From NCBI GenBank assembly GCA_963728205.1, contig CAVSIV010000002.1:288001-352000 (forward strand): a stretch of DNA of 64,000 bases, written 5' to 3'. Below are positions 1-64,000 of this stretch, piece after piece (positions within the stretch are counted from its first letter, which is position 1; every line of letters begins with the position of its first letter). A model generated the notes under the pieces. It was given only the letters and a program-made list of their open reading frames with translations, had not been told where the DNA came from and ran no database searches. Both the position numbers and the translations under genes were made by a program. The DNA comes from an uncultured Chloroflexia bacterium. GTDB taxonomy: Bacteria > Chloroflexota > Dehalococcoidia > UBA2979.

Positions 1-11
1 CGTCCCGCGCC

Positions 12-80
12 CGGTCAATGGTCCCGGATCCGCGGCCCGGACCCGTGACGATCGACCGGACGACCGGTGACGTTCTGCAG
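12..80. promoter_or_regulatory. DosR/DevR-box-like sites upstream of the Zn-ribbon/otsA/ackA operon
   Basis: 12-25 reverse complement is GGGACCATTGACCG; 45-58 is GTGACGATCGACCG; weaker copy at 67-80, 22 bp later. All resemble the mycobacterial Dev-box core GGGAC-N4-GNCCC. Confidence 0.5.
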
Positions 81-144
81 TGCGGTCCAGATCAGGGCTC
101 GGGCATCCTCTCGCTGTACGGCCGGGAGCGCAGAGGAGCCCACG

Positions 145-347
145 ATGACAACGACCGCCGCCCTATCCGGCAGAGAAGTGCAGGTCCCGTGTGAGCGAGG
201 GGGCACGCTCGTCTGCCCTCGCTGCGCGGCGCGGCTCTTGCACGACGGCGCGAACGTAATCTGCGTGCTGTGCGGATATGAGTACGGCGTGGCGCAGCTC
301 ATCGCGCACCGCCACCGTCACGACGACGCGGCCACGACTGCGCAGCG

Positions 348-351
<4 letters not shown>
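145..351 (+). CDS. small Zn-ribbon-like protein (68 aa)
   Basis: GAGGAG RBS at 133-138, ATG at 145; CPRC...CVLCG motif; stop overlaps the otsA TTG start (TTGA). Confidence 0.6.
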
Positions 352-1898
<1,547 letters not shown>

Positions 1899-1936
1899 CC
1901 AGCGGCGACCCGCCCGGTGGGGAGGTGTGAGCGGAC

Positions 1937-3148
1937 ATGCCCGGCGCGCCGTTGCTCGTGCTCAACTGCGGATCGACGTCGGTGAAGTTCACGCTCTTCG
2001 CCGGCGATGCCGGAGACGCCGGCGACGCCGCGCCCCGCGCGCTGCTCCACGGCGCGGCGACGGGGCTGGGCGGCGGCGCGACGCCCCGCATCGCGATCGG
2101 CGACGAGGAGCCGCGCGCACTCGCCGCCGTCGGAACCGGCCATGCCGGCGCCGTGCACGCGATCCTCGACGCGCTTCGCACCGACGGCGCACTCGCGGAG
2201 GCGCCGGTCGCCGTCGGCCATCGCGTCGTCCACGGCGGCGCCGCGCTTCGCCGCACCACCCGCATCGATCCCCGCACGCGCGCGCAGCTCGACGACGCCA
2301 CGCTCCTCGCGCCGCTGCACAACGCGCCCGCGCTCGCGGCCGTCGACGCGATCGGCGAGGCACTCCCGTGGGTGCCGCAGTTCGCCGTCTTCGACACCAC
2401 GTTCCACGCCACGATGCCCCCGCGCGCGGCGCGCTATGCGATCCCCGCCGACCTCGCGGACCGACACGCGCTCTATCGCTTCGGCTTCCACGGCATCGCG
2501 CACCAGGACATGGTGGAGCGCGCCTCCGCGCTCGCCGGGCGGGCGCCGGGCGCGCTGCGCCTCGTCACGCTGCAGCTCGGCGGCGGCGCGTCGGCCGCCG
2601 CGATCGACCGCGGGCGCAGCGTCGACACCACGATGGGCCTCACCCCGCTCGAGGGGCTGATGATGGCGACGCGCTCCGGCGACGTGGATCCGTCGCTCGT
2701 GAACGTGCTCGGCCGGCGCGCCGGGATGTCGGCCGACGCGGTGGAGCACCTGCTCAACGAGCGCTCCGGCCTGCTCGGCGTCTCCGGGCGGTCGAGCGAT
2801 GCCCGCACGCTGCTCGCGGCGGAGCGCGAGGGCGACGCCGCATCCGCGCTCGCGCTCGAGATGTTCTGCTACCGCGTGCGCAAGCAGATCGGCGCGTACG
2901 CGGCCGCGCTCGGCGGCGTCGACGGGGTGGTGTTCGGCGGCGGCATCGGCGAGCACGCGCCCGAGCTGCGGGCGCGCATCCTCGCGGGGCTGGAGTGGGC
3001 GGGGATCCGCCTCGATGCCGCACGCAACGCGGCGACGACGCGCGAGGGCATGATCGGTGCCGACGGCGCGCCGGTCTTCGTCTGCGTGATCGCCGTCGAC
3101 GAGGCGCGCCTGATCGCGCGCGAGACCTTTGCCGCGCTCGCCGGCTGA
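1937..3148 (+). CDS. ackA: acetate/propionate kinase
   Basis: LVLNCGSTSVKF, GHRVVHGG, APLHN, FDTTFH, FGFHG, TMGLTPLEGL and FGGGIGE motifs. Confidence 0.93.
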   Translation: MPGAPLLVLNCGSTSVKFTLFAGDAGDAGDAAPRALLHGAATGLGGGATPRIAIGDEEPRALAAVGTGHAGAVHAILDALRTDGALAEAPVAVGHRVVHGGAALRRTTRIDPRTRAQLDDATLLAPLHNAPALAAVDAIGEALPWVPQFAVFDTTFHATMPPRAARYAIPADLADRHALYRFGFHGIAHQDMVERASALAGRAPGALRLVTLQLGGGASAAAIDRGRSVDTTMGLTPLEGLMMATRSGDVDPSLVNVLGRRAGMSADAVEHLLNERSGLLGVSGRSSDARTLLAAEREGDAASALALEMFCYRVRKQIGAYAAALGGVDGVVFGGGIGEHAPELRARILAGLEWAGIRLDAARNAATTREGMIGADGAPVFVCVIAVDEARLIARETFAALAG

Positions 3149-3188
3149 CCCATCCGTGGCCGCGCGGGCGGGCGGTCCCGCTCCGCGC

Positions 3189-3202
3189 GGGACGTTGGTC
3201 GC
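3189..3202 (+). promoter_or_regulatory. DosR-box-like site
   Basis: GGGACGTTGGTCGC about 50 bp upstream of the ORF at 3254. Confidence 0.4.
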
Positions 3203-3253
3203 TGCCGGCGCCCCGGCGGCGGCGGGACACTGCTTTTCAGCGAGGAGGCAGCC

Positions 3254-3583
3254 ATGCCCTTCATGCGAGTCGGATTGTTCCTCGTCTCCCCGGGTCACGA
3301 GGCGGAGGCCGGCGAGCTCGTCGACCACGTGCTCGAGCACGCGGAGCGCGCGCCCGGCTACCGGTTTGGCTTTCGCGTGCTGGGCCGCGTCGGCCATGGC
3401 GGACGGTGGCACGGCTGGATCACGTCGTGGGACGAGCTCGACGCGCTCCAGGAGGCGTCCGCCGCGACGACCGCGTGGATCGACGCGCTGCACGTGATCG
3501 CGGAGCCGCGGACGTGCCAGGAGCTGGTGCTCGAGGCGGAGGCGTTCGAGCCGGCCGTGCGCGACGCGCTGAAGGCCCGTTAG
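3254..3583 (+). CDS. hypothetical 109-aa protein, possibly ABM/dimeric alpha-beta barrel
   Basis: GAGGAGG RBS; the PGHE...APGY...ITSWDE pattern is reminiscent of ABM-like proteins (weak). Confidence 0.6.
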   Translation: MPFMRVGLFLVSPGHEAEAGELVDHVLEHAERAPGYRFGFRVLGRVGHGGRWHGWITSWDELDALQEASAATTAWIDALHVIAEPRTCQELVLEAEAFEPAVRDALKAR

Positions 3584-4917
3584 ACCGCCGCGTCGGAGCC
3601 GACGCCGCGCGGCTCGCCGCCCGGCCGGACGGCGACGGCGAGAAGGAATCCGGCGACCACGATCGCGGCGCCGACGAGCAGCGCCGAGCGCTGCATCGTG
3701 AGCGCGAGCGTGACCGACGTCGCGATGCCGAACACCGGCGCGACCGGGATGCCCGCGACCGCGCCGGCAACCCGGAACGGCCGGGGTGCGTCGGGCGCGG
3801 CGACGCGCAGCGCGATCAACGCGCCGTTCACGATCGCGAAGATCGCAAACACTCCGAAGTTCGTGACCTCCGCGACGAAATCGATGCGGCCGGCGAGCGT
3901 GAACGTCGCGGCGGCGGCGCTGACCGCGAGGATCGCGGCGACCGGCGTCGCGCGGCGCGGGTGGACGGCGCCGAGCCAGCGGGGCATCAGCCCGCTGCGC
4001 GCCATCCCGTAGAGCATGCGCGCACCGGTCGCGAGCAGCATCAGCACGGTGTTGCCGGTCGCGAACAGCGCGGCGACGCCGATGACGTCGCCCCAGCGTG
4101 CACCGGCCGCGCGCGCGACGATGTCGGCGAGCGGCGCGTCGGATCCGGCGAGGGTGCGCCAGTCGAGCACCGAGACGGCGGCCACGGCGACCAGCAGGTA
4201 GAGCGCGGTCGCCGTGGCGAGCGCGGCGAGGATGGCGCGCGGGAGCGTGCGGCCGGGGTCGCGCGTCTCCTCCGCGAAGGTCGCCATCTGCTCGAAGCCC
4301 TGGAACGCGAAGAAGACGATCGCCGCGCCGGCGAGGACGCCGCCGGCGCCCGCCGGCGCGTCGAGCAGCGAACGCGACCCGACGTACGGTGCGCCCACGA
4401 CGATCACGAAGACGAGACCGCCGGCCTCGACCAGCGTGAGCAGTCCGGCGACCGCGACCGTCCCGCGCACCCCGGCGATCGCGATGGCGGCAGCGAGCGC
4501 GACCAGCGCCAGCGCGAACGCGGCCGGCGGCCCGCCGGCGAGCCCCGACGCGTAGCCGGCGAATCCGATCGCGACGGCGGCCGCGCCGACCACGCTCACG
4601 GTCACGCTGAGCCACCCGGTGATCAGCCCCCAGCGCGGCCCGAACGCCGCCTGCGCGTAATAGGCGCTGGCACCGGCGCGCGCGTGCATTGACGCAAGCT
4701 CCGCGTATGAGAGCCCCGTCGCGCCGCAGACGACCGCGGCCACGACGAACGACGCCCACGCCGCGCTGCCGCCGTGCTGCACGGCGGCGGCGATCAGCAC
4801 GTAGATCCCGGCGCCGAGGATCAGCCCGACACCGGAGAGCGTCGTGCCCCAGAACCCCACGTCGCGTACGAGCGCGGGCGCGGGGACGCCGCCGGGCGGC
4901 GGCGGTGTCGCTCGCAT
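3580..4917 (-). CDS. APC-family amino acid permease
   Basis: ILGAGIY, SYAELAS, FFAFQGFE, EETRDPGRTLPRA motifs; about 12 hydrophobic segments; ATG at 4917 chosen within the longer ORF. Confidence 0.88.
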   Translation of the reverse strand: MRATPPPPGGVPAPALVRDVGFWGTTLSGVGLILGAGIYVLIAAAVQHGGSAAWASFVVAAVVCGATGLSYAELASMHARAGASAYYAQAAFGPRWGLITGWLSVTVSVVGAAAVAIGFAGYASGLAGGPPAAFALALVALAAAIAIAGVRGTVAVAGLLTLVEAGGLVFVIVVGAPYVGSRSLLDAPAGAGGVLAGAAIVFFAFQGFEQMATFAEETRDPGRTLPRAILAALATATALYLLVAVAAVSVLDWRTLAGSDAPLADIVARAAGARWGDVIGVAALFATGNTVLMLLATGARMLYGMARSGLMPRWLGAVHPRRATPVAAILAVSAAAATFTLAGRIDFVAEVTNFGVFAIFAIVNGALIALRVAAPDAPRPFRVAGAVAGIPVAPVFGIATSVTLALTMQRSALLVGAAIVVAGFLLAVAVRPGGEPRGVGSDAAV

Positions 4918-4969
4918 GCGACCGCCCTTCACACTTTCCGATCCTCCGCCCGCGGACGCCGGGTGCCGA

Positions 4970-4983
4970 CCGACCTTCGTCAT
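4970..4983 (-). promoter_or_regulatory. DosR-box-like site between divergent permease and small ORF
   Basis: Reverse complement is ATGACGAAGGTCGG, sharing the 10-mer GACGAAGGTC with the site at 7221. Confidence 0.45.
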
Positions 4984-5103
4984 CACGAGCGCGTGTCCAT
5001 CGCCGCTCGCGGGGCGGCTCGCGCGCGGCCATGATCGGCGCAGCGGTCTTCGGGAAGGGGGCGAGCGATTGGTGTCGCGGAGCGGGCCGAGGCGGTGCGC
5101 ACG

Positions 5104-5307
5104 ATGCTGCGCGCGTTTACCGACCGGATGATGCGCGTCACGGCGATCTTCCCGGGCACGCACCGGGTCGAGCCGACGCCGGACGAGCTGGCTGCGCTCG
5201 AGCGCCACGACGACGTGCCGCTGCCGCTGTCCGAGCGGCCGGAGGAGCTCGAGGATCAGCAGCACCCGCTCGCGCCGCGCCTGGAGCACGGCCACCCGAA
5301 GCTCTAG
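5104..5307 (+). CDS. small hypothetical protein (67 aa)
   Basis: Almost all third codon positions are G/C; GAGG upstream; fills the gap between genes; followed by a hairpin. Confidence 0.55.
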   Translation: MLRAFTDRMMRVTAIFPGTHRVEPTPDELAALERHDDVPLPLSERPEELEDQQHPLAPRLEHGHPKL

Positions 5308-5332
5308 AATCCGCGCCGGCGAGGAGAGAGGC

Positions 5333-5358
5333 AACGAGGCCGGCGCACCGGCCTCGTT
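5333..5358. terminator. hairpin between convergent genes
   Basis: AACGAGGCCGG-cgca-CCGGCCTCGTT, perfect 11-bp stem. Confidence 0.6.
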
Positions 5359-5379
5359 CCGCGTCCGCCCCGCGTGGCG

Positions 5380-6300
5380 TCAGCGCGGGTCGGCGAGGTC
5401 CGGGCGCACCACGAGGAGCGGACGCCCGGGGCAGTGCCGGAGCACGTAGTCCGGCACAGAGCCGAGCAGCGAGCGCGCGATCCCGGCGCGCCCGTGCGTC
5501 GCCATCGCAATCAGGTCGGCGCCTTCCGAGTGCGCGACTGCGGTGATGGTCCGTTCCGGGATGCCGGGAAGGATGCGCGCGGTGACGCGGCTCGCACCGC
5601 TCGCCTCGAGCGCGGCCCGCGCCGCCTCCAGGCGCGCGGTCCCGCGCTCGATCCAGGCGCTCGTCTCGCGCGACCCAAAGCTCGTCGCCGATTCGACGTC
5701 CTCCGTCGCGTGCGGGTCGCCGTCGATCACCATGAGCAGTTCGATGGCCGCGACGGCCGGGTCCACGGCGAGCGCGACGTGCGGGAGTATCTGCGCGGCG
5801 ACCGCCGAGCCGTCCAGCGCGACGAGCACGCGGCGGTAGGGCGCGATGCCCGCGAGCAGCGGCGAGGCGCGGTCGAGCCAGTCGGGCCCGGCGAAGCGCT
5901 CCTCCTGCTCGACGGTCGGCCGCAGCAGCAGGATCGGCGTGCCGCGCAGCGTGCGCACGACCTCGTCGGCGACCGACCCCATGACGGCGCGCGATAGCCC
6001 CGACCGACCGTGCGTCGACATCACGACGACGTCGGCGCTCCAGGCGCGAGCGTCCGCGACAATCGTCGCGCCGGCAGCGCCGTCGAGCGTGACGAAGTCG
6101 ACGCGCGTCAGCCCGGCGCGCTCCAGCGCGCGTCGGATGGCGTCGCCATCCAGGTCGGGGTGTGCCGACGGGAGCGCGTCGTCGCGGACCTGGAGCACGC
6201 GGACGGCGCCGGCCGCGAGGCCGGCGAGCCGCAGCGCGTGCTCCAGTGCCGCGCGCGAGAGGGCCGAGCCGTCGGTCGTGAACAGGACCCGTTGAAACAC
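5380..6300 (-). CDS. universal stress protein, tandem USP domains
   Basis: FQRVLFTTDGS...VMSTHGRSGLSRAVMGSVADEV and RRVLVALDGS...MATHGRAGIARSLLGSVPDYV; GTG at 6300 with AGGAG RBS. Confidence 0.9.
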   Translation of the reverse strand: MFQRVLFTTDGSALSRAALEHALRLAGLAAGAVRVLQVRDDALPSAHPDLDGDAIRRALERAGLTRVDFVTLDGAAGATIVADARAWSADVVVMSTHGRSGLSRAVMGSVADEVVRTLRGTPILLLRPTVEQEERFAGPDWLDRASPLLAGIAPYRRVLVALDGSAVAAQILPHVALAVDPAVAAIELLMVIDGDPHATEDVESATSFGSRETSAWIERGTARLEAARAALEASGASRVTARILPGIPERTITAVAHSEGADLIAMATHGRAGIARSLLGSVPDYVLRHCPGRPLLVVRPDLADPR

Positions 6301-6343
6301 GCACGCTCCTTGCCGTCGAGACGGGCGGGGGGCGGCGGCCGGG

Positions 6344-6457
6344 CTAGTGGCCGCGGTGCTCCTCGCGCATCCGGTCGTCCCAGCTGGAGATCCAGCCGAC
6401 ACCGACGACGATACCCATCAGCATCACGCCGAGCACGACCACCGCGATCATGTACAT
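6344..6457 (-). CDS. 37-aa single-TM membrane microprotein
   Basis: MYMIAVVVLGVMLMGIVVGVGWISSWDDRMREEHRGH; AAGGGA upstream; co-oriented between two USP genes. Confidence 0.55.
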   Translation of the reverse strand: MYMIAVVVLGVMLMGIVVGVGWISSWDDRMREEHRGH

Positions 6458-6522
6458 CGGAGATCCCTTCGTGACGATGCGGCCGGCGGCAACGCCGGCC
6501 GCGACGCGTGGGCCCGGTCTCG

Positions 6523-7098
6523 CTAGCTCCGCGCGTTCGCGACGGTGGTGACCGGCGTCGGGGGCGCCGAGCGGGGCACACGCATGCCCTGGCGCACGAT
6601 CAGCACCGGGACGGAGGCGTGGCGCAGGACGTGCTCCGCGACGCTGCCCAGCAGCGCGTGCGCGATGCCGCCGCGTCCGCGCGTGCCCATCGCGATGCCG
6701 TGAACCTGCAGCTGCTCGGCCTCGTGCAGGATGCTCGAGGCCGCGTCGCTCCCGGCGACGACGTGCGCCTGCCAGTGCAGGCGGTCGGGCAGGGCGCGGC
6801 GCACGAACGCCTCGAGCTCGCGCAGGTGCTGGGCGTGCAGGCGCTCGCCGGCCTGCGTCGCCGACTCCACCGGGTCGCGCACCACCATCTCCGACGGGAG
6901 CACGTTCCCGTCCACGGTGCCGATGTTCCGGTGCTCGATGTGGCTGATCGACGCGCCTTCCGAGATGGTCTCGTGGATCTCGCGGGGGTTGGTCACGGTC
7001 AGCACGTGGATCTCGTCGTCGACGTCCAGCAGGTGAGTCGCCGCGGCGAGCACCTCCTCGCTGACGGCGCTCCCGTCGATCGCAATGAGTACACGCAT
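6523..7098 (-). CDS. universal stress protein
   Basis: MRVLIAIDGS...IAMGTRGRGGIAHALLGSVAEHVLRHASVPVLIV; GGAGGAGG RBS. Confidence 0.92.
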   Translation of the reverse strand: MRVLIAIDGSAVSEEVLAAATHLLDVDDEIHVLTVTNPREIHETISEGASISHIEHRNIGTVDGNVLPSEMVVRDPVESATQAGERLHAQHLRELEAFVRRALPDRLHWQAHVVAGSDAASSILHEAEQLQVHGIAMGTRGRGGIAHALLGSVAEHVLRHASVPVLIVRQGMRVPRSAPPTPVTTVANARS

Positions 7099-7145
7099 GG
7101 GGCACCTCCTCCAGGGGCGTCGCGACGGGGTCGCCGCGGCTCCGC

Positions 7146-7161
7146 GATTTCATGTGAAATC
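7146..7161. promoter_or_regulatory. AT-rich palindrome, putative operator
   Basis: GATTTCA-tg-TGAAATC, perfect 7-bp arms, in the USP/DoxX divergent intergenic region. Confidence 0.4.
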
Positions 7162-7220
7162 ACCAAGCATGATGGGCGGCCATGGGCGGCGGGGAGAGGG
7201 GCGGTCCGCCCGACTTGGCC

Positions 7221-7268
7221 GGGACGAAGGTCACCAGCCGTGTTGCGCAATTGGCCGACGAAGGCCCC
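7221..7268. promoter_or_regulatory. pair of DosR-box-like sites
   Basis: GGGACGAAGGTCAC (7221-7234) and CCGACGAAGGCCCC (7255-7268). Confidence 0.55.
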
Positions 7269-7425
7269 GCCGACTGGATGACGGACGGAAATGTGAGTGC
7301 GCCGGCCCGGTCACTACTGTCGGGACAGGTTCGCTCAGAGGGCGCGCGACGCCGTCACCGGCAAACCGCCCTCGTCTCGGACCCGGCGGTGCGTGAGCGG
7401 CCGAGGAAGGACGAGAGGTCTCGAG

Positions 7426-7611
7426 ATGCAGACGAACGATCTGTTGCTGGCGCTCGGGGGCATCGCGGCGTGGATCGCCGTCGCCGTGGTTGCCGTCGTC
7501 GCCGTGGAGAACTGGGACCCGATCTGGGGCTTCTTCCCGGTCGCGGCCGCCGTGGTCGTGGCCTGGTTCGTCGGTGAGCGTGTGACCGGCGGGATGGCGG
7601 TGACGCGATGA
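7426..7611 (+). CDS. small two-TM membrane protein (61 aa)
   Basis: GAGAGG RBS; two hydrophobic stretches; ATGA overlap with doxX. Confidence 0.65.
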   Translation: MQTNDLLLALGGIAAWIAVAVVAVVAVENWDPIWGFFPVAAAVVVAWFVGERVTGGMAVTR

Positions 7612-8210
7612 GCATGCTGCGCACGCTTCGCACGCAACGCGAACTGCCCGACCCTGGGTTCGTCCGCTTCGCGTTCGGCAACACGTTGACCGCTCCGCTG
7701 TGGACCGCCGTGCGGCTGTACCTGGGCTGGCAGTGGCTCTCCGCCGGCTGGCACAAGGTGAGCGGCGACGGCTGGGTGAACAACGGGGGGTCGGCCCTGC
7801 AAGGATTCTGGACGCGCATCGTCGCGCCGGAAGCCACGTCCATCCACTACGGCTGGTACCACAACTTCATCCAGTACATGCTCGACCACCAGTGGTACGA
7901 ATGGTTCGCCAAGGTGGTTGCCTACGGTGAGACGGCGATCGGCCTGGCGCTGATCATCGGCCTCTTCACCGGCATCGCCGCGATCAGCGGCGCGTTCATG
8001 AACTTCAACTTCATGCTCGCCGGCTCGGCGAGCACCAACCCCGTGCTCTTCATCCTCGCCGTGCTGCTCGTGCTGGCCTGGAAGGTCGCGGGATACATCG
8101 GCATGGACCGCTGGGTCCTGCCGGCCGTGGGCACCCCGTGGGCGCCGCTTCCCGCGCTGCGGGAGGCGCCCCCTCCGGGCGGTGTCGCGGCGCCGCCGCT
8201 GCACGCGTAA
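7608..8210 (+). CDS. DoxX / TQO small subunit DoxD-like membrane protein
   Basis: RLYLGWQWLSAGWHK, GETAIGLALIIGLFT, NFMLAGSASTNP and GYIGMDRW motifs. Confidence 0.85.
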   Translation: MSMLRTLRTQRELPDPGFVRFAFGNTLTAPLWTAVRLYLGWQWLSAGWHKVSGDGWVNNGGSALQGFWTRIVAPEATSIHYGWYHNFIQYMLDHQWYEWFAKVVAYGETAIGLALIIGLFTGIAAISGAFMNFNFMLAGSASTNPVLFILAVLLVLAWKVAGYIGMDRWVLPAVGTPWAPLPALREAPPPGGVAAPPLHA

Positions 8211-8243
8211 CCCGGCGCCGGGCCGCCACGGCGCCGTCGTTCG

Positions 8244-8278
8244 GCGCCGCCCGGGGAGTTCCCCGGGCGGCGCTCTTC
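8244..8278 (+). terminator. intrinsic terminator-like hairpin after doxX
   Basis: GCGCCGCCCGGGG-agtt-CCCCGGGCGGCGC (13-bp stem) followed by TCTTC. Confidence 0.6.
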
Positions 8279-8379
8279 GCTGCCGGGCCGCGCGCTCCGC
8301 CGCGCGGCGGGCGAGAGCGCCCGCCCCGTCTTCGGACATCCCGCTTCCTCGCCCTGTTGAGCACGGGCGGCCGTCGCGT

Positions 8380-8415
8380 AGGCCGAATGGCCGAACGCGT
8401 CAGGACGTTCGGCCG
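8380..8415 (+). promoter_or_regulatory. tandem DosR-box-like sites upstream of nirK
   Basis: AGGCCGAATGGCCG (8380-8393) and AGGACGTTCGGCCG (8402-8415), 22 bp apart. Confidence 0.5.
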
Positions 8416-8513
8416 GTGTGACGCTCCCGGTCGGCCAGTAACTTCGAGAACGTTAAGTCCGAAGATTGATGTTGAGGCGAACGCTTCGCACTCGACACGG
8501 AGGGAGACCACCA

Positions 8514-9638
8514 ATGCCAGCAGCCAACACTCCAATCCCGCGCCGCTCGCTCCTGCAGAAGATGGCTGCCGTCGGGCTCGCCGTGCCGGCTGCGGGCGCC
8601 CTCGGCGTCGCCTGCGCGAGCAACGACTCGCAGGCCGCGCGCGACTCCGCGCTCCAGGCGATGTACGACCGCTCGCAGCCCGCGACGCCCGTCCCGACCG
8701 CCGCGGCCGCGCAGACCGTGGCGAACCAGGCGGTCGACCTCCAGTACCTGCCGAACCCGACCGTCCCGGCCCCGATCACCCGCAAGACGAGCGAGACCGT
8801 GAAGGTCAACCTCGAGGTGAAGGAGGTCGAGGCGAAGCTCGCCGACGGCGCCGGCTACAGGTTCTGGACCTTCGGCGGAACGATTCCCGGCCCGATGATC
8901 CGCTGCCGCGAAGGCGATGACGTCGAGCTCACGTTGAGCAACCCGACGGGCAGCCAGATGTCCCACAACATCGACCTGCACGCCGTCACGGGGCCGGGCG
9001 GCGGTGCCGTGCTGACGAGCGTCGCGCCCGGCGAGACCAAGGCGTTCCGCTTCAAGGCGCTGCACCCCGGCGTTTTCCTCTACCACTGCGCGACGGCACC
9101 GATCGACCTGCACATCTCGAACGGGATGTACGGCGCGATCCTCGTCGAGCCGGCCGAGGGCCTGCCGCCGGTCGACCGCGAGTACTACATCGGTCAGAAC
9201 GAGCTCTACACCACCGCGAAGGCCGGCACCCCGGGCATGGCGGACTTCGACCTCGACCGCATGGCGGACGAGCGGCCGACGTACGTGGTCTTCAACGGCG
9301 CGATGGGCGCGCTCCTGGGCGACCGCGCGCTGACGTCGAACGTGGGCGAGACCGTGCGCATCTTCTTCACGGTCGGCGGACCGAACCTGACGTCGCACTT
9401 CCACATCATCGGCGAGCACTTCGACCGCGCGCTGAACTGGGGCTCCTTCGGCTCCGTCGCCACCGATGTCCAGACGATCGGCGTGCCGTCGGGCGATGCG
9501 ACGATGGTGGAGTTGAAGACCGAGGTGCCGGGCACGTTTCTCCTCGTGGATCACGCGATCAGCCGCGTCTACAAGGGCGCCATCGGGCACCTGACGGTGA
9601 CGGGCCCGGACCAGCCGGACATCTATCGGCAGCTGTGA
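8514..9638 (+). CDS. nirK: copper-containing nitrite reductase, Tat-exported lipoprotein
   Basis: HNIDLH, YHCATAPIDLHISNGMYG, SHFHIIG and LVDHA Cu-site motifs; RRSLL twin-arginine signal plus LGVAC lipobox; GGAGGGAG RBS before ATG 8514. Confidence 0.92.
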   Translation: MPAANTPIPRRSLLQKMAAVGLAVPAAGALGVACASNDSQAARDSALQAMYDRSQPATPVPTAAAAQTVANQAVDLQYLPNPTVPAPITRKTSETVKVNLEVKEVEAKLADGAGYRFWTFGGTIPGPMIRCREGDDVELTLSNPTGSQMSHNIDLHAVTGPGGGAVLTSVAPGETKAFRFKALHPGVFLYHCATAPIDLHISNGMYGAILVEPAEGLPPVDREYYIGQNELYTTAKAGTPGMADFDLDRMADERPTYVVFNGAMGALLGDRALTSNVGETVRIFFTVGGPNLTSHFHIIGEHFDRALNWGSFGSVATDVQTIGVPSGDATMVELKTEVPGTFLLVDHAISRVYKGAIGHLTVTGPDQPDIYRQL

Positions 9639-9710
9639 GCGCCCTGACCGGCCGGCACCTCGTGCCCCGCGCGAGGCGCCGGCCGGCGAGCGCGCCGGAA
9701 GGAGGGAGTC

Positions 9711-11198
9711 GTGAGCCGCACCCGCATCGCCGCTCTTGCCGCCCTCGCCTGCGTTGCCACAATCGCCGCCCTGGTGCTCGCCGGGTGCGGCCCCTCCGCC
9801 GGAGCGTCCACCCCCTACGCCTCCCACGCGACGGTCAACGACCCGGCGCTCGCGACGCCGCCCCTGCAGCTCATCGACGACACGGGCGCAGCGTTCGACC
9901 TCGCATCCCTGCACGGGAAGGTGGTCGCGCTCTTCTTCGGCTACACGTCATGCCCCGACGTCTGCCCCCTGACGCTGGGCGAGCTCGCCGCCGCCCGGCG
10001 CGCGCTTCCCGCGTCGGTTCGTGACGCGTTCCAGGTCGTCTTCGTCACCGTCGACCCGGAGCGCGACACCCCGGCGCGGCTGGACGCGTACCTGTCGAAG
10101 TTCGACCCCAGCTTCATCGGGTTGTCCGGCCCACCCGCCGACGTCGAGGCCGCGCTCGCGGCCTGGGGCGTGCAGCACCAGCGCGTGGACGTCCAGCCGG
10201 ACGGCTCGTACGCCATGTCGCATCCCTCGACGATCCTCGTGCTCGATCGCACCGGCCGCTGGGCGCTGACGTCGCACTCACAGACGCCGCCCGCCGACCT
10301 GGCGGCGGACGTCGACCACCTGCTCGCGCAGCCGGCGGTGGCAAGCGCGGCGGCGCAGGCCGCGGCCGCCGCGGCGGCCGCACACGTCGTCCCGAGTCCG
10401 CCCACCGCGACGCCGGGCGCCCGCACGCCGTCGCGCGCGGTCGCCGCCGGCGGTCGTCCGTCGACGCTGTTCTTCGCCTATCCCGACGGCAGCGTCGTGC
10501 GCGTCGCGCCGGGAGACGGCGGCACCGAGACGGTGCTTCCCGACTACGCGACGCAGCCGCCTCCGGATGACAGCGAGGGCGGCACGCTCCGCGCTCGCGA
10601 GGTCGCCTACGACCCGGTGACGGACCGCCTCTGGTACGCGGAGTCACACGACGCGGTGCACTCGGTCGACCTCGCCACGGGAGAGCCCGGACCGTCGCTC
10701 ACCGGCTTCGGCGACGTCGGCATCGTCGGTTGCAGCATCCTGGGGAACGCCCGCGCCATGGCAATCGACGTTGCGCGGCGGCGGCTCCTGCTGCCGCAGC
10801 TGACGGGCGCGGTGCTGATCTACGACCTCGACACGTTGAAGCTCGTCGGCGGCATCGGCCCCGGGACCTTCGGCGACATCGTGCTCGGCGGGTTCCGGCA
10901 CCTGGCGATCGACCCGTCGACCGGCCGCCTGTGGTGGGCGGCGGCGAATGGCGACTTTGTCGAATACGACCTCGACCGTGGGGCGCGCACCGGACGGGTC
11001 GTGCACACGGACGTCCGGGCGCACACGCTCGGGAACGCGTTCCGTGGCCTGCAGGTCGACCCGGCTCGTAACCTGCTGCTCTACCAGACGGGGCCGGGCC
11101 GCCTGGCCGCCGTCGACCTGTCGACGCTCGCGCCCGCGCCGCTCCAGGCGCCGGCCTCAGGGTTCGGCCACTTCGCGCTCGCCGTGGCCGCGCCCTGA
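9711..11198 (+). CDS. SCO1/SenC copper chaperone lipoprotein fused to a C-terminal beta-propeller-like domain
   Basis: LAGC lipobox; FGYTSCPDVCP, VTVDPERD, MSH; Ala/Pro linker, then repeated blades (VAYDPVTDRLWY, MAIDVARRRL, LAIDPSTGRLWW, LQVDPARNLL). Confidence 0.82.
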   Translation: MSRTRIAALAALACVATIAALVLAGCGPSAGASTPYASHATVNDPALATPPLQLIDDTGAAFDLASLHGKVVALFFGYTSCPDVCPLTLGELAAARRALPASVRDAFQVVFVTVDPERDTPARLDAYLSKFDPSFIGLSGPPADVEAALAAWGVQHQRVDVQPDGSYAMSHPSTILVLDRTGRWALTSHSQTPPADLAADVDHLLAQPAVASAAAQAAAAAAAAHVVPSPPTATPGARTPSRAVAAGGRPSTLFFAYPDGSVVRVAPGDGGTETVLPDYATQPPPDDSEGGTLRAREVAYDPVTDRLWYAESHDAVHSVDLATGEPGPSLTGFGDVGIVGCSILGNARAMAIDVARRRLLLPQLTGAVLIYDLDTLKLVGGIGPGTFGDIVLGGFRHLAIDPSTGRLWWAAANGDFVEYDLDRGARTGRVVHTDVRAHTLGNAFRGLQVDPARNLLLYQTGPGRLAAVDLSTLAPAPLQAPASGFGHFALAVAAP

Positions 11199-11224
11199 AT
11201 CTGCGCTTGCACGCCAGGTCCCGG

Positions 11225-11261
11225 GACCCGAAGGTCCTAGGACTTTTGGGACCTCAGACCC
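11225..11261. promoter_or_regulatory. tandem DosR-box-like sites upstream of the dosS/dosR-like operon (autoregulation candidate)
   Basis: GGGACCTCAGACCC (11248-11261) fits GGGAC-N4-GNCCC exactly; 11225-11238 reverse complement is AGGACCTTCGGGTC, 23 bp upstream. Confidence 0.55.
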
Positions 11262-11315
11262 TCTCGACGCGGCTCCTCATCCGCGAGCATGCGATGCATG
11301 AGAGTGCAGGTGTCG

Positions 11316-12929
11316 ATGACGGAGGGCGAATCGAGTGCGGACGAGGGGCCGCTGAGGCCGCGTGCCGGGTTCGATCCGCTGACGGGCCGGATGCAGGAGA
11401 TCCTGCTCCGGGTCACCCAGCTTGCACCGCTGGAGGACGTCGCCCACCGGCTCGCGGAGGCGGCCCGTGAGCTGACGCAGGCGGACTACGCCGCGCTCGG
11501 GCTGTACGACGCGACCGGCCACCTCGACCACTTCTTCACCGACGGCATGACGCCCGAGCAGCACGAGGAGATGCGACGCGGGCATCCGCCCGTCGGCCGC
11601 GGCCTGCTCGGCGAGTTCGGGCGCGGCCGGCCGCTGATCAACACGGCAAGCGCCGCGCACCACCCTGCCTTCAGCGGATTCCCCGGCGATCACCCCGCGA
11701 TGGGGCCGTTCCTCGGCGTGCCCGTCGTCTACGGGCACCGCGTGCTCGGCGCGTTCTACGTCACGAAGCAGCCCGGCCGCTCCCCGTTCACGACGACGGA
11801 TGAGGGCTTCCTGCAGGGACTCGCGCCGTACGCCGCAATGGCGATGTCGAACGCGCTCGTCCTCGAGGACGAGCGGCGTCGCGCCGACATCGCGGCCGCA
11901 CTCGCGGAGTGCTCCGAGACCTGCCACTCGACCGAGGACGTGAGGGAGATCGGCGCCGCCGTGGACGCCACGCTCGGCGAGGTGTTTCCGGACTGCGATC
12001 ACGCGGTCATCCAGGTCGACCGCGCCTACGAGCCCGCGGTGCGCGTCTCGCCGGCCGACTCGCCGCTCGGGATCGTGGTCCAGGAGCTCGCCATCGAGAC
12101 GCTCCCGGCCGGCGAGCACCGCTTCGCCGGCCTCCTGGGCGGCCGCGACGTCATCGTGAACACGAGCGCGCGCGACGCCTCGATCGAGGTGGCGATCGCC
12201 GTGCGCGCCGGTACCTCGCTCTCCGACGGCGAGCACGAGGCGCTCGCCCGCCTCAGCGAGATGGCGACCGCCGCCACCGCGGCGGTCCGCCGCCGCGAGG
12301 CGGAGACCATGCTCGAGCGGTACGCCATCCGCGACGCCGTCGCGCGCGACCTGCACGACGACCTCATCCAGTCGATCTACGCAATCGGCCTCGGGCTGCG
12401 CACGACCACCGACGACCCCGAGGTGCTGCGCGACCACATCCTGACCGCGACCCACGACCTGAACGAGGTCATCCGCGACCTCCGCGCGTATATCTCGCAG
12501 CTGAGCAAGGGCACGGAGGCGCTGACGTCGAGCGGCCTGCTGACGGCGCGCATCGAGGGGCTGCTGCGCGGCCAGGCGGTCCCCGCGTGGGAATACGACA
12601 TCGACTTCGACGACGTCTCGGTGGAGGCCACCACCGCGCGGCAGCTCTACCTGATCATCCGCGAGGCCGTGTCGAACGTGCACCGGCATGCCTCCGCGAC
12701 GAAGGCGTCCATGACGCTGAGCCGCGAAGGGGACGAATTGCGGATGGAAATCCGGGACGATGGCGTAGGCTTCGATCGGCAGGCCGTCCCGGAAGGGACG
12801 GTCGGGCTCAGGAGCCTCGAAGAGCGCGTGGCGGATCTCGGTGGTTCACTGATGATCGAGACCGCGCCCGGGGCGGGGACCCGGCTCGTGGCCACGTTCC
12901 CCGTGGAAGAAGGACAAGATGGTCGCTAA
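11316..12929 (+). CDS. DosS/DosT-like GAF (heme) sensor histidine kinase, HisKA_3
   Basis: GAF motif FSGFPGDHPAMGPFLGVPV plus LGAFYVT; H-box ARDLHDDLIQ; REAVSNVHRHA and DDGVGF. Start uncertain (11289, 11298 or 11316). Confidence 0.88.
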   Translation: MTEGESSADEGPLRPRAGFDPLTGRMQEILLRVTQLAPLEDVAHRLAEAARELTQADYAALGLYDATGHLDHFFTDGMTPEQHEEMRRGHPPVGRGLLGEFGRGRPLINTASAAHHPAFSGFPGDHPAMGPFLGVPVVYGHRVLGAFYVTKQPGRSPFTTTDEGFLQGLAPYAAMAMSNALVLEDERRRADIAAALAECSETCHSTEDVREIGAAVDATLGEVFPDCDHAVIQVDRAYEPAVRVSPADSPLGIVVQELAIETLPAGEHRFAGLLGGRDVIVNTSARDASIEVAIAVRAGTSLSDGEHEALARLSEMATAATAAVRRREAETMLERYAIRDAVARDLHDDLIQSIYAIGLGLRTTTDDPEVLRDHILTATHDLNEVIRDLRAYISQLSKGTEALTSSGLLTARIEGLLRGQAVPAWEYDIDFDDVSVEATTARQLYLIIREAVSNVHRHASATKASMTLSREGDELRMEIRDDGVGFDRQAVPEGTVGLRSLEERVADLGGSLMIETAPGAGTRLVATFPVEEGQDGR

Positions 12930-13587
12930 CGAGAAGCGCGCGTTTCGGGTCCTGCTGGTGGACGATCACCAGATCGTCCGCCGCGGCCTGCGCACCGTGC
13001 TCGAGGAGCGCGGCCGGCTCTCCGTGATCGGCGAGGCCGGCACGGTGAAGGACGCGGTCCGCGAGGCCGCCCGCCTGCAGCCGGACGTGATCGTGATGGA
13101 CCTGCGCCTGCCCGACGGCACCGGCATCGAGGCCTGCCGCGAGATCCGCAGCACCGACCCCAACGCGAAGGTCGTGATCCTCACCTCGTTCGCCGACGAG
13201 GACGCGCTGTTCTCCGCGGTGATGGCCGGCGCGGCCGGCTACGTGCTCAAGGATCTCGACCCGTCAATGCTGCAGGACTCGCTCGTCACCGTCGCGCAGG
13301 GCGGCTCGCTGCTCGACCCGAAGATGACGACGCACGTGCTCGAGCGGCTCCGCCGCGGCCAGGGATCGCACCCGGCCGACGACCCGTTCTCGACGCTGAC
13401 GCCGCAGGAGGATCGCATCCTCACGATGATCGGCGACGGCCTCACCAACCGTGAGATCGCCGATCGGCTGTCGCTCACCGAGAAGACGGTGAAGAACTAC
13501 GTGTCGCAGATCTACTCGAAGCTGCACGTGGAGCGCCGACCGCAGGCGGCTCGCCTGGCGACCGAGCGGCGGATGCGCAAGCAGTAG
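12919..13587 (+). CDS. DosR/DevR-like NarL-family response regulator
   Basis: LVDDHQIVRRGL, DLRLPDGTGIE, ILTSF, AGAAGYVLKD, LTNREIADRL and EKTVKNYVS (same recognition-helix string as mycobacterial DosR, from recall). Confidence 0.92.
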   Translation: MVANEKRAFRVLLVDDHQIVRRGLRTVLEERGRLSVIGEAGTVKDAVREAARLQPDVIVMDLRLPDGTGIEACREIRSTDPNAKVVILTSFADEDALFSAVMAGAAGYVLKDLDPSMLQDSLVTVAQGGSLLDPKMTTHVLERLRRGQGSHPADDPFSTLTPQEDRILTMIGDGLTNREIADRLSLTEKTVKNYVSQIYSKLHVERRPQAARLATERRMRKQ

Positions 13588-13814
13588 CCGCGAGGTCCCT
13601 CGGCAAGCGGCATGAGGTACGCCGCCGATGGTCCGCGGCCCGGCGGCTGCGCCGGTGTCGGCGACCCATCCGCAGCCGCTTGCCACGAGCGCGGATCCCG
13701 CTGCACATATGGCGCATCGGCCCTAGCCTATAGTGACGCGGTGGCGTTCCCTGAACGGCATCGCTCACAGCGCACTGTCCTTGACGGCGGGGGATGCCGA
13801 AGGACTGCGGACCC

Positions 13815-14561
13815 ATGGGATCCGACCGTCGCAGCGGGGCCGCGACCCCGCACCGGTGGCGACTCGCACTGGTCGTCGCCAGTTCCGTTCTCGTGCTCGT
13901 CGTCGTCGCGTTCCTGGCCATCGGGCCGGGGACGGTGGGCGGCGTCACCATCTCCCGCAGCCCGGGAACCGACGCGACCACGTCGGCGTCCGGCGCGGAG
14001 GCCGACGCCACACGCCCGTCCCAGGCCGACAGCATCAAGGATCTCGTCGCGCAGTACGGCGAGCCGCCCGACGCCACCTTCGCTCGCCTCAAGATCCCGA
14101 AGCTCGGCATCGACGCCGGCGTCTCCCCGCGTGTCGTCTCCGGGGCGGTGATGCCGACCCCGGACGGCCCGGAGAACATCGCGTGGTACGACATGTCGGC
14201 GTTCCCGGGCCTGGGCGGCGCCCCGGGTGCAGGACATAACGCCATCTTTGGGGCGCACGTCGACTTCAACAACCACGTCGACTACGCGGACCGGCACTTC
14301 ATCGGGCCCGCGATCTTCTTCCACCTCAACGTGCTCGTCCCGGGCGACATCATCGAGGTCGACTACCAGGGGCAGGTCCTCAAGTACCAGGTCACGTGGG
14401 CGAAGAAGTATCCCAGCGACTGGTCCGACTGGGCTTCCATCTGGAGCGGCGATGTGAAGGTCGACTCGATCACGCTGTTCACGTGCGGCGGGACGTTCGA
14501 CTACGACTCGCATTCGTACTCGGACCGGTTCGTCGTCCGCGCGGAGCGCGTCTCCTCGTAG
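13815..14561 (+). CDS. class F sortase
   Basis: N-terminal TM; LKIPKLGIDA, GAHVD, ITLFTCGGTFD...RFVVRA (His-Cys-Arg triad). Confidence 0.85.
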   Translation: MGSDRRSGAATPHRWRLALVVASSVLVLVVVAFLAIGPGTVGGVTISRSPGTDATTSASGAEADATRPSQADSIKDLVAQYGEPPDATFARLKIPKLGIDAGVSPRVVSGAVMPTPDGPENIAWYDMSAFPGLGGAPGAGHNAIFGAHVDFNNHVDYADRHFIGPAIFFHLNVLVPGDIIEVDYQGQVLKYQVTWAKKYPSDWSDWASIWSGDVKVDSITLFTCGGTFDYDSHSYSDRFVVRAERVSS

Positions 14562-14576
14562 GGGGCGCGGTGCGTG

Positions 14577-16493
14577 TCAGTTGCCCGCGCCGGCGGTGGG
14601 CGACGGCGTCGGCGCGGGGGTCTCGCCGCCGTTGACCTCGGTGACCTGGATCAGCCGGAGCGTGACGTCCAGCGGCTGGCCCATGCTGTCCTCCATGCCG
14701 CGCTCCACCGCGCGCGCCTGGTCGGGCGACAGCGGCGCCGGCGTCTCGAGCTCGACGGTGACGTGCAGCGTGCCGTCCGCGGTGTGGTCGAGCACGAAGC
14801 CGGTCGAGCGGAGCCCCGGCACGGCCGCCACGCCGGCCTTCACCGCCGCCTTCGCGGCCGCCTCGGTCCGCGCGCTCTGCAGCGAGCTCGCGGTGAGCCA
14901 GGTCAGCGGGACTGACACGGCGATCACGAGCAGCGCGATGGCGGTGAATCCGCGACTGAAGACGCGCAGGCGCAGCGCATGCTGCGGCTCCGGCCGGTAG
15001 CCGACCAGCAGGAACACGAGGCCGGCCGCCGCGGCGATTGAGACGAGGTTCGCCATGAAGAGGAGCCCCGCGCCGCCGCCGACCGAGGGGTCGCGCAGAG
15101 CGACGCCGAGGCCGATCGCCGCCAGCGGCGGCACGAGCGCGGCCGCGATCGCCACGCCCGGGAGCGACGCCGAGAGGTGCTCGCGGCTGAGCGCGAACGC
15201 GCCGGCCGCGCCGGCCGCGAAGGCGACGCCGAGGTCGAGCAGCGACGGGCTCGTCCGCGACGCGATCTCGGCGGTGACGTCGGCGCCGGGGATCACCAGC
15301 CCGATCAGCGCACCCACCGCCACCGCGATCAGCGAGCCGCGCAGGACGCTGACCGCGCTCAGCCGCAGCAGTCGCACGTCGCCGTGCACGATGCCGAGCC
15401 CGAGCGCGATCACCGGCGACATCAGGGGCGCGACGAGCATGCCGCCGATCACGACCGCCGGGCTGTTCAGCAGCTCCCCCAGCGCGGCGATCGCCGCCGC
15501 CAGCGCGATCATCACGTTGAAGTCGACGTTTCCGCGCGACGCCGTGCGTACCGTGCGGTACGTCTCGACCTTCGACTCCTCGCTGGCCGCGGGGAACAGC
15601 GACAGCACGGCATCGGCGACGCGCCGCACGGCCGAGCGCGCGGGAGAGAGCCGTGGCTTCACGACGAGCACCGGCACTGTCGCCCGCCGTGCCACGCGCT
15701 CGGCGAAGCTGCCGAGCGCGAGCCGGTGGATGACACCCGACTCCGGGGTGCCGACGACGAGCAGGTCGACGTCGCCCGGCGACGCCGCCTGGAGGATGGC
15801 CGCGGCGTCGGTGCGCCCCTGCGCGAGGCGCGCGCTGCCACGAGCCGGGTCGGGGAGTGCCGCGACCGCCTCGTCGAGCCGCTCGAGGACGCCGTCGCGA
15901 TCGCCGTCCGACGGGGCGACGAACGCAATCGTGCCGTCGGCCGCCTCCGCGATCTCGGTTGCCACCTCGCGGGCGAGGGTGGCGCCGGTCTCGTCGGTGA
16001 CGGCGAGCATCACACGCCGGGGCACCGGCGCGGCGTCGCCGCGCGTGGCGAGCACGGCGATGTCGCATGGCAGGTCGAGCAGCAGGTCGCGCAGCGCGAG
16101 CTCGTCGCGCAGCAGCGAGCGCTCACGGCGCGGCGCCCAGGCGAACACGACGAGGGCCGGGTTCAGCTCGGCGACCGCCTCGCGCACCGTGCCCTGCAGG
16201 TTGTGACCGAGTCGCCGCTCGACGCGCACCGCGACGCCGGGGCCGGCGAGCACCTTCGTCAGCTCGGCGAGGCGTGCGTCGCGCCCCGCGTCGTCGGCCT
16301 CCTCGACGCCGGGGACCGTGTAGGCGGGCTGATCGAGGTCGAGGACGACGACGTCGGCCTCGCGGGCCCGCGCCAGGCTGCGCAGCACGGCGGCGCCGTC
16401 GCTCACGCGTGATCCGGCGAAGACGGGGACGAGGATCGTGACGCGCGAAGCGGCGGGCCCGCGGGCTGCGTCCTCGACGGCCGGCTCGGTCAT
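14577..16493 (-). CDS. two USP-like domains fused to a DUF389 membrane domain
   Basis: TILVPV...DLPCDIAVL and RRVMLAV...GSFAERVARRATVPVLVVK; DUF389 motifs SPAVVIGGMLVAPLMSP and LPGVAIAAALVPPL. Confidence 0.82.
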   Translation of the reverse strand: MTEPAVEDAARGPAASRVTILVPVFAGSRVSDGAAVLRSLARAREADVVVLDLDQPAYTVPGVEEADDAGRDARLAELTKVLAGPGVAVRVERRLGHNLQGTVREAVAELNPALVVFAWAPRRERSLLRDELALRDLLLDLPCDIAVLATRGDAAPVPRRVMLAVTDETGATLAREVATEIAEAADGTIAFVAPSDGDRDGVLERLDEAVAALPDPARGSARLAQGRTDAAAILQAASPGDVDLLVVGTPESGVIHRLALGSFAERVARRATVPVLVVKPRLSPARSAVRRVADAVLSLFPAASEESKVETYRTVRTASRGNVDFNVMIALAAAIAALGELLNSPAVVIGGMLVAPLMSPVIALGLGIVHGDVRLLRLSAVSVLRGSLIAVAVGALIGLVIPGADVTAEIASRTSPSLLDLGVAFAAGAAGAFALSREHLSASLPGVAIAAALVPPLAAIGLGVALRDPSVGGGAGLLFMANLVSIAAAAGLVFLLVGYRPEPQHALRLRVFSRGFTAIALLVIAVSVPLTWLTASSLQSARTEAAAKAAVKAGVAAVPGLRSTGFVLDHTADGTLHVTVELETPAPLSPDQARAVERGMEDSMGQPLDVTLRLIQVTEVNGGETPAPTPSPTAGAGN

Positions 16494-16523
16494 CGCACCT
16501 CGTACTATCACGCGGGCCCCGGT

Positions 16524-16587
16524 CGGCCGCTGGTCCAGCGTACGCACTTCGCGGCGCGCGTGGGACCGTCGGCGGGACCCCTGCCCC
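16524..16587. promoter_or_regulatory. DosR-box-like cluster upstream of USP-DUF389
   Basis: Reverse complement TGGACCAGCGGCCG (16524-16537), GGGACCGTCGGCGG (16562-16575), GGGACCCCTGCCCC (16574-16587). Confidence 0.4.
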
Positions 16588-16643
16588 GGGCCGGTGCGAT
16601 CGGTCCGCGCCGGCGAGACCGGGTGTTCCGCGGACGCCACGGC

Positions 16644-19600
16644 TCAGCCCTCCAGGCACTCCGCGAGCAACTCCGCGACGTGGCGCGGTCGGCGGGTGGT
16701 GAAGTGGCCGATCTGCTGGCGGCATGACACGCCGGTGATCAGGACGTCCGCGTCCGCCGGCGCAGCCTCCACGGCAGGGAAGAGCCTGAGCGCGCCCATC
16801 TGGCGCGAGACGTCGTAGTGCTCGACCTCGAACCCGAACGAGCCGGCCATGCCGCAGCAGGCGGCGTCGATCAGCTCGACCTGCAGATCTGGAACCAGCC
16901 GCAGCGCCTCGAGCGTGGGCTCCATGCCGGCGAGCGCCTTCTGGTGGCAGTGGCCGTGCAGCACCGCCCGCCGCGCGCCCCGCGAGCGGAAGACGCGCGC
17001 GGCCGCGGGCTCCTCGTGTGCCACGCGCGCCAGCAGCTCGTCGAGCAGCAGCGCCTGACGCGCCACCGCGCGCGCGGGCGCGCCGGGCAGCAGTTCCGGG
17101 TACTCGTCGCGCAGCGTCAGCAGGCACGACGGCTCCGTGCCGACGATGGGGACCCCGCGCTCGGCGTAGGGCCGCAGCCGCTCGACGTTCCGGCGCGCCC
17201 ACTCGCGCGCCGTCCGCAGCTGCCCCTTCGAGATCAGCGGCCGCCCGCAGCATCCGAGCCGCGGCACGAGCACGACGCGGTAGCCCAGCGCCTCGAGCAC
17301 GCGCGTCGCGGCACGGCCGACGTCCGGGTGGTACGCGTCGGTGAAGGTGTCGGCGAACAGCACAGCCTCGCCGCGCGGGGCGGGCGGCGCGGCGGCACCC
17401 TGCGCCCGCGCGTGGCGGCGGAACCATCGCCGGAACGGCCGGCGCGCGAACCGTGGCAGCGGGCGCGCCTCGTGGATGCCCAGCCGGCGATGCAGCGCGC
17501 GGCGCACCGGCGCCACGCGCGCGCCCGCGTTCAGCAGCACGACGAGCGGTCCGAGCGACGAGCCCAGCCGGCTCCACGTCCCGATGTGCCCGAAGAGGCG
17601 GTCGCGCAGCGGCAGGCCGTGTGCCTCGTGCACCTTCGTCATCACCTCGTACTTGAGCTTCGCCATGTCCACGCCCGACGGGCACTCCGCCTTGCAAGCC
17701 TTGCACTCCACGCACAGGTCGAGCGCGTCGACGACCTCGGGGCCCGTGAGCGCCTCGGCGGGGAGCACGCCGTTCAGCGCCTGGCGCAGCAGGTTCGCGC
17801 GGCCGCGCGTCGAGTGCTCCTCGTCGCGCGTCGCCATGTACGACGGGCACATCCCGCCGTCGTCCTTGCGGCACGCGCCCTGCCCGTTGCACTGCTCGGC
17901 CGCCCGCGCCAGCCCGCCGTCGGCGGTGAAGTCGAGGTACGTGCGCGGGTCGAGGTTGCGCGTCGCCGGGCCGAGCCGCAGGTTGTCGTCGAAGCGCGGT
18001 GTGTCGACGATCTTGCCCGGGTTGAGCAGCCCGTCCGGGTCGAAGAGGCGCTTGACGTCCCGGAACGCCTCGGTCAGCGCCGGGCCGAACATGCGCTCGG
18101 TGAACACGCCGCGCAGGATGCCGTCGCCGTGCTCGCCCGACAGCGACCCGCCGAACTCGAGCACGAGGTCCGCGATCTCGCCGGCGATGGCCTCGATGGT
18201 GCGCAGGCCGTCTTCGCGCTTGATGTTGACGAGCGGCCGGATGTGCAGGCAGCCCACCGACGCGTGGCCGTAGTAGGCGGCCGTCGTGCCGTGCGCGCGC
18301 ACGATCGCGTCGAAACGGTCGACGAAGTCCGCGAGCCGCGCGGGCTCGACGGCGGTGTCCTCGACGAACGCGATCGGCTTCGCGTCGCCGCGCACGCTCA
18401 TCAGCAGGCCGAGCCCCGCCTGGCGCATGCGCCAGATGCGCAGCTGCTCGCCGGCGTCGGTGGTCGGGTGCGCGTGGTAGCCGATGCCGCGGGCGCCCAT
18501 GTCCGCGACGAAGCGGTCGATGCGCGCCTGCACCTCGGCGCCGGTGTCGCCGGTGAACTCCACGATCAGCACCGCGCCGGGCCGGCCGCGCACGAACGCG
18601 ACGAGCGGCGCGAAGGCCGCGCTTGCCTGGCAGTGCTCGATGATGTCGCTGCCCACGAGCTCGATGGTGCCGGGCGCGTGCTCGAGGATCGGCAGCGTGG
18701 CCTCCGCCGCCGCGCGCACCGACTCGAAGTGCAGCACCGCGAGGCCCTTCGCCGCCGGCAGCGGTACGAGGCGCACGCGGGCCTCGGTCACGACGGCGAG
18801 CGTGCCCTCGGAGCCGACGATCATGCGCGAGAGATCCGTGACGCCCTCCGAGAGGAACTCGTCGAGGTTGTAGCCGGAGACGCGGCGCTGGATGCGCGGG
18901 AAGCGGGCGGCGATGTCGTCGCGGTGGGCGGCGGCGATGCGACGGACGCCGCGATAGAGGTCGCCCTCGAAGCCCGCCAGGTCGAGCTTCGCCTGCAGCG
19001 CCGGCCCGCTCAGCGCCGTGAAGGTCGCGCGCTCGCCGTCGGCGAGGACGACGTCGACGCTCAGCACCTGGTCGAGCGTCTTGCCGTAGAGCACGGAGTG
19101 CGAGCCGCACGAGTTGTTGCCGATGCCGCCGCCGATGGTCGCCCGGTTCGCGGTGGATGGGTCGACGGCGTACTGCAGCCCGTGTGGCCGCAGGGCGCGG
19201 TTCAGCGCGGCGAGCACGAGGCCTGGCTGCACGCGCGCCCAGCGCTCCTCGACGTTCACCTCCAGCACGCGGTCCATGTGGCGCGAGCAGTCGACGACGA
19301 TGGCGTGGTTCACGCCCTGCCCGGCGAGCGACGTCCCCGCGCCGCGCGGCAGGACCGGCACGCCGCGCCGTCCGGCCACGCGCACGACGTGCTGGATGTC
19401 CTCGACGGTGCGCGGGTAGACGACGGCGACCGGCTCCATCTCGTAGATGGACGCGTCGGTGGCGAACAGCAGGCGCGACGGGCGGTCGACGAGGACGTCG
19501 TCGCGCTCGCCGGCGAGCCCCGTGGCGAGCTCGTCCGCCAGCGCCTCGAGCGCGCTGTGCGGCCCGTGCAGGAGCCCGAGGGCTGCCTGCGTGCTGGACG

Positions 19601-19652
19601 CGGCCGGCGGCTCGTGGCCTTCGATGACGGTGCGGAGCGGGGGGCGTGTCAC
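16644..19652 (-). CDS. FAD-binding oxidoreductase with 4Fe-4S and CCG domains (GlcD/GlcF-type fusion, 2-hydroxyacid dehydrogenase-like)
   Basis: PRGAGTSLAGQ, GSEGTL, SGEHGDG, LNPGK, CNGQGAC, CVECKACKAECP, CCGRP and CCGMAG motifs. Confidence 0.9.
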   Translation of the reverse strand: MTRPPLRTVIEGHEPPAASSTQAALGLLHGPHSALEALADELATGLAGERDDVLVDRPSRLLFATDASIYEMEPVAVVYPRTVEDIQHVVRVAGRRGVPVLPRGAGTSLAGQGVNHAIVVDCSRHMDRVLEVNVEERWARVQPGLVLAALNRALRPHGLQYAVDPSTANRATIGGGIGNNSCGSHSVLYGKTLDQVLSVDVVLADGERATFTALSGPALQAKLDLAGFEGDLYRGVRRIAAAHRDDIAARFPRIQRRVSGYNLDEFLSEGVTDLSRMIVGSEGTLAVVTEARVRLVPLPAAKGLAVLHFESVRAAAEATLPILEHAPGTIELVGSDIIEHCQASAAFAPLVAFVRGRPGAVLIVEFTGDTGAEVQARIDRFVADMGARGIGYHAHPTTDAGEQLRIWRMRQAGLGLLMSVRGDAKPIAFVEDTAVEPARLADFVDRFDAIVRAHGTTAAYYGHASVGCLHIRPLVNIKREDGLRTIEAIAGEIADLVLEFGGSLSGEHGDGILRGVFTERMFGPALTEAFRDVKRLFDPDGLLNPGKIVDTPRFDDNLRLGPATRNLDPRTYLDFTADGGLARAAEQCNGQGACRKDDGGMCPSYMATRDEEHSTRGRANLLRQALNGVLPAEALTGPEVVDALDLCVECKACKAECPSGVDMAKLKYEVMTKVHEAHGLPLRDRLFGHIGTWSRLGSSLGPLVVLLNAGARVAPVRRALHRRLGIHEARPLPRFARRPFRRWFRRHARAQGAAAPPAPRGEAVLFADTFTDAYHPDVGRAATRVLEALGYRVVLVPRLGCCGRPLISKGQLRTAREWARRNVERLRPYAERGVPIVGTEPSCLLTLRDEYPELLPGAPARAVARQALLLDELLARVAHEEPAAARVFRSRGARRAVLHGHCHQKALAGMEPTLEALRLVPDLQVELIDAACCGMAGSFGFEVEHYDVSRQMGALRLFPAVEAAPADADVLITGVSCRQQIGHFTTRRPRHVAELLAECLEG

Positions 19653-19747
19653 GCGCGGGAGCGTAGCACCGTGGTTCGACTTCGCTCACCACGAACGGTT
19701 CGGGAGTGGCGGCCCGGGCGCGCGCGGGCCCTGCTCACCCGGGACGC

Positions 19748-20566
19748 CTACCGGCTGTTCGCGAGCTGCGCCTGCGCGGAGTGGCCCCACACGCCTTCGC
19801 GGTCCGCGTGCACGACGTCCGCCGTGCCCACGCCGCTGACCGCGCCGCCGTCCGTCGCGCTCAGCGCGATCCATTCGCCGACCGGCTCGCGCACGAGATA
19901 CAGCGTGATGTCGGTGTTGATGTAGCCGCTGCCGCCGCCGGGGCGGTCGCCGAGCGACACCCGATGCGATCGCGCCACCTGCGACAGCCGGTTGCCGAAG
20001 TCGGCGAGCGCGGCGGCGCGCATCAGCGGCGTGGTCGCCTCGCCGGCGACGAGCGGCATCGGCAGGCGCAGCCACGCCGTCGCCGCCCCGTCCTCGCCGC
20101 GCGACACCCAGCGCACGTCGATCTGACCCGAGAAGCCGTGGGCGAGCGTCGGTTCGGTCCCGGGGAAGTGCGACGGCTCGAGCGACTCCGGGTCGGGCAG
20201 CGGACCGAGCAGGCGCGCGCTCTCCGGCCCCTCCGCGCGCCGGAGCAGCAGCGCCGATGCGCGCGTGACCTCGACGCCGTCCGCGATCACCGACGCCTCG
20301 TACACCGCGATGCGCCGCCCGGCGCGCACCGGCCGCGCGACGATCTCGAGCGGCTGCCGCGGCACCGGCCGGAACAGGTCGACGGTCAGCCGCGCGAGCT
20401 GCAGGTCGGCGTCGTCGCTGGCCCGCGCGACCGCGCGGACGAGCAATGCCGCCGGCAGCCCGCCGTTGAGCACGTCGGCGCCCCAGCCGCTGCGCCCCCA
20501 CTCGGACGGCATGAAGCGCCCGTCGGGAAGCGGCTCGAACATCGGACCGGCGACGTCGGTCATCAC
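19748..20566 (-). CDS. TesB-like double hotdog thioesterase
   Basis: GWGADVLNGG, RLTVDLFRPVP, AALAD, INTDITLYLVREPVGEW. Confidence 0.8.
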   Translation of the reverse strand: MMTDVAGPMFEPLPDGRFMPSEWGRSGWGADVLNGGLPAALLVRAVARASDDADLQLARLTVDLFRPVPRQPLEIVARPVRAGRRIAVYEASVIADGVEVTRASALLLRRAEGPESARLLGPLPDPESLEPSHFPGTEPTLAHGFSGQIDVRWVSRGEDGAATAWLRLPMPLVAGEATTPLMRAAALADFGNRLSQVARSHRVSLGDRPGGGSGYINTDITLYLVREPVGEWIALSATDGGAVSGVGTADVVHADREGVWGHSAQAQLANSR

Positions 20567-20703
20567 ATCCCCCGGCGCGCGGCAGGCTTCGGGCCTGCCG
20601 TGTGCAGTGGCCGCCTCGGCAGCCCCCGGCCCTCAGCGGCGGCGGACGCCGCCGACCGCATCGGCGGCGTGTCTGCCGCCGCTTGCCGCGCGCCCGGCCG
20701 CGC

Positions 20704-21801
20704 CTATCCCGCCGGGTTCATCACCGACCGCGCGACCGTCCCGGCCTCCATGTCGGCGAACGCCTCGTTGATCTCCGACAGCGGCCGTCGCTTCGAGACC
20801 AGGTCGTCGATGTTGATCCGGCCGTCCATGTACAGGTCGATGAGCCGCGGGATGTCGTACTGCACGCGCGCCGATCCGTAGAACGAGCCGACGAGCTTCT
20901 TCTCGCCGAGGAACGCGATGCCCGGGATCGTGACCTCCTGGCCGACGACGCCGACGACGACGGCCATCCCGCCGCGGCGCACCATGTTGAAGGCCTGCGT
21001 CACCGTCGCGCCCAGGCCGATCGCCTCGAACGCGTAGTCGAGGTAGCCGCCCGCGATCTGCTGTGCACGCGCGACCGCATCCTCCTGGCTCGCGTTTACG
21101 AAGTCGGTCGCGCCGAACTTCGCCGCCATCTCCAGCTTCGAGTCGAGCATGTCGACGGCGATGATCTTGCGTGCGCCCGCGAGCCGAGCCCCCTGCACGA
21201 CGTTGAGCCCCACGCCGCCGAGCCCGATCACCGCGACGTCGGACCCCGCCTGCACCTTCGCGGTGTTGATCACCGCGCCGACGCCCGTGGTGACGCCGCA
21301 GCCGACGAGGCACACGACGTCGAGGGGCGCGTCGTCGCGCACCTTGATGACGCCCCGCTCCGGCATCACCGTGTACTCGGAGTAGCCGGCGACGCCGATG
21401 CCCTGCTGCACGGGCTGGTCGCCCAGCTTCAGGCGCGGGCGCGATCCGTTGGCGGCGCGCTCCGGGTAGTCCGGCCGCTCGCACAGGTGCAGGTCGCCGC
21501 GCAGGCAGTAGTAGCACTGGCCGCAGTTCGGGCGGAACGCGACGACGACGTGGTCGCCGGCCTTCACGCTCGTGACGCCCGGGCCGACGGCCTCGACGAT
21601 GCCGCCGACCTCGTGGCCGAGGATGACCGGGACGGGCAGCGGGCCGCCCTTCGCGCGGTTGATCGTGTGCAGGTCGGAGTGGCAGACGCCGCAGGCGACA
21701 ATCTTCACGAGCACCTCGCCGGCCTCTGGCTCGGAGAGGGTGATCGGCTCGATCGTCATCGGCTCCGGCCCGCGCAGCACGGCCGCCTTCATCTGGGGCA
21801 T
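20704..21801 (-). CDS. Zn-dependent alcohol dehydrogenase (class III-like MDR)
   Basis: CGVCHSD, GHE, CGQCYYC...C, GCGVTTG, GLGGVG; GGAGG RBS before ATG 21801. Confidence 0.92.
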
Positions 21802-21981
21802 CGCGAATCCTCCGTGTTCGTCGCTCGCACGCGGCATGCGCGTTTGTGGTCGGGGGTGGCGCGCGCAGCATATCGTCCGCGTCGCGGACGTGCCCGTCGC
21901 GGCGCTGTTGCCGCGCGAGCCGCGCACGGGCCGCCGCTCTGGCGGCGGCGGCGTCCGCTGCGAACGGGAGGAGCGCACCGC

Positions 21982-23874
21982 ATGCCCGAGCCATCGCTAG
22001 CCCACTACGGCGCCGTGCTCGCCCGCAACGTCGAGATGCGCGCCCGCGACGGCGTGCGCCTGGCCACCGACGTCTGGCGCCCGGCCGCGAACGGCGAGCC
22101 CCTGCCCGGCCCCTTCCCCGCCGTCATGATCCGTACGCCCTACGGACGCACGCTCGACCGCTACCAGCGCGAGGGTGAGTTCTGGGCCGCACGCGGCTAT
22201 CTCTTCGTCGTCCAGGACGTGCGCGGGCGCTTCGACTCCGAAGGCGACTTCGTCCTGCTCGCGAACGAGGGCGCGGACGGCTACGACGCCGTGGAGTGGG
22301 TCGCGGATCTCCCGTACTGCGACGGCAATGTCGGCACGTACGGGACGTCCTACTCCGGGTGGGTGCAGAACGCGCTCGCCATCCAGCGGCCGCCCCACCT
22401 GCGCGCGATGTGGGTGAACCAGGGGGGCTCGAACGGCAACGAGACGGCGCTGCGCCACTACGGCGTGCTCGAGCTGCGCTGGCTCACCTGGGCGGTCAGC
22501 CACGGCGCGACGTCGCCCGAGGCGCAGCGCGACCCGTCGCTGGCGCGGGAGCTGCAGCAGCACACCGTCGACATGTATGACTGGCTGCGGCGCCTGCCCT
22601 GGCACGAGGGCAACTCGCCGCTCACGCGCCTGCCGGGCTACGAGGCGTGGGCGCGCGACCTCTACGAACACGCGGACGGCGGCGACGCCTACTGGCAGTC
22701 GTCGGGCCGCAACTTCGCGCCCTACCTCGAGGTCACCGCCGACGTGCCGACCGTCTACTCCGGCGGCTGGTACGACTCCTACACGCGCGCCACGACCGAC
22801 ATGTACGCGACGCTCGCCGGCCGGCTCGGGGAGCAGCGACTGCTGATGGGGCCGTGGACGCACGGGGACGTCGCGCTCGACCGGCGCTGGTCCGGCGAGG
22901 TCGACCTCGGCCCGGCCGCGTCGATCGCCGGGAACCTGGCGCGCGACCGGCGCCATCTGCAGCTGCGCTGGTTCGATCGCTGGCTGAAGGGAGTGCGCGA
23001 CGGCGTCGACGAGGAGCCGCCGGTGCGGATCTTCGTGATGGGCGGCGGCAGCGGCGAGCGCACGCCCGAGGGGCGCCTGCTGCACGGCGGCGCCTGGCGC
23101 GACGAGCCGGCCTGGCCGCTCGCCCGCGCGGTCCCGACGCCGTTCTACTTCCGGCAGGGCGGCGGACTGGACCGCGAGCCGCCGGGAGCGGACGAGGAGG
23201 CGTCGACGCTCGTCTTCGACCCGGCGGACCCGCTCCCGACGATCTCCGCGAACACGTCGTCGCTCAACGAGGTCGTTCCGACGCCGGCGCGCGTCACGCT
23301 GCCGTCGCCGATCACGCTCGTGCGCGTGATGGTGGTGCAGGGCGGCGCCGACCAGCGCACCCGCGCGGACCTCCACGGCTGCCGCCCGCCGTACGGCCCG
23401 CTCGAGGAGCGCGCCGACGTCCTCTCCTTCACCTCCGCCCCGCTGGCGGAGGACGTCGAGGTCACGGGGCCGATCGAGGCGATGCTCTACCTCTCGTCCG
23501 ACGTGCCCGACACGGACGTCTTCGTGATGCTGCAGGACGTCTACCCCCCGAGCGCCGACTGGCCGGAGGGCTACCGCCTCAACGTCGCCGACGGCATCAT
23601 GCGCGCCCGCTACCGCGAGGCGATGGACCGCCCGGTGCTGATGGAGCCCGGCGAGGTGTACGAGCTGCGGTTCCAGCTCTACCCGACGAGCAACCGCTTC
23701 GTCGCCGGGCACCGCATCCAGGTGCTCGTCTCGTCGTCGTCATTCCCGCGCTTCGACGTCAACCCGAACACCGGCGAGCCGGCCGGCCGCCACACGCGGA
23801 CGCAGGTCGCGCGCAACACAATCCACCACGCTGCCGCGCACCCGTCGCGCGTGACCCTGCCGGTCGTGCCGTAG
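21982..23874 (+). CDS. CocE/NonD family serine hydrolase
   Basis: [37 protein letters not shown] nucleophile, [22 protein letters not shown]; GGAGGAG RBS. Confidence 0.92.
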
Positions 23875-23885
23875 GCGGACTCCCC

Positions 23886-25214
23886 CTACCCCGCGACGAC
23901 GGCGTCCTCCATCGCGTCCGGGTCGAGATACGGCAGCAGCGCGTCGAGCAGGTCTGTCTCCGAGTCGAGCGTCCGCCCGAGCCCGGACAGCAACCCCATC
24001 ACGCGAGCGATCAGGATGACGTCGCCCGGGACCTCGACCAGCGGGTTGTTGCGCAGCGTGCGCCCGATGCGCGCGTTGATCTCCGCCACCATCTCCTGGT
24101 CGGCGTACGCCTGGCCCGATCGCAGCACGTCCCCGAGAAACGCCTGGCCGATCGCCGCATAGGTGTCATCGTCGCGGCTGCGCGTGCGGAAGCCCATGCC
24201 CTCCATCGTGATGCCGATGGCGTCCGGCTGCTCGGCGATGATCGCGCTGGTCAGCACGATCAGCTGCTCGCGGAACTCGTCGGGCAGATCCTTCGTGATG
24301 CCGAAGTCGACCAGGCCGATCTTCGGCGGGTCGCCCGGAACGACGAAGAGGTTCCCCGGGTGCGGGTCGGCATGGAACATGCCGTGCCGCAGGATCATCG
24401 TGTTGTAGAGGTCCGTCAGATGGTCGGCGACGTACTGCGTCGAGATGCCGGCGGCGCGAATGCGCTGCACGTCGCTGATCTTGATGCCGTCGATGTAGTC
24501 CATCGTCAGCACACGGCGCGACGAACGCGTCCAGTCGATGCCCGGCACCACCACATCGTCGCGCCCCGCGAGCAGCGCGGCGAGCTGCTCGGCGGCCTTG
24601 CCCTCGTGGATGAAGTCGACCTCGAACGGGGCGTTGCGCTCCATCTCCTCGACGACGGGGCGAAAGTCGATGACGGTCTCGAAGCGCGCCCAGACGTTGG
24701 CGAGCAGCCGGATCGCCTTGAGGTCCCAGCGCACGATGCGCTCGATCCCCGGGTACTGGACCTTCACCGCGACGTCGCGGCCCTCGTGCGTGCGCGCCCG
24801 GTAGACCTGCGCCAGCGACGCGGCCGCGACCGGCCGCGGATTGAACTCCGCGTAGAGCGCGTCGATCGGTGCGCCCAGCTCCCGCTCGATCAGCGGGCGC
24901 ATCTCCGACCACGGCCGCGGCGGCACCTGGTCGTGGAGCCGCGACAGCGTGAGCACGTACTCGTCCATCAGGATGTCGGCGCGGCTGCCGAGGAACTGGC
25001 AGGTCTTGATGATCAGGCCCTGCTGCTTGATCGCGCGGTTGACGATCGAGCGCGCGGCGTGCTGGTGGAAGCGGTGCGACGCCTCGGCCATGCGCTCGAC
25101 GCCGAAGAGCCGCCGCTTCAGGCGCAGCCAGCGCCAGCGCAGCCACAGCCCGACCACGGTCGCGGCGAGCGGGAGCGTCCGCCGCCAGCGGCCGTAGGGA
25201 GGCCGGATGGGCAT
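23886..25214 (-). CDS. ABC1/UbiB (AarF) family atypical kinase
   Basis: IKTCQFLGSRADI, AAASLAQVYRA, VAVKVQYPG, FHADPHPGN, LVDFG. Confidence 0.9.
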   Translation of the reverse strand: MPIRPPYGRWRRTLPLAATVVGLWLRWRWLRLKRRLFGVERMAEASHRFHQHAARSIVNRAIKQQGLIIKTCQFLGSRADILMDEYVLTLSRLHDQVPPRPWSEMRPLIERELGAPIDALYAEFNPRPVAAASLAQVYRARTHEGRDVAVKVQYPGIERIVRWDLKAIRLLANVWARFETVIDFRPVVEEMERNAPFEVDFIHEGKAAEQLAALLAGRDDVVVPGIDWTRSSRRVLTMDYIDGIKISDVQRIRAAGISTQYVADHLTDLYNTMILRHGMFHADPHPGNLFVVPGDPPKIGLVDFGITKDLPDEFREQLIVLTSAIIAEQPDAIGITMEGMGFRTRSRDDDTYAAIGQAFLGDVLRSGQAYADQEMVAEINARIGRTLRNNPLVEVPGDVILIARVMGLLSGLGRTLDSETDLLDALLPYLDPDAMEDAVVAG

Positions 25215-25442
25215 CTCTGTCGCTTCAAGGGATGCGGAACGAGCGTCGAACACAGGTGCGCTCCAGGAGGTCGGTGGGTTCGCGATCCACGATATCGCGA
25301 CCTTCGCGGCCGCGCCCTGTCCGGTCGCCGACACGGCGCCGGGTGTCGCGGTCCACCACGCCCACGCGGCTGGCGGGACGCCGCGCGCGTCCGATAGGCT
25401 GCGTCTCGCAGCCACTCGCGAACCGTTGATCGGGAGCCGCGG

Positions 25443-26648
25443 ATCGCCTTCTTCAACCCCGGCCGCCCGTCCTACGCGCAGGACCCATATCCCTCGCTCG
25501 CGCGGCTGCGCGCGGACGATCCCGTCTTCCGCAGCCGCGATCTCGACGCGTGGGTGCTGACCCGCTACGAGGACTGCCTCGCAGTGCTGCGCGACGGCGA
25601 GCGGTTCGCCTCGGACACCGCGCGCGCCGCCGGGCGGCTCGGCGATCACGTGCGCGGCCTGCGCCGGCTCTCGCCGCTCGGCGACCACCCACTGTTCGGC
25701 CAGACCGACCCGCCGGATCACCCGCGGCTGCGCTCGATCATCAACCGCGCGTTCACCCCCCGCGTGATCGAGGCGCACCGACCGCGCGTGCGCGCCGTGG
25801 TCGACGAGCTGCTCGACGCGCTCCCCGCGGGGGAGCCGTTCGACTTCATGACGACCGTCGCCGAGCGCCTGCCCGTGCTCGTGATCGGCGACCTGCTGGG
25901 GCTCGACGCAGAGAGCCGCGGTCCGGTCCGCGAGCGCGCCCAGGCGATCATGCAAGCCGTCTCCGAGGACCAGCTCACGCCGGCGCAGCGCCGCGCGGCC
26001 GATGACGCCACCGCGTGGCTGCGCGACTTCCTCGCGCGCTACGCGCAGGAGCACGGCGACGAACCGGAACGGCGGCTCATCCGCATCCTGCTCGACGCCG
26101 AGGCCGAGGGCGGCCGCCTCAGCGACGAGGAGCTGCTCGCGTTCACCGTCTTCCTGTACTCCGCGGGCAGCGGCCCGACGGCCGGGCTGCTCGGCAACGG
26201 GCTCGTCGCGCTCCTGCAGCACCCCGACGAGCTGGCGCGGCTGCGCGCGCAGCCCGACCTCGTGATGCCCGCGACCGACGAGCTACTGCGCTACGACAGC
26301 CCGACGCAGGTGCTGATTCGCGTCGCCGCGGCGGACGTGCAGGTCGGCCGCCGGCGCATCGCCGCCGGCGACACGCTGCTGGTGATGACCGGCGCCGCGA
26401 ACCGCGACCCCGAGGCGTTCCCGGAGCCCGATCACCTCGACGTGACGCGCGAGCGTGCGAGCCGCCACCTGAGCTTCGGCTACGGATCGCACTTCTGCCT
26501 GGGCGCTCCCCTCGCGCAGCTCGAGGCGGACGAGCTCCTGCGCGCGCTGTTCGAGCGCTTCCCGTCGCTCGCCATCGCCGCGAACGGCCTCGAGCGCGGC
26601 GGGACGTTCCTCATCCGCGTCCCGCGCCGCCTCGTGCTGCTCCCCTAG
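25443..26648 (+). CDS. cytochrome P450 with atypical I-helix; probable ATC start
   Basis: FNP...DPYP N-terminus in frame upstream of GTG 25554; DPPDHPRLR, ELLRYDSP (ExxR), FGYGSHFCLG heme motif. Confidence 0.88.
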   Translation: MAFFNPGRPSYAQDPYPSLARLRADDPVFRSRDLDAWVLTRYEDCLAVLRDGERFASDTARAAGRLGDHVRGLRRLSPLGDHPLFGQTDPPDHPRLRSIINRAFTPRVIEAHRPRVRAVVDELLDALPAGEPFDFMTTVAERLPVLVIGDLLGLDAESRGPVRERAQAIMQAVSEDQLTPAQRRAADDATAWLRDFLARYAQEHGDEPERRLIRILLDAEAEGGRLSDEELLAFTVFLYSAGSGPTAGLLGNGLVALLQHPDELARLRAQPDLVMPATDELLRYDSPTQVLIRVAAADVQVGRRRIAAGDTLLVMTGAANRDPEAFPEPDHLDVTRERASRHLSFGYGSHFCLGAPLAQLEADELLRALFERFPSLAIAANGLERGGTFLIRVPRRLVLLP

Positions 26649-26731
26649 CCGGTCGCCGGCGGCGGCAGACACGCCGCCGCTTGCGATGCGCGGGAACTCC
26701 CGCGCGCCGATCGCGCTACGATCGACCAGCG

Positions 26732-27933
26732 ATGGTCCTCTTCAACCCCTTCGTTCCCTCCTACCGGCAGAACCCCTACCGGCAGCTCGCCCGCCTCCGC
26801 GAGGCGGAGCCCGTGCACCGCAGCCCCGCGCTCCAGGCGTGGGTCTGCACGCGCTACGCCGACTGCCTGCAGATCTTCCGCGACCCCGAGACGTTCTCCT
26901 CCGACGGGCTCGTCGCGCGCGGCCAGCTCGCGGACGCGCTCCAGGAGCAGCGCCGCGCGTCGCCCCTCGGCGAGGCGCGCACGATGCTCACGACCGATCC
27001 CCGGATCACACGCGCCTGCGCGGCATCGTGAACCGCGCGTTCACGGCGCGCCGCGTCGCGGCGTTGCGGCCCCGCATCGAGGAGATCACGGCGTCCCTGC
27101 TCGCGGCCGTCCCGGCGGCCGGCGAGTTCGAGTTGATGCGTGGCCTCGCGCAGCCGCTCCCCGTCATCGTGATCGCGGAGCTGCTCGGCGTGCCGTCCGG
27201 GGACCGCGACCGCTTCAAGCAGTGGTCGAACGCGATCGCGCAGACCACGAGCCTGTTGCAGTCCGAGACGATCCGCGACGACGCCCGCCAGGCGACCCGC
27301 GAGCTCGTCGACTACTTCAACGTGATCGTGGACGCCCGTCGCCGCGAGCCGCGCGACGACCTGCTGTCGGCGCTCGTGCAGGCCCAGGACGAGGGGCGCC
27401 GCCTCTCGCACGACGAGGTGCTCGCGTTCGCCATCCTCCTGCTCGTCGCCGGCAACGAGACGACGACGAACCTGATCGGCGGCGGCACGCTCGCGCTGGC
27501 GGAGCACCCCGACCAGCAGCGTCTGCTGCGCGAGCGGCCCGAGCTCCGTCAGCGCGCGATCGAGGAGATGCTGCGCTACGACAGCCCCGTGCAGGGCGTC
27601 GTCCGCTTCGCGCGCCACGCAACCAGCGTCGGCGGCGTCGCGATCGCGGCCGGCGACATCCTGCTGGCGATGGTCGGCGGCGCCAACCGCGATCCCGAGC
27701 AGTTCTCGGACGCGGACCGCTTCGATGTGACGCGCGAGGAGAACCGCCACCTGTCGTTCGGGATGGGGCCCCACTTCTGCCTGGGCGCCCCGCTCGCGCG
27801 GCTCGAGGCGGACGTCGCCTTCGGCGCGCTGCTCGCGCGCTTCCCGGAACTCCGCATCGGCGAGGGCGGTTCCGAACGCGGCGGCACGTTCCTGCTGCGG
27901 GGCCCGTCGCGCGTCGCGCTCGCCGTGGGATAG
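26732..27933 (+). CDS. cytochrome P450 (one frameshift near 27000)
   Basis: MVLFNPFVPSYRQNPY start; TTDP/PDHTRLR split by a missing base in a C run; AGNETT, EMLRYDSP, FGMGPHFCLG. Confidence 0.88.
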
Positions 27934-27942
27934 GGGAGCGGC

Positions 27943-30027
27943 TCAGCCCGCCGTCGCCGGCTGCTCGCCGGTCGCGATCACCGGACGCGGCATCGGCACC
28001 GTGGCGCCGGAGAAGATCGCCTGGACGTCCTCGACTGCGTCGCGCGCCGCGATCACCGTGACGCGGTCGCCGGCCGAGAGCCGCGTGTGGCCGCGCGGGA
28101 TCAGCGTCGCGCCGTGGCGTCGCACCGCGACCACGACGGCATCCTCCGTGATGCGCACCTCGCTCAGCAGGTGGCCGTTCAGCGCCGATCCGCGGTCGAC
28201 GCGCAGGTCGAGGTAGCGCACGTCGTCGCTCGTCACGGCCGTGAGACGCCCGCGGCGCCGGCGGCGGTCCGTCTCGTCCATCGCCGACGCGTAGGCGTTC
28301 GTGATGTCGGAGCGGCGCAGCAGCCCGCACACGATGCGCGGACGTTCGCGCAGCACCACGGGCAGCGTGTGCAGCGAGCGCCCCGCGAAGAGGGTGAGCG
28401 CCTGGTGCAGTGTCTGGTCGGGGAAGATCGTGAAGAGGTCGCGCGTGGCGATCTCGAGCGCGGTCGTGCCCTCCTGCGCGGTCGCCAGCGCTTCGTTGAC
28501 GTCGGTGTCCGTGATCACGCCGCGCAGCTCGCCGCTGTCCTCGTCGATCACGAGCGCGAGCGCGTCGCGATCGCCGGCCATCGCGCGGGCGACGTCGGCC
28601 ACCGGCGTCGCGGGCGCGACGGTGATCGCGGCGGGGGACATGGCGTCGGCGACGCGGAGCGCCTGCATCACGTTCGCGGGGAACGTGTCTTCCTCGATCT
28701 GCACGCCGCGGCGCGTCAGCTTGATCGTGTAGATCGTGCCCTTGCTCAGCAGCTGGGAGACGACGGTCGCGGTCGCGACGGCGGTCATCAGCGGGAGCAT
28801 CAGCCCGTACTCGCGCGTGAGCTCGAAGATCACGAGCACCGCGGTGATCGGCGCGCGCGTCGCGGCGGCGAACACGGCCGCCATGCCGACCGTCGCGTAC
28901 GCGCCGCCCGGCGCCGTCTGGCCGGGCAGCAGGGCGTGCACGATCGCGCCGTAGGCGCCGCCGAGCATCGCGCCCAGGAACAGCGACGGCCGGAAGATGC
29001 CACCGCTCCCCCCGCTGCCGAGCGTGACCGAGGTCGCGACGAGCTTCAGCCCGAACAGCAGCGCCATCCCCCGAGCGACCATGTCGCCGTCGAGCGCCTC
29101 CTCGACCGCGTCCTCGCCCAGCCCGAGCACGCCGCTGTCGATCAGCCCGAGCGTGCCCACGATCAACCCGCCGATCACCGGCATCCACACGCCCGGCGGG
29201 AACGCGAGTCCGTTGAAGCGGTCCTCGGTCCAGTACAGGACGTGGATGAAGGCGACGCCGCCGATCGCGGCGAGCCCGCCGAGCACCGCGTAGAACGGGA
29301 TCTCCACCGCGTGCTCGAGCCCGTACGCCGGAATCGCGATCGCCGGCGCATCGCCCCGCAGCGTGACGGCCGTCGCCGTCGCGATCACCGAAGCAAGGAC
29401 GACGACGCTGAAGTTGCGCGTGTTGAATCGGCGCAGGATGACCTCGAGCGAAAAGAACACGCCGGCGATCGGGGCGTTGAAGGTCGCGGCGATGCCGCCG
29501 GCCGCGCCGGCCGCCACGAGCAGCTTCACGTTCTCCTCGCTCAGGCGCAGCCACTGGCCCACGGTCGAGCCGAAGGCAGAGCCGATCTGCACGATCGGGC
29601 CCTCGCGACCGACCGACCCGCCGGAGCCGATCGTGAGCGCGGCGGCGATCGAGGTCGCGGCGGCGACGCGCGGGCGAATGCGCCCGCCCTGCGTCTCGAC
29701 CGCGAGCATGACCTCGGGCACGCCGTGGCCGCGCGTCTCGGGCGCGAAGATGCGCGTGATCGGGCCCACGAGGACCGCGCCCAGGGCCGGCGCGAGCAGC
29801 CACCGCCAGTCCGGGAGCGCGCTCATCCACGTCCCGACCAGCATCTCGACGAAGAACCAGTGCACCGCGTGGATGAGGTACGAGAACCCGACCGCGCCGA
29901 AGCCGGCGACGAGGCCGACGACCGCGGCAACCGCCATCGGGCCGCCGCGCGGCGACCGCTCGACCAGGCCGCCGAGCCGCCGGCTCGCGACCTGTGCCGA
30001 TCGCAGCGCGCCATTCGTGAGGGTCAC
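27943..30027 (-). CDS. CLC chloride channel/antiporter with CBS pair and C-terminal TrkA-C (RCK_C) domain
   Basis: GHGVPE, GSVGREGP, FNAPIAG, GGSGGIF, IYT; CBS repeats; C-terminal VVAVRRHGATLIPRGHTRLSAGDRV. Confidence 0.9.
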   Translation of the reverse strand: MTLTNGALRSAQVASRRLGGLVERSPRGGPMAVAAVVGLVAGFGAVGFSYLIHAVHWFFVEMLVGTWMSALPDWRWLLAPALGAVLVGPITRIFAPETRGHGVPEVMLAVETQGGRIRPRVAAATSIAAALTIGSGGSVGREGPIVQIGSAFGSTVGQWLRLSEENVKLLVAAGAAGGIAATFNAPIAGVFFSLEVILRRFNTRNFSVVVLASVIATATAVTLRGDAPAIAIPAYGLEHAVEIPFYAVLGGLAAIGGVAFIHVLYWTEDRFNGLAFPPGVWMPVIGGLIVGTLGLIDSGVLGLGEDAVEEALDGDMVARGMALLFGLKLVATSVTLGSGGSGGIFRPSLFLGAMLGGAYGAIVHALLPGQTAPGGAYATVGMAAVFAAATRAPITAVLVIFELTREYGLMLPLMTAVATATVVSQLLSKGTIYTIKLTRRGVQIEEDTFPANVMQALRVADAMSPAAITVAPATPVADVARAMAGDRDALALVIDEDSGELRGVITDTDVNEALATAQEGTTALEIATRDLFTIFPDQTLHQALTLFAGRSLHTLPVVLRERPRIVCGLLRRSDITNAYASAMDETDRRRRRGRLTAVTSDDVRYLDLRVDRGSALNGHLLSEVRITEDAVVVAVRRHGATLIPRGHTRLSAGDRVTVIAARDAVEDVQAIFSGATVPMPRPVIATGEQPATAG

Positions 30028-30036
30028 GGTGCCGGC

Positions 30037-30064
30037 ATCGTAACCTGATCAACGCTGTCGGCAA
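30037..30064 (-). promoter_or_regulatory. sigma70-type promoter of the CLC gene (short or no leader)
   Basis: TTGCCG-16nt-TACGAT, 9 nt before the GTG start. Confidence 0.5.
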
Positions 30065-30157
30065 ATTCAGCGAGGTTTCCAGGGTGTGGGTCACGTTTCC
30101 GCGCACCGCCCGCGCGGAGCGGACCGGCTCCGTAGAATGGCCCGGGAAGGATGCGCC

Positions 30158-30511
30158 GTGGCCTACGACCCGGACAACGTCTTCGCGAAGATCCTGCGCG
30201 GTGAGATCCCGAGCGACCGCGTCTACGAGGACGATGAGTTCGTCGCATTCCGCGACATCGCCCCCGCCGCGCCGGTGCACGTCGTGATGGTGCCGCGCGG
30301 CGAACCGCCGACCGCGCCCGCCGGACTCGCGGACGCGGATGCCGAGTGGGTGGGGCGCATGGTCGTGCGCGCGACGCGCGTCGCCGCGCAGCAGGGCCTC
30401 GAGCAGGACGGCTATCGCATCGTCTTCAACTCTGGCGAGGCGGCGGGCCAGACCGTCCCGCACCTGCATCTGCACATCCTCGGCGGCCGCCCGCTGGGAC
30501 CGCTGGCGTGA
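30158..30511 (+). CDS. HIT family nucleotide-binding protein
   Basis: NVFAKILRGEIP, FRDIAP, GQTVPHLHLHILGG; TAGAAT -10 at 30133. Confidence 0.92.
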   Translation: MAYDPDNVFAKILRGEIPSDRVYEDDEFVAFRDIAPAAPVHVVMVPRGEPPTAPAGLADADAEWVGRMVVRATRVAAQQGLEQDGYRIVFNSGEAAGQTVPHLHLHILGGRPLGPLA

Positions 30512-30641
30512 GCCCCGACCGAGATGCGATGGGTTTCCCCGATTCGCAGCATCGGGGCCGTCCCTTAAGGTGTCCTCCCGACCCGCGAGGGCGCAGGTTG
30601 CGTCCGGGCGCGCGGGACGGTGCACCGAGGGGCCATCGCCC

Positions 30642-31295
30642 ATGATGCCGCCCACCAGGATCGCTCCCGCCGCGGAGCAGCCCGACGCGATCCTCGACGC
30701 ACTGCTCTACTCGGTATCGCACGATCTGCGGTCGCCCCTGCTCACGCTCTCGCTCAGCGCCGAGCTGATCCGCGAGGCCGTCCCCGCCGCCGCCGCGCAC
30801 GATCCCGGCGCGGCCGGGGTCGCGCTGGACGCGCTCAAGCACGGTGCGCAGGACCTCGAGCGCATGCTGCACGCGCTCACGGTCGTGTCGCGCGCGCGGC
30901 GCCGCCCGCTCGAGCCGCGCGTCGTTTCACTGCGGATGCTGCTCGGCGGGCACATCGTGATCTCCGACGCCGTCGCGCCCGAGCGGGTACGCGTGCGGCT
31001 CGACCCCGAGCCCTTCCGCGAGCTCCTCGACCGTCTCTGCGGCGAGGACCCCGCGGAGATCCAGCTCACGTCGACCGACCATCACGTCGTCTGCCGCATC
31101 CCAGCGCGCGTCGAGCTGCCACCACTGGACGGCTCCCCGCTGATCGAGCTGTCCCGGTCGCTGCAGATGCACGCCGGCACCGTGGTCGAGGATCTCGCCT
31201 CGTTCCAGGTGCAGCTGGCGCGCCTCGACGTCGCCACCGAGGTGGGCGAAGGCGCTGTTCGCGTCTGGCTGCCGCTGGCGCAGGAAACGCGCTGA
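30642..31295 (+). CDS. sensor-less HisKA(DHp) protein with degenerate ATPase domain (phosphotransferase/pseudokinase-like)
   Basis: H-box YSVSHDLRSPL near the N-terminus; no N, G1 or G2 boxes visible. Confidence 0.65.
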   Translation: MMPPTRIAPAAEQPDAILDALLYSVSHDLRSPLLTLSLSAELIREAVPAAAAHDPGAAGVALDALKHGAQDLERMLHALTVVSRARRRPLEPRVVSLRMLLGGHIVISDAVAPERVRVRLDPEPFRELLDRLCGEDPAEIQLTSTDHHVVCRIPARVELPPLDGSPLIELSRSLQMHAGTVVEDLASFQVQLARLDVATEVGEGAVRVWLPLAQETR

Positions 31296-31699
31296 TGGTC
31301 ACGGGCGGTCAGCGGCGCATCGTGATCGTCGACGACGACATCGACCATGCCATCATCATCCGACGTGTGCTCGCCGGCATCGCGCCGGACGCGGCGGTCG
31401 ACGTGATGACCGACCCGCGCCACATCGACGAACGGCTGCGCGACGTCCCGGACGGCGCGCTCCTGCTGATGGACCGCATGCTCGCCGGCCACGAGTCGAT
31501 CCCGTTCCTGTCGGGGCTGCTCGAGCGCCGCCCCGACCTCAGCGTCGTGCTGCTCTCCGCGGCGCTCCTCGACAGCGACCGCGACCGCGCGCTCCGCGCC
31601 GGCGCCATCGCAGCCGCCGAGAAGCCGGCGACGCTCGCCGGCTGGCGCGAGCTGCTCTCCGACCTGCTTCACCGTCACGGCGCGAGCGAGGTGGCCTGA
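31295..31699 (+). CDS. single-domain response regulator (receiver)
   Basis: IVIVDDD, LLMD (phospho-Asp), LSA, EKP; TGATG overlap with the upstream gene. Confidence 0.82.
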   Translation: MVTGGQRRIVIVDDDIDHAIIIRRVLAGIAPDAAVDVMTDPRHIDERLRDVPDGALLLMDRMLAGHESIPFLSGLLERRPDLSVVLLSAALLDSDRDRALRAGAIAAAEKPATLAGWRELLSDLLHRHGASEVA

Positions 31700-31803
31700 C
31701 CGCCCGTGATGGCGCGCGCGCGTCCGTCGCGCCTCGCCGCCCCCGCCGGCGGTCGGCGCGTCGACCCGGCGGCCGCCCGAGTTCGCCCACGGGCGACGCT
31801 CCC

Positions 31804-31809
31804 TATACT
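31804..31809 (+). promoter_or_regulatory. -10 element of tRNA promoter
   Basis: TATACT 14 nt upstream of the tRNA. Confidence 0.5.
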
Positions 31810-31823
31810 GGCGGCGGCTCCCG

Positions 31824-31897
31824 GGGCCCGTAGCTCAGCGGCCTAGAGCAGTCGGCTCATAACCGATCGGTCCCAGGTTCGAATCCTGGCGGGCCCA
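31824..31897 (+). tRNA. tRNA with CAT anticodon, most likely tRNA-Ile2 (lysidine-modified)
   Basis: Acceptor GGGCCCG/CGGGCCC, D-arm TAGCTCAG..TAGAGC, anticodon loop CTCATAA, GGTTCGAATCC T-loop; paired first base pair so not the initiator; CCA not encoded. Confidence 0.93.
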
Positions 31898-31918
31898 CAC
31901 CCGGGCGGGAAGAGACCC

Positions 31919-32530
31919 GTGACGCAGCACCACGTCCTCGACGGCACCCGCCGCGCGCTCGCCGACCACGGGCCGCGCGCGCTGCCACTCGACGGCCGTC
32001 GCGAGGCGGCGGTGATGCTCCTCCTCTATCCGCACGAGGATCACGACTGCGTCGTGTTTCAGCTCCGTACCCACCACGTCGCCCACCACCGCGGTGAGAT
32101 CTCACTGCCCGGCGGCTCCCGTGACCCCGAGGACGCATCGCTGCGCCACACCGCGCTGCGCGAGACGTACGAGGAGATCGGCGTGCCGCCGGAGGCGGTG
32201 GAGGTGCTCGGGCGCCTCGACGACACGGTGACCCGCGGGTCGAACTACCGCATCACACCGTTCGTCGGCGTCGTGGACAGCACGGCCGGCGCCGTGGCCT
32301 CCGCGCGCGCCGTGCGCGAGGTGACGTCGCTGATCTACGTGCCGGTCGCGCACCTGCTCGCCGCGGAGTCGCGCGCGTGGAAGGTGGTGGACCAGGACGG
32401 CGTGCCGTCGGCGACGCCGGCGTTTCGCTTCGACGAACACCTGATCTGGGGCGCGACGGCGCGCATCGTCACGCAGTTCGTGTCACTGCTCGGCGGCGAG
32501 CCGTTCCCGCCGGACGAGCCGGCGCCGTGA
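31919..32530 (+). CDS. Nudix CoA pyrophosphatase
   Basis: HRGEISLPGG, ALRETYEEIG, IWGATA. Confidence 0.9.
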   Translation: MTQHHVLDGTRRALADHGPRALPLDGRREAAVMLLLYPHEDHDCVVFQLRTHHVAHHRGEISLPGGSRDPEDASLRHTALRETYEEIGVPPEAVEVLGRLDDTVTRGSNYRITPFVGVVDSTAGAVASARAVREVTSLIYVPVAHLLAAESRAWKVVDQDGVPSATPAFRFDEHLIWGATARIVTQFVSLLGGEPFPPDEPAP

Positions 32531-33144
32531 CGCTCATCCTCGTGCGGCACGGCCAGTCAGAGGGCAACGCGTCCGGCATCGTGCAGGGCTGGCTCGACGT
32601 GCCGCTCAGCATGCTCGGCCGCGCGCAGGCGGCGGCGACCGCGCGCCGGCTCGCGGACGAGCCGCTGGCCGCCGTGTACAGCAGCGACCTGCTCCGCGCG
32701 CGCGAGACCGCCGCGGCGGTCGCCGCGCCGCACGGCCTGCCGGTGACGCCGGTGCCGGAGCTCCGCGAATACGGGTGGGGCGAGGCGCAGGGCCTGCGCT
32801 GGGCGGAGATCGCGGCGCGCTGGCCGCACGACCCGGAGGAGTGGGGCGCCGGGCACATCCCCGGCGAGGAGGGCGGCGTCGCGTTCGGCGCACGCATCGG
32901 GCCGGCGTTCGAGGCGCTCGCCGCGAGTCACCGGGACGACCTGGCGGCGGTCGCGATCCATGGCGGCACGATCCTGCAGATCGTCGCGCACGTGCTGGGC
33001 CTGCCGCCCGGCGCGCGCGCCCGCGCGGCGGTCCCCAACTGCGGCCTCACGACGATCGCGGCGGGCGGCCCGTCCGGCGACAGGCACGTGATCGTCGGGC
33101 TGAACGACTGCGCGCACCTCGAAGCCGTGACGGTCGCGGAGTAG
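32527..33144 (+). CDS. histidine phosphatase family protein
   Basis: LILVRHGQS, SSDLLRARET, LRE, HGG; GTGA overlap. Confidence 0.88.
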   Translation: MTLILVRHGQSEGNASGIVQGWLDVPLSMLGRAQAAATARRLADEPLAAVYSSDLLRARETAAAVAAPHGLPVTPVPELREYGWGEAQGLRWAEIAARWPHDPEEWGAGHIPGEEGGVAFGARIGPAFEALAASHRDDLAAVAIHGGTILQIVAHVLGLPPGARARAAVPNCGLTTIAAGGPSGDRHVIVGLNDCAHLEAVTVAE

Positions 33145-33176
33145 CCCGCGCCGCGGCCGGCCGGCCGGCGCGCGCC

Positions 33177-34043
33177 CTACGTCAGCAGGTTGCGGCTTGC
33201 CACCGTGATCGACGCGGTGCGCGCGAAGTCGCGCGCCTCCTCCGCCTCCCGGATCAGCCCGTCGCCCGTGACCTCGTCCTCGGGGAACGACGCGATGCCG
33301 GCGCGCACTTCCACGTCGAGCACCTGCTGTCCCACCGCCGCGAGCTTCTCGGCGACCACCTGCGCGCCGTCCAGCCCCGTCTCCGGCAGCAGCGCCGTGA
33401 AGTCTGCGCCGCCCATGTGGATCAGCGTGTCGACCGTGCGGAGTGCCTCCAGGTACTCGGTGCTCGCGCGCTGCACGAGCTCCAGCGCCGCGTCGTGCCC
33501 GTGCTCCTCGACGATCTGGCGCCAGTCGTCGGGCCCCACCGCGACGAGCGAGAAGTTGTGCGAGTAGCGCCGCGCGCGGCTCACCTCCTGCGACAGCAGG
33601 CGGTCGGCGTGCGCGCGCTTCATCGCGCCGGTCTGCGAGTCGATGGCCTGGACCTCCTCGATGACGCGCTGTCGGGCGCCGAGCTCCTCGTCGTAGGCGA
33701 TGATCGCGCGCCGGATCTGGTCGCCGAGGATCGCGGTGATCGCGATCGCGGCGACGCCCACGACGGCAGCCTGGAGGTCGGTGGAGTTGGCCGGGACATC
33801 GGGCGACGAGGCGCGCACGCCGTGCAGGCCCGCGTAGCCGAGGGCGAACAGCGCGGCGAGCGCGAGGTGGCTGCCCGGGAACGGGCGCCACACGGCGAAG
33901 CCCGCCACGACCGCCACGGCGATCACGCCGAGCGCGGCGGAGTCCCGCGCGGGATCGACGATCCCGATCGCGCCGGCGGCCAGCGCCACCCAGATCGCGA
34001 GCATGAACATCCGCAGCCAGAGGTCGCGGCTGTATTCGCTCAC
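33177..34043 (-). CDS. membrane protein with degenerate GGDEF domain (PelD-like c-di-GMP receptor candidate)
   Basis: About 4 TM helices, DSQTG, RTVD-x5-GGADF (intact I-site, dead A-site); GGGAGG RBS before GTG 34043. Confidence 0.8.
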   Translation of the reverse strand: MSEYSRDLWLRMFMLAIWVALAAGAIGIVDPARDSAALGVIAVAVVAGFAVWRPFPGSHLALAALFALGYAGLHGVRASSPDVPANSTDLQAAVVGVAAIAITAILGDQIRRAIIAYDEELGARQRVIEEVQAIDSQTGAMKRAHADRLLSQEVSRARRYSHNFSLVAVGPDDWRQIVEEHGHDAALELVQRASTEYLEALRTVDTLIHMGGADFTALLPETGLDGAQVVAEKLAAVGQQVLDVEVRAGIASFPEDEVTGDGLIREAEEARDFARTASITVASRNLLT

Positions 34044-34062
34044 CCGGTCCTCCCTGCGGTCA

Positions 34063-35697
34063 TCATCGGACGGGCTCGTTCTCCACGCGATAGACGCGGT
34101 ATGCGCCCGATTCGAACGCCAGCGCGCCGAGGCCGGCGCCGTTGTCGTACAGCCCCGGGTGGGCCGCTTCAAGCGCGCTCCGCGCTGCGCCCGGCGTCGG
34201 CCGCCGCACGAGCACGTACCCCACGACGCCGAACGGGTTGTACACCGCGGCCTCGTTGCCCGTGTCGGCTGCGGTCCGGAAGCGGTCGTACTCGCCGCTC
34301 AGCACCATCACCGGTGCAGCGCGCTCGATGTCGGCCAGCAGCTGGCCGGGCGCCACGTTCGCGTCGACCCAGCGCGCGGTGGCGGCCGCGTCCGGGTCGG
34401 GCGGCACCGGCCGCTGGTGCACGAGAGCGCCGAGGAACGCCGGCGCGGGAGCGTCGGTGGCGGGCAGGCGCGGGAGCACCGCCAGCTGCACCAGCGCCGC
34501 GACGATGAGCGGCGCGACGAGCAGCAGCTGCTGGCGGCGGTGGCGCGACTCGATCCGGCTCGGCACGACGCCGCGCGTACGGCGGTGCTCGACGTACGCG
34601 ATGGCGACGAACAGCGGCACCACCGCGACGAACAGGTGCGTGACGCGCGGCTGCCCGTGCCCGCTGAGCAACCCCAGGACCGCCGGCGCGAGCGCGGACG
34701 CGAGCACGGCGGCCACCGCCGCCGGCGCGCGCTCACGCCGGTATGCGGCGAACGCGACCAGCGCCGCGACGGCCGCGAACGACAGCGGCGCCACCGCCAG
34801 CGACCAGCCGCCCACCCACGCGACGACGCCGGCCGGGTTCGCGTGCAGCGTTGCCATGCGGTGCGCGAGCACGACGCTGTCGCCGGCGAGGCCGCTTAGC
34901 GCCGACGCGCGCGCGAGGAACTCGTCCAGGTGCCCGAACGGGAACCACGCCACGAGCGTCCACAGCCCGACCGCGAACGCGACCGGCGTGAGGAACGCGA
35001 GGGTCGTCGCCTGCGCGGCGTCCTCGCGCGCGAGCGCCGGCCCGCGGTTGCGCGCGATCCACCAGAAGCCGGCGGCCATCGCGGCGTCCACCACGGCCGA
35101 GTCGTACCGCAGCAGGAACGCCGCGGCCATCGCCGCACCGGCGCCGATCACGGCGCCGACGGAGTCGTCGCGCAGCCACTGGATGAACTGACCGCACGCC
35201 GTGAGCAGCAGCGCGGCATAGAGCGCGTCGGGCAGGCCGGTCGCGGCGCTGAACAGCAGCACCGGCTGCAGCGAGAAGGCCGTCACGAAGACGACGCGCG
35301 CCGGGCGCGCCAGCCCGCTGCGCCGGGCGATGCCCGCCGCCGCGAGCACCGTCGCCCCGCCCGCGACCGCCGTCCCCAGCGCGCCGGCCAGCGCGTCCGC
35401 GCGCAGCGTGCGGAACGCCGCGAACGGCAGCGCGAGCAGCGTGAGCAGTGGCGGTCGCTCCAGCCCGAACGCCAGCGGCGACGTGTCGTAGCCGTTCCAC
35501 AGCGCGCCCAGGTGCGCGGTCCGCGCGACCGCCTCAGGCGACGCGAGCCCGAGCCCGCCGACGGCGCGCACGGCGAGCGCGACGCACAGCGCCGACACCG
35601 CGAGCGCGCCCGCTTCGGCCGTGCCGAACCGCACCCGCGTCAGCGCCTCGCGACGAGGCGCCTGGCGCCCGCCGGCGAGCGTGCCGATCCGGCTCAC
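34063..35697 (-). CDS. polytopic membrane protein, GT-C (ArnT/PMT-like) candidate
   Basis: About 11-12 hydrophobic segments, ERPPLLTLL loop, LLRYD, soluble C-terminal tail. Fold assignment is inferred. Confidence 0.6.
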   Translation of the reverse strand: MSRIGTLAGGRQAPRREALTRVRFGTAEAGALAVSALCVALAVRAVGGLGLASPEAVARTAHLGALWNGYDTSPLAFGLERPPLLTLLALPFAAFRTLRADALAGALGTAVAGGATVLAAAGIARRSGLARPARVVFVTAFSLQPVLLFSAATGLPDALYAALLLTACGQFIQWLRDDSVGAVIGAGAAMAAAFLLRYDSAVVDAAMAAGFWWIARNRGPALAREDAAQATTLAFLTPVAFAVGLWTLVAWFPFGHLDEFLARASALSGLAGDSVVLAHRMATLHANPAGVVAWVGGWSLAVAPLSFAAVAALVAFAAYRRERAPAAVAAVLASALAPAVLGLLSGHGQPRVTHLFVAVVPLFVAIAYVEHRRTRGVVPSRIESRHRRQQLLLVAPLIVAALVQLAVLPRLPATDAPAPAFLGALVHQRPVPPDPDAAATARWVDANVAPGQLLADIERAAPVMVLSGEYDRFRTAADTGNEAAVYNPFGVVGYVLVRRPTPGAARSALEAAHPGLYDNGAGLGALAFESGAYRVYRVENEPVR

Positions 35698-35703
35698 CGG
35701 GCG

Positions 35704-38700
35704 CTAGTCCCCGAGCCCCGCGGCCTCGATGCCGGACACGTTCGACAGGCCGTGAATCGTCTTCTCCCAGTAGAACGGCCGGTAGAAAAGCTGCAGGAAC
35801 CCCTTCCATGCGGCGATCGACATCAGCACCCAGTACACCGGCGACAGCAGCGCCCACTTCACGAGTGAGTAGTACCGCCGCCGCAGGCATCCCGCGACGT
35901 TCATGTACGCGAACGCGAAGTTCCCCGCGTACAGGGAGATCGCCCCCATGTAGAAGATCGGCGCGGGAAACAGCTGCTGGATCACTCCCCAGTGCGTGAG
36001 GAACCACACCCCCGTGAGCCCCCACAGCACCGGGTTGAGCAGGAACCCGAAGAACGTCCCGCCGATCACCAGCTGGAACGAGAGGAACCCGCTCGGCCCC
36101 AGCTGCTGCCACAGCAGCATCGGGTGCCGCATGTGCACCAGGTACGTCTGGATGTACCCCTTCACCCAGCGCGACCGCTGCCGGATCCAGTTGTCGAGGA
36201 CCGAGTTCGCCTCCTCGTAGGTCGTGGAGTCGACGACCGCGGTGGCGCCGCCCAGCTTGAAGATGCGCAGTCCGAGGTCGGCGTCCTCCGTGACGTTGAA
36301 CGGGTCCCAGCCCCCCACGGCGCGCAGCGCCTCGGTGCGGAAGTGGTTCGACGTGCCGCCCAGTGGGATCGGCGCCCCCGACGCGTCGAGGCCGGGCAGG
36401 AAGAGGTCGAACCACGTTGAGTACTCGGTGGTGAACCACTTCGTCAGGGCGTTCTGCGTGCGGTTGTAGTAGTTGAGCTTCCCCTGGATGCAGACGACGT
36501 TCTCAGCGGCGATCGAGAACGCGACGAGCACCTTCTTCAGCTGATCCGGCTCAGGGATGTCCTCGGCGTCGAAGATCACGACGTACTCGCCGCGCGCATG
36601 CAGCAGCCCGTAGTTGCAGGCCTTCGGCTTCCCCTTGGGCTGGCCGTCCGGAACGATCGTGATGTCGAAGGTCGACGGCAGATTCGAGTTGCGCGCGACC
36701 TGGATCGTCTCCGGGTCGTCCTCCTCCAGCAGCAGCTTCACGTCGAGCTTCTCAATCGGGTAGTCGAGCCGCGAGAGGCCCTTCACCAGCGCCGGCAGCA
36801 CCTCGGACTCGCGGTAGAGCGGCACGAGGATCGTGTAGACGGGCAGCGTGCGGTCGTCGAGCGCGTCGACCTGCTGGTCGGTCACCGGCACCTCGAGCGT
36901 GTGCGAGAGGGCGCGGTAGATCAGGTAGAACTTGTAGCTCGAGAATGTGAGGTAGAACCCCGTCGCGAGCGCCAGCAGCACGGTCAGCGTGACGATCGGG
37001 AAGAGGAGGAGCAGCGCGGCCAGCGCGGCGACGAGGCCGATCAGGAACACCTTCTGGCCGCGCGAGAGCACCTTGTACGCGGAATCCTCCGGCGCGCGAC
37101 GCATCAGGTCGCCGGCCGAGTGCTCGAGGTACTGCTCGTGGTACAGGCGCTCGAGCGCGTCGCGCACGTCGCTGCGCGTCGTCCCCACGATGTTCACGGG
37201 CCGGTCCAGCAGGGCGCGCGCCTCTTCGATGCCGCTCCGGTTGCCCGGGTCGGCGATCGCGAGCGTCACGATGCCGTCGTCGTCCACGCTCAGGGGCACG
37301 ATCTCCTGAGCGCGCACGAAATGCTCGGGCAGCAACTCCGCGATCTCGGGGTCGAGGTCCAGCCCGCGGATGGCGACGAAGGGCATGCCCTGCTGCGCCG
37401 CCAGCGCCTCGCCGAGCTGCTCCTCGGAGATGATGTCGAGCGAGAGCAGCGCCTCGCCGAGCCGCACGCCGGCGCGCTCCGAGAGCTCGAGCGCGCGGTC
37501 GAGGTCCGCGCGCGAGATTCGATCGGACTCGAGCAGCAGGTCGCCCACCACCTGGTAGCCGTGCGCGCGTTGAGCCGCCTCCACGATGTCGCTGCGCGTC
37601 GCCGGGCGCACCACGATCGGGACCCCGAGCAGCCGCCCCACCTCAGTGCGCGTGCGCTCGTCGAGCGGGTCGGCCATCGCGACGACGAGGTGCTCGCCCT
37701 CGTCGTGCACCGGCACGGCGCCGAGGCGGCGGGCGTCCGCGAGCTCGAGCCGCCGCGCCGCCGCGTGATCGACGGGATCGGCCAGCACGCGGCGCGTGAC
37801 GCTCACGCCGCCCTCCTCGGTCGTGTCGAGGCGGTCGCGCCGCGCCAGCTCCAGCGGGTCGACGTGCATGTACGCGCCCAGCGCGTCGCGCAGCTCGGTG
37901 CCGGAGAGCAGCTCGATCTGCCGCGCCGCGACGTCAACGGGCTCGGCCGTCTCCTGCATGCGCCGGATCAGCCCGAGCACGCGCACGCGCGGGATGTCGA
38001 GGCGCTGCTCGAGCACGCGCGCGAGCCCCTCGTAGGCGGCGGGGACGGCGGCGAAGTCGAGCGTCGCGAGGTCGATGCGCGCGGCATCGATGTCGTCCTC
38101 GCGCGCGACGACGAGCCGCACCACGCACTGGTGCGCGCCGGCCAGCTGCCGCGCGGCTTCCACGCGATCGGGCGAGGCGAACGCGACGGTCAGTACGTCG
38201 TCCTCGCACAGCAGCGGCAGCAGCGGAGGCGCGTCGGGGCCGACGGGCCGCATGCGCGCGGCGACCGGCTCCGGGCGCAGCAGCAGCTGGTGCACGCGCG
38301 GCAGCGCCGCCTCCAGCGCCACGGCCTCCGAGCGGCTGCCGTTCTCGACCAGCTCCCAGATCCGCGGCAGGTCCGCGGTGTCCAGGCGCGAGAGATCGAC
38401 GTCGACCGCGGCGGCGCCGGCTTCGTCGACGAAGCCGGCCTCGGCGAGCAGCGCGACGAGTCGCTCCGGGTCCCCGACGGCGAGCACGTCGCGCGCGTCG
38501 GACTCGGGCGCGAGCTCGAGGATCTCCTCGAGGTCGCGCTGCGTGACGGCGATCGGGCGGATGCGGCGGCGCAGGAACGCGGCGAGCCCGCGCCGCGCCC
38601 GCTGGTCCCACGGGTCGACCATCGCCACGCGCGCGTCGTCGTCGTCCATCTCGATCACCGCGCAGCGCAGCCGCCGCGCGAGCGCGCGCGGCAGGCGCCC

Positions 38701-39660
38701 GGCGACGCCACGGTCGACCTCCGCGAGTCCGGCGTACGCCTCGGCGCCGGCGCCGCCGAATCGCGCGGTCGCCTGGCGGATCTGCTCGTCGGTGATCCCC
38801 GCGAGCCGCTGGATCACGCGTTCGAACGGCTCGCGGGTGGCGCGCGCGATGTCACCGGCGGCCTGCATCTGCGCGGGCGTCGCGAGCCGGTAGTAGCGCA
38901 GCGCGCCGCGCAGGTCGACCGCGGCGCCCGCGTCGTCGGCGGGCAGCCCGCCGAGCCGGCGTGTCAACTCCTCGTGGCTCACGAGCAGCGGCCGCAGCGG
39001 CAGACCGAGCAGGAAACGCAGGCGCTCCATCACCTCGACCGACGGCGGCCGATTGATTGCGAAGAAGAGCTCGTCGCGCACGGTCCAGACGGGCAGCACG
39101 CGGAGCTCGGCGATGACGTCCGCCGGCAGCAGCGCCTCGAGACCCGCACGCACCGGGTGGTGACGCAGGTCGAGACTGGGGAGGTGGAATGCGAGACCGA
39201 CCGCTTCGAGTCGCTCCTCCTCGGTGAGGACGCGCGCGTCGACGAGCGCGGCGCCGAGGTACGGCTCCTCCTCCCCGCCGAGCACGTACATGTCGACCTG
39301 CTCCGGCGGGAGCACGCGCATCGCCTGCAGCACGACGGCCAGCGCGCGACGCCAGTCCTGCGCGGTGACGGTGCCGGTCGACGCGGCGAGCGCCAGGGCG
39401 ATCTCCGCGCGGCCGGCGGCGCGCACGCTGATCGGGCGCCCCAGCCGGCGGCGGAGTTCCTGCATCAGCTCCTGGTCGCGGGGTCGCGTGGTCGCGCAGA
39501 CCACGCCGTCGCGCTCCACCGAGAGCGGGATGACGTCGTGCTCGCGACAGAAGCCGATGCCGAGCTGCTGCACGAGCTCGGGTCGCGCGCGGAGCCGGCT
39601 GACGGGCACGTACAGCTCGGCCGTGCGGGCGGCATTCGATTCGAGGATTGAGACGGCCAC
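35704..39660 (-). CDS. processive GT2 (cellulose-synthase-like) glycosyltransferase with six N-terminal MshEN/T2SSE_N repeats
   Basis: C-terminus: YTILVPLYRE, GKPKACN, FDAED, TEDADLG, QRSRW plus TM helices. N-terminus: repeated VAMADP-type units and RLGEALLSLDIISEEQLGEALAAQ. Confidence 0.88.
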   Translation of the reverse strand: MAVSILESNAARTAELYVPVSRLRARPELVQQLGIGFCREHDVIPLSVERDGVVCATTRPRDQELMQELRRRLGRPISVRAAGRAEIALALAASTGTVTAQDWRRALAVVLQAMRVLPPEQVDMYVLGGEEEPYLGAALVDARVLTEEERLEAVGLAFHLPSLDLRHHPVRAGLEALLPADVIAELRVLPVWTVRDELFFAINRPPSVEVMERLRFLLGLPLRPLLVSHEELTRRLGGLPADDAGAAVDLRGALRYYRLATPAQMQAAGDIARATREPFERVIQRLAGITDEQIRQATARFGGAGAEAYAGLAEVDRGVAGRLPRALARRLRCAVIEMDDDDARVAMVDPWDQRARRGLAAFLRRRIRPIAVTQRDLEEILELAPESDARDVLAVGDPERLVALLAEAGFVDEAGAAAVDVDLSRLDTADLPRIWELVENGSRSEAVALEAALPRVHQLLLRPEPVAARMRPVGPDAPPLLPLLCEDDVLTVAFASPDRVEAARQLAGAHQCVVRLVVAREDDIDAARIDLATLDFAAVPAAYEGLARVLEQRLDIPRVRVLGLIRRMQETAEPVDVAARQIELLSGTELRDALGAYMHVDPLELARRDRLDTTEEGGVSVTRRVLADPVDHAAARRLELADARRLGAVPVHDEGEHLVVAMADPLDERTRTEVGRLLGVPIVVRPATRSDIVEAAQRAHGYQVVGDLLLESDRISRADLDRALELSERAGVRLGEALLSLDIISEEQLGEALAAQQGMPFVAIRGLDLDPEIAELLPEHFVRAQEIVPLSVDDDGIVTLAIADPGNRSGIEEARALLDRPVNIVGTTRSDVRDALERLYHEQYLEHSAGDLMRRAPEDSAYKVLSRGQKVFLIGLVAALAALLLLFPIVTLTVLLALATGFYLTFSSYKFYLIYRALSHTLEVPVTDQQVDALDDRTLPVYTILVPLYRESEVLPALVKGLSRLDYPIEKLDVKLLLEEDDPETIQVARNSNLPSTFDITIVPDGQPKGKPKACNYGLLHARGEYVVIFDAEDIPEPDQLKKVLVAFSIAAENVVCIQGKLNYYNRTQNALTKWFTTEYSTWFDLFLPGLDASGAPIPLGGTSNHFRTEALRAVGGWDPFNVTEDADLGLRIFKLGGATAVVDSTTYEEANSVLDNWIRQRSRWVKGYIQTYLVHMRHPMLLWQQLGPSGFLSFQLVIGGTFFGFLLNPVLWGLTGVWFLTHWGVIQQLFPAPIFYMGAISLYAGNFAFAYMNVAGCLRRRYYSLVKWALLSPVYWVLMSIAAWKGFLQLFYRPFYWEKTIHGLSNVSGIEAAGLGD

Positions 39661-39672
39661 GCGACCGGCGCC

Positions 39673-39912
39673 CTACCGCCCGAACCGGGTGCGCAGCCGG
39701 GCGCGCACCCGCGCGAACTGGCGGATGCCGCCGCTCATGCCGAGCAGCGCGAGCGCGACCACGATGAAGATGAAGGGGAGTGTGAAGTAGCCGAGGAACG
39801 CGATCAGGAAGATCGCGAGGCCGGCGCCGATGAAGAAGCCGACACGGAGCAGCACCCAGCCCGCGGTGAGCACGTCGAAGACAAACCCGGCGAGGCCACG
39901 GCGCTGGGCCAT
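39673..39912 (-). CDS. small membrane protein (79 aa)
   Basis: Two to three hydrophobic stretches and a basic tail; tightly packed in the operon; AAGGTG RBS. Confidence 0.7.
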   Translation of the reverse strand: MAQRRGLAGFVFDVLTAGWVLLRVGFFIGAGLAIFLIAFLGYFTLPFIFIVVALALLGMSGGIRQFARVRARLRTRFGR

Positions 39913-39921
39913 GCGGTCACC

Positions 39922-41456
39922 TTACCTGTCGCCCTCGCCCGCGGCGAATGCGCGCCCGGTGTCGAGGCGAAGCTCGAGCTCGGAGCGCGACTCCGACACC
40001 AGGCTCCACGGGAAGGCGGTCAGGTCGTGCAGCCGCTGGACGAGGGGGATGACGTCCTCGTACTCGACGGCGAGGTGGAGCGTGCCCTTGTAGAAGCGCC
40101 GGACCCGCACGCTCTTCACGCCGCGCAGGGCGCGGGCGGCGGACTGGAACTCGTTGAGGGCGCCGAAGGATCGGAACGGGTAGACGACGAGCGTGACGTG
40201 CTCGGTGAGAGCGACGGCGCCGCCGGGGCGCTCGTCTACGCCGACCATGCGACCGTCGTCATCGGGGCGATCGTCCGCCGGCGCGGGCGCCGGTGTCGCC
40301 GGCTCGCGCAGCGGCGCGAGTTCGGGCGCGATGGGGGTGGGGGTTCCGGCCGCGTAGGCGAACGGCTCGTCGGCGGGTCGGCCGCGTCGGCGGCGTCGGC
40401 GGCGTAGGCCGCGTCCGCGGTGGGTTCCGCGTGCGGCCACGGCGCGGCGTACTCGGTGGCGGCGTCCTCGGTCGGCCACGCGTCGGTCCCCCGCTCGGCG
40501 GGCGCGAGGTTCTCGGCGTCCGGCGACTGCCATGCGCGCTGCTCGGGCTGCCCGCTCGGCTGGGGCGCCGGCTCGGCGGGCGCGACGGGCGGCGTCCACG
40601 TGACGGCGGCCGGGGCGATCGGCTCGCGCGGAGCGACGGGTGGACGCGGCGCCGCGCGCTCGGAGCGCGTGTCGGCGGCGGGCGCCGCGACGACGTGTGC
40701 AGGCTCGACGGGCGGCGCGGGCGCCCGTCGCGGTTCGCTCGCCGCGGGAACGAACGTCGACGGTGTGGCCGCCGCGGCACGAGGCTCGTCGGTCCAGGCG
40801 ATGCGCGGGCGCTGGCGCGGCGGCAGCACTTCGGCGATCGGTTCCTCCTCCACGGCGACGATCGCGCGGACGCGCGCCTCCATGCCGCCGGGAAGGGTCG
40901 TGCAGCTCAGGAGCTCAAATGCGTCGAGCGCGTAGAGCGCGCGCGAGAGGCATTGCACGCCGGGGGTGTGCACCGCGAGCCAGGCGTCGGCCAGGTCGCC
41001 GCCGCGGATCAGCGAGACCTCGGTGATCTCCGCGCCCTGCTCGAGGTCGCGCGCGAACCGCAGCAGCTCCAGCTGGTCCGCGAAGCTTCCGACGCGCAAC
41101 ACGACCGTCGGCGGCGCCGTCGGCTCCGCGGGCGCGTCCGGCGCCGGCGGCGCGGCAGGCGCGTCGAACCGTGCGACCGCCGCAATGGCGCGCGCGGTAT
41201 CCGCCGACGTCGCCGGCCCCGTCCACGCGTCGGCCTCCGCGAGCGGCGGCGTGTAGTCGCGCGTCGTGTACGTGCAGATGCACGGGCCGCCGTTCACGCA
41301 CCCCGTGCAGCAGAACGCCTCGCCGTCGAAGTAGACGGGCTCGCCCGCGAGCGGCTCCTCGCAGTTCGCGCAGAGCTCGGCTCCCACGGCGCCGTATGCG
41401 ATGGCGCCCGCGCGGTAGCGCTCTGCCTGAACGGCCCCGGGTGTGTTGTCGTCCAC
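39922..41456 (-). CDS. hypothetical protein: Cys-rich N-terminus, two small alpha/beta domains, Pro/Ala linker (frameshift near 40375)
   Basis: CANC-x15-CCTGC-x5-CIC; VVLRVGSFAD... and VTLVVYPFRSF...VRRFYKGTLHLAVEY domains lie in two overlapping frames joined near 40375. Confidence 0.65.
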
Positions 41457-41476
41457 GTGATCAGATTCGCACTGGC

Positions 41477-41545
41477 CCGTATGAGGGGCCGTAGAGCGAC
41501 CGTAAAGGTTGGGTAAACCCGGTCCCCCGGCCCGCGGTCACCGTA
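41477..41545. promoter_or_regulatory. phased CCGTA repeats upstream of the glycan operon
   Basis: CCGTA at 41477, 41489 and 41500, GGGTA at 41511, CCGTA at 41541. Confidence 0.4.
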
Positions 41546-41624
41546 GTCGGTGCGTGGTGTCGGACATGGAACAGACGCCGGTCGACGCCTTACGGGATCG
41601 TCGCGACTTGCCGCGGGCCCTCAC

Positions 41625-44053
41625 TCAGCGCACGCTCGCGAGGTAGGCGACGGTCACGCCCTCGCCGCCCTCGGAGCGCTGACCGCTCTCGAACGACGTG
41701 ACGAGCGGGTGGCGCTCGAGGAGCTCGCGGACGGCGCGCCGCAGCGTGCCGGTGCCCTTGCCGTGGATCAGGCGGACCCGCGCGCGCCCCGAGCGCGCCG
41801 CCTGGTCGAGGAACGCCTCAATCTTGGGCATCGCCTCGTCCAGCCGCTGGCCCCGCACCTCGATCTCTTCGGGCACGCTGACCGTGAGCTCGGGGATCGC
41901 GGTACCGGAGCGCGCGCGCGGGAGCTCCTCCGGCGCGCCGGTGCGCTCGACCTGCTCGGTGCGCACGCGCGTGCGCAGCGCCCCGAGCTGCACGTCGAAC
42001 TCGCCGCGATCGTCGGGCTCCGCCAGCGCCTCGCCCGGCAGCGAGATCCCGCGCAGCCACACGACCACGCCCGGCGCGACCGGCACCTGCGGCGCCTCGC
42101 GGCCGCGCGCGCGACGGCGCCGCGCGAGCGCGACCTCGTCGCCGTCCTCCGCGGGCGCCTCCGGCGGCGACGCCGGCTCGAGCGCGCGCACCGCCTCGCG
42201 CGCCCGCTCGAGGTCCGACCGCGCCTGCGACAGCCGCGCCGCCTCCACCTCGCGCCGCGTGCGCTCGACCAGCCGCTCCGCTTCGCGCAGCTCGCGGCGG
42301 ATGCGCGACTGCGCCTCCTCGCGCATGCGCGCGGTGTCCCCCGCCAGCACCTCGAGCCGCCGCTCGAGCTCCTCGCGCAGCTGCTCGGCCTCCGCCGCAG
42401 CGGTGCCGGCGCGCTCGGCGCGCTGCTCGGCGGCCGTGAGCTGCGCGCGCAGGTCGCCGAGCAGCGATTCGAGGTCGCGCTGCTCCTCGGTCAGCCCGCG
42501 CCGCGCGCTCTCGATCACGTCGGCCGGCATGCCGAGGTTCGACGCGATCGCCAGCGCGTTCGACTGGCCGGGCAGGCCCATCGTCAGGCGGTACGTCGGC
42601 GACAGGCTCGCGACGTCGAACTCCACCGAGGCATTCTGCACGCCCGGCGTGCGGTGCGCGTACAGCTTCAGCTCGCTGTGGTGAGTCGTCGCGATCAGCG
42701 TCGCGCCGTCGGCAAGCAAGCGGTCGACGATCGCGATCGCGAGCGCGGCGCCCTCGGTGGGGTCGGTGCCGGCGCCGATCTCGTCGAGCAGCACGAGCGA
42801 GCGCGCGTCGGCGCGCTCGATGATGTCGATGATCGCGGTGATGTGGCCGGAGAACGTCGAGAGGCGACTGCTCGATCGACTGCTCGTCGCCGATGTCGGC
42901 GAAGACGGCGTCGTAGACCGGCACCTGCGTGCCGACCTCCGCGGGTACCGGCAGGCCGGCGAGCGCCATCAGGCAGAGCAGCCCCGCCGTCTTCAGCGCG
43001 ACGGTCTTGCCGCCGGTGTTCGGCCCGGTGATCGAGCAGCGCGTGCGTCTCGCCGCCGACCGACAGCGTCGTCGGCACGACATGGCCCTCGAGCAGCGGG
43101 TGCCGCGCGCGCTCCAGCCGCAGCTCGGCCGGCGCCTCGACGATCCAGCGCGCGGCCGCGCCGGCCGCCGCCAGCTCGGTGGCGTCGAGCTGCTCCGCCA
43201 GCCGCGCCTTCGCCAGCGCGACGTCGACGTGCGCCAGCCGCTGTACGGCGTCCACGACGTCGGTCGACGCCTGGCCGACGGCGTCGGAGAGGTCGCGGAG
43301 GATGCGATCGACCTCGTGCCGCTCCTGGATCTGCAGCTCGCGCCAGCGGTTGCCGAGCTCGACGACCTCCATCGGCTCGACGTAGAGCGTCGCGCCGGAC
43401 GCGGAGGTGTCGTGGACGACGCCGCGCACCGCGCCACGGAAGTCCGCGCGCACGGGCAGCACGTAGCGGCCGTTGCGCATCGTCACGATGGGGTCCTGCA
43501 GCGCCTCGCGCAGCGAGGACGCGTTGACGAGCGACTGCATGCGCTGCTGCAGCCGCTCGTGCGCGGTCACGAGCTCGCGGCGAATCGCGCGCAGCTCGGG
43601 GCTCGCGTCGTCGACGACCTCGCCGCGGTCGTCGATGGCGCCCTCGATCAGCTGCCGCAGCGGCCCGAGGTCCGCGATCCCTGCGCCGACCACGGCGAGC
43701 AGGGGCGCGTCTTCGGCGGCGCGGCCCAGCGCGCGCGCGACGCGTGCGGCGGCGCCGGCCGTCGCGGCGACGTTCAGGAGCTCTTCGGGGGCGAGCACGT
43801 GGCCGCGCGCAGCGCCGGCCGCGTGCTCGCGCACGTCGTGTGCGCCGGCGAGCGGTACGGTGACGCCGAGCGCCGCGAGACGCACGGCCTCGGCCGTCTC
43901 GCGCTGCCGGCGCACCACCGTGTCGCGGTCGGCGACGGGACGCACGGCGAGCGCCGACTCCCGGCCGGCGGAGAACGCGGTGTGCCGCGCCAGCCGCTCG
44001 ACGACCCGCGGGTACTCGAGGACGGCGAGCGCTCTATCGTCCGTCGCCGTCAC
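41625..44053 (-). CDS. mutS2: MutS2 endonuclease / ribosome collision factor (frameshifts near 43033 and 42863)
   Basis: [59 protein letters not shown], Smr domain IHGKGTG. Confidence 0.9.
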
Positions 44054-45436
44054 CGTTTCGCAGATCGACCTGAGCCGGCGGCAGGCCGAGGCAGTCGCGC
44101 AGCACCTGCTCGATGTGGAAGTCCTCGCGCGGGTCGACCGTGCGCGGGTCGAGCAGCACGCGGCCCTCGTGGATGCGCGCGACAATCGGCGGATCCGCAC
44201 GACGCAGCGCGGCGGCGAACGCGGTGGCATCGCCATCCGGCGGGTCGACGGCGCAGACGATGGTCGGCAGGTCCTCGCCCGGCAGCGAGCCGCCGCCGAC
44301 GGTCGAGCGCGACTCGATGGTGATGCCCTGCGGGCCGCAGGCGCGCGACCAGCGGCGCGCGCGCCGGCCGAGCGCGTCGGCGGGCTCGGCGATCATGCGC
44401 CACACCGGCACCTCGGCCTCCGCCTCGCCGCGCGCGTAGTGCTGCAGCGTCGCCGCCAGGCCGGCGATCGCCGACTTGTCGAGCCGCACCGCGCGCGCCA
44501 GCGGGTGGCGGCGCATCGTCGCGATCGGCTCGGCGCGTCCCACCGCGATCCCGGCCTGCGGCCCGCCGAGCAGCTTGTCGCCGGAGAACAGCACGACGTC
44601 GGCGCCGGCCTCCACTGCCTCCTGCACCATCGGCTCGGGCGCCAGCCCGTAGCGGCGCGTGTCGAGCAGCGCGCCGGAGCCGAGATCGTCGAGCATCAGC
44701 AGCCCGCGCTCGCGCGCCAGCTGCACCAGCTCCGCAGCGCCCGGTGACGCCGTGAAGCCGACCACGCGGAAGTTCGACGCGTGCACGCGCAGGATCGCCG
44801 CCGTGCGCTCGGTGATCGCCGCGGCGTAGTCGCGGACGTACGTGCGGTTCGTCGTGCCGACCTCGACGAGCTCGGCGCCGGACTGGCGCAGGACGTCCGG
44901 GATGCGGAAGCCGCCGCCGATCTCGACGAGCTGGCCGCGCGAGATGATCACCTCGCGGCCGGCGCACAGCGCGCCCAGCGCGAGCAGCAGGGCGGCGGCG
45001 TTGTTGTTCACCGCCAGCCCGGCGTCGGCGCCGGATACGCGACATGAGAGAGCTCGAGGTGCGCGTAGCGCGACCCGCGCTCGCCGGCGGCGACGTCGAA
45101 CTCCAGGTTCGAGTAGCCGGCTCCGACGCGCTCCATCGCCGCCAGCGTCTCGCGCGAGAGCGGGGCGCGACCCAGGTTCGTGTGGATGATCACGCCGGTC
45201 GCGTTGACGACGCGTCGCAGCGACGGCCGCAGCTCGTCGGCGCGCGACAGCAGCACCTCCACCGCCGCGGCCTCGGGCAGGGCTCCGGCGCGCTCGATGT
45301 GCTCGCGATAGCCGTCGAGCACCGCGCGGGCGAGCGCCACGACGGGGTCGCGGCCGTGCTGCGCCGCCAGCGCGCCGACGCGCGGATCGGCCAGCAGGCG
45401 ATCGACCGAGGGCAGGCGGCGGTAGAGGTCGTTCAT
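44034..45436 (-). CDS. selA: L-seryl-tRNA(Sec) selenium transferase (indels near 45030-45050)
   Basis: LPSVD, VNATGVIIHTNLGRAPL, YSNLEFD, VNNNAAA, SRGQLVEIGGGFRIP, EVGTTN, FSGDKLLGGPQAG. Confidence 0.92.
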
Positions 45437-45563
45437 GGTGGCTCCGACGGGCTGCGCGCTCCCGATTGTAAGGTGCCGTTCCGGGTTCGCGCGGGGTACG
45501 GGACCGGTCGCGGGCGCCCGATAGTTACCCAGAGAACGAGTGCGCCCCCGGAGAGGCATCGAG

Positions 45564-46851
45564 ATGTTGGCCGCAGGCCGCCGCACTGCGAAGAATGCCG
45601 AGCCCCGGCAGACGTCCAACCTGCTTGTCGCGCGCCAGCCCATCTACAACGCCCGCCTCGAGGTCACGGCGTACGAGCTCCTGTTCCGCTCGCTCCCCAG
45701 CGCGCAGCTCAGCGGCGCCGCCGGCACGCAGGCGACGGCGCGCCTGATCCTCGACAGCGTGCTCGAGCAGAGCACCCAGACGCTCACCGAGGGCCACCCG
45801 GCGCACATCAACTTCACGCGCGATCTCATCGTGGGCGGCTACGGCAGCATCGTGCCGGCCGAGTCCGTCGTCATCGAGGTCCTCGAGGACGTGCCGCACG
45901 ACGAGGAGGTGCTGACGCAGCTCCGCGCGCTCCGCGCCGGCACGTACCAGATCGCGCTCGACGACATCGTCGACATCCCGCGCGTCGAAGGCTTCAAGGA
46001 CGTCGCGTCGATCGTGAAGGTCGACCTGCCGTACGTGGAGCCGCGCGAGCTGGTCACGATGGTGCGCGATCTGCGCCGGCTGCTGCCGCGGGCGAAGCTC
46101 GTGGCCGAGAAGGTCGAGACCTGGGAGGTCTTCCAGTTCGTGCAGCGGCTCGGCTTCGACGGGTTCCAGGGCTACTTCCTGAGCAAGCCGATTGTCGTCG
46201 AGCACCGCAGCGTGCCCGTGTTCAAGGCGCACTACCTGCAGCTGCTGAACGCGACCAGCAAGCCCGAGGTCGACTTCGACGAGGTGGAGCGCATCGTGCG
46301 TGCGGAATCTCGCGCTCACGAGCAAGCTGCTGCGGCACGCGAACTCCGCGTCGTCGATGCAGACGCGCGCGATCGGCTCGATCCGCGACGCGCTCGTGCT
46401 GCTCGGCGCGGAGGGCGTGCGCCGCACCGCGGCGCTCGCCGCGCTCGCCGGCCTCGGCAACGACCGTCCGCTGCAGCTCGCGATCGACTCGGTCGTGCGC
46501 GCGCGCTTCTGCGAGTCGCTGGCGACGCTCGGCGACCTCGGCGTGCCGCGGTTCGACCTCTTCCTGCTCGGCATGTTCTCCACGGTCGACGCGATCCTCA
46601 GCATGCCGATGGATCGCGCGGTCGCGGACCTCCCGATCTCCACCGACGTGCGTGAGGCGCTGCTGCACGGAGAGGGCCGGCTGGGGGCAGTGCTCCGGCT
46701 GCTCCAGTTGCAGGAGCGTGCGCAGTGGGACGAGTTCCAGGGCGTCGCCGGCGCGCTCGGCCTCGACGTCGCCGCGATCCCGCCGCTGTACGTGGCTGCC
46801 GTCGAGTGGGCGAACGCCGCCTTCGCCGAGGACAAGGCCGCCGCGGCATAG
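45564..46851 (+). CDS. EAL-HDOD c-di-GMP phosphodiesterase (PdeH/YuxH-like; frameshift near 46306)
   Basis: [40 protein letters not shown]; HDOD LLRHANS...LLG...FLLGMFS. Confidence 0.88.
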
Positions 46852-46961
46852 AGCCGTGCCCATTCGGCTCGCTGCTCGCCGCGACGCGGCGCGCACGCGC
46901 CGCTGTGACCGGTCGCTTGCGGCCGCCGCGCGCCCGCTCGCGCGCGTGCGCGGCGTTTGCG

Positions 46962-46989
46962 TTGACCGTACGCAGCCCCCTCGTAGGAT
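46962..46989 (+). promoter_or_regulatory. sigma70-type promoter of the aminotransferase-serA operon
   Basis: TTGACC-16nt-TAGGAT. Confidence 0.6.
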
Positions 46990-47046
46990 CGAACCTCCCG
47001 GGCCACCCCTCCCGACCCCGGCAAGCGATCCCCTCGGAGGCACCTC

Positions 47047-48147
47047 GTGAACCTGCGCATCCCCGGCCCCACCCCCGTTCCGTCGGAGGTGGCCCAGGCC
47101 GGCGCTGCCGACATGATCAATCACCGCGGACCCGAGTTCGCCGCGCTCCTCAAGCGCACGACGGAGCGGGTGCAGCAGGTCTACCAGACCGCGAACCCCG
47201 TGCTCTCGCTCTCGACGTCGGGCACCGGTGGCATGGAAGCCGCCGTCGTGAACCACATCCGGCCCGGCGAGAAGGTCCTCGCGATCACGATCGGCGTGTT
47301 CGGCAAGCGCTTCGTCGAGATCCTCGAGGCCTACGGCGCGCAGCCCATCGAGCTGGCATTCGACTTCGGCACCGCGGCCGACCCCGCCCGCGTCGACGAG
47401 GCCCTCGCGAAGAACCCCGACATCAAGACCGTGCTGATCACGCACAACGAGACGTCGACGGGCACCACCAACGTCACACTGCCGGACGTCGCGAAGGTCA
47501 CGCGTCAGCACGATTGCCTGCTCATCGTGGACGCGATTTCCTCGCTCTCCTCGATCCCGGTGCAGACCGACGGGTGGGGCCTCGACGTCGTGGTCTCCGG
47601 CTCGCAGAAGGGCTGGATGGTCGCCCCCGGCCTCGCGTTCGTCTCCGTGAGCGAGCGCGCGTGGGAGCGCCAGGCGCAGAACAAAATGCCGCGCTACTAC
47701 TTCGACCTGCAGAAAGCGCGCGCATCGCTCGAGCGCGGCGAGACGCCGTGGACGCCCGCCGTGTCGCTCTTCTTCCAGCTCGACAAGGCGCTCGACCTGA
47801 TGTTCGCCGAGGGCCTCGACGCCATCTACGAGCGGCACCGCCGCCTCGCCCGCATGACCCGCGAGGGCATCCGCGCGATGGGCCTCGAGCTGCTTGCCTC
47901 CGAGGGCGTCGAGTCCGACACGGTGACCGCCGTGAAGATCCCCGACGGCGTCGACGGCTCGAAGTTCACGAAGATTGCGCGCGAGGAGTTCCAGACGGTG
48001 TTCGCCGGCGGGCAGGGCTCGCTGCGCGGCCAGATCTTCCGGTTCGGCCATCTCGGATACGTGAACGAAGACGACGTGAAGGCCGGCCTCAAGGCCGTCG
48101 AGGGCACGCTCGAGAAGCTCGGCCACCCGGTCGCCAACCGCGCCTAG
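47047..48147 (+). CDS. class V PLP aminotransferase (AGT/serine-pyruvate type; probable SerC function given serA linkage)
   Basis: [43 protein letters not shown]. Confidence 0.88.
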
Positions 48148-48163
48148 CCCGGAGGAGCCCCTC

Positions 48164-49759
48164 GTGGCCCGCATCCTGATCGCGGATTCGCTTGCCCGCG
48201 AGGGCGTGGACTTCCTCAGCCAGCGCCACTCGGTCGATGTGCGGACCGGGCTCTCCGAGGATGAACTGATCGAGGCGCTCGCCGGCGTCGATGCGCTGAT
48301 CGTGCGCAGCCAGACGCAGGTCACGCGCCGCGTGCTCGAGGCCGCGCGCAGCGTGCGCGTGATCGGCCGCGCGGGCGTCGGGGTCGACAACATCGATGTC
48401 GGCGCGGCGACCGAGCTCGGCGTCATCGTCGTCAACGCGCCGCTCGCGAACACGCTGTCGACCGCCGAGCACACCTTCGCGCTGATGCTCGCGCTCGCAC
48501 GCAACCTGCCGCAGGCCTACGTCTCGCTGAAGGGCGGGAAGTGGGAGCGCAGCAAGTTCAACGGCGTCGAGCTCTCCGGCAAGACGCTCGGCGTGATCGG
48601 CCTCGGCCGCATCGGCACCGAGGTCGCACACCGCGCGCGCGCCTTCGCGATGCGAGTCATCGCCTACGACCCCTTCGTCTCGAAGGACCGCGGCGCGCAG
48701 CTCGGCGTCGAGCTCATGGAGCTCGAGGAGGTGCTCGCGGAGGCGGACTTCGTCACGCTGCACACGGCGCTCCACGAGGGCAGCCGCGGCATGATCAACG
48801 CCGAGCGCCTCGCGAAGATGAAGCGGGGGGCGCGCATCATCAACGCCGCGCGCGGCGCGCTGATCGACGAGCAGGCGCTCTACGACGCGGTCGAGTCCGG
48901 ACAAATCGCGGGCGCGGCCATCGACGTCTTCTCCAGCGAACCGGCCGTCGGCAACATCCTCACGACCCACGACCGCATCGTCGTCACGCCGCACCTCGCC
49001 GCCTCCACGAACGAGGCGCAGGACCGCGCGGCGATGGACGTCGCGGTGCAGATCATCGACGTCCTCGACGGGGGCTCCGCGCGTTACGCGGTGAACGCGC
49101 CGATGGTCGACCCCGACACGATGGCGGTGATCGGCCCGTACATCGACGCCGCCGAGGTTGCCGGCAACGCCGCGATGCAGCTCGCCGGCGGTGGCGTGCA
49201 GAGCGTGCGCGTCGAGTACCTGGGCGAGATCGCGAACTACGACACGTCGCCGCTCCGCGTGGGCGTCGTCATGGGCATGCTCCAGCGCGTGACCTCCGAG
49301 AAGGTGACGGTCGTGAACGCCGCGCAGCTGGCGGCGAAGCATGGCCTGCGCATCGACGAGGAGAGCGGGCCGGCGCGCAACTCCTACGGCAACCTCGTGG
49401 TCGTCCACGCGCTGCGCGACGGCGGCGAGGAGTCGGTGGCGGTGACGCATACCGGCAGCGGCCTGCGCATCGTCGCGATCGGCCCGTACGAGGTCGAGGT
49501 GGCGCGCGCCACGCCGTACCTGCTCGCGATCGAGAACATCGACCGGCCGGGCATGGTCGGTACGGTCGGCATGACGCTCGGCGAGCTCGGCGTGAACATC
49601 TCGCACATGTCCGTGGCGGCCGGCCCGGGCGGACTCGCGCTGATGGTGCTGTGCGTCCAGCGCCCGCTCACCGACGACGAGCTGGCGCAGGTGCGCGGCC
49701 TCGCGAACATCCACAGCGCGCGCCTGGTCGACCTCAGCCGCACCCAGGTCGCGGGCTAA
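48164..49759 (+). CDS. serA: D-3-phosphoglycerate dehydrogenase (long form with ASB and ACT domains)
   Basis: [37 protein letters not shown]-terminal DRPGMVG ACT. Confidence 0.95.
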
Positions 49760-49786
49760 CCCAGCACCACACGCCGGCCGAGACGC

Positions 49787-49872
49787 CTGCTTCGAGCGGC
49801 GCCTGGTGAAGGCGCTGAGCCGTCTGGCTGCGTGGTGCCCTCAGCACGCTCGCCGCGTGCCGCTCGAAGCAG
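49787..49872. repeat. long inverted repeat / stem-loop between convergent serA and DUF1015
   Basis: CTGCTTCGAGCGGC (49787-49800) and GCCGCTCGAAGCAG (49859-49872), perfect 14-bp arms, with inner GCTGAG/CTCAGC pairing. Confidence 0.7.
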
Positions 49873-49887
49873 TCCGCGGTGCCGGGT

Positions 49888-51183
49888 TCAGTCGTCCAGC
49901 AGGTTGAACACCATGCCGGTCGCGAGCTTCGGGTAGAAGTACGTCGTCTTTTGCGGCATCAGCTCGCCGGCGCCCGCGACGTCGCTGATCTGCTCGACGC
50001 GCGTCGGGTTCAGCAGGAACGCCAGCCGGTAGCCGTCGCGCTCGGCCGTGCTCCACGTCTCGCTCACGTTGGCGGTGAAGCCCACGCGGTCGCCGCCGGA
50101 GAGCGCGGCCGTGTCGATGCCGAGCAGGGGGCGCAGGATCGTTTCCGTGAGGATGCGCGCGTCCAGGGCGCGCGATGCCGGGGAGAGGTCGCGCGGCATC
50201 GCGGCGTCGATCGCATCGCGCGAGCGGCCGGTGAGCAGGTACGCGCGGTGCGCCTGCAGGTCGAGCAGCCCGAAGGTCGCGGGGCCGAGCGCGCCTGCCT
50301 GTACGCGCTCCCAGAGCGCGCGCACCGCATCCTCGCCCCAGCCGTCGACGGGCTCGACCGCGTAGCGCTCGCCGAGCCGCCCGAGGAAGTCCGCCGGCAG
50401 CTCGCCGGCGCGCACGAGGCGGTGGTTGGGCAGCACGACCAGCCCCGGGTCGTCCTGCGGCACGAGTCCGGTGAGGACATAACGCTCAGCGGCGTCCGCC
50501 CGCGGGTCGCCGGCGGCGAGGCAATCGTCGAGGTAGGTGAGCGCGGTCGCGTACCGGTGGTGGCCGTCGGCGATGGTGACGTTCGACGCGCCGACGGCGG
50601 CCGTGAGCGCGGCCTGCTGCGCCGCGTCGGCGATCACCCAGAGCCGGTGCTGGTCGCCGAGGCTGTCGGTTGCGTCGAAGGCCGGCGCGCCGGCGGCGAC
50701 GGCGTCGAGCACGGCGCGCGCGCGGCCGTCGTCGTCGAACATCGCGAAGATCGGGCTGACGTTGGTGCGCGTCGCCTCGAGCAGGCGCAGGCGCTGGGCG
50801 CGCGGGCCGGCCATCGTCGCCTCGTGCGGCCGCACGACGCCTTCCTCCGGGCGGTGCAGCCGCAGCCGCGCGAAGAAGCAGCGGCGCGTGTGCTGCACGC
50901 CCTGGATCGCGGCGCGCTGCTCGTAGAGGTAGTAGGCGGGGGCATCGTCGCGGCGCAGCACGCCGCTGTCGATCCACGAGCTCAATGCCTGCGCTGCGGC
51001 GGCGTAGCGCGTCGCCTCGTCGCCCGGACAGCACTCGACGTGCGCGGCGTTGTACGGCGAGCGCGCGAGCAGTGCCGCCTCGTCGTCGGCGCCCACCACG
51101 TCGTACGGCGGGGCGATCACGTCGTCGGGGCGCACTCGGGCGGGGTCGTAGCGCAGGCCGCGGAACGGGCGGATCTCGGTGAT
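49888..51183 (-). CDS. DUF1015 family protein; probable ATC start
   Basis: TEIRPFRGLRY, APPYDVV, PHE, IADGHHRY, MPQKTTYFYPK; GAGGAG 6 nt before ATC 51183. Confidence 0.88.
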   Translation of the reverse strand: MTEIRPFRGLRYDPARVRPDDVIAPPYDVVGADDEAALLARSPYNAAHVECCPGDEATRYAAAAQALSSWIDSGVLRRDDAPAYYLYEQRAAIQGVQHTRRCFFARLRLHRPEEGVVRPHEATMAGPRAQRLRLLEATRTNVSPIFAMFDDDGRARAVLDAVAAGAPAFDATDSLGDQHRLWVIADAAQQAALTAAVGASNVTIADGHHRYATALTYLDDCLAAGDPRADAAERYVLTGLVPQDDPGLVVLPNHRLVRAGELPADFLGRLGERYAVEPVDGWGEDAVRALWERVQAGALGPATFGLLDLQAHRAYLLTGRSRDAIDAAMPRDLSPASRALDARILTETILRPLLGIDTAALSGGDRVGFTANVSETWSTAERDGYRLAFLLNPTRVEQISDVAGAGELMPQKTTYFYPKLATGMVFNLLDD

Positions 51184-51210
51184 GACGCGCTCCTCGTCTC
51201 GCCGTGGGTT

Positions 51211-51240
51211 TTGACGCTGGGAAGGGGGGATTCCTAGACT
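51211..51240 (+). promoter_or_regulatory. sigma70-type promoter of the second HIT gene
   Basis: TTGACG-18nt-TAGACT, followed by a CCTTCCG/CGGAAGG hairpin. Confidence 0.5.
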
Positions 51241-51296
51241 CGAACGTCCTTCCGGGGTGCGGAAGGTCCGCTTCTCGGAAGGTAGCCAATCACCCC

Positions 51297-51620
51297 GTGA
51301 ACCGCTACTGCACGTTCTGCCAGATCGCAGCGGGTCGCGAGCCGGCCGACGTCCTCTACGAGGACGACGAGGTGATGGTCTTCCGCAACCGGCTGCGCTG
51401 GGTGCCGGTGATGCTGCTGGCGATCCCGAAACGCCACCTCACCCAGGCCGAGCTCTGGGCGGACATGGGAGCCGTCGGTGCGGCGGCGGTGCGCGTGGCG
51501 AAGGAGCAGTGCCCGGGAGGCTTTCGGCTGATCTCGAACTCCGGCTACGACGGTATGCAGTCGCAGGATCACGCCCACGTGCACATCCTCGGCGGCATCT
51601 TCCTCGGCGAGTACGCGTAG
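51297..51620 (+). CDS. HIT family protein (Zn-binding CxxC type)
   Basis: YCTFCQI, IPKRH, QDHAHVHILGG. Confidence 0.88.
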   Translation: MNRYCTFCQIAAGREPADVLYEDDEVMVFRNRLRWVPVMLLAIPKRHLTQAELWADMGAVGAAAVRVAKEQCPGGFRLISNSGYDGMQSQDHAHVHILGGIFLGEYA

Positions 51621-51770
51621 TTCCCCGGCCTCCGGGCGAGGGGCAGCCGCCGGTCCTGCCTTGCGCCGCACCCGCCGTTGGCTGCCCCCACGCGATCCGG
51701 TGCTTCCTGCATCTCCGCTCGGCCGCGAGCGGCTGGATGCGCCAGCCTGGTTCGCTTGACGGGTCGTTTC

Positions 51771-51786
51771 CGAACGTCGTTAGAAT
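51771..51786 (+). promoter_or_regulatory. TetR operator-like imperfect palindrome overlapping a leaderless promoter
   Basis: CGAAC-gtc-GTTAG overlaps TAGAAT (51781), which lies 6 nt before ATG 51793. Confidence 0.45.
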
Positions 51787-51792
51787 ACTCGC

Positions 51793-52404
51793 ATGCCTCA
51801 CAAGCTCGCCCGCACCGGCCGCCCGCGCCAGTCCACGCACGACGCCATCGTCGCGGCGGCGTGGGCCCTCGCGCGGCGCGACGGCATCGCCGCGCTCTCC
51901 CTGCGCGACCTGGCGGCGGCCGTCGGCATCCGCGCCCCGTCGCTCTACTCGTACTTCGCTTCGAAGCACGACCTCTACGACGCGCTCTTCGCCGACGGCT
52001 ACCGCGCATTCAACGCACGTATGGCCGCCGTCGAGGCGGCGCGCCTGCCGAGGACCGGCGCGCACACCGCGATCGCCGACGCCGCGCGCGCGTTCATGGC
52101 GTTCTGCCGCGAGGACGTCCCGCGCTACCAGCTGCTCTTCACCCCGGCCGTGCCGGGCTTCGCTCCGTCCGACGCGTCGATGGCGCTCGCCGCCGACGCG
52201 CTCGCGTTCGTGCGCCGGAACCTCGCGGCCTTCGGCATCGACGACCCGGCGGCGGACGACCTGCTGATCGCGCTGCTCACTGGCCTCGTCAACCAGCAGA
52301 TTGCGAACGACCCGGTGGGCGACCGCTGGGAGCGCCTGATCGATCGAGCGGCAGCCATGTTCCTGGCCGACGTCGCCGGGAGCGGAGTAGGAGGGGTCCT
52401 ATGA
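51793..52404 (+). CDS. TetR/AcrR family regulator
   Basis: HTH LSLRDLAAAVGIRAPSLYSYFASKHDL. Confidence 0.92.
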   Translation: MPHKLARTGRPRQSTHDAIVAAAWALARRDGIAALSLRDLAAAVGIRAPSLYSYFASKHDLYDALFADGYRAFNARMAAVEAARLPRTGAHTAIADAARAFMAFCREDVPRYQLLFTPAVPGFAPSDASMALAADALAFVRRNLAAFGIDDPAADDLLIALLTGLVNQQIANDPVGDRWERLIDRAAAMFLADVAGSGVGGVL

Positions 52405-53181
52405 ACACGAATGTCGAGCGGTCGGCGGGCCAGCACGCGCGCGACGTGCGGACGATCCGTCCGATCCGCGGCCGCGAGGCGAGCGAGCTCGCCGACCGCG
52501 AGTACGGGCGCTTCCTCGATCTCGTGCGCCGGGTCGAGGGCGACGAGTGGGCGCGGCCGACCGACTGCGCGCTGTGGAACGTCCACGAGATCGTCGCGCA
52601 CCAGGTGGGCCACGGCGAGGCGTGGTCGTCCCTGCGCGCGATGTTCCACCAGTACCGCATCGGACTGCCGCTGGCGCGTCGGCGCGGCATGCAGCCGGTC
52701 GACGCCGTGAACGAGGTCCAGGTGCGCGAGCGCGAAGGCATGCCGCCCGACGAACTCGTCCGGCGCCTCGACGCGGTGCGCGCCGGTGCGGTTCGCGGCC
52801 GTGCCCGGCGTCGCTGGATGCGCCCGCTGCGCTTCCCTACGCCGGGCATCGGCTGGACATCGCTCGGCAAGCTCTACGACGTCATCCTGACACGCGACAC
52901 GTGGGCGCACCGCGTCGACGTGGCCCGCGCGACGGGCAGGGAGCTTGTGCTCACGGCCGACCATGACGGCCGCATCATCGAGGACCTCGTGGCCGACTGG
53001 GCGCGCCTGCACGGGCGACCGTTCGCGCTGCGGCTGCTCGGTCCCGCGGGCGGCGTCTTCGGCGCCGGCGCGATCGAGGCAGCCGGCCGGGGAGATCGTG
53101 CTCGACGCGGTGGAGTTCGCCCGGGTCGTCTCAGGGCGCGTGCCCGGGGAGGGGTTGCTCGCGCGGCGGGTGCTCTTCTAG
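52401..53181 (+). CDS. maleylpyruvate isomerase N-terminal (MDMPI/DinB-like) protein (frameshift near 53085)
   Basis: WARPTDCALWNVHEIVAH, RDTWAHRVD; C-terminus LDAVEFARVVSGR in an adjacent frame. Confidence 0.8.
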
Positions 53182-53240
53182 CGACCGGGGCCGGCGGCGG
53201 GCTCACGGTTCGGTTCGACGCGGGGCGCGCCGCAGGCTGC

Positions 53241-53540
53241 TCAGACCGGCCGGTGCTGCCGTGCGAGCGCGCTCTCGAGGAACTTGCGGCCGTACCGGTG
53301 CGCCGCGAGCGACGTCCACACCGCGGGCGCGACATCGGTCGGCAGGACGAGGGCGAGATCGCCGGGCTCGATCGCGGCCGAGAGCGTGTCGCGCACGGCG
53401 GTGGCCGTGAACTCGGACTCGACGAGCCAGGTCGAGTCGGCGATCTGCCAGAGCGCGACGCTGGCGGACTGCACCGCGCCGAGCAGCGTGGGGTACTCGC
53501 CCGAAGACCGGCTGAGGCGGCACACGACGGTATACAGCAC
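53241..53540 (-). CDS. small ferredoxin-fold protein, Cas2/VapD-like pattern
   Basis: LYTVVCRL..Y..L..AV..W....STWLV....TA..VRD.L...I..GD..LVL pattern. Confidence 0.55.
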   Translation of the reverse strand: MLYTVVCRLSRSSGEYPTLLGAVQSASVALWQIADSTWLVESEFTATAVRDTLSAAIEPGDLALVLPTDVAPAVWTSLAAHRYGRKFLESALARQHRPV

Positions 53541-53666
53541 GCGGTGACTCCAGACAGCGCTGGGGAGCGCCTGGTGCCCGCCTAATTGCGAAGACGCTAA
53601 TACAGAATTGAACCCGCGGTCAACCGGCCGACCACCGGCCGCATCGCTCGCGGCCCGCGACCGCGC

Positions 53667-53885
53667 TCAGGGAACGGACTTCGTCGCGTGCGTCCGCGCC
53701 TGGTCATCGAGCGCCCGCTCCGCCTCGCGCACGTGTCCCAGCGCGGCCCATGCATGCGCGCCCATCCGCGGAATCTCGCCGTCGCGGACGTGGCGCGCCG
53801 CCGTGCGACAATGCTGCGCCGCCTGCTCGAGCTCGGCCGCCGCCGCCTCGAATAGCCCCGCCGCCGACTCCAGGTTCTCGCTCAT
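53667..53885 (-). CDS. small helical hypothetical protein (72 aa)
   Basis: MSENLESAAGLF...HCRTAARH...GAHAWAALGH; GAGGGA RBS; directly after rph. Confidence 0.6.
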   Translation of the reverse strand: MSENLESAAGLFEAAAAELEQAAQHCRTAARHVRDGEIPRMGAHAWAALGHVREAERALDDQARTHATKSVP

Positions 53886-53913
53886 CCCCGCGTCCCTCGC
53901 ACCCGCCGCGGAC

Positions 53914-54664
53914 CTACCGCGTCGCCTCGCGCCAGGCGGCCGTCGCCTCGCGCTGCGTCGCGAGCAGCTGCTCGATGCCGTCGAACGCCAGGTCGAGCAG
54001 CGCGCGAGCTCCTCGCGGCGGAACGGGTCGCGCTCCGCCGTGCCCTGCACCTCGACGAGCTCGCCGGCGCCGGTGGCGACGACGTTGCAGTCGACCTCCG
54101 CCTCGCGAGTCCTCGACGTACTCGAGGTCGAGCAGCGGCGTGCCGTCGCACGATCCCCACCGAGACCGCGGCGACCGGCGAGTCGCAGCGGCCAGCAGGT
54201 CGGCAGCTCGCCGGTCATCTGCAGCCGCGCTAGCGCCTGCACGAGCGCGACGTACGCGCCGGTGACCGAGGCGGTGCGCGTGCCGCCGTCGGCCTGCAGC
54301 ACGTCGCAGTCGATCGTCAGCGTGCGCTCGCCGAGCTGCTTCGAGGTCGAGCACCGCGCGCAGGCAGCGGCCGATCAGGCGCTGGATCTCGCTGGTGCGT
54401 CCGGACGGGCGGCCGCGGGCGACCTCGCGCGCGCGCGCGGTAGGCGGTGGCGCGCGGCAGCATCGCGTACTCGGCGGTGACCCAGCCCTGGCCGCTTGCC
54501 GTTGAGGAACGGCGGCACGCGCGCCTCGACGGTGGCCGCGACCAGATCACCCGCGTGTCGCCGGTCGTGATCAGCGCGGACCCCTCGGCGTGGGTGAGAT
54601 AGCCGGGCTCGATGGTGACGGGCCGCAGGTCGCGGGGCGTGCGCTGGTACGAGCGTTCGAACAT
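53914..54664 (-). CDS. rph: ribonuclease PH, broken by multiple indels
   Basis: Fragments in different frames: [64 protein letters not shown]. Confidence 0.88.
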
Positions 54665-54754
54665 CGGGCTCCCGTTCGGTGGTGGTCGGTCCGGAGAAGC
54701 GTGGCGGCGGCTACCGTAGCACGCGACCGCGTGCCGTCCGAGCGAGGAGCCGCC

Positions 54755-55138
54755 GTGCCCCAGTACCGCCTGTATGCCGACGACGCCGGCCGCACGCACC
54801 TCGCGCCGCTCGACCTGCTCGACCGCCCGTGGGAGAACGGTCCGGGCGACTTCAAGGGGGTGGGCGGCAGCGTCCTCGGCGATGCGACGCGCGTGATGCT
54901 GATGCGCTTCGAGACCGGTTCGCACCCGCCGCTGCATCGTGCGGTGCCGAGCCTCGCGGTAGTCCTGCAGGGGGAGATCGTGGTGAGCGTCTCCGACGGC
55001 GACGAGGTGTCGCTGCACCCGGGCGACGCGGTGCGGGTCGAGACGACCGGGCGCGGGGGCTGGCGGCTGGGCAACCGGGGCGACGAGCACGCGCTGCTCG
55101 CTCTCGTGCAGATGCCGCCGCGTCGCGCCGCCGGCTGA
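54755..55138 (+). CDS. cupin-domain protein
   Basis: [28 protein letters not shown]...LHPGD..ETTGRG; GAGGAG RBS. Confidence 0.75.
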
Positions 55139-55331
55139 GGCGTCGCGGCGACGACGCGCCGCCCCGGGCGCCGCGCGCGGAGCAGCCGAGGCCCGCGTCC
55201 GCGACGCGTCACGTGCTGCGCCCCGTCCCGCTCGTTCACGGGGTGCGACCGGCACGCTTGCCGGTGAGCCGCGGCACGGTCGTGCCTACGATCGACGCGC
55301 TCAGGGCCGGCCGCCTGGGGCAATCGTCACG

Positions 55332-55856
55332 ATGCCGCCGGTTCGTCGTCGCACCGACCTGCTGCTCGTGGCGTTGCTCGTGCCGGCGGTGCTCATCCTC
55401 GTCGTCCGGGCGCAGGCGTCGCCGGGCATCCTGATCGAGCCTCGCGAACCGCTGCCGGGTGTGGACCAGGTGCGCGTGCAGGTCGCCGGCGCAGTGCTTC
55501 AGCCGGGGGTCGTGACCGTGGCGCCGGGCGCTCGGGTCGCCGACGCCGTTGCCCTCGCCGGCGGGGTGACCTCCGACGCCGACACCACCGCGGTGAACAT
55601 GGCGCGGCGGGTCGTCGACGAGGATCAGATCGTCGTCCCGCGCCTGGGCGACTCGACGGCATCGGCGCTCGTCGACCTCAACCGCGCGTCGGCGAAGGAG
55701 CTCGAGGCGCTGCCGGGCGTCGGCGCGGTGACCGCGCAACGCATCATGGACGCGCGAGCGGCGCGGCCGTTCGCCTCGAGCGACAATCTCGTCGCGCGGA
55801 AGCTCGTGTCCGCGCGCGTCTACGCGGGCATCCGCGACCTGGTCGCGACGCCGTGA
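55332..55856 (+). CDS. comEA: competence DNA-binding protein ComEA (SLBB + HhH)
   Basis: VQVAGAVLQPG, GARVADAV, VNMARRVVDEDQIVVP, LNRAS..ELEALPGVG. Confidence 0.88.
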   Translation: MPPVRRRTDLLLVALLVPAVLILVVRAQASPGILIEPREPLPGVDQVRVQVAGAVLQPGVVTVAPGARVADAVALAGGVTSDADTTAVNMARRVVDEDQIVVPRLGDSTASALVDLNRASAKELEALPGVGAVTAQRIMDARAARPFASSDNLVARKLVSARVYAGIRDLVATP

Positions 55857-58159
55857 ACGTGCTAACCGGGCACCGCGTGCCGGCGGGCGTGCTCGTGCCT
55901 GCGGCGTACGCGCTCGGCACGCTCGTGGCCGCGATCGTCGGCGGCGCGTGGTGGATGACGGCGCTCGGGGCGCTGCCCGCCGCGGCGCTGCTGTCCGTCG
56001 ACCGCGCGCCGACGCGCCGTGCGTTGCTGGTCGCGGTCGTTGTGCTCGCGGCGGCGGCGGGCCACGTGCGGCTCGCCGCCGCCGACGCGCGCCCGCCGCC
56101 GCGCATCGCGACCGTGACGGGGAACCACGTGCTGGTGGGCGTGCTCCGCGACAATCCATCGATCGACGGCGTGACGGCGCGCCTCGACGTCGACCTCGAG
56201 ACGCTCGACGGCGAGCCGGCCTCCGGCGCCGTGCGCGTGACGGTGCGCGCCCCGCGCGCACCGCTCCTCGCGGGCGACCGCCTGCGCGTTGCGGGCAAGG
56301 TGGAGCGGCCGCCCGCGGTCGCGGACTTCGACTACGCGGGCTACCTGCGCAGCCGCGGCGTGTACGCGGTCGCCCGCTATCCGAAGCGCTGGGAGCGCGT
56401 CGGCCATCGCGGCGCCGGGCTCCGCGAGCCGCTGCTCGCGCTGCGGCGGTGGGCGACGGGGAACATCGAGCGCGCGCTCCCGGAGCCGGCGGCGGCGCTG
56501 TGCGCCGGCGTCCTCGTCGGCGAGCGGCGCACGATGCCGCCGGCGCTGACCGAGGCCCTGCGCGTCACGGGCACCACGCACCTCGTGGTGGTATCGGGGC
56601 AGAACGTCGCGCTACTGCTGGGCAGCGCGATCGCGCTCCTGTCGGCGGTGATGTCGCGCCGGCATGCGGCGGTGCTCTCGCTCGCCCTGCTCCCGCCGTA
56701 CGTGATGCTGATCGGCGCCGACCCGCCCGTCGTGCGCGCGGCGTTCATGTCGGTCGGCATCGCCGCGGCGCAGGTGACCGGCAGGCGCACGCCCGGCTGG
56801 ATCTACCTGCTCGATGCCGGCACCGCGATGCTGCTGCTCGACCCGACGCTCGCGCGCGACGTCGCCTTCCAGCTCAGCATGTCGGCGACCGCCGGCGTCA
56901 TGTTGCTGCCGCGGCCGCTCGGGGACCTGGCGGCGGCGCTCCCCGGGGGGCTCGCCGAGCGGTCCGGCCCGGTGCTAGAGCTCGCGGTCACGGCGACGGC
57001 CGCCACGCTCGCGGTCGTGCCCGTGCAGGCCGCGGCGTTCCAGAGCCTCTCCCTGATCGCGATCCCGGCCAACATCGCCGTCGCGCCGATCTACGACGCG
57101 ACCGTGCTGGTCTCGATGGCGGCGGCGCTCCTCGGGTGGCTGGAGCCGTGCGCCGAGCTGATCTGGGCCGCCGGCCGCTTCGTCCCCGGCGCCTTCCTCG
57201 CGACGGTCGCCGCGCTGGCGCGCGTCCCTGGCGGCACCGTGCCCGTGCGGGCGCCGCTGCTTGCCGGCATCGCCTGGTACGCGGGCCTCGCCGGCGGGGT
57301 CGCGTGGCTCGCCGTGCACCGGCCGGCCGCCGCCGGCGTGGAGTTCGGCGGCGGCGGGGTCGCCCGCACGCTTGCCCTCGCGACCCTCGCCTGCGGCGCG
57401 TGGCTGGCGGTCCTCGCCCCGGTCGATCGCGCCGCAACGCTCACGGTGCTCGACGTCGGCCAGGGGCTGGCGGTGCTCGTGCGGGACGGCGGCCGCTCGG
57501 TGCTCTTCGACACGGGGCCGCCCGATGGCACCGTGATGCAGGCGCTGCCGCGCGTCGGCCTCGGGCGGCGCCTCGACGCGATCGTGATCAGCCACTCCGA
57601 TGCCGATCACTCGGGCGGCGCCGCCGCCATCCTGCGGAGGCTCGACGTCGGCGCCCTGCTCGCGTCGCGCCAGACGCTCGACGCGCTCGGTCTCGCCGGG
57701 CGGCCAATCGACATCGGCGACCGCATCCGCCTCGACGCCCGCACGACACTCGACGTGATCTCGCCGCCGCTCGTCACGGGCGCCGACGAGCACGCCACCG
57801 TGAACGACGAGGCGCTCGTGCTGCTCGTGACGGTCGGCGAGCGTCGCTTCCTGCTCGCGGCGGACATCGAGGCGCCGGCCGAGGACTGGCTCGTCCGCAG
57901 CGGCGAGGACCTGCACGCGGACGTCATCGTCGTCCCGCACCACGGCTCGCGGACGTCGTCGACGCCGCCGTTCCTCGCCGCGGTCGACCCTGCACTCGCG
58001 GTGATCTCGGTGGGGGCACACAACACGTTCGGCCATCCGGCGCCGGAGGTGGTGACACGCTACGAGGCGGCCGGCGTGCGCGTCGACCGCACGGACCAGG
58101 AGGGCGACGTCACCGTGCGCACCGACGGCGAGCGCCTCTGGGTGCGCACCGCCCGGTGA
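55853..58159 (+). CDS. comEC: DNA internalization channel ComEC/Rec2
   Basis: FDYAGYL, HLVVVSGQN, RAAFM, FQLS, DVGQG, SHSDADHSGG, PHHGS, NTFGHP, RTDQEG. Confidence 0.92.
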   Translation: MNVLTGHRVPAGVLVPAAYALGTLVAAIVGGAWWMTALGALPAAALLSVDRAPTRRALLVAVVVLAAAAGHVRLAAADARPPPRIATVTGNHVLVGVLRDNPSIDGVTARLDVDLETLDGEPASGAVRVTVRAPRAPLLAGDRLRVAGKVERPPAVADFDYAGYLRSRGVYAVARYPKRWERVGHRGAGLREPLLALRRWATGNIERALPEPAAALCAGVLVGERRTMPPALTEALRVTGTTHLVVVSGQNVALLLGSAIALLSAVMSRRHAAVLSLALLPPYVMLIGADPPVVRAAFMSVGIAAAQVTGRRTPGWIYLLDAGTAMLLLDPTLARDVAFQLSMSATAGVMLLPRPLGDLAAALPGGLAERSGPVLELAVTATAATLAVVPVQAAAFQSLSLIAIPANIAVAPIYDATVLVSMAAALLGWLEPCAELIWAAGRFVPGAFLATVAALARVPGGTVPVRAPLLAGIAWYAGLAGGVAWLAVHRPAAAGVEFGGGGVARTLALATLACGAWLAVLAPVDRAATLTVLDVGQGLAVLVRDGGRSVLFDTGPPDGTVMQALPRVGLGRRLDAIVISHSDADHSGGAAAILRRLDVGALLASRQTLDALGLAGRPIDIGDRIRLDARTTLDVISPPLVTGADEHATVNDEALVLLVTVGERRFLLAADIEAPAEDWLVRSGEDLHADVIVVPHHGSRTSSTPPFLAAVDPALAVISVGAHNTFGHPAPEVVTRYEAAGVRVDRTDQEGDVTVRTDGERLWVRTAR

Positions 58160-58298
58160 CGGCCAATCGCGGCGCCCGAGGGTCCGTGATCGCCCCCTGT
58201 CGCGGTACATAAGAGGCCGTCTATACTGCGGGTTCTCCCATCGGCGCCGCACGGCCCCGTCCTCGACCCGGCCGCGTGATCGGAACCGGAGCTCCCCA

Positions 58299-59216
58299 GT
58301 GCTCGGTCGCGACTTCGTCTCGATCCTCGACCTCTCGCCGGAACAGCTGGAGCGCATGCTCGAGCTGGCGCTCGGCATGAAGCGCGATGGCCCCGGCCCC
58401 GTGCTGCGCGGACAGACCCTCGCGATGGTGTTCGAGAAGCCATCGCTCCGCACGCGCGTCTCGTTCGAGATGGCGATGCGCCGCCTCGGTGGCGATGCCC
58501 TGTACCTCTCGGCGCACGAGGTGCGCATGGGCGACCGCGAGCCCGTGAAGGACGTCGCGCGCGTGCTCACGCGCATGGTGCAGGCGATCGCCGCGCGCAC
58601 CTACGCGCACCAGACCGTCCTCGACCTCGCCGCCTACGCCGACGTGCCGGTGGTGAACGCGCTCACCGATGAGGAGCACCCGTGCCAGGCGCTGGCCGAC
58701 CTGCTCACGCTGCGCGAGCGCTTCGGCTCGCTGCACGGCGTGCGGCTGGTCTACGTCGGCGAGGGCAACAACGTGGCGCGCTCGCTCGCGTACGGCTCGG
58801 TGATGACCGGCGTCGACTTCGTGTGCGCGTCTCCGGTGGGCTACGAGCTGCCGGGCGAGACGCTCGAGCGCGCCCGTGCGCTCCCGGGCGGCGGCAGCGT
58901 CACGCAGCTCACCGACCCTCACGAGGCCGTCCGCGACGCGGCCGTCGTCTACACCGACGTCTGGGCGTCGATGGGCTTCGAGCACGAGCTCGAGAGCCGC
59001 AAGGAGCATTTCCGGCCGTACCAGCTCAACGCCGAGCTGCTCGCCTCCGCGCCCGCCGACGCGCTCGTGATGCACGACCTCCCCGCCCACCGCGGCGAGG
59101 AGATCACCGACGAGGTGATCGAGTCGGAGCGCTCCGTCGTCTTCGACCAGGCGGAGAACCGCATGCATGCGCAGCAGGCCGTGCTGGCCGTGCTGCTCGG
59201 AGGGTCGCCGGGCTAA
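58299..59216 (+). CDS. argF: ornithine carbamoyltransferase
   Basis: FEKPSLRTRVSF, HPCQALAD, YTDVWASMG, MHDLPAHRG, QAENR; TATACT -10 at 58222. Confidence 0.93.
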   Translation: MLGRDFVSILDLSPEQLERMLELALGMKRDGPGPVLRGQTLAMVFEKPSLRTRVSFEMAMRRLGGDALYLSAHEVRMGDREPVKDVARVLTRMVQAIAARTYAHQTVLDLAAYADVPVVNALTDEEHPCQALADLLTLRERFGSLHGVRLVYVGEGNNVARSLAYGSVMTGVDFVCASPVGYELPGETLERARALPGGGSVTQLTDPHEAVRDAAVVYTDVWASMGFEHELESRKEHFRPYQLNAELLASAPADALVMHDLPAHRGEEITDEVIESERSVVFDQAENRMHAQQAVLAVLLGGSPG

Positions 59217-59254
59217 GCCCCGGCCGCCCCGGAACAGCGAAGAAGGGCCGCGCG

Positions 59255-60101
59255 GTGCCGCAGCTTCCCGTCGGCCTGACCGACGTCTTCTCGCGCCTCG
59301 ACGTCTCGGCGGTCATCGACATCACGATCGTCTCGTTCTTCATCTACTGGCTGCTGCTGCTGATCCGCGGCAGCACCGCGATGACGGTCCTGCGTGGCGT
59401 GGGCGTCCTGCTCGTCGGTGCCTTTCTCTTCAGCCGCGTGCTCGACCTGCGCATGCTGAACTGGATCCTGCGCAATTCCGTCACCGGCCTGATGATCGGG
59501 CTGATCATCATCTTCCAGCCCGAGATCCGGCGGGCACTCGAGCGCCTCGGCCGCACGGGCCTGCGCTCGATGTTCGGCAAGCGCGAGCACCGCGACGTGA
59601 TCGACGTCATCGTGCGCTCCGCGCTGCAGCTGCGCGCGCCGCGAGATCGGCGCGCTGATCTGCCTCGAGCGCGAAACCGGGCTCGGCGAGGTGATCGACA
59701 CCGGCATCCCGCTCAACGCGCTGATCTCCGCCGAGCTCCTGGGCAGCATCTTCATCACCAGCTCGCCGCTACACGACGGGGCGGTCGTGGTGCGCGGCGA
59801 TCGCATCATCGCCGCCGGCTGCACGCTGCCGCTGTCCGAGGCGCCCCTGCCGGCGGAGTACGGCATGCGGCACCGAGCGGCCCTCGGCCTCGCCGAGCGG
59901 ACCGACTGCGTGGTGGTGATCGTCTCCGAGGAGCGGGGCGAGGTGTCGATCGCGTCCAACGGCCGCATGGCGCCGGCGCTCGACGAGAGCCAGCTGAGCC
60001 GCCAGCTCCATCGCCTCTTCGGCCTCGAGCCCGAGGCACCCGCTCCCGATGATGCACCCCCGTCGGCGGCGGCGGGCGGGCTGGAGCGCCGGGCCAGCTG
60101 A
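59255..60101 (+). CDS. cdaA: diadenylate cyclase CdaA (frameshift near 59635)
   Basis: 3 TM helices, IFQPEIRRALE, IGALI, PLHDGA, GMRHRAA, VSEERG. Confidence 0.9.
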
Positions 60102-60103
60102 GC

Positions 60104-61402
60104 ATGCATCGACCCGACTTCAGTCGAAAGCGGCGCGGCGAGGCGCTGGGCATCGCCCGCGGCCTCGGCACGCGCTCGTGGTCCGCGATCCGCAACTCCC
60201 CGGGACTGCTCGTGCTCGCCTTCTTCCTCGGCGCCTCGCTGTGGGTCTTCGTTACCGACACCGAGAACCCGACGGTCGTCGACCTCTTCCCCTCGCCCAT
60301 CCCCGTGCAGGCGGTGAACGTCGGCGAGAACCTCGCGGTCGCGAACCAGCTCTCCTCGGTCGACATCCGCGTCGCCGCGCCCCGCGATCGCTGGTCGCAG
60401 CTCACCTCCGCGAACTTCCACGCCTTCGTCGACCTCAAGAGCCTCGACGCCCGCGAGCAGCAGGTGCGCGTGCAGGTCGAGGTCGTGGGCACGAGCGGCG
60501 TGCGCGTCGTCGAGGTGCTGCCGCGCACGATCGTCGTGAACCTCGAGGACTACGTGTCGAAGGACGTCCCCGTGTCCGCGGCGATTACCGGGTCCGTGCC
60601 GATCGGCTACGAGATCGGCGACGCCAAGCCGGAGACGGCGACCGTGAAGGTCGAGGGCCCGCGGTCGCTCGTCGATCTCGTGAAGGAGGCCGCCGCCACC
60701 GTGAACGTGACAGGCCTCACGCTCGACTTCGACGCGAGCGTCACACTGTCGGCGCAGGGCGCCGGCGGCGGCGAGATCCGCGGCGTGCGGATCACCCCGT
60801 CGGCCGTGCGCGTGAAGGTGACGATCCTGCAGCGCACCCTCTATCGGACGCTGCCGCTGTCCGTGAAGGTGACCGGCGACCCCGCGTCCGGCTATCGCGT
60901 CACCGGCGTGACCGTGTCGCCGACGACCATCGACGTGCAGGGCAAGATCCAGGCGCTGCAATCGCTCGACGTGCTCGGCCTGCCGGCGGTCGACATCACC
61001 GGCCAGCGCTCCGACGTCGTACGCGCCGTCCAGATCACGCTCCCGAGCGGCGTGTCCACGACGTCCGACTCCTCCGCGACGGTCACGATCACGATCGCGC
61101 CGGTGACCGGCTCGACGCGCATCGAGGTCGCTCCCACCGTGGCGAACGCGCCGGGGGGCACCGACGTCACCGTGGAGCGGTCGGCGGTGTCGGTGACGCT
61201 GCAGGGCCCGGTCCCGGCGCTCAATACGTTGACCCCCAACGATGTGAAGGTCACGCTCGACCTCAAGGGACTCGGTGAAGGGACATTCAACGTCGTGCCG
61301 AAGGTGCAGGTGCCGGACGGCATGACCGTGCTCAGCATCGATCCGCAAACGGTGACCGTGACGCTGCGCCCGAAGCGCGGAACGGCGACGGCTACCCCAT
61401 GA
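60104..61402 (+). CDS. cdaR: CdaR/YbbR-repeat regulator
   Basis: N-terminal TM with LWVFV; repeated beta-rich YbbR units (GY....P..V.V.G); directly follows cdaA. Confidence 0.85.
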   Translation: MHRPDFSRKRRGEALGIARGLGTRSWSAIRNSPGLLVLAFFLGASLWVFVTDTENPTVVDLFPSPIPVQAVNVGENLAVANQLSSVDIRVAAPRDRWSQLTSANFHAFVDLKSLDAREQQVRVQVEVVGTSGVRVVEVLPRTIVVNLEDYVSKDVPVSAAITGSVPIGYEIGDAKPETATVKVEGPRSLVDLVKEAAATVNVTGLTLDFDASVTLSAQGAGGGEIRGVRITPSAVRVKVTILQRTLYRTLPLSVKVTGDPASGYRVTGVTVSPTTIDVQGKIQALQSLDVLGLPAVDITGQRSDVVRAVQITLPSGVSTTSDSSATVTITIAPVTGSTRIEVAPTVANAPGGTDVTVERSAVSVTLQGPVPALNTLTPNDVKVTLDLKGLGEGTFNVVPKVQVPDGMTVLSIDPQTVTVTLRPKRGTATATP

Positions 61403-62751
61403 CCACTTCCGCGCATCGCTCGACGGCCCCGCTCGTCGCCATCGTCGGACGTCCGAACGTCGGCAAGTCCGCGCTCTTCAACCGGCTCACGCGGTCGAAC
61501 CGTGCCCTCGTCGAGGACCTCCCGGGCACGACCCGCGACCGCAACTACGGCAGCTTCGAGTGGAACGGCCGGTTCGTGCGCGTCGTCGACACGGGCGGCC
61601 TGATGGGCCCGGAGGACGACCCATTCGGCCCGCAGGTGCGCGCCGGCGTGGAGCAGGCGCTGGGCGAGGCGAGCGCCGCGCTCTTTCTCGTCGACCCCGC
61701 GACCGGTCTCAGCTCCGTCGACGAGGACATCGCGCGCCTCCTGCACCGCACGGGCCTCCCCGTGCTGCTCGTCGCGACCAAGGAGGACATCAGCCGCACG
61801 CGCGACGCCCTGACCGAGCTCTACAGCCTCGGCTTCGGCCAGCCGCACTCGGTCTCCGCGCTGCACGGCCGCGGCGTGGGCGACCTGATGGACGCGATCC
61901 TCGAGGTCGTCGACGGCGCGCCCGAGCCCGACCTGCCGCGCGGCATCCACATCGCCATCGTTGGCCGGCCGAACGTCGGGAAGTCGTCGCTCGTCAACGC
62001 GATCCTCGGCGAGGAGCGCACGATCGTCTCCGACATTCCCGGGACGACGCGCGACCCTGTCGACACCGCGCTCCGGTTCGCCGGGCACGACATGGTGCTG
62101 GTCGACACCGCCGGCATCCGCCGCCGCGGCCGCGTCGAGCGCGGTGTCGAGCGCCACTCCGTGCAGCGGGCGCAGCACGCGATCGACCGCGCGGACGTCG
62201 TCTTCCTCGTGATCGACCAGGGCGAGTCGACCGCCGCGCAGGACCAGCACATCGCCGGCTACGTCGTCGACGAGGGCAAGGGCATGGTCCTCGTCGTGAA
62301 CAAGTGGGACCTGAGCGAGCCCGGCACGGACCGGCACCTGTTTGCGAAGTCGCTCGACCTGCACTACCGCTTCGCGCCGTGGGCGCCGATCCAGTTCACG
62401 TCCGCGCGCACGGGCGAGGGCATCGCGGACCTGCTCCAGCTCGCGGTGCACATCGCCGAGGTGCGCGAGCGGCGCATCCAGACGTCCGAGCTGAACCGCG
62501 TCGTGCACCGCGCGACGGCCGAGCACGCGCCGCCGACGTCGGGCAGCCGCCGCCTCAAGGTGCTGTACGCGACGCAGGCGGACGTGAAGCCGCCAACGTT
62601 CGTGATCTTCGTGAACGACCCGGAGCTGCTGCACTTCTCGTATCGGCGCTACCTGGAGAATAGAATCAGGGCGGCGTTCGACTTCGAGGGGACGGCCATC
62701 AAGCTCGTGGTCCGTCGGCGGTCCGAGGACGAAGACGAGGTGACCGCATGA
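61399..62751 (+). CDS. der: ribosome biogenesis GTPase Der
   Basis: Two GRPNVGKS P-loops, DTGG/DTAG, NKWD, C-terminal KH-like PPTF...YLEN. Confidence 0.95.
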   Translation: MTTSAHRSTAPLVAIVGRPNVGKSALFNRLTRSNRALVEDLPGTTRDRNYGSFEWNGRFVRVVDTGGLMGPEDDPFGPQVRAGVEQALGEASAALFLVDPATGLSSVDEDIARLLHRTGLPVLLVATKEDISRTRDALTELYSLGFGQPHSVSALHGRGVGDLMDAILEVVDGAPEPDLPRGIHIAIVGRPNVGKSSLVNAILGEERTIVSDIPGTTRDPVDTALRFAGHDMVLVDTAGIRRRGRVERGVERHSVQRAQHAIDRADVVFLVIDQGESTAAQDQHIAGYVVDEGKGMVLVVNKWDLSEPGTDRHLFAKSLDLHYRFAPWAPIQFTSARTGEGIADLLQLAVHIAEVRERRIQTSELNRVVHRATAEHAPPTSGSRRLKVLYATQADVKPPTFVIFVNDPELLHFSYRRYLENRIRAAFDFEGTAIKLVVRRRSEDEDEVTA

Positions 62752-63374
62752 TCGAGGTGCTCGGCGCGCTCATCGGCTACCTGCTCGGATCGATTCCCGT
62801 GGGACTGCTCGTCGGACGGCTCGCGGGCATCGACGACGTGCGCAAGTACGGCTCGGGCAAGACGGGGTTCACGAACGCGCTGCGCACGCTCGGCGCGCGC
62901 TGGGCGGTGCTGGTCGTGGTGCTCGACGTGGCGAAGGGCGCGGCGCCCGTGCTGATCGGCCGCTTCGTCTTCGGCGAGCCGTGGGCGGCGGCGCTGGGCG
63001 GTGTGGCGGCGGTGATCGGACACACGTGGCCGGCGTTCGCCGGCTTCCGCGGCGGCCGCGGCGTGGCGACGGCGTACGGTGCGTTTCTCGCGGTGAGCCC
63101 GCCGGCGGCGCTCGCGGTCGGCGTGGTCGCGGCCGCCGTGCTCGCGATCTGGCGCTACGCGTCGCTGATGTCGGTGGTCGGCGTATTCATCGGCTTCGTC
63201 GTGCTCGTCGGGCTCGTGTTCGCGGGACGGGCGGCGCCCGAGTACCTGCTGTTCGGCGTGCTCACCATGCTGGCCGTCGAGCTCAACCACATCGGCAACA
63301 TTCGCCGGTTGCTGGCGGGCACCGAACCCAAGCTCGGGCAGGGCGGCTCGCAGCGGCCGCCGGCCTCCGCCTGA
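62748..63374 (+). CDS. plsY: glycerol-3-phosphate acyltransferase
   Basis: GYLLGSIP, GSGKTGFTN, DVAKG, GHTWP, GGRGVAT, HIGNIRRL..GTE. Confidence 0.93.
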   Translation: MIEVLGALIGYLLGSIPVGLLVGRLAGIDDVRKYGSGKTGFTNALRTLGARWAVLVVVLDVAKGAAPVLIGRFVFGEPWAAALGGVAAVIGHTWPAFAGFRGGRGVATAYGAFLAVSPPAALAVGVVAAAVLAIWRYASLMSVVGVFIGFVVLVGLVFAGRAAPEYLLFGVLTMLAVELNHIGNIRRLLAGTEPKLGQGGSQRPPASA

Positions 63375-63450
63375 CGTCGCTGCTCGTGGCACGTCGCACC
63401 ACCGTGACCCATGGCCGCGCCTCCGCGCTCCGTGCGGGCGGAGCGGTCGC

Positions 63451-64000
63451 GTGACGGGGCCGGGCTTCGGCCACGCGGCGGTCGTCGGCGCCACGGCGTG
63501 GGGAACCACGCTCGCGGTGCACCTCGCGCGCAACGGGCTCCCCACCACGCTGGCCGTGCGCAGCGCCGCCGAGGCCGCGCGCCTGGCGGCCGCGCGCTGC
63601 AACGAGCGCCGCCTCCCGGGCGTCGCCTTCCCGCCGGCGCTCGACGTCGCGGCGCTCGCCGACGCGCTGCCGGGCGCCGACCTCGTGTGCGTGGCGATCC
63701 CGTCGCGCACGATGTCCGCGAACGCCGCTGCCATCGCGGGCGCGATCGCGCCCGGGGCGGTCGTGCTCAGCGCGACGAAGGGCATCGAGCTCGCGACCGG
63801 CCGTCGCATGTCGGAGCTGCTCGCGGAGGCGCTGCCCGGCCATCCGCTGGCGGTGCTGTCGGGGCCCAACCTCTCGCGCGAGATCGCCGCCGGCATGCCC
63901 GGCAGCACCGTGATCGCCTCGCGCGACGCGCCGCTCGACGCGCTGCGCGACGCGTTCCACACCGAGCTGTTCCGCGTCTATACGAGCGACGACGTCCGCG
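63451..64000 (+). CDS. gpsA: NAD(P)H-dependent glycerol-3-phosphate dehydrogenase (5' part, runs off the window)
   Basis: GTG 63451; VVGATAWGTTLA, ATKGIE, LSGPNLSREI, FRVYTSDD; follows der-plsY. Confidence 0.9.
   Translation, partial: MTGPGFGHAAVVGATAWGTTLAVHLARNGLPTTLAVRSAAEAARLAAARCNERRLPGVAFPPALDVAALADALPGADLVCVAIPSRTMSANAAAIAGAIAPGAVVLSATKGIELATGRRMSELLAEALPGHPLAVLSGPNLSREIAAGMPGSTVIASRDAPLDALRDAFHTELFRVYTSDDVR

Follow-up and report, generated by a model that had tools for sequence, protein, structure and literature searches.

A Chloroflexota operon related to the xag/sfz surface-polysaccharide genes, with a GT-C-fold partner and a candidate c-di-GMP membrane receptor

Within the window, by which we mean the whole 64,000-nucleotide stretch of DNA analyzed, five co-oriented minus-strand genes (g1 to g5; Table 1) form an operon that we consider, on balance, to be a Chloroflexota version of the synthase-dependent xag/sfz system for surface polysaccharide, switched through g5 and with its product modified by g4. 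The products of the five genes probably make a sugar polymer of the cell surface, and decorate it, in response to rising c-di-GMP. The core of this machinery is already known from xag/sfz; the novelty lies in how it is controlled, as the synthase's own sensor may have given way to a separate membrane receptor. We add the GT-C fold of g4, GT2-GT-C fusions, neighbors of the GDP-mannose, Dpm1-like and mannanase families, and DivIVA-like coils in relatives of g1. A c-di-GMP-linked surface-glycan machine, as proposed by the first-pass annotation, is still the best reading; the genes travel together, g4 has a GT-C fold and g5 is a catalytically dead GGDEF protein with a conserved I-site.

Table 1. 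Coordinates of the operon genes and their principal features in the window
Feature	Position	Strand	Description
g1	39922..41456	-	Cys-rich N-terminus, Pro/Ala-rich linker, ferredoxin-like C-terminal domain
g1 C-terminal domain	39925..40197	-	Found upstream of synthase in Chloroflexota and Thermoleophilia loci
g2	39673..39912	-	79-aa two-helix membrane protein, basic tail
g3	35704..39660	-	1318-aa XagB/Sfz2-family processive-type GT2, six N-terminal MshEN/GSPII repeats
g3 MshEN c-di-GMP motif (residues 704-756)	37393..37551	-	NF053729 match
g3 GT2 catalytic and membrane region	35704..37080	-	DAED, TEDAD, QRSRW, WEKTxHG
g4	34063..35697	-	544-aa GT-C-fold membrane protein, candidate glycosyltransferase; homologue of XagC/Sfz3-position proteins
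g5	33177..34043	-	288 aa, 3-4 TM helices, coiled linker, degenerate GGDEF; candidate YdaK/PssE-type receptor
g5 RxxD I-site (R202-T-V-D205)	33429..33440	-	R invariant; exact RxxD in 13/14 operon copies
g5 dead active-site motif GGADF	33399..33413	-	GG[DE]EF in 0/14 operon copies

Pfam detects six MshEN stretches and a GT2 domain in g3; the MshEN_C-type subdomains span residues 27-92, 175-234, 315-382, 481-527, 630-700 and 770-840, and the motifs DAED, TEDAD and QRSRW lie at residues 1031, 1124 and 1161. This N-terminal T2SSE_N (MshEN) plus GT2 architecture, with TED, DxD and QxxRW, is that of the synthases encoded by xagABCD in Xanthomonas and by bcsB-xagBCD or sfz1-6 (sfb1-4) in stalk-forming Fe(II) oxidizers (PMC3609779, PMC4643136, PMC8250860). 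The match is 43% identity over 605 amino acids (E 3e-157) to Mariprofundus micogutta P0135, taken as Sfz2-like from its organism, length and annotation, and 44% over 607 amino acids to the JGI-named XagB P0059, with the same TED-to-QxxRW spacing of 37; the published Sfz2 sequence of PV-1, compared by eye, agrees motif by motif. Directly downstream of g3 lies g4, in the place of the XagC/Sfz3-type membrane protein of about 500 amino acids, and the two groups further share nearby mannose-pathway genes and a link to c-di-GMP. The operon had been proposed as a new system, but an MshEN-GT2 with such a membrane partner, with or without a BcsB-like protein, is the named xagBC or sfz2-3 cassette (PMC4643136, PMC8250860). 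As a match to a characterized locus this goes halfway: xag/sfz has been named and tied genetically to biofilm, a Xanthomonas rpfG mutant losing its extra biofilm once xagA/xagB is deleted (PMC3609779), but it has not been characterized biochemically, and a review regards the nature of the polymer as still to be established (PMC8042644).

The window's proteins nevertheless form a subclade separate from xag/sfz in both trees. There are six MshEN repeats in g3 compared with one or two in xag/sfz, and the operon adds g1, g2 and a TM-GGDEF receptor to the shared core while lacking the BcsB-like (Sfz1/CDS9), glycoside hydrolase (Sfz4/XagD) and Sfz5/6 genes; Pfam finds no Sfz4/XagD-type hydrolase among g1 to g5. 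Most long-form relatives of g3 have a BcsB-like partner, as xag/sfz do. Absence of outer-membrane export genes had been read as fitting a monoderm, but it does not single one out: sfz1-6 of the diderm Zetaproteobacteria, in the parts of the published accounts considered here, likewise include no BcsC-type pore. Two other assignments of g3 were rejected: NfrB (78 bits against a cut-off of 1170, only over the MshEN part, with reversed domain order) and the cellulose synthase BcsA (no PilZ; CelA 64 bits against a cut-off of 699). The E. coli NfrB-NfrA-YbcH system for NGR glycan (PMC8669469) resembles g3 in having a GT2 with an MshEN c-di-GMP module and few TM helices, but in NfrB the GT2 precedes one fully conserved C-terminal MshEN, and that system uses UDP-ManNAc and an outer-membrane pore.

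The partner g4 has only a sub-threshold match in Pfam (PMT_2, E 5.7e-4). Its predicted structure (pLDDT 90.3) is a polytopic GT-C fold with a C-terminal extracytoplasmic domain; Foldseek gives 20 matches at E<=0.001, every one of them a GT-C enzyme, led by AglB/STT3/DPY19 and ArnT, and VIA places ArnT (Z 18.6, rmsd 5.8, 400 aligned) and Pmt (Z 18.4) above AglB, so that the earlier label of GT-C-like is clearly borne out. The g4 family aligns with eight proteobacterial Sfz3/XagC-position proteins over 486 columns (hhalign probability 99.9, E 1.8e-34), while published Sfz3 was compared with g4 by eye only. Given the modeled fold of g4, XagC/Sfz3, which had been left without a function (PMC8250860), probably has a GT-C fold too. 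A GT-C gene occurs within 8 kb of the synthase in 66 of 80 GTDB loci (adjacent in 53), and two loci (L241, L244) encode GT2 and GT-C as a single chain.

By position, E55 and D157 of g4 would be equivalent to catalytic residues of ArnT/PglB. The proteobacterial xag/sfz copies have lost such acidic motifs (G-x-S-E and R-Y-E, in L063, L100, L103, L111, L116, L119, L132, L136 and L137), and the operon has no gene for donor synthesis, as would be expected if g4, and perhaps proteobacterial XagC/Sfz3 likewise, were a non-catalytic GT-C-fold partner serving as scaffold or as lipid or polymer escort. We consider this quite unlikely, given that g4 retains E55, D157 and R197-Y-D199, that, of 87 aligned partners, 74 have an acidic residue at position 55 and 56 have one at position 157, and that a Dpm1-like GT2 is encoded elsewhere in the same genome (C6:1215699-1216445).

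The Foldseek ranking of AglB/STT3/DPY19 and ArnT also accommodates a glycoconjugate pathway, with g3 building a short lipid-carried glycan and g4 transferring it en bloc to surface proteins, lipids or the wall, with no free exopolysaccharide. The low number of hydrophobic helices in g3 (about four to five), the missing BcsB in the operon of the window's clade, exosortase genes adjoining seven family loci and the GT2-GT-C fusions would all suit such a pathway, which is unlikely given that the QxxRW and TED motifs of processive synthases are invariant in the family, that BcsB-like subunits and GH113/GH5 hydrolases accompany it, that VIA prefers ArnT and Pmt, and that an operon can hold up to four GT-C paralogues. 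Separate Dpm1-GtrA genes beside many loci supply a monosaccharide-lipid donor and therefore fit decoration.

The sequence of g5, in which RTVD is followed five residues on by GGADF, makes it a candidate c-di-GMP receptor of the YdaK/PssE type. Its copies agree with the first-pass description of a membrane GGDEF with an intact RxxD and a dead active site, the one departure from RxxD being RxxxD in L052. It had been likened to PelD, but Pfam finds GGDEF only, with no GAF match, and the linker is short; the missing GAF places g5 nearer to YdaK/PssE. Eight other GGDEF domains are encoded in the window's genome, six of them with an intact GG[DE]EF. The Pel synthase is a GT4 enzyme. PelD of Pseudomonas shares with g5 a degenerate GGDEF with RxxD and N-terminal TM helices but has a GAF domain (PMC8461298), and the PelA/E/F/G genes of Pel have no counterpart in the window's operon.

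Yda and Pss systems carry deacetylase/hydrolase genes, which the window's operon lacks. In Listeria PssA-E (PMC4125290) a GT2, a BcsB-like protein (PssD) and a degenerate-GGDEF receptor (PssE) are laid out together, and in B. subtilis YdaJKLMN (PMC7064775) the receptor YdaK, a degenerate GGDEF with four TM helices, accompanies putative EPS synthase genes. YdaK and PssE need their I-site and are membrane-anchored degenerate GGDEF proteins like g5; in YdaK the I-site arginine is Arg202, as it is in g5. Their GT2 subfamily is expected to differ from that of g3, and the parts of the published accounts considered here describe no MshEN or GT-C for either system, unlike the window's operon.

The proposed MshEN array stands in so far as six MshEN_C-type subdomains are present, but g3 has a single recognizable 53-residue c-di-GMP motif, and an eroded one, matching 17 of 22 key positions (next best 10 of 22; shuffles 8-13); the other five repeats lack the motif. 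It scores 52.6 bits against NF053729, the NCBIfam c-di-GMP motif (cut-off 38). In MshE numbering it keeps G11, L25, L29, R38, L39, G40, L54, L58 and Q61, with V at L10, and has no equivalents of R9, G18, Q32 and G47. Gln32 is kept in one of the 14 receptor-bearing operons compared with 44 of 45 comparison synthases (13/14 short-form Chloroflexota, 31/31 other phyla), and R/K9 in one of 14 compared with 10/14 and 15/31. The claim of double gating is thus unsupported, as only one eroded site remains and Gln32 has all but gone from operons in which the g5 RxxD persists. Because G11 (14/14), G40 (12/14) and the leucine triads stay conserved in these operons, the motif may still bind c-di-GMP.

In a true double gate, synthesis would require c-di-GMP to be bound both by g3, at its proximal MshEN site, and by g5, at its I-site, the pair acting as an AND-type or two-threshold switch. 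The NCBIfam score and the retention of G11, G40, R38, Q61 and the hydrophobic triads in most receptor-bearing operons are in keeping with this, as are a second good motif in a few orthologues (L047, L230), the finding that single changes at R9 or Q32 of MshE cost at most five-fold while Gly/Leu changes matter more (PMC5013675), and the E. coli precedent of degenerate-GGDEF BcsE beside PilZ-gated BcsA (PMC8461298). Yet R9 and Q32 are lost from the same half-site, and in GSPII-A of Thermus PilF binding is prevented by changes that include a His in place of the Gln and one missing Arg; conservation of the motif is by itself no predictor of binding (PMC12002112). PilF, the best PDB sequence match of the proximal repeat, also has tandem MshEN-type domains (GSPII-A/B/C) of which only some bind c-di-GMP, but it is a pilus ATPase rather than a glycosyltransferase. 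We judge the double gate somewhat unlikely, and hand-over of control to g5 about as likely. Against our preferred reading of a g5-switched xag/sfz variant, Gln32 is also gone in L231 and L232, where no g5-type receptor was seen nearby.

The order g1-g2-g3-g4-g5 is common to the window and three other Chloroflexota loci (G022, L064, L151) and recurs with an added BcsB-like gene in 10 further Chloroflexota loci, so the genes are indeed conserved together. Of the 14 receptor-bearing operons, 10 have a BcsB-like gene alongside, and G022 has an unlinked copy. Also counter to the preferred xag/sfz reading, no BcsB-like gene was found in the window's genome (89% complete; Pfam PF03170 and our own profiles over six frames), and the operon was not found in 3/3 same-genus and 20/21 other same-family genomes searched. 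G002 has other genes at this site; in G005 it is unoccupied, with mutS2 directly next to the phosphatase gene. The first-pass description of five tightly spaced genes is accurate for their orientation and gaps (9, 12, 6 and 19 nucleotides) but not for g1, which is not one intact open reading frame: the frame switches near 40,375, and the intact 432-amino-acid G022 orthologue matches two frames. The break in g1, the lost BcsB and the congeners without the operon could together signal a locus decaying in this genome. That is most improbable: g2 to g5 are intact across about 6.7 kb, the GT2 branch of g3 is short (0.06), and the BcsB-less form is shared with G022, L064 and L151, the first two of which have an uninterrupted g1. 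As housekeeping mutS2 (two shifts) and a neighboring P450 gene (one shift) are also broken in the assembly, the g1 frameshift is probably an assembly error.

The N-terminus of g1 has the pattern CxxC-x12-FCCxGC-x3-GPCxC before its linker, and its conserved C-terminal domain of about 85 amino acids (AF2 pLDDT 91) gives a best VIA Z of 6.8, which is non-specific. DivIVA-like coiled coils in its relatives make g1 a candidate localization or scaffold subunit. Homologues of g2 sit upstream of the synthase in related loci; g2 is a candidate synthase partner or adaptor, and its role might be PgaD/IcaD- or BcsF-like.

We propose that g3, which has the motifs of a processive synthase, would by analogy with the BcsA/PgaC class use a cytoplasmic nucleotide sugar to build a chain and pass it through the membrane, with g2 perhaps completing or stabilizing the few-helix channel. 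At the outer face, g4 would decorate the chain as it emerges with side sugars drawn from a polyprenyl-phosphate sugar, or cap or anchor it, and g1 might position or organize the complex. Elevated c-di-GMP would turn the machine on mainly through the g5 I-site, as with YdaK/PssE; the eroded MshEN site would contribute no more than a weaker second signal, with the other repeats serving as a non-binding scaffold. A fuller scheme, which we think doubtful as a whole, has the MshEN region becoming a six-repeat scaffold arm as its polar contacts were lost and a YdaK-like receptor took over the switch, DivIVA-associated placement, g2 making BcsB dispensable and an active GT-C, so that five proteins would suffice as a minimal machine for a polymer decorated by the GT-C and probably containing mannose, with XagC/Sfz3 as GT-C proteins. 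If true, it would provide a handle on Xanthomonas xag and the stalk polymers of iron oxidizers. With xag/sfz tied to Xanthomonas biofilm and iron-oxidizer stalks, the GT-C partner, the fusions and the mannose-type neighbors lead to specific assays. With just five genes and neither BcsB nor an outer-membrane step, the window's copy is compact, and no MshEN-bearing protein other than g3 was found in its genome, making it a good test case for synthase-GT-C coupling and receptor change.

Family neighborhoods point to a mannose-containing polymer: among the 80 GTDB loci, ManC-like genes occur in 10, Dpm1-GtrA-like in 5, GH113 in 5 and GH5 in 12, alongside BcsB-like genes in 24 (Pfam BcsB confirmed on 3/3 tested). 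For the window's copy mannose is unsupported, because ManC of the family type was not found in its genome and the operon has no glycoside hydrolase; GH113, GH5 and GH26 queries also gave no match in the genome at E 1e-10. The xag/sfz family extends to at least 549 GTDB loci and to 59 of 401 Chloroflexota genomes sampled, and a Geobacillus plasmid (CP128455) carries the arrangement nucleotidyltransferase-BcsB-GT2-GT39.

The five genes g1 to g5 are transcribed in one direction and closely spaced, just as the first-pass annotation had described them. Pfam recognizes six MshEN stretches and a GT2 domain in the synthase g3 and a GGDEF domain in the membrane protein g5, with PMT_2 below threshold in the GT-C-like protein g4. 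In the Cys/Pro-rich g1, the frame switches near 40,375, and the intact 432-aa orthologue in a related genome, G022, matches frames -3 and -2. From the sequence, this break is likely to be an assembly indel, because mutS2 and the cytochrome P450 gene of the window are split too; the assembly (G000; 4.1 Mb, 72% GC, 89% complete; the window is G000:C2:288001-352000) seems indel-rich. Rfam at gathering thresholds found no c-di-GMP riboswitch in the window, and a scan for promoters and terminators, uninformative at 74% GC, returned none of either. An overlapping ORF pair upstream of the operon jointly resembles a single EAL-like and HDOD protein, not seen at the corresponding site in G022; it could be a local c-di-GMP phosphodiesterase, presumably resembling PdeH/YuxH of B. 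subtilis.

Coordinates of the operon, its surroundings and features in related loci
Feature	Location	Strand	Remarks
g1-g5	window 33177-41456	-	gaps 9, 12, 6, 19 nt
mutS2	window 41625-44236		two frameshifts
Cytochrome P450	window 26686-27933		one frameshift
selA-like gene	window 44034-45643		seemingly split across frames
tRNA gene	window 31824-31897	+	1.3 kb downstream of operon; sole Rfam match within window
EAL-like and HDOD ORFs	window 45540-46851	+	4 kb upstream of operon
g4 paralogue	G000:C2:395119-397488	-	stand-alone; N-terminal extension GtrA-like by eye
g4 paralogue	G000:C1:986277-987839	-	stand-alone
Second g1 C-domain copy	G000:C6:703280-704713	-	at C-terminus, E 4.9e-7; coiled-coil, Pro-rich, DivIVA-like look
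Exosortase-like gene	G000:C4:181324-183273		unlinked to operon
Distant MshEN-GT2 locus L008	G025:C13:17000-35000		g1-type domain before; three GH26 and second large GT2 after
Conserved extra genes, examples	L084:13966-15420; L083:5987-7036; L125:16638-17531
BcsB-bearing operon loci	G027, G226, G116, G108, G099, G305, G288, G090 (two contigs), L066, L067

Koeksoy 2021 describes, in Fe(II)-oxidizers, a cassette of BcsB-like Sfz1, Sfz2 combining T2SSE_N and GT2, Sfz3 of about 500 aa and without known function, the glycoside hydrolase (GH) Sfz4 and Sfz6 with SH3 and CotH, adjoined by a phosphomannose isomerase (PMC8250860). Kato 2015 equates it with Xanthomonas xagBCD (PMC4643136). An rpfG mutant no longer forms extra biofilm once xagA/xagB are deleted (PMC3609779), and the mannanase ManA disperses the biofilm, the xag polymer being unidentified according to the review concerned (PMC8042644). 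The g3 protein aligns with a 684-aa Mariprofundus micogutta protein (43% over 605 aa) and with a JGI-named XagB (44%). The proteobacterial loci examined are arranged as in sfz, BcsB-GT2-X-GH113 and/or CotH, and X, the protein after the GT2, matches the g4 family (probability 99.9, E 1.8e-34). Together, the synthase alignments, the gene order and the X/g4 match identify the operon core, at the level of sequence, as XagB/Sfz2 plus XagC/Sfz3. The window synthase lies in a separate subclade from XagB/Sfz2, and because the BcsB and GH genes of the canonical cassette are both missing from the operon, we would class it by gene content as xag/sfz-type rather than canonical. The operon is real, but the new system proposed at first pass is a variant of a named, biochemically unsolved family, and every regulatory part has precedent. 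Identity with BcsA/cellulose synthase, NfrB or Pel was rejected.

What the analysis adds is a predicted GT-C fold for the XagC/Sfz3 partner. The g4 model (pLDDT 90.3) drew 20 Foldseek matches at E<=0.001, all of them GT-C enzymes, and a wide structure search returned ArnT (Z 18.6, rmsd 5.8, 400 aligned) and Pmt (Z 18.4); through the g4 family, the same predicted fold can be assigned to XagC/Sfz3. E55, D157, R197 and D199 are retained in g4. Across 87 synthase-adjacent partners an acidic residue occupies position 55 in 74, 157 in 56 and 199 in 51, and proteobacterial copies lack part of the four-residue set. Elsewhere in G000 there is a Dpm1-like GT2, and a profile search of that genome gave no match to the family-type ManC. 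It is plausible that g4 is a catalytically competent decorating enzyme. The open literature searched, largely by listing, yielded no description of XagC/Sfz3 as GT-C or of the Chloroflexota variant, and one may exist elsewhere. A search of viral contigs returned no g4 relative. Two loci of family f55 (L241, L244) encode single 1130-1147-aa chains in which a GT2 without MshEN is fused to a GT-C, with comparable reading frames in further f55 genomes; fusions of 1185-1621 aa that contain this GT2, also without MshEN, occur at L117, L135, L139, L126 and L133, mostly in or near Patescibacteria.

Matches to g3 at E<=1e-20 were found in 4 of 40 relatives, including none of three same-genus and one of 21 other same-family genomes. 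All five genes recur at the identical site in G022, flanked by mutS2 and a histidine-phosphatase gene; in G002 other genes occupy this site, and in G005 it is empty. The BcsB-less order is also present at L151 and at L064, a Dehalococcoidia MAG with the closest named synthase relative among the GTDB matches listed (84%); L065 is truncated by a contig end. These four synthases and that of the window form one clade with support of 100 in both FastTree and IQ-TREE (LG+G4 on 48 of 120 rows), and they group with long-form synthases of Chloroflexota, Thermoleophilia and Nocardioides, a subclade supported at 99 by FastTree and at most 86 by IQ-TREE. In ten more Chloroflexota loci the set is joined by a BcsB-like gene, with GT-C genes numbering from one to four. 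The expected joint conservation is supported in these loci. No g5-type gene was seen near the long synthases of G166 and G139. L065 is labeled Thermoflexus, yet its synthase is 82% identical to that of the window and falls in the Dehalococcoidia-like clade; its label or binning may be off.

Among 401 Chloroflexota genomes, 59 carry the synthase (E<=1e-90) and 49 match the g4 profile (E<=1e-8). GTDB holds at least 549 synthase relatives among 597 candidate stretches. In the best 80 of these at least 549 loci, which span many phyla, often stop at contig edges and include non-independent kin, MshEN is on the GT2 in 63, and a GT-C is found within 8 kb in 66, being the adjacent gene in 53; a BcsB-like gene occurs in 24 (by a profile derived from these same loci, with which Pfam agreed on 3 of 3 tested), g2 in 18, the g1 domain in 12, GH5 in 12, ManC-like in 10, GH113 in 5, Dpm1-GtrA-like in 5, exosortase in 2 and a g5-type receptor in 3, every one Chloroflexota. 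A metagenome scan with g5 recovered mainly ordinary GGDEF proteins, with the operon in 2 of 80 loci; one of the two, L150, is an apparent duplicate of L006 and was left out of the counts. Given that no BcsB-like gene was found in the 89% complete G000 and that the G022 copy is unlinked, BcsB in the window clade is either recruited from elsewhere or dispensed with; the earlier argument for a monoderm was rejected.

The I-site motif RxxD is exact in 13 of 14 operon copies of g5, and GG[DE]EF is present in none. The reading of g5 as an active cyclase was rejected; eight other GGDEF domains are encoded in G000, six with the motif intact. YdaK of B. subtilis, with four TM segments and I-site R202, belongs to an operon putatively for EPS (PMC7064775). 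Listeria PssE (Kd 0.79 uM) is partnered by GT2 PssC and BcsB-like PssD (PMC4125290). PelD, to which g5 had been likened, carries a GAF domain (PMC8461298); compared by descriptions, YdaK and PssE appear to fit better.

Six MshEN_C-type subdomains are present in g3, but a single ligand motif (704-756), which exceeds the NF053729 cut-off, and we rejected six c-di-GMP sites. In hand-assigned groups, with one low-scoring row removed from each of the last two, Q32 of the synthase-proximal motif survives in 1 of the 14 operons that bear the receptor, in 1 of 5 clade members in which no receptor was seen, in 13 of 14 short-form Chloroflexota and in 31 of 31 members of other phyla; R/K9 follows with 1/14, 0/5, 10/14 and 15/31, and G11 is retained throughout all four. 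Short-form Chloroflexota loci such as L082 and L237 have a perfect motif. In MshE, single R9 or Q32 changes cost at most five-fold and Gly changes are not tolerated (PMC5013675); comparable losses in PilF GSPII-A contribute to abolished binding (PMC12002112). Double gating by c-di-GMP through g3 MshEN and g5, as first proposed, keeps its two candidate inputs, the g5 I-site and one g3 motif, but the latter is eroded; physiological binding there is an even bet, and an obligatory need for both seems rather unlikely. The Q32/R9 loss spans the whole clade and may be a single event, so it gives a hint, short of proof, that control may have been handed over from g3 MshEN to g5. With this operon the gating question becomes testable. 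A complex prediction of g3(697-1318), g2 and g5 scored g5 at 0.00, neither for nor against interaction.

The g1 C-terminal domain has 22 aligned copies, almost all upstream of a synthase. Its fold is ferredoxin/HMA-like (best Z 6.8, no specific match), and Foldseek returned nothing at E<=0.001. At E<=0.001 the domain has 1873 representatives. Atlas matches are annotated as hypothetical proteins, and DivIVA accounts for 10% of one cluster; of nine operon g1 proteins tested, one exceeds the cut-off for Pfam DivIVA, while weaker DivIVA matches occur in three. In the window clade a Cys-rich N-terminus, found in 20 of 103 longer representatives, replaces DivIVA. In 27 loci a homolog of g2, the 79-aa membrane protein, lies upstream of the synthase, and in 21 of these the stretch examined has no BcsB-like gene. 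We infer that g1 may be a scaffold and g2 a synthase partner.

In the mechanism we propose, g3 would carry out processive synthesis and export aided by g2, g4 would decorate or anchor the chain from a lipid-linked sugar, g5 would activate the machine and g1 would place it. The product here may contain mannose. In Xanthomonas, ManA probably cuts the xag polymer itself.

Exosortase genes adjoin a short-form synthase and GT-C at L048, L050, L051, L056, L057, L092 and L098, hinting at a link to sorted surface proteins. The exosortase-like membrane protein of G000 matches the profile of these exosortases (E 5e-54), and its gene is preceded by one for a secreted peptide of 83 aa whose C-terminus has a hydrophobic helix and a basic tail. 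Beside the operon in 19 Nocardioides/Thermoleophilia loci are conserved extra genes, for a PBP_like_2 protein and two Pfam-less families, and several Thermoleophilia encode the first MshEN_C repeat in a gene of its own, of about 100 aa.
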